64,000 nucleotides of DNA from Blastocatellia bacterium (GCA_963765495.1 CAVXWP010000001.1:608001-672000), one strand, 5' to 3'; numbered from the stretch's first letter, positions 1-64,000 are shown. Numbers and translations: made by a program. Notes: generated from the sequence alone by a model not told the origin.

Positions 1-56
1 CGACACGCCACTCGATTTCCCCTTATTTACGTTTCACTTTGTAGAGCAAAGCTCGT

Positions 57-419
57 TCAGGCCGATGGAGACGCCTCGGCGGCTTTGAATGAGTCGAGGG
101 CTTCTTTCTCGCCTTCGTATGTGTCAAAGACGGTAATCAGTTTGGTTATGGTCAGCAAATCCTGAATGCGTTTGGTCAGGCTTACGAGCTTCAACTGTCC
201 TCCTTCGCGCTTGACGGTCGTATAGCTGCTGATGAGCGAGCCGAGCCCGGCCGAATCCAGATAGGTCACATCGCCCAGGTTTAGCAGTATCTGTCGCTGT
301 CCATCGGCCAGAAGGTCTCTGATTCGGTCTTTGATTTGAAGGTCGCCTTCGCCTAAGATGATCTTGCCCGATAAATCAAGCACGCTCACACCGTTGACGA
401 CCCTTTCTCTTATGTTCAT
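57..419 (-). CDS. STAS-domain anti-sigma factor antagonist (SpoIIAA/RsbV family)
   Basis: MNIRERVVNGVSVLDLSGKI...YLDSAGLGSL (phospho-Ser motif DSxG); AGGAG RBS upstream of ATG at 419. Confidence 0.93.
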   Translation of the reverse strand: MNIRERVVNGVSVLDLSGKIILGEGDLQIKDRIRDLLADGQRQILLNLGDVTYLDSAGLGSLISSYTTVKREGGQLKLVSLTKRIQDLLTITKLITVFDTYEGEKEALDSFKAAEASPSA

Positions 420-522
420 AGCGTTCTCCTCGTTAATGTTCTCTGAAGTCGTGAAATTATCATAGCGCGGCACATGAGTAAACCCCTTGTGAGTTGATCC
501 GTCGCATGCGTGGCCTATCAGC

Positions 523-788
523 CAGGGTCATTCAGTTTTCCAATATGTAGAAAGGGAAAAGGCGAATAGGCCGGGACGGACGCGTATGCGACGGATTTTC
601 GCGGATCTGACTCTATATGATTTAATCCGAGTAGGTCAGCTGCAATTCCCCGTCAGCGTGCTGCGGCTCCATTTCAACTCCCTCTTGCGCGATACCTGCA
701 GCTTGCTGCGAGGAGCTTAATTATTTTTTCCGCCTAAAATAATTCAAAGTTCTCCTTTTGTCCTCAACTCAAGAACTGAATGGCCCTG
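523..788. mobile_element. MITE-like element, copy 1 (15-bp TIRs, probable 9-bp target duplication)
   Basis: CAGGGTCATTCAGTT (523-537) and AACTGAATGGCCCTG (774-788) are 14/15 inverted; flanked by CCTATCAGC (514-522) and CCTATCAGG (789-797). Confidence 0.7.
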
Positions 789-856
789 CCTATCAGGGCA
801 TGTCTTTCCTTCAAATCCACCTCTGAAGATTATCGACGACGCTTGCCAAAAAAATC

Positions 857-896
857 GGCGCGACCGCTTCAAGAAATTTCTTGAAGCGGTCGCGCC
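857..896 (-). terminator. Intrinsic terminator after the C25 protease gene (probably bidirectional)
   Basis: Perfect 40-bp palindrome GGCGCGACCGCTTCAAGAAA/TTTCTTGAAGCGGTCGCGCC with A-run on the left and T-run on the right. Confidence 0.8.
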
Positions 897-933
897 TTTT
901 ATCAATCAGGCCGGATGATCGCAAGCAAAGCGA

Positions 934-3900
934 TCATCTCAGTTTTGTCGTAGGATCTCCGAGCAATACCCAGGTCCGGCGCACGTCCGGATCGGTTATC
1001 GCAGATTTCGCACGTCTCGTCGCTTCGCCGAGCGTCAATCCTTCGCCGCCGAACAAGCGCCGGTACGCTTCCTGATTCATCAGCCATTGATCGCCCGGTT
1101 GTGTAGTCCCTGTCGAAGCCCACACGGCTACTGCTCCTCCCTGTGTTGACTTCAACATAGACTCTGCAAGAGAGTCGACCGACGGGTCTTCAAAGTACCC
1201 GTTCAGACACGTCATGGTGATAAAGAGCGACAACTGATTTCTGTTTGTCAGCGCGCTTGCGTCTCCCGAGGTCAGGATATTGCCTCTCCACAGATTCAAC
1301 GATCCGTGACCTGTGTAGTTGACTATCTTTGCACCACGATTGATCGCGTCTATGATCTGGCCCCTCGTGGTCGCGTCGTCTGTGATACCCCGATCTATCT
1401 CTTCGACTCTGAGCGAGCCGGGGATCAGCGCCCTTAAGGCCGTGTTCATCTCCGCGAAGTTCATCCCATCGTTGCTGTCGGCCACAAGCACTACGCTGCT
1501 TCCCGCGCGGCTATTGTCATAGCCTACGATCTTGCCGACCATAATTGATGCTTCCTGCGCGGTTCTAAACGGCAATCGCCCAAGCGCCACGTTCGCTATC
1601 GCGTCACCATCCGGGTCCACGAGCGCATCGTCGCTTGCGGTCTCCATCAACGCCGTGTCTACAAGCTTCGTAGGCACGAGGTCTGTCACCCCGTATCCGA
1701 GATAGTCTCTCGGGTCGTAGCTTGCGTCTCCGGCAAGCAAGACGTGAGTCGGCTTCCGCTTCCAGCTTGTTATGGCGTAATTCAGGAAGTCTTCAACCGC
1801 CTGCGCGCTCTTGTTTCCGAAGTTGAACTCGTCATAGATGTCTTCGACCTTTATCACACCGACGGCCATCTTCTGGCTCTGCCTGAGCGCCTTCAACTGA
1901 TCAAGCGCCCCCGCGTACTGCTTCGGTGTGATTATCAGGAAATCGGCCCCGTTCGAGGTTTGTCTCAAGCTCGACGGTTCGTTTGCTTCGGCAGATGCCA
2001 CCTGCCTCACCTGATCGGAGGCATAGGCAAGCATGGTTCTCTGCCCCGATCCCTGCGCGAGCACCGTGATCGAGTAGCTGCCTTTTTGATTCACAACCGT
2101 CCCGCTCACTTCCTGTACAACGTTCGGGTCGGTCACATCCATTACTTTGATCTGGCTGCTCGTGAACCCGCCGATTGTCACCGTCTGTTTGGCATCGGCC
2201 GTCAGTCTGAGGGAGTTGTTTTCAGCCGCGTAGAGATGCCGATAGCTGATGCGTGTGTAATCGATAAGGTTCACATCGGTCCCGCCGTTGAGACTCAGCA
2301 GGCTTATGACATTGTCGCCGTCTCTCAACTGCGACTGCAAAACAGGAATCGAGAGTGTGCCCTCTTCCTGCCCGTTGAAGCTCAACTCGCCTACACTCAC
2401 TCCATTGAGTTGGATGCTCACCCGGTGCGGAACCTGCGTCACACCTTGCACGGCGACTTCAATCAATGCGTTTGATTCAACCGACCTATCCAACTGTCTG
2501 AGAGTCAACGTCTGATCCGCCGATGATGACGAGGTTATGACCGCGCCAAAGAAATTCTCTTTATCGCCGTTTCTAAGCGACGAGAAATAGATCGTGCGGT
2601 CACGGCGTTCGACCGTATAGCCGAATCCGCTCGGCCCGGCAACAAGCGTCTTGCCTGACGGTGCGGTAGCGATCCTCTTGCCTGCCGATGCGCCTTCGAC
2701 GAGCCAGTAGACCCGCGTGTCAGTTGAAGGCGTATCGAGCCCGAGTCCATAAAATTCGATTGAATCCGAGGCATCAAATCGCCCGTCACCTTCTCCGTTG
2801 ACCCGGATAGGCACTTCAACCCCGCCTACGAACAATTGCAGGTTGCGCGGGTTGACCGTCGAAGCAAGACCCGATTGCACGAGTTCAGGCTGAGTGACGC
2901 GATACCACGCTTCGTTCTTGACCGACAGTTTGACCGCTGGTTGAGCGGCAAGAGTCGATTGGAGACTGACAAGCGCCGGGTGACAACTGAGCCGGAGAGG
3001 CCGCGCGACGTAACGATGTCGAGCCGGTTCCAAGGCTGAGTTGAGAGGCGTGCTGTCCGAGCCTCGCAAGGAATGTGGCGCGGGATTCGGAGATGGATTT
3101 GCTTTGACTCGACGTGATGTCAATCGGACCATAGAAATTGGACCTGCCCTTGAGATCAACATCTTCGATCCAGTACCTGACACCCTTTCCACCCGATGAA
3201 GGAATATCGAGCCACGCGTAAGAAAGCCCCGCATTGAGCGCGGTGTCAGCGCCCGCAACCAGAGCCGATCCGGCGATCAGTTGAGGCGTTATGCGGACGC
3301 GCTGTCCGTTCTGCTCGCGGTACACATTGTAGCCGAGGTTCTGGACTTCGTTGGCCGTCTGCCACTCGATTGCAACGCGCCCGTCGTCGTAGCCCGTGGC
3401 TTTGGCCGTATCGAGTTTGACGGCGGTCGGCACGGTTATGATGATCAGGTTGTTGCCGGTCAGGCTCTGCCCGTCCGGGTTTATGATCGTCACATTTTGC
3501 GTGCCGGTAGAGGCGGCGGTCGTGTTGAGATTCAGCGTCACCGAGGTCGGGCTGTTATAGGTTACGCTGTTGACTATCACTCCGCCCGTTACGGTCGCGT
3601 CTATCCGGCAATTAAAGCCCGCGCCCGGATCATAGAAACCTGATCCGTTGACCACGGTGCCGGTGATCGTGACATTGAAAGGAAGTCTCATTCTGAGGGA
3701 CGGCAAACGGCGTGGACATAGAGGGAGTCGCCGGAGGCGGAGCCAGCAGCTTCACAGCCCTCACGCCATAAGTGTTTGTCCCGTTGCAGTATTCCTGAAT
3801 GGTCCATATCGTCATGTCGTCGCAGGGGTCGAGGCTCGTGTACGAGTAATCGCCCCAGCGGCGTCCGCCCCCCCCGCCCGGATCGCTCGGCGGATTGTAA

Positions 3901-5661
3901 GCCGTGCTGCTCGCGGTATAGCCCAGAAGCGTGGACCCGCCCGGTCCGTCTCTGAGCGTGCCGAGCGTATCGCCCGCGAGGCGGCCCGTCGTGAAGGCGT
4001 TTATGCGCTCGCTTGTTCCGGCGATGCTGCATCCGAGCGCCGCGTGCCCCTGCCCGGAAACCATTATAGAAGGTATCCAGTAGTTTCTCTGATTTGCGTC
4101 AACTATTCGCAGTATTGTCAAACAGCGTGCCCGATTGACGAACAGTGGGCGTAGTGGTCGAGGTTTTGAATCTCGTACCACCGCACAGCATTACGATTGC
4201 GAGGAGCGGTCGCTCCCACCTGTGGCATTTACGCCTGTATTATGGGCGGTCCACAGGCGACCGTTTCTCAGGTGTGCCGCGTACAATCTATCGTCGAGGC
4301 TATCGAGCCTGCCGTTGTTGCCGCCCGTGTTACCGAGATGCGGAACCAGCACAGAGGCGTTAGTGGTTGTAACGGTCAGTAGGATGTTCGCCGAAATCGT
4401 AGGCGTTCCACCGGGATTGGTGATGCGACGAAAATCCAATCGGCTGAAGAAGCGCCGCATCAACTCCTACGAAGTACCCCACCGCCGTAGGCCCCGTATT
4501 GTTCGGGTCGTAATTATCAACACCTCTGGGCGCAAACGGACCCGTAGAGCCGACTACCAGATTTGCAAATGTGGTGAATACGATTGGCCCGGCCCCGAGT
4601 ATCGAAGATTTTCTGATGACATACGCATTCGTATTTACGAAAGAGCCGGCCAACGAAAATTGATCGGTGCCGATATAAAGGGCATCCGCGTCTATGCCAA
4701 GCGACGGGTAATCGGCAAAATTGGTTGCGTCTGATTGAAACTGGAAGAAAGTCCAGACCGTGGCTCCCGTCAGTACGCTGTTGCTGCTCACAGCAAACAG
4801 TATGCGATTCGGCCTGGTCGTAGCGCCGGTTGTGCCGTTCAAGACAACGTCAATGATGGTCAGGAACCAGCGACCCGACAATCGGTCATAGCGCACATTC
4901 GGATCGGATGTAAATGCGACCTCGCCCACCCCCGGCGTGCTAATGACCGTGGCGAAAAAGACATCCGAGTCCACATTCAAAACACCATCGGCCACCCCTG
5001 TGTCCTTATTGAATGTCCGTATGCGACCGTTGAGGAATACGAGAAACTGCGACGGGCCGACAGCGCCCATCGTGTCGGGAGGAAAGGCTCCGGTCTCGGT
5101 CGGGCCGGTCGCGCCGTCAAAGGCGGTGCTCGGCGTCTGCGGGCCGGAGGGGAGAGGCGCTGCTTCGGGAGCGGATTTATCTACAGGGGGCCATTGCGGC
5201 GCGTCTATCGCTCCGGGCGCTTGCGGAAGGTTGCTTCTATCGGGGCCTTCCAACTCTCGCATAAGGCTTCGCGGATTGAACTTTTTGGCCGGAGTTGCGG
5301 CCTGTAAATCCATGATCTCGGCCGAGGTCTTTTGAATGCCTAAAGCGCCGTATTGCGGCGTGCCGACCATTTCGCCGATGCCTTCTCGCTGCTCGGATCG
5401 GTCGGCCTCTTTGGCCTCTTCCGATTCTTCCTTTTCAGATTTCTCGGTTGATTTGATTGATTTTGTTGATTTCGGGTCAACGCTCTTCTTGGCGGCAGGA
5501 GCTGCGCCCGATCCTTTTGATACCTTTTGAGCAGAGATAACGGCTGTAAAGGAGAGGGCCACAAACAAGCAAAGCAAAAAAGCTATAGACTTGCGGTTGG
5601 CCAATCTCGCCCGAGCAGCAATCGCTGAAGTGAATATGGAATAAAGCTCTCTTTTCTTCAT
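934..5661 (-). pseudogene. Large secreted C25 (gingipain-family) cysteine peptidase with N-terminal beta-rich cargo and Ig-like domains; broken by about 6 single-base frameshifts (pseudogene or sequencing error)
   Basis: ORFs 4360-5793, 4191-4463, 3630-4181, 2885-3706 and 934-3258 stitch into one protein: signal peptide, PPDTMGAVGP...RWGDYS domain, PTAVKL/WQTANEVQNLGYNVYR domain, C25 motifs VEDIYDEF, LGRLP, NYTGHG, MTC, LLGDP; GGAGG RBS before ATG at 5661. Confidence 0.8.
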
Positions 5662-6287
5662 AATTATTTTTCTGATCCTCCCTACTTTAAGTAACTTCCA
5701 GACGAGCCAACCGATTCGGTGAATAATCGACCTGCCGGAGTACAAGTGCGACGAACTGTTACAACTACCAAACCCTTTCACGTCAATTTCCACTGATAAA
5801 TTGTCAGGATGGCGAGGCGCCTGCTTGTATTATCTGAAAGACTCCGGCCCGCGCTGAACGATCCGAAAACAGCAAGTACAAGCTTTCCATTAAATTCGAT
5901 TGCTCTTGATAGCACTCGATTCCAGGTGCAATCGAACCTCTACGTTGTCATTAATAATACAGCTTGCCTGAAAAACGTCAGGGGCTGATGGCCAGATGGC
6001 TCAAGATGAAATCTAGTTCAAGACTTCAAGCAACTCAAAAAACCACAAAAGCCCCGATGCACGGCCTTGCACCGAAAAAGTTGAAATAGGCCAACCGCCC
6101 TGTTTTAAACCTGCTGGAACCCGAAAGACCTGGTTTCGCTCAAAGAGGCCGTTTGCGCGCGCTATTTTATTCTAAATCCGGGTTGATTGCAATAAGGATG
6201 GAAATGAAGAAACCATTGTGCATGATTTGCAATAATTGTAGAATACGGGCGAACCTCCTCAATACAGAGACGGTTCTTTCGTCAGTC

Positions 6288-6319
6288 ATGGCCGACCGGA
6301 GTCGCGACCGGTCGGCCAT
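6288..6319 (-). terminator. Hairpin downstream of the HEAT-repeat gene
   Basis: ATGGCCGACCGG-8 nt-CCGGTCGGCCAT, 12-bp perfect stem; U-tract weak on the coding strand. Confidence 0.5.
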
Positions 6320-6350
6320 CTGTTTTCGGATACTCAGACTCTCACAAAGA

Positions 6351-7793
6351 TCAATTCGGGCTTGCCGAACGGCGCGGGCGAGTCTCCCTCTGCAACACTT
6401 CGTCGCGGGCGCGAGGCCGACCGCTCATACGCCACTCGATGCGTTTGATTGCGACCGTCGCCATATCGGACGTATCTGCGCCCGAAGTCCGCGCCACCGG
6501 CTCAAGTTCGCGCACCGTATCCTGGTTGCCTATCTGGCCGAGTATGTCAATCACCTTGCGCCGAACGGTCTTGTTGCTCGATCTGATGTAAGGGTAGAGG
6601 TCGGCAGGGTCGTTGCTCTCCAAGAGATACTCGCGCATCGTTTCTTCTTTATCGCTGTCGAGTTCGTTGACGATGTAGCGGATATTGGGGCGGCTGCCCA
6701 TCTTATAAATCGCCCAGTGCTGGGCCAGTTTCACATCGCTGTCGCGCTCGACAAGCACAAGGCGCGAAATCTGATCCATGTAGTGCGGGTCGGCTATGCG
6801 CGCAAGCCCTTCGAAGGCGTACTGACGGCGGTCGCCGTCCGGGTCGCCCATGTTCTCTACGAATATCTGTTCGGCCCTTTCGTCGCCTATGAGCGAGAGC
6901 GCCCACAGCGCCGCCTCGTCTCGCGGCGGCAAATAAGTAAACACTCCCTTCACCTTGCGCGTGACCCGCGAGAAGGTGTTTCTTTTCTGGGGACCGAGCC
7001 CGTAAACGGAAAGCAGAGGCTCGACGGCCGGGCGATATTTGAGCGCGCCGGCCGCATACATCGCCTGCGTGCGAACCTTCTGATCCGAATCGCGGAAGAA
7101 GGGAATAAGGTATTGTCCTGCCGCCGGGTCTCCGATTTTTATAAAGGCTCGGATTACGTCTATGCGGACGTCCTGGTCGGCGTTGAGCGCGTCGGCCAGT
7201 TGAGGCAGCGCATTATAGCCGCGCAGAACGCCGAGCGCGCGAATGGCGGCTATGCGGACATCGCGCTCGTTATCCCCCCGGGCCGATTGGCCGAGCGCAT
7301 TTATGATCGAGGGATCAACCTGTATATAAGGCTCTATGATCTCGTGATCGCTCGTATCCAGAAAAGGATTGAAGCGATTCCATCCCGTGCGCCGGTTTGT
7401 GATGAAATCAATATCGTGTTCGGTGTAGAGGGCGACAAGGGCCTTGACCGCAGTTGAGCGCACATCCTTGTCGGAATCCTTGAGCGCGCCAAGCATCTCG
7501 GGGAGGGCCGAGAAATCCTTTATCAATCCGAGCGCCCAGACGGCTTCGGCGCGTACCTCGCGGTTGTCGTCTTTGCTTGCGGAGACGGCAAGCGCTTCGA
7601 CAACGAGTTGAGTGCGAAAACGGCGCTCGCCCAGTTTGTGCGCGGCATCGCGTCGAGTGTCGGCGTTGGGGCTTTTCAGATACGCAAGCAATGTTTCGAG
7701 TGATTGAGTCTCGCCGAGCGCAGGCACTGAAAGCGCCAGCGTCGCAAACGCGAGAATCAATAGACGCGCGTTTATCTTTGTTTTTGAAATCAT
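6351..7793 (-). CDS. Exported HEAT/PBS-lyase-like repeat protein
   Basis: Signal peptide, then repeated LxDxDxxVRxxAxxALG units; AGGAG RBS. Confidence 0.88.
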   Translation of the reverse strand: MISKTKINARLLILAFATLALSVPALGETQSLETLLAYLKSPNADTRRDAAHKLGERRFRTQLVVEALAVSASKDDNREVRAEAVWALGLIKDFSALPEMLGALKDSDKDVRSTAVKALVALYTEHDIDFITNRRTGWNRFNPFLDTSDHEIIEPYIQVDPSIINALGQSARGDNERDVRIAAIRALGVLRGYNALPQLADALNADQDVRIDVIRAFIKIGDPAAGQYLIPFFRDSDQKVRTQAMYAAGALKYRPAVEPLLSVYGLGPQKRNTFSRVTRKVKGVFTYLPPRDEAALWALSLIGDERAEQIFVENMGDPDGDRRQYAFEGLARIADPHYMDQISRLVLVERDSDVKLAQHWAIYKMGSRPNIRYIVNELDSDKEETMREYLLESNDPADLYPYIRSSNKTVRRKVIDILGQIGNQDTVRELEPVARTSGADTSDMATVAIKRIEWRMSGRPRARDEVLQRETRPRRSASPN

Positions 7794-8087
7794 GACAAAA
7801 CTCCTAGGAAGAGACTGCCGACCGGGGCTGAACCGAGGGCCGGTGGGGCTACAAGTGGGAACCTGTCTTTATCCACAGACATTGTTGTCCGCATAGCGAA
7901 TCAAAGTCAAGCTGTACGCTGCAAAATGGCTTGCCTGAAGCCACTCCAAAGAATCTCAGGCTTGATGATCAGCCTCCGGCTACAGTTGCCTGACGTGACG
8001 GGCAAAATACGAGATTTGTATGGTATCGAGCCATTAGATTTCAGATTTACATTTGAGATTCGAAACCTGAGACAGTCAGAGTCTGTG

Positions 8088-8103
8088 TGGAACGGTGATT
8101 GCC
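8088..8103 (+). promoter_or_regulatory. Candidate sigma-54 (-24/-12) promoter for the OmpA-family gene
   Basis: TGGAACG-GTGA-TTGC fits TGGCACG-N4-TTGC with exact spacing, about 150 bp upstream of the start. Confidence 0.45.
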
Positions 8104-8256
8104 CTTCTCCTAAAAACGGCGTTATCGGCGCGCGGAATTGTATTTGTTGAGTTCAGATACCCGCGTCAGAGTGTAGCGTTTTCGAGTGATTCAGAGCCAG
8201 GTTTTTATGAACGGGATGGTTTTGCATTTCAAACGATTTGAAGGAGGGAGAGGTTG

Positions 8257-9783
8257 ATGAGCATACGAAAATTAACTATAACTAGCGCGCTCGTGTTGAT
8301 AATGATTTCGGGGGCGGCTTTCGCTCAAAGGGGCGAAGTGATAACAGTGGGGCCGACCGCGCAGGTAGTGCCTATCCGGCATACGGTTCTCGCCGTCGAG
8401 TACCCTGAAAATAACGGCACCGAAGTCGATATGATCGGCACGACCCTTGCCCCGCGAGCCAGAGGCGAGGCCGAGGTAAAACGCAAAGAGGGTCGCACCC
8501 GTATAAAACTGAAGATGAAAGACCTGGGCCATCCTCAAGCCCTGGGCGGCTATTACACCACGTTTATCCTGTGGGCCATAGCTCCCGAAGGCCAGGCAGA
8601 CAATCTGGCCGAGTTGCAGATAAAGAATGAATTCGATGTAGAAGTGACCACAGCATTTCAGACTTTCGGCCTGTTGATAACCGCCGAGCCGCATTCCGCG
8701 GTCAAGTCTCCCAGCCCCGTCGTTGTGGCTGAGAACGCTCTGCAAAAAGACACCGAAGGCCGCATCAAAGTGAGCCGGATAGATTATCGCGGCAATGACG
8801 CGATTGTTTATCTCGTCTCTTCGACCGATGCTCCGGCATTGAGCGCCGATTACAGCACGCCGCTTGTCATACTCGGCGCGCGAAATTCGGTCGAGATAGC
8901 CCGCCGCGCAGGCGCTTCCCAGTACGCCGAAGATGAACTGAGACAGGCCGAGATAAAGCTCGCGGCCCTGGAGCAGTTATGGCCCGGAGAGCGCAAGGAC
9001 CTGGAGAAATATACGGGTATGGCCCACGATGTGATGCGATTGGGTGAGCAGGCCCGAGAGCTTACGGTCGAGCGAATTGCCGCTTCCCGCCTCGATGCCG
9101 AACGGCAGGAAGCCAGATCAACCATAGAGGCGGCGCAGACGGAAGCCGACCTGGCGCGCGACGAAGCCGCGCAGGCCAGACAGGAAGCCGACCAGTATCG
9201 CGAAGCGGTCGAAAAGGCAGAAAAAGAGATTGCCCTGGCGCACGAACGCGTAGACCAGGCCCAGACCGAAGCCGACCGCGCAAAGGCTAACGAAGAACTG
9301 GCGCGAACCGAGGCCGAGCGGGCTCGCATAGAAGCCGAGCACGCGAAACAGGACAAGGCCGAACTCGAACAGCGATTATATGTTTCGCTTTCCGAGATTC
9401 TGGAAACTCGCCGCGAAGCTCGCGGATTGATCGTGAGCCTGAGTGATGTCTTATTCGATTTTAACAAGGCATCGCTCAAACCCGGCGCTCGCGAAAAACT
9501 GAGCAAGCTGGCCGGGATACTGATTGCCTATCCGGGCAATTATCATATCGAGATCGAAGGCCACACCGACAGCATCGGAACGCCTGAGTATAATCGCAAG
9601 CTTTCGGAAGACCGCGCCGATTCGGTGCGTTATTACCTGACGCAGACCGGCATAGCCGCCGACCGCATAACCGGCACGCGAGGTCTTGGCGAAATGCAAC
9701 CCGTCGCCACAAACGACACGCCCGAAGGCAGACAGATGAACCGTCGCGTGGAGATCATCATCACCGACACAGACAATAAGTAA
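8257..9783 (+). CDS. OmpA-family peptidoglycan-binding protein with long coiled coil
   Basis: Signal peptide, Ala/Glu/Arg-rich coiled coil, C-terminal DVLFDF...IEGHTDS...NRKLSEDRA...NRRVEI. Confidence 0.93.
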   Translation: MSIRKLTITSALVLIMISGAAFAQRGEVITVGPTAQVVPIRHTVLAVEYPENNGTEVDMIGTTLAPRARGEAEVKRKEGRTRIKLKMKDLGHPQALGGYYTTFILWAIAPEGQADNLAELQIKNEFDVEVTTAFQTFGLLITAEPHSAVKSPSPVVVAENALQKDTEGRIKVSRIDYRGNDAIVYLVSSTDAPALSADYSTPLVILGARNSVEIARRAGASQYAEDELRQAEIKLAALEQLWPGERKDLEKYTGMAHDVMRLGEQARELTVERIAASRLDAERQEARSTIEAAQTEADLARDEAAQARQEADQYREAVEKAEKEIALAHERVDQAQTEADRAKANEELARTEAERARIEAEHAKQDKAELEQRLYVSLSEILETRREARGLIVSLSDVLFDFNKASLKPGAREKLSKLAGILIAYPGNYHIEIEGHTDSIGTPEYNRKLSEDRADSVRYYLTQTGIAADRITGTRGLGEMQPVATNDTPEGRQMNRRVEIIITDTDNK

Positions 9784-10002
9784 GCCGGTTGATGATTGGT
9801 AACCCTTGAGCGAGTGCCTTGATTCAAATCAGGGCCCTCGCTTTGTTCAATATTTGAACAATCGAGACTTCTCGGGCCAGGAGAGTGCTTTGGTAGCCAG
9901 TGGAAAAGCAAGCCGGCATCAGTCTGATATACATTCTGATACCGTATTGAGTTGAGACAATCAGAATAAATTTAAGCGACAACCTCGGATAGAGATAACC
10001 TG

Positions 10003-10287
10003 TTATACGCCGGCCGTCCGGCGCGACCCGGTGTAGAAGACATAAACCGGATCGTCCATGTCTCCCAGATGAATCGCGGACCAGACAAACCTCTCATCCG
10101 GGTCGTGAGTTATCACTTCGCCTGCGGCGGCAAAACCGTCCTCATCGGTCTCGGTGATAGCGATTGCAACCCACTGATTCGGATAGATGCGTTTGATCTC
10201 TCCAAGCGAACAGCTAACAACCCCACTACCAAACATTGTTGGATAACCTCCGGGCATACTGGGCATTTGACGTATTATCGGGAACAT
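10003..10287 (-). CDS. Small hypothetical protein (resembles DUF5678-like small domains)
   Basis: EIKRIYPNQWVAI...GEVITHDPD...VFYTG pattern; start codon uncertain. Confidence 0.6.
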   Translation of the reverse strand: MFPIIRQMPSMPGGYPTMFGSGVVSCSLGEIKRIYPNQWVAIAITETDEDGFAAAGEVITHDPDERFVWSAIHLGDMDDPVYVFYTGSRRTAGV

Positions 10288-10417
10288 CTGCTTAATCAAA
10301 TTCTTAAGGGGCTGTGGGGAAAAGCAAGCAGTGCAGGGGACGACCGCTCGCCTACATTGTAGCACTGGATGTCAAGCTCTGGAATTTAAAGAATCTGCTC
10401 GGCCAGGGAATGAAACA

Positions 10418-10481
10418 GCCACAGAGGCGCAAAGACACAGAGAAATAATTCATAAACTCTGTGGCTTTGCGCCTCTGTGGC
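10418..10481. repeat. REP-like palindrome (CACAGAG family) downstream of mdh
   Basis: 25-bp arms GCCACAGAGGCGCAAAGACACAGAG / CTCTGTGGCTTTGCGCCTCTGTGGC (24/25), AT-rich loop; related copy at 23577-23621. Confidence 0.75.
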
Positions 10482-10527
10482 AAAGCAAGGCGAGCACCGC
10501 TATCTAAATCATGCAGGCGGGCTTTTA

Positions 10528-11553
<1,026 letters not shown>

Positions 11554-11853
11554 CTAAGGAGTGCCAATCGTAAATCGACATGCGAGTGCATAAGACTGCG
11601 CGACTCCTGGATTTGAGATCTGAGATCTAAGGAGATTTGAAGTTTCAGTGCTTCTCTTTGAATCTGTGACCGCAAGCCTTGCACTTGTAAAACTGCCCCA
11701 CACGCTTCGGCGAGTAGGCGCGGGTCTTGCCGCAGTGAGGGCATTTCCTCTTAACACTTTTTATCGAGTCGAATATTACAGGCATCCAGATCGGGTTCAT
11801 AAATCCCTGCCTCCCCCGGTCATTTCAGCATATCACAATCCTCTGACTCGGAA

Positions 11854-13845
11854 TTATCGGCCCGGCCCGTTATCGGTTCTGAATGGAGAGGCCGGAAGCC
11901 CCGCGCCGTTGTAGAGGTTCGTCGCCGGGTTGTCGGCCCACGCATAACGCACCGCCTTCGGCTGCGCGACCGATTCGCTCCATACTACTACCTCATTGCC
12001 CTCGATCTTTGCGCTCGCCCAGACAAATTTCCCGTCCGCGCCCGCAATAGAAAATCCCTCGACCGCCGCGCCGTCCGTAGTGCGCAGCCCCTCGGCGTGC
12101 GAGAACTTTATTCGCGCCCTGTCGCCTTCGACCGTAAACGATTTGTAGAGCGGTCCTGAAAACTCGACCGCTTGCCCGTAGGTCTTTGCCAGCGCCCAGA
12201 GCGCGAGGCGATGGCCCACATCCTGTTTGTTTTTCGGATGAATGTCGTTTGCCTCGCCGATGTCGATAATGACCGCCATGCCGGTCGCGGGTTCCTTGAG
12301 CGTCATCAATTGCGCCTCGCGCAGTTCGGCCCAGTCGCTTGGGCCGGGCTCCGGTTTTCGCGCCTGAAAATTTGCAAGCTGAACAAAAAGGAATGGAAAG
12401 TCTCCTTCGCCCCACTGAGCGCGCCAGTTGCGAATCATCGCGGGGAAAAGAGTCTGATACTGCCGGGCGCGGTTGGCGTTTGATTCGCCCTGATACCAGA
12501 TCGCGCCGCGAATACGGTAGGGAGTGAGCGGCGCAAGCATCGCGTTGTAAAGCACGGTCGGGGTATTCGGGTTGCCCGCCCCGGCCGGAGCTACGGGTTG
12601 CTTTGAGAAATCCACTTTTATCGGCTCGATGCTTGTCTCTATCTTGTAGAGCCAGTCACCGGCAAGCGAGATGGGCGACCCGCCCGCAACCGTGAGCGTC
12701 ATATCGGCTCCCGCGCCGCTAAAGCCTCCATCCCCGTAATGATCGAAAGCGCGCACGGCGATCACATTGCGACCGGCGCGGACGAGCGAGCCGGGAACAG
12801 TGTATTTTCTTGGAGCCATATAAAAATTCGGCGTTTCGCGGCCCGTCGAGCCAACCTTTGTGCCGTTGAAATAGGTTGTGTCGAAATCGTCTATGGCTCC
12901 GAGGCTGAGCGCAAGCTCTTTTCCGGCCCAATCTGCCGGAACATCTACGACCTTGCGAAACCAGACCGAGCCGTCAATGGCAAGCCCCGCCGATTCCCAG
13001 TGTTGCGGCAATCGCATCTTTTTCCAGTCTTCATCGGAAAAATCGGGCCGGGCGTACCCAAGATCGAACCCTTTGTTTCCGGGGTCGTGCGCGAAATTCT
13101 CATCTTCCCACTTCGCCTGCGCCGCCTCGTATTCACGCATCGCCGAAGGAAGGTCTTTCGCGGCGAGGTCCAGAGCTTCGGTCATAGGTCGAAGTTCAGG
13201 GCTGGCCGCAAGCGTCTCGCGGCTGGTCCACGCTTCGGCGGGTGTGCCTCCCCACGAAGAGTGAATAAGCCCGACGGGAACCTTGAGTTTGTCGTGCAAA
13301 TCGCGGCCAAAGAAATATGCGACGGCCGAAAATGTCCCGGCTGTCTCGGGCGTGCACGCGACCCATCGGCCCTCGACATCGTCGCGCGGTTCGAGCGAAG
13401 TTGCTTTCGTCACGGTAAAGAGCCGAATATCGGGATAATTTGCCCGCGCCACTTCGTCTGCGCCGTGAATCACATTCTGAAGCTGCCATTCCATGTTTGA
13501 TTGACCCGAGCCGACCCACACTTCGCCGACCAGGACGTTTTTGATGACGATAGTGTTCTTTCCGGCTATCGTCATCTCGAACGGGCCGCCCGCTTTGAAC
13601 GGGCCGATCTGCGCCTCCCAATGCCCTTTAGCGTCGGCCACAGCCATCGCCTGCTTGCCTGCCATCATAACCTTCACGCGCTCGGATGGCGCGGCCCATC
13701 CCCACACACGAGCCTTTACGCCCTGTTGAACGACCATGTTATCGCCTATGAGCGCAGGCAATTTCACATCTGCTCGCGTGGGCGAGGCGAAGGCTATAGT
13801 CAGACATAGGATTGAAATCGTCATAATCACGTGGTTGAATTTCAT
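11854..13845 (-). CDS. Secreted sialate O-acetylesterase (SASA domain with inserted sugar-binding domain)
   Basis: GEVWVGSGQSNMEW, WGGTPAEAW, IWYQGESNA, DIHPKNK, VRYAW. Confidence 0.92.
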   Translation of the reverse strand: MKFNHVIMTISILCLTIAFASPTRADVKLPALIGDNMVVQQGVKARVWGWAAPSERVKVMMAGKQAMAVADAKGHWEAQIGPFKAGGPFEMTIAGKNTIVIKNVLVGEVWVGSGQSNMEWQLQNVIHGADEVARANYPDIRLFTVTKATSLEPRDDVEGRWVACTPETAGTFSAVAYFFGRDLHDKLKVPVGLIHSSWGGTPAEAWTSRETLAASPELRPMTEALDLAAKDLPSAMREYEAAQAKWEDENFAHDPGNKGFDLGYARPDFSDEDWKKMRLPQHWESAGLAIDGSVWFRKVVDVPADWAGKELALSLGAIDDFDTTYFNGTKVGSTGRETPNFYMAPRKYTVPGSLVRAGRNVIAVRAFDHYGDGGFSGAGADMTLTVAGGSPISLAGDWLYKIETSIEPIKVDFSKQPVAPAGAGNPNTPTVLYNAMLAPLTPYRIRGAIWYQGESNANRARQYQTLFPAMIRNWRAQWGEGDFPFLFVQLANFQARKPEPGPSDWAELREAQLMTLKEPATGMAVIIDIGEANDIHPKNKQDVGHRLALWALAKTYGQAVEFSGPLYKSFTVEGDRARIKFSHAEGLRTTDGAAVEGFSIAGADGKFVWASAKIEGNEVVVWSESVAQPKAVRYAWADNPATNLYNGAGLPASPFRTDNGPGR

Positions 13846-14147
13846 ATTTCTATTATTGCGCGGCGTGACACCTGGGCCGCTCTCCTTTCTCGTGTGATCG
13901 AATTGCCGGATGAGCCAAAGCATATACTCAACCGACCGGGTTCGTAAAAGCATTTTGAAGCAAAAGGCCGGGCATCCACCCGAAGCCTTCTGGACAAACC
14001 GAGATATTTAGTGAAAATAGAGTGAGTGAGCGGACACCATCATCTCACGGCTGTCGAGCATTACAACTAATCTTTAACTGGAGAATACAGACGCAGATGA
14101 CAACCCGAATCCAGCGATTGTCACTCTGCTGAAATAAGAAACAGACT

Positions 14148-15530
14148 ATGAAACGAACCACGATCTTTGGCCTCGCGGCCTGCGGCGCGGCACTCTGGGC
14201 GGCGCAAACCATACTGGCCAGTCCTGAAACACCTCACGAGGGCGCGGCCGAGGCTTCGCACGGCGCGCTCGATCCGATGGTGCTCTTAGGCATCGCGGTA
14301 ATCCTGATAGTAGCCAAGCTGGGCGGCGAGTTGTTCGAGCGATTTCATCAGCCCGCTGTCCTGGGAGAGCTTATCAGCGGCATCATCGTAGGCAATCTCG
14401 CGCTGGTCGGATTCACTATGGCCGAGCCTTTGAAAAGCGATGCGGTCATAGGCGCGCTGGCCGAGATCGGAGTCATCATCCTGCTGTTTGAAGTGGGGCT
14501 GGAATCGAATCTCGGTGAGATGCTGGAAGTCGGATGGTCGTCTCTGTTCGTAGCCGTGGCGGGCGTGATCGCTCCCTTTTTCCTCGGGTGGGGCGTGGCG
14601 GCTTACTTTATCCCCGACGAAGCGGAACTGGGTCACATCTTCATAGGCGCTACGCTTTGCGCCACCAGCGTAGGCATCACTGCGCGAGTGCTGAAAGACA
14701 TGGGCAAGCTCGATGCGCGCGAGTCTCGAATCATTCTGGGCGCGGCCGTGATTGACGACGTTTTGGGATTGCTGATTCTCGCCGTTGTGGCGGGCGCTAT
14801 CAATTCGGCCTCAACCGGGCAGGCGCTCTCGGCGCTCGACGTAATCATAATAGCGGGCAAAGCGATTCTGTTTCTGATCGGAGCAATCCTACTCGGGCAC
14901 TTCGTCGTGCCGCGTCTGTTTCATAACGCCGGGCGACTTGAAAGCCGGGGCGTGCTTCTGGCGCTGGCCATCTCTTTTTGTTTCGTGCTTGCGTGGATAG
15001 CATCTCGCGTAGGGCTTGCGCCGATTGTAGGAGCATTCGCCGCCGGGCTTGTGCTCGACGAAGCCTACTTCGATAAATTCCGTCAGAAAGGCGAGCATTC
15101 GCTTGAGCATCTGCTCAAGCCAATAAGCGCGCTGCTTGTGCCGATATTTTTTGTGTTGATGGGATTAAAGGTCGATCTGCGCGCATTCGCCCGGCTCGAT
15201 CTGCTTGGCTTTGCGATGGTGCTGACGCTGGTCGCGATAATCGGCAAGCAGATATGCTCGCTCGCCGTGGCCGAGCGCAACCTCAACCGCCTCTCAATCG
15301 GGCTGGGGATGATACCGCGCGGCGAGGTAGGTCTGATTTTCGCAGGCATTGGAGCCACGTTGATGCTGCCCAACCTCGAAGGCGTGATGGAGCCGGTAAT
15401 CAGTTCAGGCACATTCGGCGCGGTGGTGATAATGGTCATCATCACTACGCTTGTCACACCGCCCGCGCTGAAATGGTCGCTTGACCGCACGCCTTCCGAG
15501 AAAGAAAAAAAGGTGGAAGAGAGCGTGTGA
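14148..15530 (+). CDS. Cation:proton antiporter (CPA2/KefB-like)
   Basis: QPAVLGEL, ATSVGIT, AAVIDDV, GAFAAG, GMIPRGEVG; many hydrophobic helices. Confidence 0.93.
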   Translation: MKRTTIFGLAACGAALWAAQTILASPETPHEGAAEASHGALDPMVLLGIAVILIVAKLGGELFERFHQPAVLGELISGIIVGNLALVGFTMAEPLKSDAVIGALAEIGVIILLFEVGLESNLGEMLEVGWSSLFVAVAGVIAPFFLGWGVAAYFIPDEAELGHIFIGATLCATSVGITARVLKDMGKLDARESRIILGAAVIDDVLGLLILAVVAGAINSASTGQALSALDVIIIAGKAILFLIGAILLGHFVVPRLFHNAGRLESRGVLLALAISFCFVLAWIASRVGLAPIVGAFAAGLVLDEAYFDKFRQKGEHSLEHLLKPISALLVPIFFVLMGLKVDLRAFARLDLLGFAMVLTLVAIIGKQICSLAVAERNLNRLSIGLGMIPRGEVGLIFAGIGATLMLPNLEGVMEPVISSGTFGAVVIMVIITTLVTPPALKWSLDRTPSEKEKKVEESV

Positions 15531-15540
15531 CCCGCGCTCC

Positions 15541-15847
15541 GTGATGCGTGAAGAGTGATGCGTGATTTAGCAGGCTTGCATGTAATCTTTATCAGGAGGT
15601 CTGCTAAATTATTCCGCAAGAGATTGGTACAAATGAAATTGAATGAAAGGCAAATTGAAATAGGCCGCGGATTTACGCGGATGCGGCGGATTAGCGCGGA
15701 TTAGATCAAATTGGGACTGATCCGCGTAAATCCGTCGCATCCGCGTCATCCGTGGTCTATTTCTACTCACCCTATGTTGGAGTTTCGCTTGTACCAATCT
15801 TGTGCATTTCGATTTAGAAAGTCACGAATCAAGCATCACTCTTCACG
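15541..15847. repeat. Nested composite inverted-repeat element between convergent genes
   Basis: Outer arms 15547-15561/15833-15847 (TGATGCG-type), middle arms 15621-15632/15789-15800, inner (CGGAT)-rich REP 15657-15763. Confidence 0.75.
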
Positions 15848-15870
15848 TGAGCGCACCATTGCCGTTTTTT

Positions 15871-17580
15871 TCAACTTCCAAGCTTCAATATCGCATCGCG
15901 GAGCCGCGCGTGTTTCCGAAGCAGATTGACATACTGCCATTCGTCCGCGCCTCCTTTGGCCCGAATTATTCGAACGAGACCGCTCTTTTCAGCAGCGGTC
16001 CAGTTTTTCAGATCGGGGATGAGGGCAAGCACCAGCGCGAGATTTTCAAACGCCCGCAGCTCGTTCGGTCTCCATCTGTCACGCTGAATTTCGAGCGCGC
16101 GGGCGACTTCCTTTATTGAGGCCGCTCGGACACGCGCCGCGTCCGAGTCAAACTCTTCCGCCATGCGATGCTGAACCGCGAGGGCCAGATTGCGTACCTG
16201 AAAATTGTCCCAATCGCCACCGGGTGATCCGGGCATCTCGAAGACTACGTGCCCGGACGAAAGACGCCGAAGAGTCTTAACAGATGTTCTGTACCCGGGT
16301 CTGGATTTTATCTTCTTCTCTTCGGCGAGAGTCAGTTTCAAAAGCTCCGGCTTTACGGGGCGGAAACCGAGCTTACGGTAAAACCAGAATGCGCCCGACT
16401 CGATTGCCTCTTCGTTGTTGTAACCTACCTGATAAGGGTCTATCGAGATCGTCGTCACACCGAGAACCTGATTTAGAAGTTTGAGCGCCCGCCCGTACAC
16501 CCACGCCGATTCGCCTTCGCGAAATGTGTAGAAAGTATTGAAGCCGATCTCCATACGTTCAAACAGCGTAATGCCCTCGATGTAATTTATCGGCACACCG
16601 TTTTTGAGCGTAAACCCTGCCGCATACCCTCGCAGCGGCAACCGGCGTTCGGGCGCAAGCCCCCACAAAAAAATGCTTGTGCCTCGACCCATATCGGCTT
16701 GCACTGCGGTTTTCGGGTCGCCGTTTGTGATGCCGTAAAGCTCTCGATACCTGACCGCCGTCGCCTCCTTCACCATATCGAGTATCGCTTCGCCTTCACT
16801 CGGCCTCAGCCTCTCAAGTTCCAGGGGCGGCGAATCAAGCTCCTGAACGATATCAACATCGCTGCGGCGAAGAAGCGCGCCCGTGTGATAAAAGACCTCC
16901 GGCACCCGGCGTTTCAACGCCGTGCGCGAAACCGGGAGTTCCTGCATTTCCCATCTGAGGGGCAATTCCATCAAATCGTAAAGCTGCGCTTTCTCTCTAT
17001 GCGCAAGCGGCAGGCGGTCAAAGCCGCGAAGAAGCAATGAAAGATCCGATTCGTCTCGCGCTTTTGCGGCGCGGAGCCAGTCAAGATAAGGGATGTTCGC
17101 CTCGACGAGCGAGTCTTCTTCAAGCAGAGGGAGCAGGCGGGGCCAGACAGAGCCCAGCCGTTCTTTCTTCTCGTAGCGATCCCAATCAACCTCGACCCTT
17201 TCAGGAAAACGTCTGACCAGAAAGCGCGCGATTTCGTAGCTGAACGTGCCCGAAAGCGCGGTTCCGGCGATGCCCGAATATTCAATGTAATTGAACGGCG
17301 TGAGGTCTGCGCCCGTCGAGCGAAGATGTTCTACGCGCGAGGAAAACCCGGCGACGAGGTCTTCGACCCTGCCGAGCACTTCCCTGCTCTGCGGGTATGC
17401 GCGCAAAAAAAGTAGCGCCTCGTGAAGACGTATGAGCGAAAGCGCGTCGGGGAAATTCCTGCGAGCAAGCTCAGTGAGCAACTTCTCTACGCGTTTGCCG
17501 TCGCCCTTATTGAAATGGCGCTTTGCTTCTTCGAGTTGTGAAAGAAGATCATCGAGTGTTCTGGGCGGCATAATTTTCAC
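15871..17580 (-). CDS. Conserved-looking hypothetical protein with GNAT-like C-terminal motif
   Basis: 569-aa ORF starting 10 bp after the cinA stop; contains AIESGAFWFYRKLGFRP. Confidence 0.75.
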   Translation of the reverse strand: MKIMPPRTLDDLLSQLEEAKRHFNKGDGKRVEKLLTELARRNFPDALSLIRLHEALLFLRAYPQSREVLGRVEDLVAGFSSRVEHLRSTGADLTPFNYIEYSGIAGTALSGTFSYEIARFLVRRFPERVEVDWDRYEKKERLGSVWPRLLPLLEEDSLVEANIPYLDWLRAAKARDESDLSLLLRGFDRLPLAHREKAQLYDLMELPLRWEMQELPVSRTALKRRVPEVFYHTGALLRRSDVDIVQELDSPPLELERLRPSEGEAILDMVKEATAVRYRELYGITNGDPKTAVQADMGRGTSIFLWGLAPERRLPLRGYAAGFTLKNGVPINYIEGITLFERMEIGFNTFYTFREGESAWVYGRALKLLNQVLGVTTISIDPYQVGYNNEEAIESGAFWFYRKLGFRPVKPELLKLTLAEEKKIKSRPGYRTSVKTLRRLSSGHVVFEMPGSPGGDWDNFQVRNLALAVQHRMAEEFDSDAARVRAASIKEVARALEIQRDRWRPNELRAFENLALVLALIPDLKNWTAAEKSGLVRIIRAKGGADEWQYVNLLRKHARLRDAILKLGS

Positions 17581-17590
17581 AGAGTACTTT

Positions 17591-18829
17591 TCATAGCAGG
17601 TAGCGGCGGCGAATCATTTCAAGCGCAGCCGTGGAAGCGCGCCATCTTATCAGGTGACGGTCGCCCGGCAAAATCAATCGCCGGTTGAACGTGCCTACGT
17701 CGTCGGCCAGCCCTATGTAAACGGTCCCAACCGGCACGGCATCGGTTCCGCCGCCGGGGCCTGCGATTCCCGTCACGCTTACGCCGATGGTAGCATTCGT
17801 CCGCTCTTTGATGGCTCGCGCCATCGCCTCGGCCACCTCCCCGCTCACCGGCCCCTGACGCTCTATCACCTCCGACGGCACACCGAGTAATCGCGTTTTG
17901 GCTTCGTTTGTGTAGCTGACAACGCTGCCGACGAAATACTCGCTCGCGCCGGGAACCTGCGTGATTCGCTCGGCGATCAACCCGCCCGTGCAGCTTTCGG
18001 CGGTCGCCAGCGTGTAGCGTTTGAGCAGAAGGCGCTGGCCCATCACCTCTTCAAGCGTCTCGCCTCTGGTCGTGTAGAGATTGTCTCCCAGCTTCTCTTC
18101 AAGCTTGTCCGTAAGCTCATCGACAAGCTCCTCGGCGCGCTGGATGCTTTCAGCCGTCGCGGTCAGGTGTATTTCTATCTCCGAATCGGTAAACAGAATG
18201 GTTGTCAAAGGGTTGGTATACTGGCCGTAAATCGGCGCGATCATATCATCGAGCGCGGATTCGCCGATCCCGGTTACCCTCAGCAGTCGCTTTGCTATGC
18301 GCGTGCCGCGCGATTTTTTCTCAAGCGTCGGCATAACGAAATTATCAAACATCGGCTGGTTTTCACGCGGCGGACCGGGCAGCAAAATGATCAGCTTGCC
18401 CTCCTGCTCCATCAGTATCCCGGGCGCGGAGCCGTTCGGATTTGGCAGCACCGTCGCGTCGCGGGGTATCAATGCCTGGCGCTCGTTGTTGGGCGTCATC
18501 TGATAGCCCCGGCTCGCAAACCGCTCGCGTATCTCTTCAAGCACTTCGTAATTGAGCGTCAACTGCCGATTGGTGACGCGGGCAAAAACCTTGCGCGTGA
18601 TGTCGTCTTCGGTAGGCCCAAGCCCGCCCGTAGAGATTATTATCTCAGACCTCCGCAGCGCATCGCGGATGGTCTCTTCCATTCGGGGTTCGTCGTCGCC
18701 TACGACCGTCTTTAACATCACAACTATGCCTATGGAATTCAACCGCTCGGTCAGCCACAGTGAATTTGTGTCTGTGCGGTGTGGGGTCAGCAACTCCGAT
18801 CCGATGGCTACTATCTCAGCTTTCAACAT
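17591..18829 (-). CDS. cinA: Competence/damage-inducible protein A (MocF-like domain plus PncC NMN deamidase)
   Basis: GSELL...DTNS, TGGLGPTEDDIT, LPGPP, TAESCTGG, TGIAGPGGG. Confidence 0.95.
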   Translation of the reverse strand: MLKAEIVAIGSELLTPHRTDTNSLWLTERLNSIGIVVMLKTVVGDDEPRMEETIRDALRRSEIIISTGGLGPTEDDITRKVFARVTNRQLTLNYEVLEEIRERFASRGYQMTPNNERQALIPRDATVLPNPNGSAPGILMEQEGKLIILLPGPPRENQPMFDNFVMPTLEKKSRGTRIAKRLLRVTGIGESALDDMIAPIYGQYTNPLTTILFTDSEIEIHLTATAESIQRAEELVDELTDKLEEKLGDNLYTTRGETLEEVMGQRLLLKRYTLATAESCTGGLIAERITQVPGASEYFVGSVVSYTNEAKTRLLGVPSEVIERQGPVSGEVAEAMARAIKERTNATIGVSVTGIAGPGGGTDAVPVGTVYIGLADDVGTFNRRLILPGDRHLIRWRASTAALEMIRRRYLL

Positions 18830-18833
18830 ATAT

Positions 18834-19565
18834 TCACCTGTAGAGCCTTTGCTCGTTTATATACTGCTCGGCCGCTGCGGGCACAAGCCCCGTAATCGAC
18901 TCTCCCGCCCGGAGTCGCTCTCTCACCTCGGTTGCCGAGCGCTCGCCCAGATACTCAGGGAAATCGAGATACAGCACGCGCTCGTGAAACCAGGCTGGCT
19001 CTCGACTGATGAGAGCTTTAACATCTTTCAGGTCCGCGCCTGACCGGCTTGCGACTATCAGGCTGCTGTTTTCAAAAAGGTATTCAAGAGATTCCCGGCG
19101 GTCGTTGAATTTCCTGTGATAGGCGGGCGTGTATCTGTTTTCGGGATCGAGCACGCGCTCGAATGTATCGAAGCCGAGTATGAAGTGCAACTCGGTTTGC
19201 GGAGGGTAAATCAATTTGAGCGCCTCTACAAGATCGACGAAGTAAGCGTGCGATGCCAGACCTACAGACACGCGAGGGTCATCATCGAAGGTGAGAACAA
19301 GCATCCGCAGTCGATCTTCGAGCGAGCAGGCATAATCGGACTTATCCGCATTGGCCTTGCTTGCGAGCACGAGCGTTGAATCGAGCGAGAATTGCCGGGC
19401 AGCGCGTCTGACAAGCTCGATGTGAGCTATGGTCACGGGATTGAACGAAGAAGCAAAAACGCCGAGGCGAGGCCCTCTCATCTGTGCTTGCTTGATAAGC
19501 TTGATTTCGGGGTAGCCCGCCGCGCCCGTTTGATCAATTATCTGTTTGAGGTTACCCCGTTCCAT
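18834..19565 (-). CDS. Nicotinate/nicotinamide-nucleotide adenylyltransferase (Pof1-like variant)
   Basis: SSFNPVTIAH, NADK, ILGFDT, SATEVR, YINEQRLY; the real start is downstream of pgpA (ATG at 19565). Confidence 0.8.
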   Translation of the reverse strand: MERGNLKQIIDQTGAAGYPEIKLIKQAQMRGPRLGVFASSFNPVTIAHIELVRRAARQFSLDSTLVLASKANADKSDYACSLEDRLRMLVLTFDDDPRVSVGLASHAYFVDLVEALKLIYPPQTELHFILGFDTFERVLDPENRYTPAYHRKFNDRRESLEYLFENSSLIVASRSGADLKDVKALISREPAWFHERVLYLDFPEYLGERSATEVRERLRAGESITGLVPAAAEQYINEQRLYR

Positions 19566-19585
19566 AGCGATGCCGAAAGCATAGC

Positions 19586-20065
19586 TTACAACAGATGAGC
19601 CAACTGTCCCAGCCAGACAAGCACCGCCGCATAGACGCCCGCGAGCGCGTCGTCGCTCATCACACCCAGTCCCGCGTGAAAGTGTTCGAGTTTGCGAATC
19701 GGGTAAGGCTTGAATATGTCGAAGAGGCGAAACAGAACGAAGGCCGCGATCACCCCAACAACCGAAGGCGCAACCGCCATAGGCACAAGCGAGATCAACT
19801 GCCCGCTCACCTCGTCGATCACGACCTGACCCGGGTCTTCCAGTCCGCAAATCTCGCACGCGCGGTTTGCGGCCCACACTCCCACAACGTAGACGACTAT
19901 ATTGACCGCTATGAGCAATAACAGAAAACCGCGCGGCGAAAGCGGCAGCGCGCTCATAGCCAGAAACAACCCCACGCCCTCGATAGCGCCAAAAGTCCCC
20001 GGGGCCAGGGGCGCAAACCCTGCTCCGAACCCGGTCGCTATGAAGTAGGCAAAACGATTCAGCAT
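19586..20065 (-). CDS. pgpA: Phosphatidylglycerophosphatase A
   Basis: APGTFG, DPGQVVIDE, LFRLFDIFKPYPI, GVMSDD. Confidence 0.95.
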   Translation of the reverse strand: MLNRFAYFIATGFGAGFAPLAPGTFGAIEGVGLFLAMSALPLSPRGFLLLLIAVNIVVYVVGVWAANRACEICGLEDPGQVVIDEVSGQLISLVPMAVAPSVVGVIAAFVLFRLFDIFKPYPIRKLEHFHAGLGVMSDDALAGVYAAVLVWLGQLAHLL

Positions 20066-20114
20066 AGAAGAGGGACCAGGGGCCGACTGGCGCATGATGC
20101 GCTATCGCGCGGCG

Positions 20115-20192
20115 CGGGGCTGGGGGCCAGTCTGCTGCAAGAGAAACAGTCATCTTAGCCCGGAGCCCCCGGCCCCTGACCCCCGGCCCCCG
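20115..20192. repeat. GC-rich heptamer-type tandem/inverted repeats in the rimO-pgpA spacer
   Basis: GGGGCTGGGGGCCAG ... CCCCCGGCCCCTGACCCCCGGCCCCCG, roughly 7-nt periodicity with opposite-strand arms. Confidence 0.5.
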
Positions 20193-20193
20193 A

Positions 20194-21552
20194 CTAAACG
20201 ATTCTTCCGATCAAATCGTAATCGTGCGCTTCGGTAATCTCTACGGTGACGAAATCGCCCGGCTGCGCCAGCCGGTCTTCCTCCACATCGTTGATCAGAA
20301 TTGATCCGTCAATCTCGGGCGCTTGAGATTGCATGCGGCCTTCAAGCAACAGGTCGCTTTCTTTCGAACGACCTTCGAGCAGGACCGGCACGCGGCGGCC
20401 TACGAGCGAGCGGTTTTTGCGCCTTGAAATCCGCGCCTGCTCTTTCATCAAACGGCGCTCGCGGTTTTTCATCGTTGCCTGATCCACTTTTTCATTGAGC
20501 GCAAAGGCAGCCGAGTTCTCTTCATCCGAATAGGTGAATACGCCCACGCGGTCGAACTCTACTGCGCGAGTAAAATCAAGAAGCTCTTCGAAGTCCTCTT
20601 CGCGCTCGCCCGGGAAACCGACTATGAAGGTAGTACGAACGGCAACATCGGGCACGCGCTTTCGTATGCGCTCGATCATGCGTTCGTAAGAACCGCGCCC
20701 GCCGCCTCTGCGCATGCGCTGAAGCACTCGGCGGCTCGCGTGCTGGAGCGGTATATCGAAGTATGAGCAGACGTTCGGGCGTTCGGCCATCACGCGCAGC
20801 AACTCGTCCGAGATGCCTGTCGGATAGCAATAAAGAAATCTGATCCAGTCGAGGCCGCCAATGTCGGCAAGCGAGTCAAGCAGGCGGGCGAGTCCGTCCT
20901 TAAGAGCGAGGTCTGTGCCGTAGTTGACCGTGTCCTGCGAGATGAGAACTACTTCCCTGACGCCCTGAGCCGCGAGCATTTCGGCCTCTCTCAGGATCGA
21001 TTCGGGCGAACGCGAACGAAAGGTGCCGCGCAAGCGTGGGATTATGCAAAACGCGCAGGTGTGATCGCACCCTTCGGCTATTTTTATGTATGAAGTGTAT
21101 GGCGCGGTGGCGCGAATGCGCGGCGTGGTTTCATCATAAAGATAAAGCTCCGGGGCGGAGGCTCCTTCGCTGTAAACGGGAAGCTTTCTTCGACCGCCCG
21201 GCTCGGCCACGTCCAGAATATCTTCCAGTTGATTGACTCCGATGCAGGCGTCTATCTCGGGTATCTCGCGCTGAAGCTCGTCCTTGTATCGTTCGACCAG
21301 ACATCCGGCGACGATCAATCGCTTGAGATTGCCCGATTGTTTGAGGCCGGCCATCTCGAGGATCGTGTCTACGGATTCCTGCCGCGCAGAGTCGATGAAT
21401 CCGCACGTGTTGACGACGAGTATATCGGCCCGGTCGCGGTCGGCAGTCAGTTCATACCCTTTGCGGGCGAGCATGCCAAGCATCACCTCGCTGTCAACAA
21501 GGTTCTTCGGGCAGCCCAGGCTCACCATTCCTACTCTCTTTTTTTCAGCCAT
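20194..21552 (-). CDS. rimO: Ribosomal protein S12 methylthiotransferase
   Basis: SLGCPKNLVDSE, NTCGFI, radical-SAM CDHTCAFC, APEIDG TRAM domain. Confidence 0.97.
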   Translation of the reverse strand: MAEKKRVGMVSLGCPKNLVDSEVMLGMLARKGYELTADRDRADILVVNTCGFIDSARQESVDTILEMAGLKQSGNLKRLIVAGCLVERYKDELQREIPEIDACIGVNQLEDILDVAEPGGRRKLPVYSEGASAPELYLYDETTPRIRATAPYTSYIKIAEGCDHTCAFCIIPRLRGTFRSRSPESILREAEMLAAQGVREVVLISQDTVNYGTDLALKDGLARLLDSLADIGGLDWIRFLYCYPTGISDELLRVMAERPNVCSYFDIPLQHASRRVLQRMRRGGGRGSYERMIERIRKRVPDVAVRTTFIVGFPGEREEDFEELLDFTRAVEFDRVGVFTYSDEENSAAFALNEKVDQATMKNRERRLMKEQARISRRKNRSLVGRRVPVLLEGRSKESDLLLEGRMQSQAPEIDGSILINDVEEDRLAQPGDFVTVEITEAHDYDLIGRIV

Positions 21553-21651
21553 GTACTTCTTCTCTTAAGTCCTTCAGGTCAGCGATTTGCGCGCTGAGGT
21601 AAACAACCATATTAAATCATCGGCTGAAGATTTGCCAGCATGGACTGTAGA

Positions 21652-23070
21652 GCCGAAGCACGTAACTTTTACTGATAGAGAAATGAGATAAACTCCATAA
21701 GTCTGCTCAAGACACTATAAACCTTTTGAAGGAGAAGACTTATGGAGCCTGACACAGTTCATTCTATCGCCAATCTCATCTTTGACGCTATGCCTGCCTC
21801 TAGCTTTAGTGACAAATCTGCCCACCAGATGGAACAACTTGTTCAGCAACTTCTGGCTTCTATCGCCAACTCCCTGATGCAGGATTTCTTATTTCCTTCC
21901 AGAATCAACCAGATTCAGCAACTTGTAGAGAGTGGTCAAATTCTCTGCAAAAGCTGTGGTTCGCTTCTTAAACTCCACAAACGTGACTGCTCGATTCATC
22001 CAAAGACGATCTTTGCCTCAAAGATTACCCTTACTCGCAATCAATACCATTGTCAGCAGTGTGACTCCTACACCATGGTCGCTGACCAGGAGCTTGAGTT
22101 GCTATCTCGGCAGATGCTGCCCCGCTTAGCTTTGATTGTTGTGATGTGTGGAGCAAGCTGGCCTTACGGCGTGGCTTCTGCCTTCCTCGATTTTTTGTTC
22201 GGCGTAGAAGTTTCGGCAAAGACCGTAGAACTTGCTACGACAGATGAGCGGCTGTTGCCTGACGAACTTGACCCTGCCCCAATGGATCAGCCTCCAGGCC
22301 TAGTGACAATGGATGGCGTTGTAATACACGGACGCAAAAAGGAGCAATGGCTTGAGATGAAAGTGGGCGAGTTTTTCTCCTCCGTTGTAGAAGTGAGCAA
22401 AGATCGTCGAGAGGTAATGGATGCAAGCTTTGTGGCCAATGCGTGCGAGCGGTGGGTGGATTTTCAAGCTCCGGTAACTGAGGAAGCCTTGCGCCGTGGG
22501 ATAGGCCCGACATCAGAGGTGGAGTTTGTCGCTGATTCAGCAGAAGGGATATGGAGTTTGTGCGATATGGTATTCCCCTGTGCGAAAAAACGACTCGATC
22601 TCTATCACGCAAAGTGCAAGGTAGGCGAGCGAAGTCGGGAGGCATACTCTGGGAGAGGAGATAAGAAACAGAGGCAGGAGAAGTTACAACAATGGCTAGA
22701 GGAAGGAGAAACAGGGCAAGCGCTAAAGTACCTGCAAAAGCATATGCCGAAGAGTGAAACGAAGAAGGAGGCAGCAAAGAAGTTAATCAGATACCTGAAA
22801 CGAAATGAAGAGAGGATAGTCAATTATGAGCAAGTAAAGGAGGAAGGAGGGACGAGAAGCAGTGGGCTTCAAGAGAAAGGAAATGACCTAATAGTAAATC
22901 GAAGGATGAAGGAAGGGATAATGCATTGGAGTAGAGAAGGAGCCAATCCAATCCTATTGCAAAGGACAGGATTCATAAACAAGTATGCGAGGGCAAGGAC
23001 AGGTCCTTACGAATTAGCTTTCTGTCAAGCCTGACTTCTTTTTCTTCCAGTAATTCTTACGTGCGTCGCC
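21652..23070 (+). mobile_element. Insertion sequence, prokaryotic Mutator-like (ISKra4/ISLre2-type), about 1.42 kb
   Basis: Imperfect TIRs GCCGAAGCACGTAACTTTTACTG / reverse complement GGCGACGCACGTAAGAATTACTG; lower GC than flanks; no target duplication visible. Confidence 0.8.
21742..23034 (+). CDS. DDE transposase (UPF0236/ISKra4-ISLre2-like)
   Basis: CxxC...CxxC zinc finger, TMDG (D), FVADSA (D), DLYH, SGLQE (E), RMK..MHWS; AAGGAG RBS. Confidence 0.85.
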   Translation: MEPDTVHSIANLIFDAMPASSFSDKSAHQMEQLVQQLLASIANSLMQDFLFPSRINQIQQLVESGQILCKSCGSLLKLHKRDCSIHPKTIFASKITLTRNQYHCQQCDSYTMVADQELELLSRQMLPRLALIVVMCGASWPYGVASAFLDFLFGVEVSAKTVELATTDERLLPDELDPAPMDQPPGLVTMDGVVIHGRKKEQWLEMKVGEFFSSVVEVSKDRREVMDASFVANACERWVDFQAPVTEEALRRGIGPTSEVEFVADSAEGIWSLCDMVFPCAKKRLDLYHAKCKVGERSREAYSGRGDKKQRQEKLQQWLEEGETGQALKYLQKHMPKSETKKEAAKKLIRYLKRNEERIVNYEQVKEEGGTRSSGLQEKGNDLIVNRRMKEGIMHWSREGANPILLQRTGFINKYARARTGPYELAFCQA

Positions 23071-23539
23071 GATGAGGAAAGGGATAGTTGACATCAACAG
23101 ACGAGTAGAAGTAAGTCGAGGGGCCAGCTCTCGTTATCTTGAAGGGCTGGCTGTAGTAGGAGAGCCAAAGCCGTCGCGCAAACTCTTCGACGAGGTCTGT
23201 AGTCGAGTGGAGGTTGAAGGGAGAAAATACAGACCGCTTCGACCGATCACTCTCGAAGAGAGCGAACTGTTCAAGGCGGTTCTCAAAGGAGAGAACCAGA
23301 TACAGGGTATTCGCAACGAAGCGATAAGAAAGCAGCTTTATGGGGAAGAAGAAAGAGATGAGCAAAAGCGTCGAAGAGCATCTGGGCGAGTGAGCAGAAA
23401 GCTGATGCTGTTGCGAGCACATGGATTGATATACCGAGTGCCGCGAACGAATTATTATCGAGTGACGAAGAAAGGGCATGAGGTTATGTCAACGGCAATA
23501 AAGTTCCGCGAAAGCGACATCGCTTTGCTGGCGGCATAA
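23071..23539 (+). pseudogene. 3' fragment of a second mobile-element-type gene (C-terminal winged-helix-like part), truncated at the IS end
   Basis: The frame begins exactly at the IS right end; MRKG..D..RR.EVS...SRYL and SRKL.LLRAHGLI.RVPRT.YYRVT.KG resemble C-termini of larger multicopy proteins (recall, not searched). Confidence 0.6.
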
Positions 23540-23576
23540 TTTCTTGCTCAAAAAACAAGAAGTTGAGACCTTGTCA

Positions 23577-23621
23577 CACAGAGACACAGAGATTTTTATA
23601 ATTCTTCTCTGTGTCTCTGTG
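23577..23621. repeat. REP-like palindrome (CACAGAG family)
   Basis: CACAGAGACACAGAGA / TCTCTGTGTCTCTGTG perfect 16-bp arms, AT-rich loop. Confidence 0.75.
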
Positions 23622-23673
23622 CCTGCGGTGGCAAATATTTTCCCTGGCTGAACAGATTAACTTTGATGGCTGG

Positions 23674-25200
23674 TTACTGTTTTGGCGCTCGCTCGTATAG
23701 CTCTGTCATCTCGCCCAGCCGGTCGCTCAGTTCTCTGGTCAGAGCGCCGGGTTTATATCGCCAGGTCCAGTTATCGTCCTGGCTCGCGGGCAGATTCATG
23801 CGCGCGGAGGAATCCAGCCCGAGCACGTCCTGAAGCGGAATGATCGCAAGATCGGCGACCGAAGCCATAATCGCTCTTATAAAGTCCCAGTTGATTTCCT
23901 TGCCGGTTGAGTCGAGGTACTTAAGGCAAAAGGCGCGCTCGTGTTCGATCTGTTCGAGATCGCGGGTCGATCCTTCGCCCGGCTTGCTTTGGAACCACCC
24001 TACGGTCGTGTCGTTGTCGTGCGTGCCGGTATAGGCCGCCACGTCCCGTATGTAATGATGCGGCAGATGCGTATTGGAACTGTCGCCGCCAAAGGCGAAT
24101 TGCAAAACGCGCATTCCGGGGAAGTGGAACTCATCGCGCAACTCTTCAACATCGGGCGTGATAGTGCCCAGGTCTTCGGCAAGTATCGGAAGCTCTCGGA
24201 ATTCTTGCTTGAGGGCTGAAAACAATTCGCGTCCGGGCACTTCGATCCATCGACCGTTTTCGGCCGTCTCGTCTGTAGCAGGAATCTCCCAGCAGGCGGC
24301 AAACCCGCGAAAATGATCTACGCGAACTATGTCTACCAGATGTAATGAGAACCGCATGCGATCAATCCACCACCTGAATCCGGTTTGTCTCATTCTGTCC
24401 CAGTCGTAGAGAGGATTGCCCCAACGCTGCCCCGTCTCGCTAAAGGCATCGGGCGGCACTCCTGACACCACCGTTGAGTTTCCCTTCTCATCGAGCCTGA
24501 ACATATCCGGGTGCGTCCAGACATCGGCCGAGTTATGGGCTACGAAGATGGGCATATCGCCGATGATTTTTATCCCGTGTTTGTTGGCATATGATTTAAG
24601 CTCAAGCCACTGTTTGAAGAAGAGATATTGAAAGAATTTGTGCGCCCGGATGCGGTCGCTTAGCTCGTGGCGTGCGCTCTCAATCGCTCCCTTGTCGCGG
24701 CGAATAAGGTCCGGTTCCCACTCGTTCCAGACATCGCTTGAGCGCGATTCCTGAAGGGCGCGAAACAGCGCGTAATCCTCAAGCCAGGCCGAAGCGTAGC
24801 GGCTGAAGTTTTCAAAATCATCACTCAAGTGGTTATTGTTTCCGCGCTTGAAAGCCTTATAAGCCTTTTCAAGCAACTGATTTTTGTACTCGATTGCCTT
24901 GCCGAAATCGACGCGGTCGGCAGATGTTTTCGGGGCGCTGGCTGTATCGCTCTTTGATAAAAGTCTGTCGCCTGCCAGACGGTCCGGGTTTATGAGCAGC
25001 GTGTTTCCGGCAAAGGCCGAGAAGGATTGATAAGGTGAGTTGCCGTAACCGGGCGGGCTGAGCGGCAATATCTGCCAGAGGCTTTGCTTGCTTTCGGAAA
25101 GAAAATTTACGAAATCATAGGCATCGCGTCCCAGATCGCCTGCGCCGCAAGGGCCGGGAAACGACGTGGGATGCAGGAGTATTCCGCACGATCTCTTCAT
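23674..25200 (-). CDS. malQ: 4-alpha-glucanotransferase (GH77)
   Basis: GILLHPTS, WQILPL, GDMPIFV, GVPPDAFS, RVDHFRG, AEDLG, YTGTHDN. Confidence 0.96.
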   Translation of the reverse strand: MKRSCGILLHPTSFPGPCGAGDLGRDAYDFVNFLSESKQSLWQILPLSPPGYGNSPYQSFSAFAGNTLLINPDRLAGDRLLSKSDTASAPKTSADRVDFGKAIEYKNQLLEKAYKAFKRGNNNHLSDDFENFSRYASAWLEDYALFRALQESRSSDVWNEWEPDLIRRDKGAIESARHELSDRIRAHKFFQYLFFKQWLELKSYANKHGIKIIGDMPIFVAHNSADVWTHPDMFRLDEKGNSTVVSGVPPDAFSETGQRWGNPLYDWDRMRQTGFRWWIDRMRFSLHLVDIVRVDHFRGFAACWEIPATDETAENGRWIEVPGRELFSALKQEFRELPILAEDLGTITPDVEELRDEFHFPGMRVLQFAFGGDSSNTHLPHHYIRDVAAYTGTHDNDTTVGWFQSKPGEGSTRDLEQIEHERAFCLKYLDSTGKEINWDFIRAIMASVADLAIIPLQDVLGLDSSARMNLPASQDDNWTWRYKPGALTRELSDRLGEMTELYERAPKQ

Positions 25201-25286
25201 TCAAATCCTCAAATAGATAATTATGACGGGCAAGAGAACTGATTTGACGCGCCGAAACCGGGAGCCGAAATCAGGGGCCGAGCGGA

Positions 25287-25535
25287 TCAGGCTATGCCTG
25301 CGCCTCGCGTTTTTATCGTAGTTAAAAGTGCTTTCTTACTGGAGGATTTTAACTGGCGCAATTCTCGCAAGGCTCCTATCTCCTGGCTCAACTGCCGCAG
25401 CAGTGACATCTCCCTGCTCAATGATTTTACATCCTTCCTGAGGTCGGACTTCAGGGTCTGTATTTTCCTTGTCCTAGCATCGATCAAACGATCCAGAGCG
25501 ACAAGCTCTTCAACGGGGAATCTATTCTCTTTCAT
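25287..25535 (-). CDS. Small basic coiled-coil hypothetical protein
   Basis: 82-aa MKENRFP... with GAGGT RBS; heptad-like Leu pattern; co-oriented upstream of malQ. Confidence 0.55.
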   Translation of the reverse strand: MKENRFPVEELVALDRLIDARTRKIQTLKSDLRKDVKSLSREMSLLRQLSQEIGALRELRQLKSSSKKALLTTIKTRGAGIA

Positions 25536-25967
25536 GCTGCACCTCTTATGCCGATGCTGAAACATACGGCGTCCACAAACTGACTGGATTCTACCACACT
25601 TATTATAGCTATTGTCATCAATCCTAATCCCAGCAAGAAATATTCCACAGTTTTCGAGCAGAGCCGTTTTATTTTTCAATAGTCTTTTTGGCATTTGCGG
25701 CCCGCGAGAGGCTGCCACATACAAAGACGCTAAAAAACTGCAAAGCCTTTCATAAGGTATCAGTCCTTCCAACAGGACATGGCCGGATCATTTAAAAACC
25801 AAACGGCCCCAATCAGGCAAACCTGCCCCGTTCACTTACGCCGTTATTGCTCTTTACATTTGGCCGCATCATGGTGCACGCTATTTTCAGGCCGATCCAA
25901 CCGGCTTTGTGGATTGCTTGATACTATATCTCGCGCAAGCGGCCTCGTGGCCGCCTACTTTTAATTA

Positions 25968-27914
25968 ATGCCAAAAAACAATAAAGCGAATACGCGCAGG
26001 CGGGCGTCAGCCGGGAAGCTCTCTGTGGGGGCCGAGGTATTGTCTGACGGTGGGGTTCGTTTCCGCGTATGGGCCTCAGGGTGCAAGAAGGTAGAAGTAG
26101 TAGTCGAAAACAAGACCGAATCTGGGCCGGGCCGATTGCCTCTGGCCGTTGAGTTGGAACCGGAAGCCGGTGGCTACTTTTCGGGTTTCCTACCCGAAGC
26201 AGGCGCGGGTGCTCTTTACAGATACAGGCTCGATTCCGGCGATGATCTTTATCCCGACCCTGCCTCGCGGTTTCAGCCCGAAGGTCCGCACGGGCCTTCT
26301 GAGGTCATTGACCCCAGCCTGTTTAAGTGGACCGACACAAAGTGGGGGGGCGCTCGCATTGATGGTCAGGTGATCTATGAAATGCACATCGGCACATTCA
26401 CCGAAGAGGGCACGTGGGAGGCCGCTACGCGTGAGCTCGACGAGCTTGCCGAGCTTGGCATAACTGCAATCGAGGTCATGCCGGTTCACGAATTCCCCGG
26501 TCGGTTCGGGTGGGGATACGACGGCGTAGACCTGTTTGCGCCGACTCGTCTCTACGGCGTGCCTGATGATTTTCGCCGCTTCGTTGACCGCGCGCACGGG
26601 GCAGGGATCGCCGTGATTCTGGATGTCGTTTACAACCACCTGGGGCCGGACGGCAATTATCTCAAACAGTTTTCCGAGAATTATTTTTCAAAAGAGTACG
26701 ACACGGACTGGGGCGAAGCCATAAACTTCGATGGGGAAAATTCCGAACCGGTGCGCGAATTTTTCATCTCTAACGCCTGTTACTGGATCACGGAATTTCA
26801 TCTGGACGGGTTACGCATTGATGCCACGCAAAATATTTACGACAAATCGGACGACCATATCCTCGGAGTTCTCACGCGTCGGGCCAGAGAGGCGGCCGGG
26901 AAGCGAGCCATCTTTGTCGTAGGCGAAAACGAGCCCCAACAGGCGAAGCTGCTCAGAAAACCGGAAGAGGGCGGTTACGGGCTTGACGCGCTCTGGAACG
27001 ACGATTTCCATCATACGGCGATGGTCTTTTTGACGGGACGCCGGGAAGCCTACTACACCGATTACACGGGCACGCCGCAGGAATTTATCTCGGCGGCAAA
27101 ATGGGGATTTCTCTATCAGGGACAGCGCTACAAATGGCAAAAACAGAGACGCGGGACTCCTACGTTCGGGCTGGCCCCCTCTGCTTTTATCAATTTCATA
27201 CAGAATCACGATCAGGTAGCAAACTCTGCGCGAGGCGACCGCGTGCATCGCCTGACGGGTCCGGGGCTCTATCGCGCGATGACCGCTCTGATGCTGCTTA
27301 TGCCGGGAACGCCCATGCTGTTTCAGGGGCAGGAATTCGCCGCATCGAGCCCGTTTCAATACTTTGCCGATCACGCGCCCGAGCTTGCCAAACTTGTGAC
27401 GCGTGGCCGCCTAAAGTTCCTCTCTCAGTTTCGGAGCCTCGCGCTCGAAGAGATGCACGCGGGGATTGATGAGATGGCCCCAAACGATCTGGAGACCTTT
27501 ACGCGCTCGAAGCTCGATTTCGCGGAGCGCGAGCGCCACAAAGAGATTTATGAAATGCACCGCGACCTGCTCGGGCTGCGTCAAAACGACGCGGTATTCA
27601 GCGCGCAGAAAAAGGGCGCGCTTGACGGGGCGGTGCTCGGGGCCGAGGCGTTTGTCTTGCGCTTCTTCGGGGAGGGCGGAGACGACCGGCTTCTGATTGT
27701 AAATCTCGGCGAAGACATGCGTTTTGACCCGGCCCCCGAACCATTGCTTGCGCCGCCCGAAGAGAAGAGGTGGCAGGCAATCTGGTCCAGCGAAGACCCT
27801 CGATATGGAGGGTTGGGAACGCCTCCGCTCGATACGAAAAAGAACTGGCAACTTCCGGGGCGTTCGGCTGTCGCCCTTCGGGCAATACAGAGGGAGGATG
27901 AAGAAAATGAATGA
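25968..27914 (+). CDS. treZ: Malto-oligosyltrehalose trehalohydrolase (GH13)
   Basis: PDPASRFQPEGPHG, YEMHIGTF, WGYDGV, DVVYNH, LRIDA, QNHDQ. Confidence 0.9.
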   Translation: MPKNNKANTRRRASAGKLSVGAEVLSDGGVRFRVWASGCKKVEVVVENKTESGPGRLPLAVELEPEAGGYFSGFLPEAGAGALYRYRLDSGDDLYPDPASRFQPEGPHGPSEVIDPSLFKWTDTKWGGARIDGQVIYEMHIGTFTEEGTWEAATRELDELAELGITAIEVMPVHEFPGRFGWGYDGVDLFAPTRLYGVPDDFRRFVDRAHGAGIAVILDVVYNHLGPDGNYLKQFSENYFSKEYDTDWGEAINFDGENSEPVREFFISNACYWITEFHLDGLRIDATQNIYDKSDDHILGVLTRRAREAAGKRAIFVVGENEPQQAKLLRKPEEGGYGLDALWNDDFHHTAMVFLTGRREAYYTDYTGTPQEFISAAKWGFLYQGQRYKWQKQRRGTPTFGLAPSAFINFIQNHDQVANSARGDRVHRLTGPGLYRAMTALMLLMPGTPMLFQGQEFAASSPFQYFADHAPELAKLVTRGRLKFLSQFRSLALEEMHAGIDEMAPNDLETFTRSKLDFAERERHKEIYEMHRDLLGLRQNDAVFSAQKKGALDGAVLGAEAFVLRFFGEGGDDRLLIVNLGEDMRFDPAPEPLLAPPEEKRWQAIWSSEDPRYGGLGTPPLDTKKNWQLPGRSAVALRAIQREDEENE

Positions 27915-29952
27915 AGTGATTCACAAAGTGCCTCTCAAAGAGGCAAGCGAGGATGGATCAGATCCGCTGGTCTCACGTGAATGGCTGGTAACGAACGGGC
28001 TTGGGGGGTACGCTTCGGGGACGATTTCAGGCGTCCTGACGCGGCGGTTTCATGGGATGCTCGTAGCCTCGCTGCCCGCGCCGTTCGGTCGAATGATGAT
28101 GCTCAACAAGGTTTCGGAGCGGGTCCATCTGTCGGATGGTTCGACTATCCGGCTCGACGGAGAAGACCACATTGATAAATCCTTAAACCTGTATGATGCG
28201 AAATATCTGACCGGGTTCCGGCTCGAAATGGGGTTGCCCGTCTGGCGCTATGAAATCGAAGGCACGATTCTGGAAAAGCGCGTCCTTCTACCTTACAAGC
28301 AAAACACCGTCTATATCACCTACACCATGCTTGCCGGAGACGGCAAAATAAGGCTTGAACTGCACCCGGCTGTTCAGTTTCGCCCGCACGAAGGAAGGTT
28401 GGACGTGAAGACGCAGAAGCCCTACCGGCTGGCGATAGTCGAGGATCGTTATGAGTTGTCAAGCGACGCTCAATTGCCGTCGCTCAGGATGCAGATTTAC
28501 TCCAAGCAGGAAGCCTTCACATTTTCTAGAAAGCATATACGCGACCTGTGTTATCAAAGGGAGCAGAGCAGGGGGTACGATTACACTGGCGATCTGTGGA
28601 GCCCGGGTTATTTCCACGCGGAGCTTAGCGAAGGGAGCGCCGCGACGCTCGTAGCCTCTACCGAAGAATGGGAGACCATTCATGCCATGCCGCCAAGCGA
28701 GGCGTTTGATTCCGAGTGCGAACGCCGCCGCCAGTTGCTCAGCGCGGCGCACGTGAAGGCTCAGGAGGGAACGGCCGCCGAACTTGTGTTTGCCGCCGAC
28801 CAGTTCTTGATAACCCCCGCCGGTCGCGTGGAAGACGCGGCGCGCGCTCACGCTTCAGGCGAAGAGTTACGCTCGGTCATAGCCGGTTACCACTGGTTCA
28901 CCGACTGGGGCCGCGACACCATGATCAGCCTCGAAGGGCTGACGCTTGTGACCGGACGCCAGAAGGAGGCCAACTGGATACTGCGCACCTTCGCGCATTA
29001 CATCCGCGACGGCCTGATCCCGAATATGTTCCCCGAAGGCGAAAAGCAGGGCCTATATCACACGGCTGATGCCACGCTCTGGTTCTTTCACGCGATGTCG
29101 CGCTACGTCGCCTCCACAGGTGATCGAGAGACTTTGCGAGTGCTGCTTCCTCGCCTGATAGAGATCATAGACCATCATCTGAAAGGCACGCGCTTTGGCA
29201 TCAAGGTAGACCCGAGTGACGGGTTGTTGACTCAGGGCGAGGAGGGCTATCAACTTACGTGGATGGATGCCAAGGTCGGCGATTGGGTAGTGACTCCGCG
29301 CCGGGGCAAGGCCGTCGAGATAAACGCGCTGTGGTACAACGCCTTGAGATGTGTGGAAGAGTGGGTGCGCGAAGCGCAGAATGAAGATAAGGCGCGTCCC
29401 TTTGCCGAGCACGCCGACCGCGTCCTCAGATCGTTCAACGAGCGATTCTGGTATGAGGAAGGCGGGTACCTTTACGACCTGATTGACGGCGAGCACGGAG
29501 ATGATCCCGCCTTACGACCGAATCAGATATTTGCCCTATCGCTCCCTTACGCGATTCTCGACCGCGAGCATTGGGAGCCGGTCGTAGAGATCGTGCGCAA
29601 ACAATTGCTCACACCTGTCGGGCTCCGCTCGCTCGCGCCGGGGCACGCGGATTACAAGTCCACTTATGACGGCGACCTTCACGCGCGCGATGCGGCCTAT
29701 CATCAGGGAACGGTGTGGGGATGGCTGATCGGCCCGTTCATTGACGCGTGGCTCAAACTGCACCCGGAAGACATCAAGGGCGCAAGAGAGATGCTCGAAG
29801 GATTCGTGCCTCATCTGGATGAATTCGGCGTAGGCTCGATAGCCGAAATCTTCGACGCCGAACCGCCTTATCATCCGCGCGGCTGTATCGCTCAGGCATG
29901 GAGCATAGCCGAAGTGCTCCGTTGCTGGGTGAAAACGACAACTGAGGGATGA
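27907..29952 (+). CDS. Glycogen debranching enzyme / amylo-alpha-1,6-glucosidase
   Basis: EWLVTNGLGGYASG, AGYHWFTDWGRDT, TWMDAK, YHQGTVW, QAWS; start overlaps the treZ end. Confidence 0.93.
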   Translation: MNEVIHKVPLKEASEDGSDPLVSREWLVTNGLGGYASGTISGVLTRRFHGMLVASLPAPFGRMMMLNKVSERVHLSDGSTIRLDGEDHIDKSLNLYDAKYLTGFRLEMGLPVWRYEIEGTILEKRVLLPYKQNTVYITYTMLAGDGKIRLELHPAVQFRPHEGRLDVKTQKPYRLAIVEDRYELSSDAQLPSLRMQIYSKQEAFTFSRKHIRDLCYQREQSRGYDYTGDLWSPGYFHAELSEGSAATLVASTEEWETIHAMPPSEAFDSECERRRQLLSAAHVKAQEGTAAELVFAADQFLITPAGRVEDAARAHASGEELRSVIAGYHWFTDWGRDTMISLEGLTLVTGRQKEANWILRTFAHYIRDGLIPNMFPEGEKQGLYHTADATLWFFHAMSRYVASTGDRETLRVLLPRLIEIIDHHLKGTRFGIKVDPSDGLLTQGEEGYQLTWMDAKVGDWVVTPRRGKAVEINALWYNALRCVEEWVREAQNEDKARPFAEHADRVLRSFNERFWYEEGGYLYDLIDGEHGDDPALRPNQIFALSLPYAILDREHWEPVVEIVRKQLLTPVGLRSLAPGHADYKSTYDGDLHARDAAYHQGTVWGWLIGPFIDAWLKLHPEDIKGAREMLEGFVPHLDEFGVGSIAEIFDAEPPYHPRGCIAQAWSIAEVLRCWVKTTTEG

Positions 29953-30047
29953 GGGATGAAAAGGACTGTCAGGATAGATTTCGATGATATGGTCAATCCC
30001 ATTAATCGGGATGTTTCCCCAGAGTCCTTTTCATCCCTCATCCCTCA
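29943..30047. repeat. (GAGGGAT)n heptamer inverted repeat covering both convergent stop codons
   Basis: Perfect 25-bp arms at 29943-29967 and 30023-30047. Confidence 0.8.
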
Positions 30048-31496
30048 TCCCTTCGTATGCGCTTGTATCCAGTCGCCTATAACTTTGAGGGCAAGCGGAG
30101 AGATCGTCTCTTCGATTGAGGAGTATTCGACGGGCGAGCCGGTTTTACTGGTCTGGAACAGATGATTGAGGTTTGGAAGTTTTACCAGAGTGTAATCGTT
30201 GTTGCCGCCGTCTTCGAGGGCCTTCGAGATAGCGGGCAGGTTTGCGCTGGGAGGAACCTGTAAATCCTTAGCGCCGTTTATCGCAAGGACCGGGCATTTC
30301 ACTTTCATGAGTGTGGGGCGCGGGTCGTAGGTGAGGAAGTATTGAAACCACGGCGTGAGAAGAGTCTTCAGATTGTTTTCAAGCGAGCTTTCGGAGATGC
30401 CCATCTTCTTCTTTTCCTCTTCGGTCATTGTGGCCATATCGGCAAGCGTCTTTTCGCGTATCTTCTTTTCAGCGACTTTCAAATCCTTCTCCTGTTTCAT
30501 CACCGAGAAGATTTTTTCCTGCGCCTGACGAGAGCGAGCTACGACCTCGTCGCTTGCGCCGTTTGCTTTTGCGATCAATTCGCCCTGAAGATAGAGAATC
30601 TCTTCGCCGGTTATGCCGGGTCCGGCCATCAGAATTATGAACGCGACATCTGCCGATTTTACGGCCACAATCGGCGCGATTATTCCGCCTTCGCTATGGC
30701 CCAGAATTCCAATCCGGTGGTTGTTTATCTCTTTACGGCTCTTGAGAAACTCTACGCCCGCAAGCGCGTCGCCCGCGAAATCCTGGCTTGTGGCTTCTCG
30801 GAAATTGCCGGTTGATTTGCCGACCCCGCGATCATCCACGCGAAGAACCGCTATCCCGAGGCGGGTCAGGTAATCAGCCAGCACGAGGAACGGGCGATGT
30901 CCCAGCACGGTTTCGTTGCGGTCCTGAGGGCCGGAACCTGTGACGAGAAGGACCGCCGGAAACGGTCCCTGGGAGCGCGGCAAGGTCAACGTTCCGGCAA
31001 GTGTCACTCCGGCCTCCTTGTTTTCGTATGCCACCTCTTCTTCCAGATAGGGGTAAGGCTTTTTCGGTTCCTGCGGGCGGGCAAACTCAACCGCCTTGCC
31101 GCTTTCGGAAGCGAGTTTGCGTTCGAGCTTGAAGGGAAAGGTCTGACCACCCTGTGTGAAATTCCCTGAAATCGCTTTGCCGTCTTCGGCAAGCCTTCCG
31201 CTAAAGGACGGATCGCCGGGAACTCCCGGCATGACGAAAGATATTTGTTTGTCTTCGACGGTGATCTGGCCGAGCGCGAAGTCTTTAAGCCCCTGGGCGG
31301 GAACGGCTATGGTGCCTGTCCACGCGCCCTCTTTTTGAGCCAGGTCAACCAGGATGTCGAGCTTGAGGCTGGGAACCTCTATCTGACCTTCCCAGTGTCC
31401 GGCTGCTGCGGGCGGATTTTGCGCAAGAACGCCAAGCGGCGCTTGCCCTATTAATAAGATCAGGATCGCCAGTCGCGGTAAAAAGTGCTTCGTCAT
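30045..31496 (-). CDS. Secreted alpha/beta-fold hydrolase
   Basis: Signal peptide; GSGPQDRNE, DDRGVG, GHSEG nucleophile, KDLQV, LNHLFQ. Confidence 0.92.
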   Translation of the reverse strand: MTKHFLPRLAILILLIGQAPLGVLAQNPPAAAGHWEGQIEVPSLKLDILVDLAQKEGAWTGTIAVPAQGLKDFALGQITVEDKQISFVMPGVPGDPSFSGRLAEDGKAISGNFTQGGQTFPFKLERKLASESGKAVEFARPQEPKKPYPYLEEEVAYENKEAGVTLAGTLTLPRSQGPFPAVLLVTGSGPQDRNETVLGHRPFLVLADYLTRLGIAVLRVDDRGVGKSTGNFREATSQDFAGDALAGVEFLKSRKEINNHRIGILGHSEGGIIAPIVAVKSADVAFIILMAGPGITGEEILYLQGELIAKANGASDEVVARSRQAQEKIFSVMKQEKDLKVAEKKIREKTLADMATMTEEEKKKMGISESSLENNLKTLLTPWFQYFLTYDPRPTLMKVKCPVLAINGAKDLQVPPSANLPAISKALEDGGNNDYTLVKLPNLNHLFQTSKTGSPVEYSSIEETISPLALKVIGDWIQAHTKG

Positions 31497-31985
31497 TCTC
31501 AACTCCTGTCATGGTTTGATTGCTGTCTTTAGATTTCTATCATCCGGGCTCGCCGATTGGTAGAGCGCGGCAGAGGTTTGAGTGTGACGCGAGCGGCTTA
31601 ATAAGCTGAAAGGCGGTTGATCACAGAAGAGGTCGGGCTGCGCGCTAATTCTCCAATTAAACATTTTGCGTCTGCCGGACCATGTGCTATTATCCGTTCA
31701 GTTTCGCCACATCTGTATATATGGCGCAACCGTTTGGAGGCTGAATCGGGGCGGTTCGAGCAAGAAACGCTTGCCGGTAGAATTAACTCGATCAATCAAG
31801 CAGCCGCCTGGAAGTAATCTCGAATTTAATGGCTACGGTACCCCTCGCCAACTAATGATGAGTAAATCGGCGTGGCTTGCGGTTTGCCGGGCAAGTAACC
31901 GCTGTTTTGAGTGCCCGAATTTTCAAAGTATAGTAGAATAATTGTGCCCGAAGTTAGAATTGGCCCGCGCGAGGAGTTTAAGAAG

Positions 31986-33992
<2,007 letters not shown>

Positions 33993-34235
33993 AACTCATT
34001 CTCGATTGAAGGCGTTGAAACAGACTCTCCCGTCCCTTTGCCCCGGTAAATGTCAGCCCGGTTTTCTCGAATTCATAAATTCGCGTGTTGTTGACAGCCG
34101 GTGAGTATATAATAATCGGGCCGACAGGTGAGTTCATCTGATTTGAAATCAACGCTATGGCATCGTTACAATCCAATAAATGAGATGCTTCCGTAGACAC
34201 AGATAGTTTCGGCAATTAAGGAGGCTTATCAAATC

Positions 34236-35663
34236 ATGTTTCGCCGTACCCCTTTCCTCGTATTTCTGATACTGGCTGCCGTTTCCACAGGTTACGCGCA
34301 GCGCGATTATCCGGGCGGACCAAAGAAAGAGCCGCCTCCCAAGTCGACCGTCAAGCCGCGACCGACGAAGCCCCGTGGTTCAACAAGAGCCGCGATTCGA
34401 ACCAACGGCGTGCTTTTCGTGCTTACGAGCCCCGATTCGGCGCTTGTAAAAGTTAAGAATCAGCAGGGCCAACCCGTAGAAGAAGGAAAAGTCGTTGACG
34501 GCCAGTACAGAGTGGAGCTTCCGCCGGGCAGCTATAAGCTCGAAATATCTGCGGACAAATTTGAGCCCGTGACAAAGACCGCAACTGTCAGACAGGCCCA
34601 GTCAGGGGTTGTTCAGGTTGACCTTGTCCCGACAACCGGAAGTATCGTCATCGGGATGGGATCAATACCGGCCGATGCTACTATTCTGATAGACGGCAAA
34701 AAACCTGCCAGTATAACAAAGCAGGTCAACAACCAGATTCAGATTGATGATGTCGATGTCGGTTCCCATACTTTGCAGATAACTCATCCGAGTATCGTTG
34801 CCTATGAAGAGAAGGTGAATGTGCTTGGGGGTGAATCCAAATTTGTTACACCTGTGGCGAGGCAGGCCATTGCCAGATTACTGATAAAGAGCGAACCCGA
34901 AGCCCAGATTTATGTGGATGGAAGCCCGCAAGGGCGTGTGACCGAAAAAGGAGAGCTTACGATCTCTAACATCAAACCGGGCCGACATACGATCAGGGCT
35001 GAAAAGGAGGGTTATACCTCCGAAGAAAAAACCCAGGTGGTTGACGTAGGCGAGGTCTCTATGGTGATGAAGCTCAATCGCAGAGAATTTTCTCCGGAAT
35101 TTACGGATTACTTTGCGATTGCGGGCAACTCCGATGCCTGGGACACGGTCCGGGGATGGCAGGTGAAGCACGGTGAGTTGATCGTTAAAGGATCAGGAGT
35201 AGGACTGGTTCGCGACAGAATCTACAAAGATTTCAAGCTGGTCTTTGACATAAGTTTTGTCAACAGCAAGGGCGCGGTCTGGATAGTGCGCGCTCAGGAT
35301 AAACAGAACTATTACATGTTTCAGCTTTCGGGTCCGAACGGAACCAACCCGAAGACCTTTTCGAGCTATATCTGTCAAAATGGTCAGATCAAGCCGCTCA
35401 AACCGGCCGAAATCGTGGTTGATGACCTCAGCCGTCCAAACGACTCTTATACGATAACCATAGAAGCGAAAGGGTCCACGATAAAACACTTCATCCAGGT
35501 TAAAAGCGATCCGAAACCCGAAGGGCCTCAGGCGCTTTCGACGCTTTCCAACGACACGTTCTCTTATGGTCAGGTAGGGTTTGGCACAAAAGATGGCGAG
35601 GAGTTTATTGTAAAGTTCATCAACGTGACTCCGGAACAATCCACTACCGCTGATATGAGGTGA
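34236..35663 (+). CDS. Secreted PEGA/carboxypeptidase-regulatory-like repeat protein with C-terminal ConA/DUF1080-like domain
   Basis: Signal peptide; SEPEAQIYVDG...PGRHTIRAEKEGY PEGA pattern; beta-rich C-terminus; AAGGAGG RBS. Confidence 0.82.
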   Translation: MFRRTPFLVFLILAAVSTGYAQRDYPGGPKKEPPPKSTVKPRPTKPRGSTRAAIRTNGVLFVLTSPDSALVKVKNQQGQPVEEGKVVDGQYRVELPPGSYKLEISADKFEPVTKTATVRQAQSGVVQVDLVPTTGSIVIGMGSIPADATILIDGKKPASITKQVNNQIQIDDVDVGSHTLQITHPSIVAYEEKVNVLGGESKFVTPVARQAIARLLIKSEPEAQIYVDGSPQGRVTEKGELTISNIKPGRHTIRAEKEGYTSEEKTQVVDVGEVSMVMKLNRREFSPEFTDYFAIAGNSDAWDTVRGWQVKHGELIVKGSGVGLVRDRIYKDFKLVFDISFVNSKGAVWIVRAQDKQNYYMFQLSGPNGTNPKTFSSYICQNGQIKPLKPAEIVVDDLSRPNDSYTITIEAKGSTIKHFIQVKSDPKPEGPQALSTLSNDTFSYGQVGFGTKDGEEFIVKFINVTPEQSTTADMR

Positions 35664-35716
35664 TTCGACAACCCGAAACGGTTCTGGAACGAATCCTTAA
35701 ACCATCTTGATGGAGG

Positions 35717-35742
35717 GGGGCGGTTACGAATCGCCCCTTTTT
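35717..35742 (+). terminator. Intrinsic terminator after the PEGA gene
   Basis: GGGGCGGTT-ACG-AATCGCCCC followed by TTTTT. Confidence 0.7.
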
Positions 35743-35758
35743 CGTTGAGAGATGAGGG

Positions 35759-37714
35759 TCAATTCTTTTTGCGGGCTTCCTTCATCGTTTCTTGATAATT
35801 CTTGTTTTTGGGATCGAGATCGAGAGCCTCTTTGGCCTCTGCTTCGGCCCGTTCGTATTTTTTCAGGTGTAATAACAGGCGCGCAAACCCGTCGTGCCAC
35901 CTGGCCTGAAAGGGTTCAAGCTCCACGGCCCGCCGGAGTTCCGGCTCGGCCTCCTCCCATTTATCGAGTCGCGTGAGCGCCACCGCCAGATAATAACGGG
36001 CCTCGGCGCTCGTTGGGGCCAGGCGAACCGCCTCTCTGGCCGCATCTTCCGCCTCGGTGTATTTCCGCCTGTTGATTGACAACTGATTGGGTCTGTACCT
36101 GCTGATGCGTAATTGTAACGGAATGTCTTCCATAGGGCTTGTGCGCTGTATAAGAAAATTGGCCAGAACAATGTGCCATCGAGCATTTGCGGGTTCCAGT
36201 TTGATCGCATCCTTGAACATCGCTTCGGCTTCATCGTCTTTTTGCCGCCATACCTGTACCAACCCGAGCAGGTATCGCCACTCAGGATTGCCCGGCTCAA
36301 GCCTTACGGCTTCCTTGGCTTCCGTCGCTGCCTGATCGTACTTCTCCTGTTTGAATAGAGCGTAGGCCAGCTTATTGTGACCCGAAGCATCACCCGGGTG
36401 TAGCTTCACTGCCTGTTTGTATTGCTCTTCGGCTTTTCCCCATTGCTCGAGTCTCATAAACCCATCGCCCGCTTGAATTATTTGATCCGGCGAAAGAACA
36501 GCACCTCTTGTAGAAGAGATATTTTTTTCCTGCGCGTACTTCAGCCGCGCCTGATATGAAGGGTTTGCAGGCTGGAGTCTCACTGCCTCTGTGTAGGCCG
36601 CCTCGGCCTCGGCCCATTTCTGCCGACTCTCAAGGCACAATCCCAGATCGCTGTACCACTCGGCGTTTTCCGGGTCCAGTCGTATTGATTCTCGCAGAGA
36701 GGTTTCGGCCTCCACCCATTTGCTTTGGCCATCGAGGGCCTTCGCCAGACCAGCGTGCCAGTATGCGTTTCCCGGTTCGAGCCGCGCCGCCTCACGAAAC
36801 GAGCCTTCGGCCTCGGCCCACTTCTCTTCCTTCATCAGACACAACCCCAGATTGCTGTGGCGTTGAGCATTATTGGGTTCGAGCCGAGCCGCTTCCTTAA
36901 GCTCTATTTCAGAATCTCCCCACCTCTTCTGATAAAACAGGGCCATCCCCAGAAGCGCGTGCGCGGCACCGAAATCCGGCGTCAAATGCACCACCTCTCG
37001 AAATTCCGCTTCGGCTTCCTTCCATTTGCTCTCACCCATCAATCTGTTTCCGGTCTGGAGATGCCGGTCAGCATCGGCCACCGTAACCGTTCCTGTGGTA
37101 ACTTTGACCGGCGTAGTCGGAGGCGTTTCTTTCACCGCAAGTTTGGCCGTTACTCTGTCGAGCGCCTTTTGTATGGATGCCTGATCGCCGGGTTCTTTTG
37201 ATTCGAGCTTTAGACCTTCTTTATAAATCGCCTCGGCCTCTCCCCATTTTTGCTGACTTTCCAGTACCGCCCCCAGATCAATATGCCTTTGCGGATTTCC
37301 TTGATCCAGTTGCAGCGCCTTTTTATACTCGGCCTCGGCTTCATCCCACTTTTGCTGATTGCTCAATGCATCGGCAAGCCCCGCGTGCCATTCGGCTTCA
37401 TCAGGTTCTATACTCACCGCCCGCCGATACTGATCTTCGGCCTCGGCCCACTTGCGCTTCCCGATCAGTTCATCTCCCAGGGCGGCGAACTGATCGGCGG
37501 TCAATCTGGCTTTGGTTGATTTGCCGGTTCGCGAAGACCTCTTCTTTGGAGGATCAGATTTTGGCGTCGATGTGCTGCCACCCGGATATTTTCGCTGAAG
37601 ACTTGAGATAGAAGCGGCGCTGGCGACTAAAGGCCCCGCCGAAAATATCGCTCCGCCTGCCATCAACGCGGCAGGAAGAATATATGCGGCTAAACTCGAT
37701 AAATTCATCCTCAT
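35759..37714 (-). CDS. Secreted tetratricopeptide-repeat protein
   Basis: Signal peptide; many 34-aa repeats of the type KWxEAExxYREAxRLEPxNAxxHxxLG; AGGAGG RBS. Confidence 0.93.
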   Translation of the reverse strand: MRMNLSSLAAYILPAALMAGGAIFSAGPLVASAASISSLQRKYPGGSTSTPKSDPPKKRSSRTGKSTKARLTADQFAALGDELIGKRKWAEAEDQYRRAVSIEPDEAEWHAGLADALSNQQKWDEAEAEYKKALQLDQGNPQRHIDLGAVLESQQKWGEAEAIYKEGLKLESKEPGDQASIQKALDRVTAKLAVKETPPTTPVKVTTGTVTVADADRHLQTGNRLMGESKWKEAEAEFREVVHLTPDFGAAHALLGMALFYQKRWGDSEIELKEAARLEPNNAQRHSNLGLCLMKEEKWAEAEGSFREAARLEPGNAYWHAGLAKALDGQSKWVEAETSLRESIRLDPENAEWYSDLGLCLESRQKWAEAEAAYTEAVRLQPANPSYQARLKYAQEKNISSTRGAVLSPDQIIQAGDGFMRLEQWGKAEEQYKQAVKLHPGDASGHNKLAYALFKQEKYDQAATEAKEAVRLEPGNPEWRYLLGLVQVWRQKDDEAEAMFKDAIKLEPANARWHIVLANFLIQRTSPMEDIPLQLRISRYRPNQLSINRRKYTEAEDAAREAVRLAPTSAEARYYLAVALTRLDKWEEAEPELRRAVELEPFQARWHDGFARLLLHLKKYERAEAEAKEALDLDPKNKNYQETMKEARKKN

Positions 37715-38260
37715 AGAAAAATCCTCCTGAGGAAGCCGTACAATTTAGCCGGTAGCCTAACCCCTATAAAATCGTATGTCAAGCACATCGGATTTTGTGT
37801 AGTAATGCCTGTTGGACGGAAAAGTAATTTTTGTTATCCGGTTTCTAAAGGTTCGGATACGGAATAGTGGCAAGGTTAAAAAGAGCGACGAGTCATTGCT
37901 TTTCATTGGTGAGGGCAGGGGCTTGAATATTGACACTTAAGGTAAATGCATAGTATGCTCGGCCCGTATACGTTCAAATTGTTGAGAGCTTAAATCTCGA
38001 AGAGATGTAATTGATATGCTGGCAGCAGGAACGACCCCTTCTATGCACAAGCGACGATGTCCGTTGGAATGAATCCAATATTCTGATCTCAATTGATAGC
38101 CGGTATCTATGTGATTAAAGGAAATTCTTGCATGATTTTTGCGGTGCTTACCGTCATATAATTGGTGGTTAAGATTTACGGGAAGATTCAGTTGCAACTA
38201 GGTATCTATTTTCTTTCCCTGCGATTGAGGGAGGAAATCAACACTTCTGGAGGAGCAATC

Positions 38261-41200
38261 ATGACTCACATTGGCATCAGGGCATTTCGCATTCTTATGA
38301 TTTGCTGCGTAGTTTCCATTTATACGCCGATAGGCCTGTCGCAGGGACAGACCACGGGAGCTATCCAAGGACGCGTTTATGACATTGACAGTGGCGCAGG
38401 GGTTGCCGGTGCAACGGTCACGGTCAGGAATCAGGACCTGGGCCTTGAGCGCTCGACTGTCACGGGATCAGACGGGTCTTATACGCTTAATATCTTACCG
38501 CCGGGCGCTTATACAATCACTGCTACACATCCCCAATACGAGGCTGATAAAAGCTCGGAGCTATCGGAGGCCAGAAATTTCGCGGTTCGCCTTTCTACGA
38601 TAAATCAGGTTCAGCAAAGGCTGATAGGATTAAGAAAGATCGGTGCGGTCTCGCAAACTCCGGGCAATCCGACCACGCCCCCTACCACGCCCCCGACCGC
38701 ACAACCCGGCACGCAGCCGCAGACTCAGCCTGCGACACAGGGGGGGGAATCGCAAGGCGAGCAATTGACCAACACCGTGTCGCCGACAAGGATTGAGAAT
38801 TTTGATACCCGCCAATTAGTCTCTTTGCCTCTGGCTTCAACCCGGACATTTGATGATCTGGCTTTTCTGGCCGCCGGAGTAGCCCCTCCGCCACAGGCCA
38901 TAGGTCAGATAGTCGGGCCCGGCGTTGGCGCAGGCGTTGGCACATCGGGGCAGTTTTCGGTTAATGGAGCGCGCTCTCGCTCTAATAATTTTACGGTGGA
39001 CGGATCGGACAACAATGACCCGGATGTCGGTGTGCGTCGTCAGGGCTTTGTCACGCTTATTCCACAGCCGATAGAATCGGTGCAGGCGTTTGCGATTGCT
39101 ACCTTATTATGGGATGCCGAATTCGGGCGCAATCTCGGGTCGCAGGTCAATGCGGTGTCCAAGGGTGGCGGCAACGAGTTTCACGGGCAACTCTATGGAT
39201 TTTTCACCGATTCAAGCCTGAATGCGCGCAACTTTTTCGACTATACGGGCGGAGACTCGGGCGGCAAGAATCCATTTACGCGGACGCTTGCGGGCTTTGC
39301 CCTAGGAGGACCTGTCACCCCCAATAGCACGCAGTTTTTTGGCAGCTTCGAGCACGAAAATATAAACTCTTCAACCGAACAGCATTTTGCAACGCCGACC
39401 CTTGCCCAGCGTGGATTCGGTAACGCTCAGGCCATACTTGTGCCTCTTATAAACAACAACCTGGGAATAATTCCGGGGGGCGTCACTCCTTCCGGCAGCA
39501 ATGCATTTTCGTTTTACCCGCTTCCAAATAATCCAGGCGGACCTTATGGCGCAAACACCCTTTCAAGAGTACTGCCATCCGATGGGGATGGCGTAATCGC
39601 TTCGCTAAAGGTGTCTCGTCAGGTTACACCGGGCAGCACGCTCAACGTGCGATATAATTTTACGAATGATGAACGCATATTGCCCAGCGTCAATCGAGCC
39701 ATCAACTCGACAATAGAGGCCGACTCTCAAACTCAGAATCTATCGGTTACTCTTGATAGCTCTCTAAAAATAAACCTCTTCAATCAGGCGCGATTCTCCT
39801 TTGGCAGAACGCGGCTTGATTTCCTCCCCTATGCCAACACTCCATTTATCTTCGACAGCACATCTTCGGGGGTCATCGGCGTAGTTGATTCGGGTGGTAA
39901 CCTCATAGCTGTCCAGCCGTTTTCTTCAAGTACAGGGCCGCTCGGTCAGGTCACTATCGAACCCTTCAGCCCGGTCGGCGTTGACGTCTTCATCTTTCCA
40001 CAAAAGCGCGTAAACAACACTTTTCAGTTTGCCGACACCCTGGCCATGAACTGGAGGACGCATTCCTACAAATTCGGCGCTGATATTCGACGAATACAAT
40101 TCAACAGCTTGCAGGATCGGAATTACAGACCCAGTTTAGTCTTTGGCATCGGGACGTTTGCAAATGCCACTTTAACCAATCAGGGCCTTTTTGTTGATAG
40201 AACGCTTTTCGTCAGCCAGGGCGCAGACCTTGCGAGTCTCGGCCTTGCATCTTCGATTTTTCAGTCGATCACAGCAGGCGTGCCAAATTCCACTATCGGT
40301 TTGCGGGCTTTTGAGTACAACTTCTTTTTCAACGATAACTGGCGTATTCGGCCAAATTTTTCACTCGATTACGGGCTGCGCTATGAGTACAACACAGTGC
40401 CCTCGGAAGTAAATAATCGCATCGAGGATGCGATTACACTGAAGAATTTGCCGGTTCCGGGAAATTCCCGCTTTGACACACCCTCGCGCACAGCTGCTTT
40501 CAATAATGCGGTCAGCGCCTACAGGGCGGTTCTGGACGGACGCACAGGAATTTACGATCCGGACCGGAATAACTTTGCCCCCCACGTAGGATTTGCATGG
40601 GACCCCTGGCGAGATGGAAAGACCTCGATTCGCGCCGGTTACGGACTTTATTATGATGCGATCCTCGGAGCCGTGGTCAGCCAATCGCGCAACGTATTCC
40701 CAAACGAAATACCGTTTAATATCGACCCATCTTTTGCAGGGTTTGACATCCTGGGCAATCTGCTCAACCCCGCGTTTCTGGTTCTCAACGGAGATTCCAA
40801 CGCTCCGCTGATAAGGCCGGGAACGATTAATCAGTTTGGGCTTGCGCCTGAGGATTTCGTCGCAGGGATCGGTCAATTATTTGTCCAGAACAGTGCAGCC
40901 GGGCTTGCCTTTACTCTCCCGGAAAAACACCTTCGCACTCCCTATGCGCAGCAATGGCACCTGACGCTGGAAAGGGAAATACTGAGAGATTATTTACTGT
41001 CGGCGGGTTATGTGGGGACGAAGGGTACAAAACTCACACGGTTGACCACTCCGAATTTTGGCCCCAATGTAATCCCCTTCGCGGGGTTTGTAGATGCAAA
41101 TACCGCATTCCCTCTCTTCCTGTTTGGACAATCTCTCGCCCCCACTCGCCCGAATCAGAATCTTGGCGCGTATCAGATATTCGAAAATTCGGCTAACTCA

Positions 41201-41965
41201 AGTTATCACTCGCTGCAACTGGAAATGCGCAAGCGGTATACTCATGGGTATACGTTCACAGCAGCCTATACCTGGTCACACGCTATAGATGACGTATCGG
41301 ATGTCTTCCCAATTGCGGGTGCGCCGGTACTCCCGCAGGATTCGTTCAATCTGAACCTTGAGCGCGCGGATGCCAATTTTGATGCTCGCCATCGCTTTGT
41401 ATCTTCATTGATCTGGGATTTGCCTTTCTATCGCAATTCCACTGATGATGCCGCGCGCTGGCTTGGCGGCTGGCAACTGAGTTCGATTTTTCAGGTGCAT
41501 ACGGGTCAGCCGTTTACTTTGAACGTTCCATTCGACGCAAACTTCGACGGCAATTTAACAGACCGTCCCTCTACCACGCAGGGGCTCATATTCAATGATG
41601 ACCACGGGCCGCAACGGGTTCGACTCTCTGACGGTAGCTCGTTTCTCAACTTCATAAATACGACAGGTGGCGTATTTATCAATGGAAGGGGCTTTATAGA
41701 CGGCCTGATCAACCCGGGGACGGGCTTTGTGGGTCGCAACACGGTGCGCGGGGATACGTTTATCAACCTCGATATGGTCTTCAGCAAGAACTTCAAGTTC
41801 ACCGAAAGTCAAAACCTGGAATTTCGGACAGAGGTTTTCAACATCCTCAATCGCGCAAATTTTGGAATTCCGATTCGTGTGATAGGCGCTCCGGGATTCG
41901 GGTCTTCGGTTGATACGGTCAATCCGGCGCGAGTAATACAGTTTGCTCTCAAGTACAAGTTCTAG
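38261..41965 (+). CDS. TonB-dependent receptor, Oar-like, with N-terminal carboxypeptidase-regulatory-like domain
   Basis: Signal peptide; [32 protein letters not shown]-terminal QFALKYKF; GGAGG RBS. Confidence 0.95.
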
Positions 41966-41973
41966 AGCGTCAG

Positions 41974-42028
41974 AAATTCTCACGGCTTGCAAACCGTAGT
42001 TGCAAATGGCGCAAGCCGTGGGAATTTT
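41974..42028 (+). terminator. Hairpin/terminator after the TonB-dependent receptor gene
   Basis: AAATTCTCACGGCTTGC ... GCAAGCCGTGGGAATTT long stem. Confidence 0.55.
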
Positions 42029-42122
42029 CAGAAATCCGGCAGTCTCGCCTTCTCTCAATCGACAACTTATGCCTCTGTTTGTCTGACAGCAGCCGTTGCC
42101 CTTTGACAAAGAGGGCTTGAAT

Positions 42123-42151
42123 TTGACTCTGCCCGATGCGTGTTGTAGGAT
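42123..42151 (+). promoter_or_regulatory. Sigma-70-type promoter for kinase paralogue 2
   Basis: TTGACT-17 bp-TAGGAT about 45 bp upstream of the ATG. Confidence 0.55.
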
Positions 42152-42194
42152 GACCCCCGATCAAAGCTCCGATTGTCAGAATTGGGAGCGTGCG

Positions 42195-44285
42195 ATGAAA
42201 CACTGCCCCGCTTGCGAAAAGCTTTACGATGACCATCTCTTATTCTGCCCGTTTGACGGTCAATCGCTGTTTGTCCAGTTAGAGCCGGATCATTTGATCG
42301 GCACAATTATCAGCAACAAATACAGAATCGAAGCCATCATTGATGAAGGCGGATTGAGCCACGTCTATAAAGCCACGCACATGCAGATGGATTACCCCGT
42401 AGCCATCAAGGTCCTCAACCCGGAACATACATCAAATGAAGTGCTTCTTGAATACTTTCGCCGAAAAGCACGCGCTGCGGCTCAGATTCAGCACCTCAAC
42501 GCCATCGCCGTTACAGACTTCGGGCTGGACGCGGGCGCGGGGCTGGCTTACATGGTCATGGAACTGCTCGAAGGCCGCAGTCTGAGGAAAAAACTTCGGG
42601 AAGAGGGCATGCTCGGTTACGAAGAGACATATCTCATCGTTGAACAGACCTGCCTGGCTTTGCATTACGCGCACGCGAGAGACATCATTCATTGCGATCT
42701 GAAACCGGAAAATATCTTCCTGCTCAAGTATCAGGACGGCTCGGAGCCGGTCAAGGTGCTCGATTTCGGAATCTACAGGCAACAGAGCGCCGCCGACCTC
42801 CTGGCTCTCACTCAGCATGGGCTCCTTGCCGGAACACCCGATTACATGTCGCCTGAGCTTGGGCGCGGCGAATCCATAGATGCCCGCTCCGATATTTACA
42901 GCCTCGGAGCTATCATCTACGAGATGCTGACGGGCTCTGTCGTGTTTGAAGCGCCTACGCCTGTAGCCGTCGTCGTCAAACACGCGAGCGACCCGCCCCG
43001 TCGCTTGCAGGAATTCCGGCCCGATATCCCTCCCCGTATAGAACAGATCGTGCTGCGCGCTCTCAGTAAGAGGCGGGAAGACCGTCAGGAAACGGTCGCG
43101 GAACTGGTTCACGAATTTGAGGAAGCGCTTTACACAAGCGGCATAGCGCCGAGGCGCACAGGCACAAAGGTGTTTCACTCTCCCTACCTTCCACCCTCCC
43201 CCGACACGCCGACAACCGCAGAGATAATCTCTGAGCCGGGCCGCCCGATCCCCACTCCCCAAAGCGAAGAGGTAGGCAGAACCGTCCCGCTCCAACACGC
43301 TCAATTCGACAGGTCTCAGTTTGATATATCTCAATCGCCCAAAGCTTCCGGCTACGATGATTCAAGTGCCTCGATGCACAGGTCTACGCCTGCGCCTGCC
43401 TATAGCTCACAACAAAGCGCGCCGCAGAAGTTCAACACCCCTTCATATGCTCCCGAATCTGCGCGCGCGCCCGATGAGACAGCGACGAGGCTTACGGCAG
43501 CGAAAAAGTATTTGATACCTGTCGGGGCCATAGCCGCGATAGCCCTTTTGATTCTGGCAGCGGTGCTTCTGAATAAAAAGGGTACGGATGAAGGAGCTTC
43601 GTCGGAAACAGGCCGTGAAAGCACAACCACAGGCGCGCCGCCCGGAATGGTGAAGATCAAAGGATACCAGTTGCGCGTAGGCGGAGGCGGTTCCGCGCCG
43701 CCACAAGTTGTAAAGGTCCCGGATTACTTTTTCGATATTCAGGAAGTAACAAACGAAGAATATCAGAAGTTTGTCAAAGAGACGAAACACACACCGCCTC
43801 CTGATTGGCGAAATGATCAGTTCAAATCGGGCGCTGCCCGTCTGCCCGTAGTCAATGTTTCGTGGGAAGACGCAAAGGCCTACGCCGAGTGGGCGGGTAA
43901 GCGACTGCCGACCGAGACCGAGTGGGAATTTGCTGCGCGCGGAGAAACTCAGCAGCGTTACCCCTGGGGTGATGACTGGTCTCCTGATAATGCTAACTTG
44001 AAGGAGAGCGGGATAGGAAAACCCGTGGCGGTTGGCTCTTACGCACAGGGCCGCAGCTGGTGCGGCGCGCGAGATTTGATAGGCAATGTGGCCGAGTGGG
44101 TTACAAGCGAAGGGCCTCTTTACCCTGGAACGGGAGTCCAAAGCGATCCGCGACTGAGGGTTTTTCGCGGCGGATCATACTTTCATTCTAAAGATGAAAA
44201 CCCGACAACGAATCGCTGGGTGGAATTTGCCACACGAAAGCTGCCTTATGTCGGCTTCCGTTGCGCAAAGGGCGTGCCCCGATGA
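42195..44285 (+). CDS. Ser/Thr kinase-FGE-sulfatase protein, paralogue 2, with degenerate kinase motifs
   Basis: Same architecture as 31986-33992 but with IDEGGLS, FRRK, HCDLKPEN; RLPTETEWEFAAR, GNVAEW, GFRC. Confidence 0.92.
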   Translation: MKHCPACEKLYDDHLLFCPFDGQSLFVQLEPDHLIGTIISNKYRIEAIIDEGGLSHVYKATHMQMDYPVAIKVLNPEHTSNEVLLEYFRRKARAAAQIQHLNAIAVTDFGLDAGAGLAYMVMELLEGRSLRKKLREEGMLGYEETYLIVEQTCLALHYAHARDIIHCDLKPENIFLLKYQDGSEPVKVLDFGIYRQQSAADLLALTQHGLLAGTPDYMSPELGRGESIDARSDIYSLGAIIYEMLTGSVVFEAPTPVAVVVKHASDPPRRLQEFRPDIPPRIEQIVLRALSKRREDRQETVAELVHEFEEALYTSGIAPRRTGTKVFHSPYLPPSPDTPTTAEIISEPGRPIPTPQSEEVGRTVPLQHAQFDRSQFDISQSPKASGYDDSSASMHRSTPAPAYSSQQSAPQKFNTPSYAPESARAPDETATRLTAAKKYLIPVGAIAAIALLILAAVLLNKKGTDEGASSETGRESTTTGAPPGMVKIKGYQLRVGGGGSAPPQVVKVPDYFFDIQEVTNEEYQKFVKETKHTPPPDWRNDQFKSGAARLPVVNVSWEDAKAYAEWAGKRLPTETEWEFAARGETQQRYPWGDDWSPDNANLKESGIGKPVAVGSYAQGRSWCGARDLIGNVAEWVTSEGPLYPGTGVQSDPRLRVFRGGSYFHSKDENPTTNRWVEFATRKLPYVGFRCAKGVPR

Positions 44286-44369
44286 CAGCATCGCGCTCCG
44301 CGATGCTGTATCTCGAATCTCAAATTTCAGATCTCAGGTGTGTAATCAATCATCAATGAGAAAAAAGAG

Positions 44370-44451
44370 CGGAGGGGACAGGACTCGAACCTGCAAGGGC
44401 TTTCGCCCGGCGGTTTTCAAGACCGCTTCCTTACCATTAGGATACCCCTCC
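44370..44451 (-). tRNA. tRNA-Ser(TGA)
   Basis: GGAGGGG/CCCCTCC acceptor stem, GCGGT-CTTGAAA-ACCGC anticodon arm, long variable arm GGGCGAAAGCCC, GGTTCGAGTCC T-arm, discriminator G; CCA not encoded. Confidence 0.95.
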
Positions 44452-44469
44452 GTAAGGTGACAGCTGTAG

Positions 44470-44499
44470 AGTATAGGTGATGCCGGTCCGGCTTTTCAA
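44470..44499 (-). promoter_or_regulatory. Candidate sigma-70 promoter of the tRNA
   Basis: Minus strand TTGAAA-18 bp-TATACT just upstream of the tRNA 5' end. Confidence 0.5.
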
Positions 44500-44977
44500 G
44501 ATATGGATGTTTCTGAGAAAAATATCGACGCAAAAATGAGAGTAAAATAAAAATGAGGGTAAAATAATGAGGACAAAAAAATAACGGAAGAGTCCCTCGG
44601 GCGAGTTTCCCTTCCGTTTTCTGCGTCCCTTCAATGGTTGTGTCCCTCAACCAGAGAAGAAGAGGAGGTTATTTGACAGCCACAATCCAAATTCCCTCAT
44701 GGTTGCCGAGTTGCCCGCAATATATCAAACCCTGTCTCTCATAAAAACCCTGCTTACTCATAAAGCAAAAAAAAGTATCGGTTCGCGCAGGAACCGAACT
44801 TCGGTTCTCTGAAGAAAAGCCGGAAAATATGTCTCCGAGCCTAGGCCGGTTTAAATTCGTCGAAAAGGATTAATCATAGTGAACCGGGGGCTGCTTAAAC
44901 CTCTGTCTCGCCTGGATGTAGATATGATATGATGCGCCGAGCGTTTAGACCTCAGAGATTCAGGAGTGTAAGAAATC

Positions 44978-47434
44978 ATGGCTAAAACAAATGAGGGCGT
45001 GAAGTGGGGCGCGCTGATGCTGACTCTGATTTTGCTCGCAAGCTCGATCACTCTGCCAGTGGCGCGCGCGTCTGATTTCGGCGAGAAATCGACCTTTGCG
45101 GCTCGACAGGATTTCGACGAAGATTCGATCACTTTCGATAACCTGCTTCCGGCGGGCGGTTATTCGCTCTATATCGAAATGCGCAATGTAGGTCAGCAGG
45201 TAAAGTCGGGTGGATTTGCCGAGATTCTTGGTCCTCTTTTGCCTATAGTGAGCGGAGGCGCGCGCGAGGTAACCGAGCTTGTCGCCTTTGTCACCGAACA
45301 TGCCGACCAGTTATCCCGGTCGCGTATGATGGTTGCCGCAATGGCTGCTAACGCCTCGCTTCCGCAGGTGGTCTTTGCTCTTGAGATGAGTTCCCCCGAC
45401 GGTGCAAAAGAATTCGAACCGGCGTTTCGAAGCTTTCTCTCATCTATGATGCATTCGCCGCCCGGCGTGCTCGCAGGCCCGCAGCCGTCGGCCGAGGAAG
45501 CTGCGCCTCAACCGAATCTTATTAAACGGGCGGGGAGCCTGCTTATAGTCAGCGACGCGCAGTTCTCTTTCAAATCGCTCAGGCGCGAAGACGGGAAGCT
45601 TCTCTCAAATGACCCAAACTTTCGCGCGGCGCGTGACCGCTTCTATTCCGAAATTCTATTCGTCTATTACGATATGGCCTTGAGCGAACGCGCAGCCAGC
45701 GAGCGATACGACTCCTATGACACAGCCAGCCGGACGGCCGAAATGCAGACCGAGATTCCACCGCCTGCCGAACAGACCGGGGATGCTTCGGTAGAGGCTC
45801 CCCGGTCCGAGCCGGTCCATCAAGCGCCCGCTGTGGTTGCAACTCCCGAAGTCAAAACTACCGAAACCGGAGAAGATGCAGGTGCTGCCGCCTCGGGCGC
45901 GCAAACCTCACCGCCGCGCAAGGGCCGGAGGCGGACGCGCGCCGCCGCGCAGCCAAAGGGTGCGGGCACAGGCAAGGTCGGGAACAAACCCGAAATAGTG
46001 GCTTCTGTAGGTGAGACACCGGCCCCGGACGCCACGGACAACACAAATCGCGGAGATCAATTTGAGGGGATGCTCTCTTTCCTGTTTAGCGGCAGTATGA
46101 GAGAGGCAAGACCGCCTCAGTCCATAGCTCTTGCTCTCGGGTTGGATGGCGATGAATTGCTCATCCACGCTCTGCTGATAAATGAATTTGGAGCGCCCGC
46201 AAGTCCGCTTCCTTTCTTTACGTCTCTGGTTTCAGGTCCTCCATTGCCGCCCGAAGCCGCCGCGTATGCGCCCTCGGATACGGAAATATTTGTGAGCGCA
46301 TCGCTCGACCTGGCGCGCAACTACATTTCGATCTTCGATATGGCCGGGGGGCCGAGTCAGTTGAACCTGAACCCGGGAAGAAAGCAGAAAGAGAAGACCG
46401 AGACGTTTGAAATGAAGATAGCGGCCTTTGAGAAAAAGCATGGCTTCAAGGTTAAAGACGTATTGCTTGCCTCTCTTGGCAATGAGGTTGCGCTGAGTGC
46501 TCAGGGGTCGCTCTTTTCCGGGCGAAGCTCTCCTTCGGGTGTCTCCTCTTCTCAAATATCACAGGCAGGCCCGATTCTTTTTATCTCGGTTCAAGACAAG
46601 GTCGCTTTGCAGCCAAAGCTTGTACCGATACTGGAATTACTGGGATTGAAGACGGCCAGTGAAAAAGGTGTGACCGAAAAGCACGGGGAGATTGAAATCA
46701 CCAGCTACAGCAAGCTCTCTTTCGCATTCATCAACAACTTTCTGTTGCTGGCTCAGAATGCCGCCTCCCTGCGCCGTGCGATAGAGGCTTATACCACAAA
46801 TCAAACGCTTGTAGGAGATCGCGATTTTCACAATTATATGCGCTGGCAGCCGCGCAATCTGCTCGCCCAGGTTTATGTTTCAAGCGCGATTATGAAGGGG
46901 CTGCTTGATGAAACCAAGAAGGCGGCCGAAGAGACCGATGATGAAACACGCGAATTTATCGAGCAGTTGAATTTCGCGCCTGAGCCGATCACATATGCGG
47001 CAGAGTCGGATATAATCGGGCCTCATTACGAATTGCATCTTCCAAAGAGCCTGATATTGATGATGATTGCGCAAATGACGACGGGCGCAAACCGGGGGCG
47101 AATTCCTGCAAATGAGGGATTGGTAAGATATATGTTTACGACGTTGCACGAGGCTGAGGTGCAATACCAGAGCCAGCACGGAAGATTTGCCAGCGCCGAC
47201 GAGCTTGAGGAAGCCAAGATGTTCGATAAATCAGTCTTCGATGGGATGGGCTACAGCTTTGAACTGAGCGCGTCAGGCGGCAGGTATCAGGCTACGGCTG
47301 CGCCGCTCACCTACGGCAAGACGGGTCGCGTATCTTTCTATATTGATGAGACGGGCGTTATCAGAGAGGGCGATCACGAAGGAAAACCCGCGACCGGGGC
47401 AGATAAGGCGTCGTCGCAGACGGGCAAGAACTGA
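44978..47434 (+). CDS. Large exported protein: DUF3352-like body plus C-terminal pilin-head-like domain
   Basis: Signal peptide; low-complexity linker; C-terminal ANE...LHEAEVQY...GYSF...AAPLTYGKTGRVSFYIDETGVIR. Confidence 0.7.
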   Translation: MAKTNEGVKWGALMLTLILLASSITLPVARASDFGEKSTFAARQDFDEDSITFDNLLPAGGYSLYIEMRNVGQQVKSGGFAEILGPLLPIVSGGAREVTELVAFVTEHADQLSRSRMMVAAMAANASLPQVVFALEMSSPDGAKEFEPAFRSFLSSMMHSPPGVLAGPQPSAEEAAPQPNLIKRAGSLLIVSDAQFSFKSLRREDGKLLSNDPNFRAARDRFYSEILFVYYDMALSERAASERYDSYDTASRTAEMQTEIPPPAEQTGDASVEAPRSEPVHQAPAVVATPEVKTTETGEDAGAAASGAQTSPPRKGRRRTRAAAQPKGAGTGKVGNKPEIVASVGETPAPDATDNTNRGDQFEGMLSFLFSGSMREARPPQSIALALGLDGDELLIHALLINEFGAPASPLPFFTSLVSGPPLPPEAAAYAPSDTEIFVSASLDLARNYISIFDMAGGPSQLNLNPGRKQKEKTETFEMKIAAFEKKHGFKVKDVLLASLGNEVALSAQGSLFSGRSSPSGVSSSQISQAGPILFISVQDKVALQPKLVPILELLGLKTASEKGVTEKHGEIEITSYSKLSFAFINNFLLLAQNAASLRRAIEAYTTNQTLVGDRDFHNYMRWQPRNLLAQVYVSSAIMKGLLDETKKAAEETDDETREFIEQLNFAPEPITYAAESDIIGPHYELHLPKSLILMMIAQMTTGANRGRIPANEGLVRYMFTTLHEAEVQYQSQHGRFASADELEEAKMFDKSVFDGMGYSFELSASGGRYQATAAPLTYGKTGRVSFYIDETGVIREGDHEGKPATGADKASSQTGKN

Positions 47435-47443
47435 ATAAAAATC

Positions 47444-47563
47444 GTGATGCGGTCAATGATGCGTGATGCGTGATGCGTGATTTAGCAGACTATCAAGCTG
47501 TCTTAAACCTGCGGTCTGCCGTATAGTCACAAATCACTCTTCACGCATCATTGACCGCGTCAC
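47444..47563. repeat. (TGATGCG)n heptamer inverted repeat between convergent genes
   Basis: Arms 47444-47466 and 47541-47563 (22/23); the right arm supplies the last codons and stop of the GAF gene; same family as 15541-15847. Confidence 0.78.
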
Positions 47564-48257
47564 TGGCCGATGACAGCTTTTCCAGCTTATAACGCTGATC
47601 AATTAGCTTGATCGCAAGATAAGAGAGCGCAAACAGTCCGTATCTTTGCTCGGCAGTCAGAGTGCGGGGCACGCGGTCTATCACGCAGAGCGATCCAAGC
47701 GCATACCCATCAAAAGTGACAAGCGGCGCTCCGGCGTAGAAGCGCACACCTGCTTCGCCGATAACGAAAGGGTTTGAAGAGAAACGCGCATCAGTCGAGG
47801 CATCTTCGATTATAAACAGACCGTGATGGCGGATCGTATGAGCGCAGAAGGCGACCTCTCGCGGCGATTCGTTTATATCTAATCCGACCTTTGATTTGAA
47901 CCACTGTCTTGAGCGATCAATCAGGCTCATCAACGATACGGGCGTTCCGCAAATGGTAGAAGCCAGCCGGGTAATATGGTCGAACTCTTCTTCGGGCGGA
48001 GTGTCGAGCAGATGGTATCGGCGCAGGGCTGCAAGCCTTCCTTTTTCACTTTTCGGCTCGGCAGGTTGATCGGGCGAACGCGAATCAGCCTGAGGCAGAT
48101 TATCTTCAATATTTCCCTTGCTCTTTTCGAAAGAGGCTCCGCTCAGGGTGATGTCCGGGAGCGTCGCTTCCGGGAATCTGGCTGGAACCGAGCCTCCGCA
48201 ATAAGGGCAAAAGTGGACCTCTGATAGAATCTCAGATTTACACGCTGGGCATATCAT
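47541..48257 (-). CDS. Zinc-ribbon plus GAF domain protein
   Basis: CPAC...CPYCG; EKGRLAALRRYHLLDTPPEEEFD, RQWFKS, FCAHTI, RFYAGAPL, GSLCVID. Confidence 0.9.
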   Translation of the reverse strand: MICPACKSEILSEVHFCPYCGGSVPARFPEATLPDITLSGASFEKSKGNIEDNLPQADSRSPDQPAEPKSEKGRLAALRRYHLLDTPPEEEFDHITRLASTICGTPVSLMSLIDRSRQWFKSKVGLDINESPREVAFCAHTIRHHGLFIIEDASTDARFSSNPFVIGEAGVRFYAGAPLVTFDGYALGSLCVIDRVPRTLTAEQRYGLFALSYLAIKLIDQRYKLEKLSSASDAVNDA

Positions 48258-48330
48258 CGGCGCATACTCTATTTTACAATCCGAGAGATTTGCAAGCCCG
48301 TGTGCGCCTCGGCTTAAAAGCAGACGGAAC

Positions 48331-48501
48331 CAGGGTCATTCGGTTCTCAGATTGGCCCCCCGAGATCGCAGGAAATTAAGGAATCACGTATTGCTTTATG
48401 AAAAATCACAGCGTACTTTGCGGCTTCGCAGCTTCGCGAGAAATAGTCGCTCGCAATGTCGCAAAGTACGCCAGGGATTCCCTGAAAGTTAAATGACACT
48501 G
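48331..48501. mobile_element. Degenerate MITE-like copy containing a CGCAAAG-type palindrome
   Basis: Left end CAGGGTCATTCGGTT; weak right end AGTTAAATGACACTG; internal GCGTACTTTGCG...CGCAAAGTACGC. Confidence 0.45.
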
Positions 48502-48520
48502 GCCGCGACTGCCATGTCGC

Positions 48521-49492
48521 TTATTTGCTTGCCGACTCAGAGCCGCCGAGGAATTTGATCACAGCAGCGTTGAATTGTGCCGTCTGCTCTATCTGCGGGA
48601 CGTGGCCGCATTTTTCGATTACCAGAAGCTCTGATCCGGGAATGTCTTTCTTGAACCGCTCGCCCATTGCAAGCGGAGTCAACATATCTTCGCGGCCCCA
48701 AACGATCAGCGTCGGCTGCTTGATTTTAGATGCGTGGTCGTCAAGCACATCTTCGCCGCGACCGATCGATTCGATGAATCGCTGGACGGTGTAACCGTCG
48801 CCCGCCGTCATTTTTCGAGCGAAGAACATGGCTACATTCGCGTCGTTGAGGAAAAGCTTTTTGTTATAGAAGACGAGCGAAAGAATTTGCCGGGTATCTT
48901 CGAGCGTCGAAGGATTCAACGCACTCAACGTGCGAGGATCTGTCTCTTTTGGGAGCGAATAACCGGCTGCATCTACCAGCACAAGCCGCTCGACTTTCTC
49001 CGGGTGAGCGAGAGCGAAAGAGGCGGCAGCAAATCCGCCAAGCGAGTTACCCACAAGCGAAGCGCGTTCGATCTTCAGTTCTTTGTAGAAGCCGTCCAGA
49101 AAATCGACGAGCGTCTGGATGCGATAATTGATCATGGGTTTGTCGGATTTGCCAAAACCTATCTGATCGGGCGCTATAACGCGAAAGTGTTTGGCGAGCG
49201 CGTCGATATTCATCGCCCAGCTTGAATTATCCGCTCCCAGTCCGTGCAGCAAAATCACCACGGGGCCGCTGCCCGCTTCGCGGTAATGAATCTTTACGCC
49301 GTAAACGGTGACGACCTTGTCTTCGGCGTTCTGGGGGAGGGCCGCCTGAGTGCTGCCGGCGCGGGCGAGCAGCGCAGGCATAGAGACCAGTTCTTGCGCA
49401 GCCGCCGCAATTGAGGTTGGGATCAGGATGAGGAGCGAAAGCGCGATTGCCCCGCCTCGGTTGATGAGACCAGGTCCACGGAAGTTTTTCAT
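48521..49492 (-). CDS. Exported alpha/beta-fold hydrolase
   Basis: LLHGLG, DQIGFGKS, GNSLGG, WGRED, CGHVPQ; N-terminal signal peptide. Confidence 0.92.
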   Translation of the reverse strand: MKNFRGPGLINRGGAIALSLLILIPTSIAAAAQELVSMPALLARAGSTQAALPQNAEDKVVTVYGVKIHYREAGSGPVVILLHGLGADNSSWAMNIDALAKHFRVIAPDQIGFGKSDKPMINYRIQTLVDFLDGFYKELKIERASLVGNSLGGFAAASFALAHPEKVERLVLVDAAGYSLPKETDPRTLSALNPSTLEDTRQILSLVFYNKKLFLNDANVAMFFARKMTAGDGYTVQRFIESIGRGEDVLDDHASKIKQPTLIVWGREDMLTPLAMGERFKKDIPGSELLVIEKCGHVPQIEQTAQFNAAVIKFLGGSESASK

Positions 49493-49520
49493 GGGCGGTG
49501 TCCTTTTTATTCTAATGGGA

Positions 49521-50135
49521 TCAGACCCAGACTTTCTCAAGCGGCACGCCGTCATTACATTGCGGGCAATCCTCCTGCGTATGGAACTTCGAATCCACAT
49601 CGAGGACCGAGTAATAGGGTATGTCGCCAATGTCCATCTTTGCGTCATTGAAATGCACGAGCGAGCCGATGGCTATCACCTTCGCCCCGACCTGCTGTAT
49701 CAGGTCTACCATGTAAGTGATGGCTTTGCCCGAGCGCACTATATCATCTACGAGAATGCATTTTAGTCCTTTGGCATCCAGATACTGCCGGAAGTAGTAG
49801 CGGCCGTCCTCTTTTTCGGCCCAGAATATCTGATCGGCATCAAGCGCCTCGCGAACGCCGAAGGCGACAGGGATGCCGCCGGCTGCGGGCGCTACTATCG
49901 CGCAGTCGGGGAGCGCGGCCAGCACATCGTGCTCCATCCGCATCTTGCGCGCAAGAGCTACGTTCAGCACCCGCGCGTTGCCGTGATAACGCATAGCGAG
50001 AGGCATCTGGAAATAATGCTCCGAATGCAACCCATTCGGGAACTCGAAGTGGCCTTCGCGCAGCGCGTCGGTCTCTTTTAAAAGATCGCACACCTGCTCA
50101 CTTGACGGTATAAGCTGAGGCGTTGGTATTAACAT
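49521..50135 (-). CDS. pyrE: Orotate phosphoribosyltransferase-like type I PRTase
   Basis: ALREGHF..NGLHS..YFQ, PRPP loop ILVDDIVRSG, C-terminal CPQC; GGAGG RBS. Confidence 0.75.
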   Translation of the reverse strand: MLIPTPQLIPSSEQVCDLLKETDALREGHFEFPNGLHSEHYFQMPLAMRYHGNARVLNVALARKMRMEHDVLAALPDCAIVAPAAGGIPVAFGVREALDADQIFWAEKEDGRYYFRQYLDAKGLKCILVDDIVRSGKAITYMVDLIQQVGAKVIAIGSLVHFNDAKMDIGDIPYYSVLDVDSKFHTQEDCPQCNDGVPLEKVWV

Positions 50136-50298
50136 TAAACCTCCGTTCGAGCAAAAGAAGCGCTGATCTATTTTGTTGAGCGCCCCGGCCCGGCAACAAA
50201 TATTGATAAGGCATTCAAATTAAGTTGCCATTATATTTCGCCGCCCAAATTGTTTCAAGGTAAGCTTCCGAAAGCCTTCGCGCCTGCCTGTCAGAGCG

Positions 50299-50440
50299 CA
50301 GGGCCATTCAGTTATTGATTAGCGAGCAATAGGCGGAAGAAATCTTAAAAGTTGAGTTCAAGCAAAGGCGTGTTGAAATAGGCCGGGACGCCTATTCCCC
50401 TTTTCCATATGCTACATTTTTGGAAAACTGAATGGTCCTG
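50299..50440. mobile_element. MITE-like element copy (opposite orientation to copy 1)
   Basis: CAGGGCCATTCAGTT ... AACTGAATGGTCCTG; the right 50 bp match the reverse complement of 523-571. Confidence 0.65.
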
Positions 50441-50567
50441 ATAAAATGCCGCTCTAATTATGGTTCTCTTTTCACATCCTGTCATCCTGTTGTAGTATCG
50501 TGGCGTCCTTGTTAACAACCGGCGCTGTCCGGCTTTCGATCAACGGGGCGAATTCAATATCGAGACT

Positions 50568-52907
50568 ATGGAAAGAAAATCAAAACAACCTCAATCTATG
50601 GAAGAGGCAGGGCTCATTCGCAACCTCTCATTGTTTGATATCACAATGGTAGGCGTGGGCGCGATGATCGGCGCGGGCATTTTCGTGCTGACCGGAATCG
50701 CAGCCGGCACGGCCGGGCCCGCGCTTATACTGGCCTTTGCGCTCAACGGCGTTGTAACGGTCTTTACCGCGATGGTCTATGCCGAACTTGGCTCGGCGAT
50801 CCCGGAAGCCGGAGGCGGCTATCTCTGGGTCAAGGAAGGTCTGCCTTCGTGGAATGCCTTTCTTGCCGGATGGATGAGCTGGTTTGCGCACGCCGTCGCG
50901 GGAAGTCTCTACGCCCTCGGGTTCGGCGCATACGTAGAGCTGATGCTCAACCGCTTCGACATATCGCCGTTCGGGCTGACGGGCGAGCCTCTGCATAAGA
51001 TACTGGCGCTTTTGATCGCTCTGGCCTTTATCGCCATCAATTTCAAAGGCGTGTCAGAGACCGGGGCTATCGGCAATCTGGTCACGGTGGGAAAGATCAT
51101 AATACTTGGAATATTCATCGTGAGCGGGCTGGTCGCAATCTATCAGCATCCCGCTTATCTGGATAAATTCACACCCTTTGCGCCTACGGGTATCACAGGG
51201 GTGCTGACGGCTATGGGGCTGACCTTTATCGCCTTCGAAGGATACGAGATCATCGTGCAGGCGGGCGAAGAGGTGAAAAATCCGAAGAAGAATATCCCGA
51301 AGGCGATATTTCTTTCGCTTGCCATAGTGATTCCCATCTACATCCTCGTAGCCTTTACGGCCCTCGGAGCGGTGAACCCTGAAACCAGCGAGCCTACGTG
51401 GCAATGGCTGGCCGCTCACGCCGAGGTAGGACTTGCCGAAGCCGCGCGCCAGTTCATGCCGCTCGGGACGGTGCTGTTGCTTGCGGGCGGGTTGCTTTCG
51501 ACCATGAGCGCGCTCAACGCGACTACGTTCTCTTCCACTCGTGTTTCGTTTGCGATGGGACGCGACCGCAACCTGCCTGATCTTTTCGCAAAAATTCACA
51601 AACGTACGCGCACGCCGCACATGGCTCTATTGTCGAGCGGCGCGCTGATAATAATTATGGCGGTGATGATTCCTATCGAAGACGTAGCGGCGGCGGCAGA
51701 TGTAATGTTTTTGTTGCTCTTCTTACAGGTCAATATCGCCGTGATTACGATACGAAAAAAATATGGAGACAAGCTCGATTACGGATACCTGATTCCATTC
51801 CATCCCGTGTTGCCGATCATCAACATAGGGTTGATCATCTTTCTCGCGCTCTTCATGTTTCACTTCTCAACGCTTGCGTGGTTTTTCGTGATCGGCTGGA
51901 TCGTTGCCGGGCTCGCTATCTACTGGACCTATGCCTCGCGCAGGGAAAGAGAGAAAGAACTGACGCCTATCCTGCTAGAGCAGAGGCTGATTACGCCCGA
52001 CGAACGGTTCCGCGTGCTTGTTCCCATAGCCAATCCGCGAGCCGCCGACACTATTTTGCGGGCTGCCACACGCATTGCGCGCCCGATGGACGGCGAGCTT
52101 TTATTGCTGTATGTGGCGACGCTCGCCCCGCAGACTCCGCTCAGCGCCGGACAAAAAATCATCGAGCAGATTCGCCCCGTGATTGACCAGACCGCAACGC
52201 TTGCCGACAGCATGGGAGTTGATTCGCAGGTGCTTGTGAGGTTGAGTCATAAGCCTTCAAAAGGCATTATCCACACCGTAGAAGAGAGGAAAATAGATTT
52301 CGCCGTCATGGGATGGCGCGGTCGGTCGCGCGATCCGCAGACGATGATCGGGCGCAACATCGACGACGTGCTCAAGCACGCTCCGGCCAATGTGCTCGTC
52401 GTAAAGCAGGGCGCTCCCATCCCTGCCCGCCGTATCCTTATACCTGTGGCAAACCCCCGGACCGCCGGCCTGCTGCTTGCCATAGGGCGGTTGATGCTCG
52501 ATGATGAGGGCGAAGGACATCTTATAACGGCGCTCCACGCAATGCCGCCGGGCCTGTTGCCGGAGGAAAAGACCCGGCGCGTGGACGAAATCAAAGAGGC
52601 GCTCGCAAAGCCTGCTTTTTTCGATCCTCAAGACGCGGTGATACAACTTGACGGCAATCCCATAAGCTTCACGGTTGTCGAGGCGACCGACGTTGTGAAG
52701 GCCATTCTCGACAGTCTGGACGAATCGGATTTGCTTATCGTAGGCTCTTCGGAAGAGAGCTGGCTCAAGCGAAGCATCTATGGTCAGATGCCTTATCGCA
52801 TAGCAAAACAATCGGACTGCCCGGTTATAATGGTCAACCAGGGAACCAGCCAGGTCAAGTTCGGGATTCAGAAATTCTTTCAGTTCTTCCGAGAGTTGGA
52901 AGAGTAA
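50568..52907 (+). CDS. APC-family amino acid permease fused to two universal stress protein domains
   Basis: GAMIGAGIF, YAELGSAIPEAGG, AFEGYE, EEVKNP; C-terminal VLVPIANP and ILIPVANP USP starts. Confidence 0.93.
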   Translation: MERKSKQPQSMEEAGLIRNLSLFDITMVGVGAMIGAGIFVLTGIAAGTAGPALILAFALNGVVTVFTAMVYAELGSAIPEAGGGYLWVKEGLPSWNAFLAGWMSWFAHAVAGSLYALGFGAYVELMLNRFDISPFGLTGEPLHKILALLIALAFIAINFKGVSETGAIGNLVTVGKIIILGIFIVSGLVAIYQHPAYLDKFTPFAPTGITGVLTAMGLTFIAFEGYEIIVQAGEEVKNPKKNIPKAIFLSLAIVIPIYILVAFTALGAVNPETSEPTWQWLAAHAEVGLAEAARQFMPLGTVLLLAGGLLSTMSALNATTFSSTRVSFAMGRDRNLPDLFAKIHKRTRTPHMALLSSGALIIIMAVMIPIEDVAAAADVMFLLLFLQVNIAVITIRKKYGDKLDYGYLIPFHPVLPIINIGLIIFLALFMFHFSTLAWFFVIGWIVAGLAIYWTYASRREREKELTPILLEQRLITPDERFRVLVPIANPRAADTILRAATRIARPMDGELLLLYVATLAPQTPLSAGQKIIEQIRPVIDQTATLADSMGVDSQVLVRLSHKPSKGIIHTVEERKIDFAVMGWRGRSRDPQTMIGRNIDDVLKHAPANVLVVKQGAPIPARRILIPVANPRTAGLLLAIGRLMLDDEGEGHLITALHAMPPGLLPEEKTRRVDEIKEALAKPAFFDPQDAVIQLDGNPISFTVVEATDVVKAILDSLDESDLLIVGSSEESWLKRSIYGQMPYRIAKQSDCPVIMVNQGTSQVKFGIQKFFQFFRELEE

Positions 52908-52954
52908 GAGCCCACGACGCGAAGGACTGGCTGGCCGATTGGCGGAGACCGCTT

Positions 52955-53263
52955 ATGTCACTCGAAGACCTTGAACGCGCAGGTGTGTTGCTTCCCCGCG
53001 ATGAATGGGGAAAGCGCGACCTGCACACAACCGTAAACAAACCCTTGCTTGGGGTCACGGGCGCGACTGCCGCGATTTCAGCCTTGCTGATGTATTTCGG
53101 CGGCGGGGGCCTCTTTACATGGATCGGTGTAGGGCTGTATTTCGTCGTGCTGTTTGGCTTCACCCTCGTTTCGCTTCGAGCCGTCGAGAAGCAAGTCAGC
53201 CAATCAGCGCTCGATCAATCAGAGCATCAGAATCAAGAGGCGCAAGACGCGGATAAAAAGTAG
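52955..53263 (+). CDS. Small two-TM membrane protein
   Basis: GGAG RBS, two hydrophobic segments, co-oriented after the permease. Confidence 0.7.
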   Translation: MSLEDLERAGVLLPRDEWGKRDLHTTVNKPLLGVTGATAAISALLMYFGGGGLFTWIGVGLYFVVLFGFTLVSLRAVEKQVSQSALDQSEHQNQEAQDADKK

Positions 53264-53302
53264 CGGCGCGCGTCTCCTGTCTGCAAATTATGGAGGTTTG
53301 CC

Positions 53303-54025
53303 ATGAGTGAACCGGCTTTAGCCCTGCCAGAAGAGTTCCCCGATTATTTGAAGTATTCGGATGAAATCGCTCCCGTACCCTCGTGGGAGCAGGTGACGCG
53401 AAGCGTAGAGACGATCAGCCATGAGATGCGAGAACACCTCTCGCGGATAATAACCGGCTCAACAGACGAGGCTCAGGCGCAGGCGGTGTGGGAAGCGTGG
53501 CCGGGCAATTATCGCCGCTCGGTCGGGCTGCTCGCGGATAAGATTTACAACGAAGGGTGGCTCGATCTGGTAGGACAGATAGAAGGCTACCCCTGGGATG
53601 GAGGCTTCTTCTTCCATCCGCGTGCGTCTGAGCGGGGCACCTTTTCCGAAGTGATGGAATCGAAATCCGGCAAGGACGGCGCATACACGGAATGCACCCT
53701 GCGCAACGGGCTGTTTGCCTACCTGAACAAATCGGCCCACAAAGGCTGGCAGAGGGGCTGGATGGAAAATAACGCCCCGCTTGCGGCGCTGCACGTAGGC
53801 ATATTTGCAAACGGCACCGCCGAAGTCCATTTCGATGCGTTCAACTCTTTGTATACCAACGGAGCGCCGCGCCGCGAGGTCATACGCATACCCTTGCTTG
53901 GCTCGTTCAACCACGTGATGTTCCGGCTGCACAAGCGGTGGGAGATGTCTCCGTACGGTGCTGTCGCCCGCACATCGGCAAATTTTTATTACATGCTGCG
54001 CGACAAGATTCCGCTTTCGTTTTAA
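53303..54025 (+). CDS. Hypothetical protein
   Basis: 240-aa ORF with strong GGAGGT RBS; globular, Trp/His-rich composition. Confidence 0.75.
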   Translation: MSEPALALPEEFPDYLKYSDEIAPVPSWEQVTRSVETISHEMREHLSRIITGSTDEAQAQAVWEAWPGNYRRSVGLLADKIYNEGWLDLVGQIEGYPWDGGFFFHPRASERGTFSEVMESKSGKDGAYTECTLRNGLFAYLNKSAHKGWQRGWMENNAPLAALHVGIFANGTAEVHFDAFNSLYTNGAPRREVIRIPLLGSFNHVMFRLHKRWEMSPYGAVARTSANFYYMLRDKIPLSF

Positions 54026-54092
54026 AGGTAGCGCAAATAGGCCGCAACCTATTGCCTCTTTCCCAACCATTCAAATGAATTTCGATCAAGCT

Positions 54093-57000
54093 CTAGCGGT
54101 CTGATCTGGCCAATCTGTTATCTTCTATTTCTTCTTCTTCTTTCTCCTGGGCTATGCCTTCGCGCAAGGCGTCGAATGCGGGCAGTCGCGCGATTTCGGG
54201 CATGGGCGAACCTGCGCCCCGTACAGAAAACCAGATGATCTCGTTCAACACGCGCGGGTCGGCCATGTCGGCGTGCGTCAAATCCTGCTCGTCGGTGCGC
54301 CTCATCCAGTAGGCCGATGTCTGATCGCGCGATGACTGCACCATCAAATTGTTCATAGCCACTTCGGGCAACATCGCTTTGTAGGGGCGCAGGTCGGTTT
54401 GCTTCTGAAAAATATCTATAGGCACGGCCGCCGCATCAAGCTGGTTCATAGGCTCAAGACCGAGCAACATCTCAATCGTGCGAATCAGGCTGACCGTGGT
54501 GTGAAACTCGTGAACGAGCGCGCCCGGACGGTTGTATGCGCTGATGACGAGCGCGGGCGAACGATGCGCGTCTACGTGATCCGGCCCATCCTGCGCGTCA
54601 TCTTCGACTATGAAGATGGCCGTATCTTTCCAGTAAGGGCTGTTGGATACGGCTTCGATCAGGCGACCGACTGCGTAATCATTCTCCGCGACATAAAATT
54701 GCGGCGTAGGATTTCCCACCCTCAACCCGGTTGTGTGGTTGCTTGGGAAACGCAACATGGAGAAGTTCGGCAATCGATCCGGTCGCCCGGCTTCAATATC
54801 GGCCACATAGGTGCGAAACTCTTCAAGCCATTCTCCGAGCCGCGACGAACCTCGAAATCTTTCGTCCGGGTTTGAAGGCATTATGACGGGTTCGATCTGC
54901 GCGCCCGCTTCTTTCGCCGCGCGATAAGATTCCACGGTCATCGAATCCACCGTGTTCAGATCGAAGCTGCGAAATGTCGGGCTGTGATGTCCTTCGAGCG
55001 ATTTCTTTGTGGGGAATGCCTTCACGGTTGGCGAAATATCCGGGTAAGGCTTCGACTTTCTCTTATTGATCGCTTCAACATCGGCTTCGGAAATCGTCCC
55101 TATAAACTCGCCGTAATTTCGATAGCTGAGACCGGCTCGCGCCACCGCGTCCCAGAGGTAAAGCGTTTCCGGCTCCGCGACATCGCGCGAGCCTTTCAGA
55201 TAAGGCACGAATCGTTGCATGTATCCGGCTACGTCACCTGCATCGACGGGAAGGCGAAAGACCGGAGGCAGGGAACCGGGCGGTTCGTAGCTCGGCAGGC
55301 GATTGAAGCCCTCGTAATCGTATGTGCGGCCCCGCCCCGAATAATCCCAGCGATAGGCTTTGTCAACGTAATCGCTTGAGAAGGCCGCCGTTGACCAGTT
55401 GTGCCCGTCGGGGCTTGCCTCGGCGTTGACAAAGAAGCGATCAAACAATCCGAAGCGCAGGGCCAGCGCCCGATGATTGGGCGTTATGTTTTGACTTGCG
55501 CCGCCCGAAAGACGAGCCGCCTCGCCCGCGCCGAAGATGGCAATCTGCGGGTCGCCGTCGGCCGGAGCCCCGTTGCCCGCTCGTTCCAGATCGCCGAAGA
55601 TTTGATCATAGGTCCGATTCTCTTTTATCACATAGATAACATGTTTGATCGGCGACGGCCCGGCAAATAACGCCGCGCGGCGCTCGCCCACAAGACCGTT
55701 GTTGCGCATCACCTGTTGAGTGTAATCGGAAAGTTGCTTCTCGCCGGGTTCGGCCAGCCAGCTTATGTTGCCCGATATGAGAGAGAGGATGTATTGCCCC
55801 TCTCCGTTTCGCTCTCGGCTCGAGGGGAAGCGGTCGTTTGATGTGTTGGGCGAGAAGCCCGAATTGTTTGCCACTACGGATGAATTCTCGAACCCCGTCC
55901 CTTTGCCGTTGCCTATAAGGACGCGCCCCGCCGCCACGGCGACCGCTGACGGATACTGCCCCGTAGGAATGAACCCGCGCACCCGGCTTCGTTCCCAGTT
56001 TTGATTATCTCGTTCTTCACGTTCTTCACGTTCTTTTCGCCCAGGCTTTTCTTCGCCGCGTGCTTCTTCTGAGAGAGCCACAACCGCCACCGAATTGCTG
56101 TGAGCGTTTGCAACATAAAGCGTAGCTCCGTCGGCGCTCAAGGCGAGGCTTTCGGGGCTCACGCCGAGCGGTGTACCCTCTTTCAACTTAACGCTTATGC
56201 GCTCGATTTCCCGATCATTTTCGGTCTCTATTACCGAGACGCTGTCGGCATCGGAGTTCACGACGTAGAGCCGCGAGCGCGACTTATTCAAAATCATTGC
56301 GGTCGGATGTCGCTCTACCGCGATGAAAGAAGCGGGTCGCTCGGGTCTCTGCGGATCGACTACGGCGATCGAGGCGTCGTTCCAGCAAGAGACATAAACT
56401 TTAGCGACTTTGGCCGTTTGCGCGTTGTCGGGTGAGGCGAGCGCGACCACTCCATAAGGGTAGATAAATTGATCGGCGTTGTTGTGGTGCAGGTCTACGC
56501 GGGTGATCATTCGCTGGTCGCGCAGGTTGCTGATAATGCCCAGATTATCGCCCAGGTTGTTGGCTACATAAAGCGTCTCTCCGTCGGGGCTGATGGCAAG
56601 CCCCGTCGGATAGACCGCCGCGCGGTTATCGTTGTAATTGGGCGAAGGCGCGGCAGTAGCAAACGCGCTGACATCAATAAAGGGCGCTTCAACCCGGGTA
56701 TCGGGTCCGGGCGATGTGGGCATTATCGGCACGCTTGCTTCGGGTCGGAAGCGAAACATCCATATCTTGTTTTCGAATCCGCCCGAAGCGTAGAGCGTAT
56801 AGGTTCCATCACTTTCGGGTTGAGGCGAAAAGACGAGACCGACGTTGACGCTCTGCGGCGAAGGGAAGTAGATGTTTTGAATGACCGCAGGCGCAGGTTT
56901 CCGGTTTAGATCAATCACGGCGAGTGACTGGTTGGCGCGATTTTCACCCGCGTTGAATTGAATGCCAAACCCGGAATTGACGGCGATCAGGTAGCGCCCC

Positions 57001-57242
57001 GCCTTGTCGGGTCCAAGTGTGTCGGGGCTGCGCACGAAATCTACGGGGAGCGCGCCGACCGCCGCCTGCCGGGTACTGACATCTAAAACGAGCGAGCCTG
57101 CGGGTGTGAGTGGACGTCCCTGAATCGCGGGGTTATTTTGGATTTTTATGTCCGCAGAAGAAGCGAGCAAGCCTGCTGTCGCAAAAGACAGTATGGCTGC
57201 AAGGGCGACTGCCTGTGCGAGCCGCGAGCGGGAAGAGATCAT
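54093..57242 (-). CDS. Secreted YVTN/YncE beta-propeller plus phosphoesterase (alkaline phosphatase superfamily) protein
   Basis: PxGLAISPDG.TLYVAN repeats; IKENRTYD, SPDGHNW, EDDAQDGPDHVDAHR; AAGGAGG RBS. Confidence 0.93.
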   Translation of the reverse strand: MISSRSRLAQAVALAAILSFATAGLLASSADIKIQNNPAIQGRPLTPAGSLVLDVSTRQAAVGALPVDFVRSPDTLGPDKAGRYLIAVNSGFGIQFNAGENRANQSLAVIDLNRKPAPAVIQNIYFPSPQSVNVGLVFSPQPESDGTYTLYASGGFENKIWMFRFRPEASVPIMPTSPGPDTRVEAPFIDVSAFATAAPSPNYNDNRAAVYPTGLAISPDGETLYVANNLGDNLGIISNLRDQRMITRVDLHHNNADQFIYPYGVVALASPDNAQTAKVAKVYVSCWNDASIAVVDPQRPERPASFIAVERHPTAMILNKSRSRLYVVNSDADSVSVIETENDREIERISVKLKEGTPLGVSPESLALSADGATLYVANAHSNSVAVVALSEEARGEEKPGRKEREEREERDNQNWERSRVRGFIPTGQYPSAVAVAAGRVLIGNGKGTGFENSSVVANNSGFSPNTSNDRFPSSRERNGEGQYILSLISGNISWLAEPGEKQLSDYTQQVMRNNGLVGERRAALFAGPSPIKHVIYVIKENRTYDQIFGDLERAGNGAPADGDPQIAIFGAGEAARLSGGASQNITPNHRALALRFGLFDRFFVNAEASPDGHNWSTAAFSSDYVDKAYRWDYSGRGRTYDYEGFNRLPSYEPPGSLPPVFRLPVDAGDVAGYMQRFVPYLKGSRDVAEPETLYLWDAVARAGLSYRNYGEFIGTISEADVEAINKRKSKPYPDISPTVKAFPTKKSLEGHHSPTFRSFDLNTVDSMTVESYRAAKEAGAQIEPVIMPSNPDERFRGSSRLGEWLEEFRTYVADIEAGRPDRLPNFSMLRFPSNHTTGLRVGNPTPQFYVAENDYAVGRLIEAVSNSPYWKDTAIFIVEDDAQDGPDHVDAHRSPALVISAYNRPGALVHEFHTTVSLIRTIEMLLGLEPMNQLDAAAVPIDIFQKQTDLRPYKAMLPEVAMNNLMVQSSRDQTSAYWMRRTDEQDLTHADMADPRVLNEIIWFSVRGAGSPMPEIARLPAFDALREGIAQEKEEEEIEDNRLARSDR

Positions 57243-57430
57243 AAATGAGCCTCCTTATAAAGAGCCTTGATGCCGAAAACCTTAGCATCAATCCTCGTTT
57301 CATACTACCTGATCTCTTCGTCCTCGATTTAACGGAGTGTTAAATCCTCGTTTTACGAAACCGTTTACTTCAGAGAGCAATGTACTCATTCGGGTTGCCC
57401 CTACAGGCTACATTGATTTGAAAACCGCTA

Positions 57431-57475
57431 TAGATCAAATAGGGACTGATCCGCGTAAATCCGCCCGATCCGCGT
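57431..57475. repeat. Half copy of the (CGGAT)-rich REP
   Basis: TAGATCAAATAGGGACTGATCCGCGTAAATCCGCCCGATCCGCG nearly matches 15702-15746. Confidence 0.75.
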
Positions 57476-57550
57476 GTGGTAGCAGCATTGAGCCGGGCCG
57501 CTTGCCTTCGGGCACGTTGGCCCGGCTATTTGTGCACTCATCTTTACAAT

Positions 57551-57618
57551 GCGCGAACGGCAGTGATGGGGCGGTAAGCAACTTGCGTCGCGCGCTCCGG
57601 TGCGACCGCCAGTTGGGT
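57551..57618 (-). other. Truncated attC-like site downstream of the low-GC gene
   Basis: Minus strand ACCCAAC (RYYYAAC)-TGGCG-GTCGCAC-CGGAGCGCGCGA...TTCGCGC; distal arm missing. Confidence 0.4.
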
Positions 57619-57660
57619 CTGGCGTAGCTGACAAAACGCAACTTCGCCAGGTATAGAATT

Positions 57661-58296
57661 TCATTGTGAGGAATTCCTTCTTTGTGGCTTTCCAATTAAG
57701 CGAAGACTCTCACCGCTTAAATGATATTCCAGCGGCACGATATATTTCGGCGAGGCATGCGGGCCATCTGCAAACACTTCAATTTCGAGGTTGCCACTTC
57801 TTATCTTTAAGTCGTTACCAGTAACGCCCCAATAAGTTTCAGTATCAGGATAATAGTGGCGATAATCCCTCTCCATGTCCTTGTCGCTGATCTCTGCAAG
57901 TAATGTTGTGCGGCCATCTTTGATTGTGTAGATATAGACTTCCGAGAGACTGAAGTTGGCCATCATTGCACCACAGCCAATAGGTACGATTGCGTCTTCA
58001 CGCCCATCGCCCGTCACATCGCCGTAAATAACCAAATTATCTTGAACAGCGAAATAGACATTCTTATTCTTGAACTCGCCTTTACGCACGCGAACTGTCT
58101 TGCCGATACCCTTTTTGCCAAATTCCTGCGAGCATAGAGAGGAAGGATAGGTGAAGTTGAGGAAATCAACTTGCCGAATATCGGTTATGGTGTCTGCGCC
58201 TGGTGTTGAGTCTGGTCGTTTACTACTCGACTGAGCAACACCGCTTGTAGCACACAGCAAAATTATCGTCAGGCACGAAATCATTTCTCTTCTCAT
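57661..58296 (-). CDS. Secreted hypothetical protein (possible gene-cassette cargo)
   Basis: AAGGAG RBS, signal peptide, IRQVDFLNFTYP, YGDVTGDGREDA; visibly lower GC than neighbours. Confidence 0.8.
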   Translation of the reverse strand: MRREMISCLTIILLCATSGVAQSSSKRPDSTPGADTITDIRQVDFLNFTYPSSLCSQEFGKKGIGKTVRVRKGEFKNKNVYFAVQDNLVIYGDVTGDGREDAIVPIGCGAMMANFSLSEVYIYTIKDGRTTLLAEISDKDMERDYRHYYPDTETYWGVTGNDLKIRSGNLEIEVFADGPHASPKYIVPLEYHLSGESLRLIGKPQRRNSSQ

Positions 58297-58329
58297 CTTT
58301 CGTCTCCTTCTGTTTAGGATCGGGTAAGC

Positions 58330-58408
58330 GCCCAGCGACGGAGGTAACTGGCGCGCCGAGGGATAATGAGTAGCTGGTATGCGCGTCCGGTTGATCGACC
58401 TGTCAGGC
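58330..58408 (-). other. Degenerate attC-like site upstream of the low-GC gene
   Basis: Minus strand GCCTGAC-AGGTC-GATCAACCGGACGCGC ... GCGCGCCAGTTACC-TCCGTC-GCTGGGC: imperfect palindrome with two unpaired bases; R boxes each one change from consensus. Confidence 0.5.
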
Positions 58409-58573
58409 GCGTTCCCGTTTGTCGGTTCGTTAGAGTTGGTCCCTGCCGCCCTACAAATCGAGTACTCGCCTCTTCCCATAAACACACTGTGGTACTCCCC
58501 TATTGTCAGGACAACAATAGTCGTTCTTGCCGGAAGCCGTGGGACACCAGCGTCCCGGAAAAAGGGGGCAGAG

Positions 58574-59182
58574 TCAATTCACCTTTTTGATGCTCTTGAC
58601 GAATGCCGCTAGTTCCTTTTGGTGCTCTTCGTAAGCACCGGGCGCGGCGAAGCTCAGGGCAATCACCGGTTTCTTGGCTTCGATCAAGACGGCGCTCCAT
58701 TCAATTGCCACGCCGTCAACTTCGCCGGTGCCGTTGACGCTGTAGACTGTCAGGCCGTTGAGCATACCTTTCTGCGGCTCGCCGCTTGGCTTCATATTTT
58801 TCATTATCTTGTCGAACTCTTCGTCGAGGGCATTGAGCGATTCCTTGACTGTGTCTTCCTCTGTCACCCAGAAGATGACGCTGAGAGTGCCGTCGGCCGA
58901 GGTGAGCGTCATCATATCGCCATCCGCTTCGGCTTCCCACGACGGCGGCGCTTCAAACTGCAAGCCGCTTGCGGCGTGCGTGTAGAGGTGGTCGCCACTT
59001 TCGGTTGACACCGGTTGCGGATGGGCCTTAGCAGCGGCGGGTGCGGGGCTCATGGCTGGCGCGAGATTGGCGCTGGCCGTATTGGCAGTTGTAGTGTTGC
59101 TAGGCTTGGGCCCTTCTTTCTTGCGCGCGCCCGTGCTCAGCGCAAACATCGTGAGGATTACTATAAGCTTTATTTTCTTCAT
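58574..59182 (-). CDS. Exported/lipoprotein-like hypothetical protein
   Basis: MKKIKLIVILTMFALSTG signal, Ala/Pro linker, PsbP-like pattern GLQFEAPPSW; GGAG RBS. Confidence 0.78.
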   Translation of the reverse strand: MKKIKLIVILTMFALSTGARKKEGPKPSNTTTANTASANLAPAMSPAPAAAKAHPQPVSTESGDHLYTHAASGLQFEAPPSWEAEADGDMMTLTSADGTLSVIFWVTEEDTVKESLNALDEEFDKIMKNMKPSGEPQKGMLNGLTVYSVNGTGEVDGVAIEWSAVLIEAKKPVIALSFAAPGAYEEHQKELAAFVKSIKKVN

Positions 59183-59581
59183 GGTTTCTTTGTCTCCCTT
59201 GTGTTTTTTGATGAGATTCATGCATTCCAACCAGCTCAAGCAAAATCAGGAGTTTTGCCATCTCGTGTTTTGTGATCTCATGAACTAAGGGGTAATTGGC
59301 GGGCAAATGTGTTCAAGACAGGAATAATATTTTTTTGATGTGGGAGTATTCAGGGTACTCTACACGCGTTGGCACTACAACCACAGCGCCCGCGCGTCTG
59401 AGAGACTCCTGACAGCGAATCTGAGAGGGGCTGAGTCGTCCACCTTTGCCCCTCCTCGTCTCGACCGCGAGCAGCCTGCCGGTACCAGGGAGGCACCACG
59501 TTACATCGGGCCATCCATCCGTGGGAACCGCGCGCGCTGCGATCTCTCCGCTATCGTCACCGCCTATTCCACAATCTTAAC

Positions 59582-61573
59582 TCACAACCCCGGACGGCTG
59601 GCGCGCTTCTCGTCGGATTGCTTCTTCACCACCGTGATCTTGAGTTCTGACGGATACTGCTTTGAGTGATGGACGACGTTATGCGCGACGATGCCTCGTG
59701 TTTCGTCGTAGTTCTTCCCGCCCGTGTTCATGTTGCGATCAAAGCGCGGGAAGTTGCTGCTCGATACCTCCAGTCGAATCTGATGCCCCGCCTCGAAATA
59801 ATTACTCGTCGTCATCGGCTGCAACGTCACCTTGTACACCTTCCCTGCCTCCATCCACACAGGAGGTTTATCGTACCCATCGCGATATCTCAGCCGCTGT
59901 ATAGTCTCGTCCAGATTGTAGGCCCGCCCGTCTGGATACACGTCTATCAGCTTCACTGTGATGTCCGTGTCCTTCGCATCCGACGATACATAAAGCGTCA
60001 CCTCGATTGGACCGCTCACCTCGACTCCCTCCTTCAGAGGCTCAGTGCTGTAAACCAGAATGTCGGGCCGCTCTTCCATCTTGCGCTGATCGAAAGCACC
60101 GCCCTGCACGGCGGTCCCCGTACAGCAGACATTCCCTCCATATGACATCACCGGATTCATCGGGTCGTAGTCAAATTTATCGGGTTTATCCACGGTTGGG
60201 GCCGTAACGCTCAGCACCCCATCGCCCTTCAGCGTATTCGCCTTCCCGCCGCTCGACAGAAAAAAGCTCATCGGCTGCGCCCCTTCGGGCGGCCACGTAT
60301 CCGACGATTGCCACTTATTGATTCCCATCGTGTAGTAACGCACCTTTGGCATTGTTTCGAGAATGTGGTTGCTCTCTCCTTTGAGGAAATAATCAAACCA
60401 GGCCCAGGTCAACTCGTCATAATTCAGCCGCGCGTCTCCAAGGTTGCGCTCGCCTACGATTGTATTTTCGGTAGCACGTTTGTAGGAACAGTGGAGAGTT
60501 GGCGCGATCACTGCGTACTGCTGGTTGGCGATCTCTGGCCTGGCAGTCTTCCGCACGTGATTGTAGGCAGCAAGGTTTGGCCCTACCGACACGTCGTACC
60601 ACGACATGAACCAGAATCCCGGCACGTTGATTGTCATCTGGTCGTGCCACAACCCTCCCTTGTACCACGCCGGATCGTTTGGCGCGCGCTCGATCATCGC
60701 GCCACCAGTATCAACAGCCATGTGGTCGGCGAAAATGCCATGCGGACCATCCACAGCCTTAATAATATCCTTGACGGGGAGATGCTGTAGCGCCTCAGAC
60801 CAATCGACCCTCGGCAACTGCTGAGCCAGATCGAACGACTTTGATGCGCGAATCAACTCCTCCTGCGATGTATTGGGCGGAAACATCGGCCGTACCTGGT
60901 TCTGCTCTCCGTAGAGCCATGCAATAAACAGCATCTGCACCGCGCCGCCGCGATACCAGTTCCCCTGCTCGAAGTACGGACCCACGCGCCCCACCCCTGC
61001 GCCAAATCCTTGTGGGATCATCGCCGCAAAGGCCGGATTGCCCTGTGCCGCAACCGCCAACTGCCATTCGGCGGTCGAGGAACAGCCAATCGTGCCGACC
61101 TTGCCGTTTGACCACGGCTGATTGGCCATCCACGATATGGCGTCGTCACCGTCGCTCAGCGGTGGGCCCAAAATGTCATAGTTCCCTTCGGAGAAAAAGT
61201 GTCCGCGCTCGTTCATCTCGACAAAGACGTACCCGCGTTTTACCGCTTCGAGTTCTTTGCTCATATCGCGCGGCGCGCCGATGCGAACATCCCAGAAGTT
61301 GAAGTTATATGGGGTTCGGACGAAAATCACGGGATACTTTTTCGATCTGTCTTTGGGGCGATAGACATCCGTCGCCATGCGCTTTCCGTCGCGCATCGCT
61401 ACCATGAGCTTGCGCTCGATAATCGCAACTGACTCCAACTCTTTCTCAAGCTCGTTTCGATGGGCAATCAGTTCCGGGTTCGCGGCTTCTCGCCCCTGTG
61501 CAGAAGCGCTTTGAATTGCTGCGACGAATCCTGCTCCAATAAGTATCAAGACCCAGACTATCTTTATTCGCAT
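59582..61573 (-). CDS. CocE/NonD family serine hydrolase (peptidase S15)
   Basis: [40 protein letters not shown]; signal peptide. Confidence 0.93.
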
Positions 61574-61827
61574 GCTTATACTCCCTGGAAAGGACGCCGG
61601 ACTGCGCGTCGAATTCATAGTTTATGAGTGACTCACCCCTCTTTCTATCTCACCGCAGCCGTCCACGCAAGCGGATTGGCGAATTTGATGAGCCTGCGAC
61701 AGCCACGTGTCTTCAAACATCTGAACATACCTCAAATGCTGCTTCGCTCGATCTTATTCCATCAAAAATGCTCGCGGAAAGTGGTTAGGTGCTGGTAAAC
61801 TGGGGGCCGGTTCGCGAGATTTCTGAT

Positions 61828-61889
61828 AGATCGCAATACATCGGGCCTTATACATCGGGCCTTTGTGTAATGCGAATGTATTGCGATCT
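61828..61889. promoter_or_regulatory. Inverted plus tandem repeat in the divergent promoter region
   Basis: AGATCGCAATACAT (61828-61841)/ATGTATTGCGATCT (61876-61889), overlapping ATACATCGGGCCTT x2 (61836-61863). Confidence 0.5.
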
Positions 61890-61923
61890 GTGAAACCATT
61901 CCACACGCAACGAAAGGTACATC

Positions 61924-63501
61924 ATGCGAAGCTCCTTGCTCGTCTGTCTTATCCTTGTATTGACCTTCTCACCCGTCCTTGCCCAACAGCACGGACGGCA
62001 ATACTCCAAAGCGTCTACCCCTTCGACCGATGGCTCTCGGGCTCTGCCCCGCAGTTCTCCCGAGCGTCAGGGAATCTCATCATCGGCCATTCTGGCGTTT
62101 GTCGAAACCGCAGACAGAGAGATCGACGCGATGAACAGCTTTATGCTGGTGCGGCACGGGCAGGTCGTCGCGGAGGGGTGGTGGGGACCCTATGACGCGA
62201 AGACCCCGCACATCCTGTACTCATTAAGCAAGAGCTTCACCTCAACGGCCGTCGGGCTTGCAATCGCGGAAGGGAAATTAAGCCTCGATGACGAGGTGTT
62301 GAAGTTCTTCCCCGAAGATGCTCCGGCCGAGCCTTCGGCCAATCTCAAGGCTATGCGGGTGCGTGATCTGTTGCGAATGGCCACGGGAAACCAGACGGAA
62401 GCCCAGATAAGGCAGGCCGAACCGGGATCAAAGGATGAACCGTGGACGAAGAGGTTTCTGGCGCACCCGGTACCGTTCAAGCCGGGTACACACTTTCTCT
62501 ATAACTCGCCTGGCACGTATATGCTATCGGCCATCGTACAAAAGGTGACCGGCATGACGGTGCTTGACTATCTCCGTCCGAGGCTTTTTGAGCCGCTGGG
62601 CTTCGAAAATCCAACCTGGGTGACGAGCCCGCAGGGGATTTCGGCGGGCGCCTACGGTCTGTCGGTGCGCACGGAGGAAATAGCACGCTTTGGACAGTTG
62701 TACCTCCAGAAAGGCATGTGGAAGGGTCGGCAACTCATACCCGCAGCGTGGGTCGAGGAAGCGACCGCGCGGCAGACTTCGAACGGTTCTTCTCCCAAAA
62801 GCGATTGGGATCAGGGCTATGGTTACCAGTTCTGGCGCTCGCGTCACAACACTTATCGAGGCGACGGGGCATTCGGGCAGTACTGCATCGTCATTCCTGA
62901 CCTTGACGCCGTTGTGGCGATCACAAGCGGCGTGCGCGACATGCAGTCTGTGATGAACCTGGTCTGGGATATGCTTCTTCCGGCGATGAAGCCGAATCCC
63001 CTGGCGGAAGATGAGGCAGCCCGCCGGAGACTTGAGGCGAAGCTCGCAGGTTTGACGGTTCGTCTCCCTTCGGGCCAGCCCACTGTACCGCTCGCCGCGC
63101 AGGTATCACGGAAGTGGTATGAGTTTTCCGAAAACGACCGTGGCATCCAGGCGATGGCGTTCGATTTCAACTCGGGTACGCCTGCGCTCATGGTTCGCAC
63201 GTCCGAGGGGGAAACGCGGACCCTGATCGGGGTCGGGTCCTGGACGAAAAACCGTGAGGGCTTCGCAAACGGTCTCGACCGATTCCTGAGCGTGCCGACC
63301 CACCCCGAGGTCGCCGCAAGCGGGGCCTGGACGGCAGGGGATACCTTCACCGTCAAACTGGTTCTGGACGAGACGCCGTTTTATTCTATGCTGACGTTTC
63401 GATTCGACGGCGACCGGCTCCTGCTCGATGCGGAACACAATGTCGCGTTCGGCCCTACGAAACTGCCGCAACTGATCGGGCAGGCAGCCTCGATCAGGTA
63501 A
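61924..63501 (+). CDS. Secreted serine hydrolase, beta-lactamase/class C-like family
   Basis: SLSK (SxxK), YNS (YxN-like), YGYQFW, RGDGAFGQ. Confidence 0.93.
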   Translation: MRSSLLVCLILVLTFSPVLAQQHGRQYSKASTPSTDGSRALPRSSPERQGISSSAILAFVETADREIDAMNSFMLVRHGQVVAEGWWGPYDAKTPHILYSLSKSFTSTAVGLAIAEGKLSLDDEVLKFFPEDAPAEPSANLKAMRVRDLLRMATGNQTEAQIRQAEPGSKDEPWTKRFLAHPVPFKPGTHFLYNSPGTYMLSAIVQKVTGMTVLDYLRPRLFEPLGFENPTWVTSPQGISAGAYGLSVRTEEIARFGQLYLQKGMWKGRQLIPAAWVEEATARQTSNGSSPKSDWDQGYGYQFWRSRHNTYRGDGAFGQYCIVIPDLDAVVAITSGVRDMQSVMNLVWDMLLPAMKPNPLAEDEAARRRLEAKLAGLTVRLPSGQPTVPLAAQVSRKWYEFSENDRGIQAMAFDFNSGTPALMVRTSEGETRTLIGVGSWTKNREGFANGLDRFLSVPTHPEVAASGAWTAGDTFTVKLVLDETPFYSMLTFRFDGDRLLLDAEHNVAFGPTKLPQLIGQAASIR

Positions 63502-63546
63502 AGGGTTCAACCGGCGTAACTGGGCAGGCGCGTACGCAAAGCTCGC

Positions 63547-63628
63547 CGGGGCCGTTTAGTTTTGATCCGCGTTCGTCCTGGCCTATTCCCATTTTCCTAT
63601 CCTAAATGTTGGGAACTGAATAGCCCCG
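63547..63628. mobile_element. Short degenerate MITE-like copy
   Basis: CGGGGCCGTTTAGTT ... AACTGAATAGCCCCG (12/15); interior GGCCTATTCCCATTTTCC matches the other copies. Confidence 0.55.
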
Positions 63629-63667
63629 AAGCCCGTAAGAAATTTTTGTTAAGTTTTTAAGAAGTAC

Positions 63668-63697
63668 TTGACTCTGCTCGCCGCCGAATGCTATACG
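63668..63697 (+). promoter_or_regulatory. Candidate sigma-70 promoter for the leader and downstream operon
   Basis: TTGACT-18 bp-TATACG with an extended TGn; the -10 element is imperfect. Confidence 0.5.
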
Positions 63698-63708
63698 TTG
63701 ATTGTCGT

Positions 63709-63825
63709 ATGGAAGACTATAGGCTTATGAACCGAATGCTTTGTGGTATCTGTTGCATCTGTTGTTGCGCGCCAAAGGCGCGCAGGCTGAAGCCTATAGT
63801 GGAGGTATGCTATCGTAAAAACTGA
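63709..63825 (+). CDS. Cysteine-rich attenuator leader peptide MEDYRLMNRMLCGICCICCCAPKARRLKPIVEVCYRKN
   Basis: Hand translation; 6 Cys codons in 9 positions (63742-63768); alternative in-frame ATGs at 63727 and 63736; too short for the ORF track. Confidence 0.8.
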   Translation: MEDYRLMNRMLCGICCICCCAPKARRLKPIVEVCYRKN

Positions 63826-63857
63826 GTAATAGACTCAGATTATAGAGTTACCCAAAA

Positions 63858-63897
63858 CCCACTATTGGCTTTAGCCGATGGTGGGTTTTTCGTTTTT
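63858..63897 (+). terminator. Intrinsic terminator (attenuator 3:4 helix) in the 5' leader
   Basis: CCCACTATTGGC-TTTA-GCCGATGGTGGG followed by TTTTTCGTTTTT, ending 18 nt before the downstream ATG. Confidence 0.88.
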
Positions 63898-63915
63898 GCG
63901 GATGTAAACGATACG

Positions 63916-64000
63916 ATGATTGGGGAAGCGAGAAAAACCGGGAAGGTGTATTTGATCGGCGCGGGGCCGGGCGATCCGAAACTGCTTACGATCAAAGCGG
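63916..64000 (+). CDS. cobA: Uroporphyrinogen-III C-methyltransferase (CobA/SirA/CysG-type tetrapyrrole methylase), 5' end only
   Basis: MIGEARKTGKVYLIGAGPGDPKLLTIKA carries the GxVxLxGAGPGDxxLLT signature; runs off the window. Confidence 0.8.
   Translation, partial: MIGEARKTGKVYLIGAGPGDPKLLTIKA

Follow-up and report, generated by a model that had tools for sequence, protein, structure and literature searches.

The stretch of DNA analysed here (the window; 64,000 nucleotides of a Blastocatellia bacterium, G000:C1:608001-672000) ends in the start of a cobA gene, which is preceded by a short ORF with a run of cysteine codons and by a hairpin with a U-tract. The locus raises the question of whether these elements form a switch that adjusts transcription to the supply of cysteine and, if so, how the position of a ribosome on the ORF would be passed on to the folding of the RNA. 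A first-pass annotation had read the locus as a complete cysteine-sensing attenuator. The promoter-like site, the ORF encoding CGICCICCC, the four pairing segments and the U-tract on which this reading was based were all found where they had been placed. As judged by comparison with relatives, the earlier reading appears to be essentially right and the feature seems real and conserved. We consider it probable that the element is a ribosome-mediated transcription attenuator which senses charged tRNA-Cys and gates the cobA-cysH-cysC-sulfite reductase operon. All the features of the window described below are on the plus strand.

The genes behind the leader

The start of cobA (63916-64000), encoding uroporphyrinogen-III C-methyltransferase (TP_methylase), was recognized by Pfam and NCBIfam scans with a score above the NCBIfam cutoff. 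The gene runs past the window end, and 19 kb of downstream sequence (locus L002) were also examined. The gene order after the leader is cobA-cysH-cysC followed by a gene for a sulfite/nitrite-type reductase. Both cysH (phosphoadenylyl-sulfate reductase, PAPS_reduct; NCBIfam) and cysC (adenylyl-sulfate kinase, APS kinase) scored above their cutoffs. The fourth gene encodes a 536-aa siroheme reductase (NIR_SIR) which best matches NirA-type models and scores under the NCBIfam cutoffs for nitrite reductase and sulfite reductase alike. We read this protein as a sulfite reductase from its gene context, not from its score; the mycobacterial ‘NirA’ adjoining cysH is a sulfite reductase. The earlier annotation had stated that its reading would be lost if the downstream genes were concerned with cobalamin only. 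The genes actually found there (cobA, cysH, cysC and the NirA/Sir-type siroheme reductase) all belong to the pathway of the amino acid which is predicted to be sensed, and by its gene content the operon serves sulfur assimilation, not cobalamin.

The gap between the U-tract and the cobA ATG (63916) is only about 20 nt, so that all transcription into cobA passes the terminator. Upstream of the leader, the window contains a 525-aa ORF (61924-63501), which adjoins the leader in none of the relatives' loci; the leader thus travels with cobA. At the other end, the reductase gene is followed by a leuA-ilvBNC-leuB-gltB block past a 170-nt gap (L002 4776-4945; C1:675776-675945), in which neither a Leu/Ile/Val-rich leader ORF nor an obvious terminator was found. 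The branched-chain operon may be co-transcribed with the reductase gene or may be under different control.

Codons and pairing segments in the leader

The promoter-like site read directly from the sequence (63668-63697) consists of a −35 element TTGACT (63668-63673), an 18-nt spacer and a −10 element TATACG (63692-63697). The pattern TTGA[CT]-N16-19-TA... occurs at the equivalent place in 21 of the 22 orthologous leaders. A consensus promoter scan of the 1-kb region returned no site, the −10 element being without the final T. The conserved −10 element sits 30 nt upstream of the conserved start codon ATG 63727, and the predicted promoter would give a 5′ leader of roughly 20-30 nt ahead of the ORF. 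No clear Shine-Dalgarno sequence was found upstream of this ATG.

In its conserved form, defined by ORF listing and by comparison with relatives, the leader ORF (63727-63825) comprises 32 codons and the stop codon TGA (63823-63825), and its product is MNRMLCGICCICCCAPKARRLKPIVEVCYRKN. The 38-codon ORF of the first-pass annotation corresponds to an in-frame ATG at 63709 which does exist, as does another at 63688 (45 codons). Both lead to the same TGA but neither is conserved, and the start codon common to the relatives is ATG 63727. Codons 6, 9, 10, 12, 13 and 14 form a directly readable Cys cluster (63742-63768; four TGT and two TGC). Altogether, 7 of the 32 codons encode cysteine, six of them among codons 6-14, as compared with 0.69% of codons in the long ORFs of the same genome. 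The share of TGT among the Cys codons is 4/6 in the cluster vs 30% in these long ORFs. A single tRNA-Cys (GCA) gene, located at the very start of a contig, was detected in the genome by aragorn.

Segment 1 (ACTATAGGCTT, 63716-63726) abuts the conserved start codon on its 5′ side and is the anti-antiterminator partner of segment 2 (AAGCCTATAGTGG, 63790-63802), which may pair with either segment 1 or segment 3. Segments 3 (63859-63871) and 4 (63874-63885), also read directly, are the arms of an intrinsic terminator (63854-63897) identified by a terminator scan and by comparison, with its stem at 63854-63889 and its U-tract at 63886-63897. The scan described a 16-pair stem with the tail TCGTTTTTGC; over the 1-kb region it gave 2 sites vs 1.4 ± 1.3 in shuffled sequences and is not significant by itself. 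Helix 1:2 is a perfect 11-bp duplex (63716-63726 with 63790-63800) and helix 2:3 pairs at 12 of 13 positions in the window. Formation of 2:3 excludes 3:4, and 1:2 excludes 2:3. The pairing scheme of the earlier annotation (1:2, 2:3 and 3:4 as mutually exclusive helices) was thus confirmed. Its parts list was nevertheless incomplete, since two conserved hairpins had been overlooked. Hairpin P (GCGCGCC-AAA-GGCGCGC, 63767-63783), recovered by RNAalifold, overlaps the last Cys codon, and hairpin H (CTGAG-7 nt-CTCAG, 63822-63838) holds the leader stop codon TGA. Past hairpin H, the heptamer TATAGAG (63842-63848) repeats the core of segment 1 and is replaced by TAAAGAG in relatives whose segment 1 contains TAAAGG; it is a possible additional partner of segment 2, in a part of the alignment that is too poor for pairs to be counted. 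Pairing of the 3′ arm of hairpin P with the GCGCC found in the terminators of many relatives was considered by eye and rejected, since the terminator of the window is without GCGCC.

A DNA search of 40 relatives combined with tblastn placed the element next to a cobA orthologue in 21 relatives' loci in addition to our own. In all 22 loci, a Cys-rich short ORF of the form M.RM..C.CCICCCAP.AR.A.PLVE... lies upstream of cobA. The covariance model R1 was built from these 22 leaders. A larger set consists of the 41 distinct leaders that have an ATG at the start columns of the model; three other rows were excluded, one being misaligned and two being reverse-strand terminator hits. All 41 leaders contain 3-8 in-frame Cys codons. 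The number and the spelling of these codons vary, and the run is always in frame with the conserved ATG. The spacing between the ATG and segment 2 is 61-70 nt throughout the set, the length is exactly 32 codons in 25 leaders, the stop codon starts 20 nt past the end of segment 2 in 25 leaders, and the distance from it to the terminator arm is 25-31 nt in most leaders. The reading frame past hairpin P differs between lineages: it is PLVE-like in 26 leaders, AFSGG/AFDGG-like in 12 and of another type in one, while two leaders stop upstream of segment 2. The latter two belong to family f9, and their stop codon lies 5 nt before segment 2. Despite these frame differences, the nucleotides of segment 2 are among the most conserved columns. 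These comparisons indicate that the constraint on the Cys run is one on codons and that on the distal part of the ORF one on RNA, as expected for a leader peptide rather than for a functional micropeptide.

A functional Cys-rich micropeptide (metal- or redox-binding, or the precursor of a modified peptide) with its own promoter and terminator, neighbouring cobA by chance, is accordingly very improbable. The unit does carry a promoter-like site and a terminator of its own, and the CCICCC motif is conserved. On the other hand, the frame of the C-terminal half changes from lineage to lineage, the ORF is shortened to 19 codons in one family, the 5′ arm of the terminator has a conserved competitor, and the genes that immediately follow the element always belong to sulfur assimilation (among them, in other families, sat and a cysK-like gene).

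The conservation of hairpins P and H and helix 1:2 as RNA, together with a constraint on segment 2 at the nucleotide rather than the peptide level, would also suit a terminator switch controlled by a ligand or a protein, with the ORF being incidental or merely modulating. We hold this reading to be quite unlikely. All 41 leaders have the Cys run in frame with the conserved ATG even though the number and the spelling of its Cys codons change, the conserved structures are plain helices without a conserved unpaired pocket, and none of the seven matches obtained in the Rfam scan with E up to 10 was near threshold (the best one reached 25.1 bits vs a gathering score of 60).

For the predicted attenuator, the pairing of the individual helices was scored in alignments A1 and A2, the latter being a model-fitted alignment of 44 distinct rows which leans towards the covariance model. 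RNAalifold recovered hairpin P and the terminator unaided, with compensatory changes in 10 of the 22 pairs. The terminated conformer, scored as 1:2 + P + H + 3:4, had 85.1% of its cells paired in A1, with double changes in 19 pairs; none of 500 shuffles scored as high, and slid controls had 32-51% of cells paired. In A2, 88.4% of the cells were paired and 21 pairs were changed on both sides. The terminator 3:4 was the most uniformly paired in A1 (96.2%, and 96.3% in A2, with 5 and 7 double-changed pairs, respectively), followed by hairpin P (92.9% and 97.6%; 5 of 7 pairs double-changed), hairpin H (76.0% and 80.1%; 3 of 5 pairs) and helix 1:2 (70.5% and 76.1%; 6 of 11 pairs in A1). The competing antiterminator 2:3 had 78.8% (A1) and 79.0% (A2) of cells paired, with slid controls at 22-57%. 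It shows six compensatory pairs (e.g. GC:21 / AU:12 and AU:28 / GC:5), and its two central positions are mostly unpaired. The two kinds of conservation for which the earlier annotation had suggested looking in relatives are thus present: the Cys codons are kept, and both 2:3 and 3:4 carry compensatory changes.

Compared one sequence at a time with 200 shuffles, the duplex 1:2 was better than 190 or more of them in 15 of 22 sequences (21 of 42 with wider windows) and the duplex 2:3 in 18 of 22 (23 of 42 with wider windows). The median duplex energies in the 42 sequences were −15.6 (1:2), −15.8 (2:3) and −26.2 kcal/mol (3:4). These moderate counts indicate that 1:2 is weak or absent and 2:3 weak in several genera.

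Folding and the proposed switching mechanism

The leader RNA (63704-63900) folds with −75.4 kcal/mol (z = −4.86), and none of 200 shuffled sequences was as stable. The minimum free energy (MFE) structure includes helix 1:2, the GC hairpin P and the terminator, and the Cys tract forms only small local pairs in it, with no pairing to the cobA start region. Pairing of the mycobacterial type, in which the Cys tract pairs with a downstream Shine-Dalgarno sequence and there is no terminator, was not found here: the pairs are local, and a terminator stands before cobA. These results bear on the idea of translational attenuation, in which the Cys ORF would act either on ribosome access at the start of cobA or through polarity, without the hairpin and its U-tract being a regulated terminator. 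What speaks for it is precedent, since the only poly-Cys uORFs with an experimentally shown function act on translation (bioRxiv 10.1101/834739), and Cys leader peptides without terminators have been reported from Actinobacteria (PMC1262725). Apart from the MFE structure, this idea has to face the 16-pair GC-rich stem with a U-tract, conserved in pairing at 96%, between the ORF and cobA, and the conserved segment 2 which competes for the 5′ arm of the terminator. We therefore regard it as improbable.

Regulated termination was further explored by folding transcripts of increasing length. Helix 1:2 is present in the unconstrained MFE structures of transcripts ending at 63805, 63840 and 63856. 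With segment 3 complete and segment 4 still to come (end at 63872), little energy separates the 2:3 conformer (−53.1) from the 1:2 conformer (−50.5). With the end at 63900, the combination of 1:2 and 3:4 (−75.4) is favoured over 2:3 (−69.9). Such near-degeneracy at 63872, with a strong terminator coming next, provides in these model folds what a kinetic switch requires. The check by masked folding which the earlier annotation had proposed did not reproduce the switch: ribosome-footprint masks alone left the terminator in the full-length equilibrium fold, with a 3:4 probability of at least 0.98 under every mask. It follows that the outcome must be decided kinetically, as it is in other attenuators.

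The trp/his-like layout that had been claimed for the locus holds for the exclusive helices. It does not hold for the control codons, which lie between segments 1 and 2 and not inside segment 1. A ribosome stalled on the Cys codons (63742-63768), which are 3′ of segment 1 (63716-63726), leaves that segment unmasked. Translation to the stop codon had been thought to run over segment 2 and thereby to allow termination; this alone does not account for termination, as segment 2 ends at 63802 and is no longer covered by a ribosome at 63823. With the stalled ribosome covering neither segment 1 nor segment 2, control would be exerted by steric exclusion or by ribosome queuing.

We propose the following course of events. 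Without a ribosome, helix 1:2 and hairpin P would form once segment 2 has been made, 3:4 would pair, and transcription would stop at 63886-63897. With ample Cys-tRNA, the ribosome would reach the stop codon at 63823 and cover roughly 63808-63838, its edge being about 5 nt from segment 2. In this position it would fill the 56-nt loop needed by 2:3, so that 2:3 could not form, 1:2 would re-form behind it, and 3:4 would terminate transcription. If Cys-tRNA is scarce, the ribosome would stall at codons 6-14, inside the 63-nt loop of 1:2, and would melt hairpin P. Segment 2 would then remain single-stranded and capture the emerging segment 3, and RNA polymerase would read through into cobA. It can be speculated that hairpin P is also an RNA polymerase pause signal which synchronises transcription with translation. 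Most likely, the stalling ribosome thus switches the sulfate-assimilation genes on under cysteine shortage. On the sequence evidence, the mechanism would in principle be the classical one of the textbooks; what is special in Acidobacteriota is that it would serve cysteine, that the control codons are arranged differently and that there are two extra conserved hairpins.

A more far-reaching view can be put forward only tentatively, and we find it somewhat doubtful. It would make the element a distinct attenuator architecture, with the ribosome as a movable steric wedge that blocks the anti-antiterminator when stalled in the 1-2 loop and the antiterminator when it is at the stop codon in the 2-3 loop, while the GC hairpin times RNA polymerase against the ribosome. 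On this view, Acidobacteriota would moreover possess an unpublished cysteine regulon extending across the phylum, with separate control of cobA-cysH-cysC-sir, sat and cysK by related poly-Cys leaders, and the element would represent one of its branches.

Relation to known systems and distribution

Classical leader-peptide transcription attenuators are known from E. coli and Salmonella (the trpL, hisL, pheL, thrL, leuL and ilv leaders); an outline of them is also given in the introduction to bioRxiv 10.1101/834739. The element shares with the trpL/hisL type a short ORF rich in codons for the end product, an intrinsic terminator located ahead of the structural genes, the exclusive helices 1:2, 2:3 and 3:4, and termination as the proposed default without translation. 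It differs from this type in that it is predicted to sense cysteine and occurs in Acidobacteriota, that the control codons occupy the loop separating segment 1 from segment 2 while segment 1 abuts the start codon, that there is a conserved GC hairpin behind the Cys codons, and that the stop codon is in a hairpin of its own midway between segments 2 and 3, where the terminating ribosome leaves segment 2 unmasked. The T-box and S-box (SAM) leaders of sulfur genes in Firmicutes bind uncharged tRNA or SAM directly and do not need a translated ORF. They resemble the present leader in the decision between terminator and antiterminator ahead of sulfur amino-acid genes, whereas our leader has an ORF and no Rfam match. 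To our knowledge, the regulation of sulfur assimilation is essentially unknown in Acidobacteriota, a dominant phylum of soil.

The closest published counterparts are actinobacterial. In mycobacteria, polycysteine leaderless sORFs of the Ms5788A type were described by Canestrari et al. (bioRxiv 10.1101/834739; Mol Microbiol 2020). According to that paper (bioRxiv 10.1101/834739), translation is controlled by pairing of the Cys tract with a downstream Shine-Dalgarno sequence, transcription termination was shown to be uninvolved, and uORF attenuation for cysteine had previously been undescribed. The likeness consists in consecutive Cys codons upstream of sulfur or cysteine genes and in a response to cysteine via ribosome stalling, which is reported there and predicted here. 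The conserved terminator/antiterminator pair sets our leaders apart from these sORFs, and the predicted 5′ leader would distinguish them from leaderless transcripts. The mycobacterial poly-Cys ORFs, cited as a precedent in the first-pass annotation, are translational and without a terminator, and are thus an analogy and not the same device. A 2026 M. tuberculosis paper also cites the mycobacterial cysteine genes as being under translation attenuation. Candidate Cys leader peptides before cys/cbs operons of Mycobacterium, Propionibacterium acnes and Bifidobacterium longum were proposed by Seliverstov et al. (2005; PMC1262725). No conserved terminator hairpins were found in that study, and the mode of regulation was left open, with Rho proposed as a possibility. 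Those candidates resemble ours in that a short ORF with Cys runs precedes genes of cysteine synthesis and in that they were found by comparative genomics; the conserved terminator hairpin distinguishes our leaders from them. No published terminator-type cysteine leader attenuator was found in the full-text literature outside subscription journals and Russian-language comparative genomics, which is not a proof that none exists. If the present reading is true, cysteine would join the amino acids for which a terminator-type attenuator follows the classical trp/his logic, and the leader could be used as an inexpensive sequence marker to find cysteine-regulated operons in metagenomes. Its topology, with control codons outside segment 1, would be a natural variant for studying how ribosome position is converted into RNA folding.

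Covariance model R1 detected exactly one copy in our genome. It was also applied, with strict filters under which the lack of a hit is no proof of absence, to a class sample and a phylum sample of 151 genomes each. In the class sample, one copy was present in 33 of the 34 other genomes of the same Blastocatellia family, and the matches elsewhere were in families f9 (2/9) and f10 (1/1), with no hits in f2 (0/4), f3 (0/1), f4 (0/38), f5 (0/38), f6 (0/14), f7 (0/3) and f8 (0/8). The phylum sample yielded only two further hits, both weak and both in family f41. The presence of the leader goes with the similarity of cobA: a Cys ORF and a terminator were found at 9 of the 10 cobA loci with at least 67% protein identity and, within 420 nt upstream, at none of the 17 loci with 57% or less. 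The tenth locus of the former group (L075) has neither a Cys ORF nor a terminator in the 441-nt stretch examined, although its contig begins 494 nt before the gene, so that the contig end does not account for the absence. When our own genome was searched for short ORFs with CC.CC or CCC followed by a terminator, a strong terminator (−24.6 kcal/mol) was found only at the cobA leader, and the other 10 hits had weak hairpins. Five more frames with Cys runs picked by eye in this genome were discarded, lying inside or against larger frames.

The hits outside the family differ in the genes that they precede and in their form. In f10 (L067, about 2616-2780, minus strand), the leader ends with IRCCCC-stop, and a terminator stands between it and a PALP (cysK/cysM-like) gene. 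In f41 (L063, about 1576-1720, and L064, about 1576-1716), the leader MKYSRQDQVHCYCICCC... is followed by two tandem terminators and then by an ATP-sulfurylase (sat) gene. The position of the f10 and f41 leaders before sulfur genes leads to the prediction that poly-Cys terminator leaders gate several steps of sulfur assimilation in the phylum. The f41 ATP-sulfurylase ORFs (PF14306 + PF01747) match profile positions 2-120 and 2-125 of 212 and may be cut or frameshifted. The f9 leaders (L065, 1046-1327; L066, 994-1322) are a low-GC version (30-31%), in which a 19-codon ORF stops inside hairpin P. As this ORF ends 5 nt before segment 2, the terminating ribosome would mask segment 2 there in the classical manner. 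Between segment 2 and the terminator, the f9 leaders have an AT-rich spacer of 145-193 nt with direct-repeat-like, TATA-rich text. At one of the 21 relatives' loci with the element upstream of cobA (L012, genome G016), a gene for a hemerythrin-domain protein (PF01814, 1709-2263) lies between the Cys leader with its terminator and cobA, and it would be under the same predicted cysteine control as cobA.
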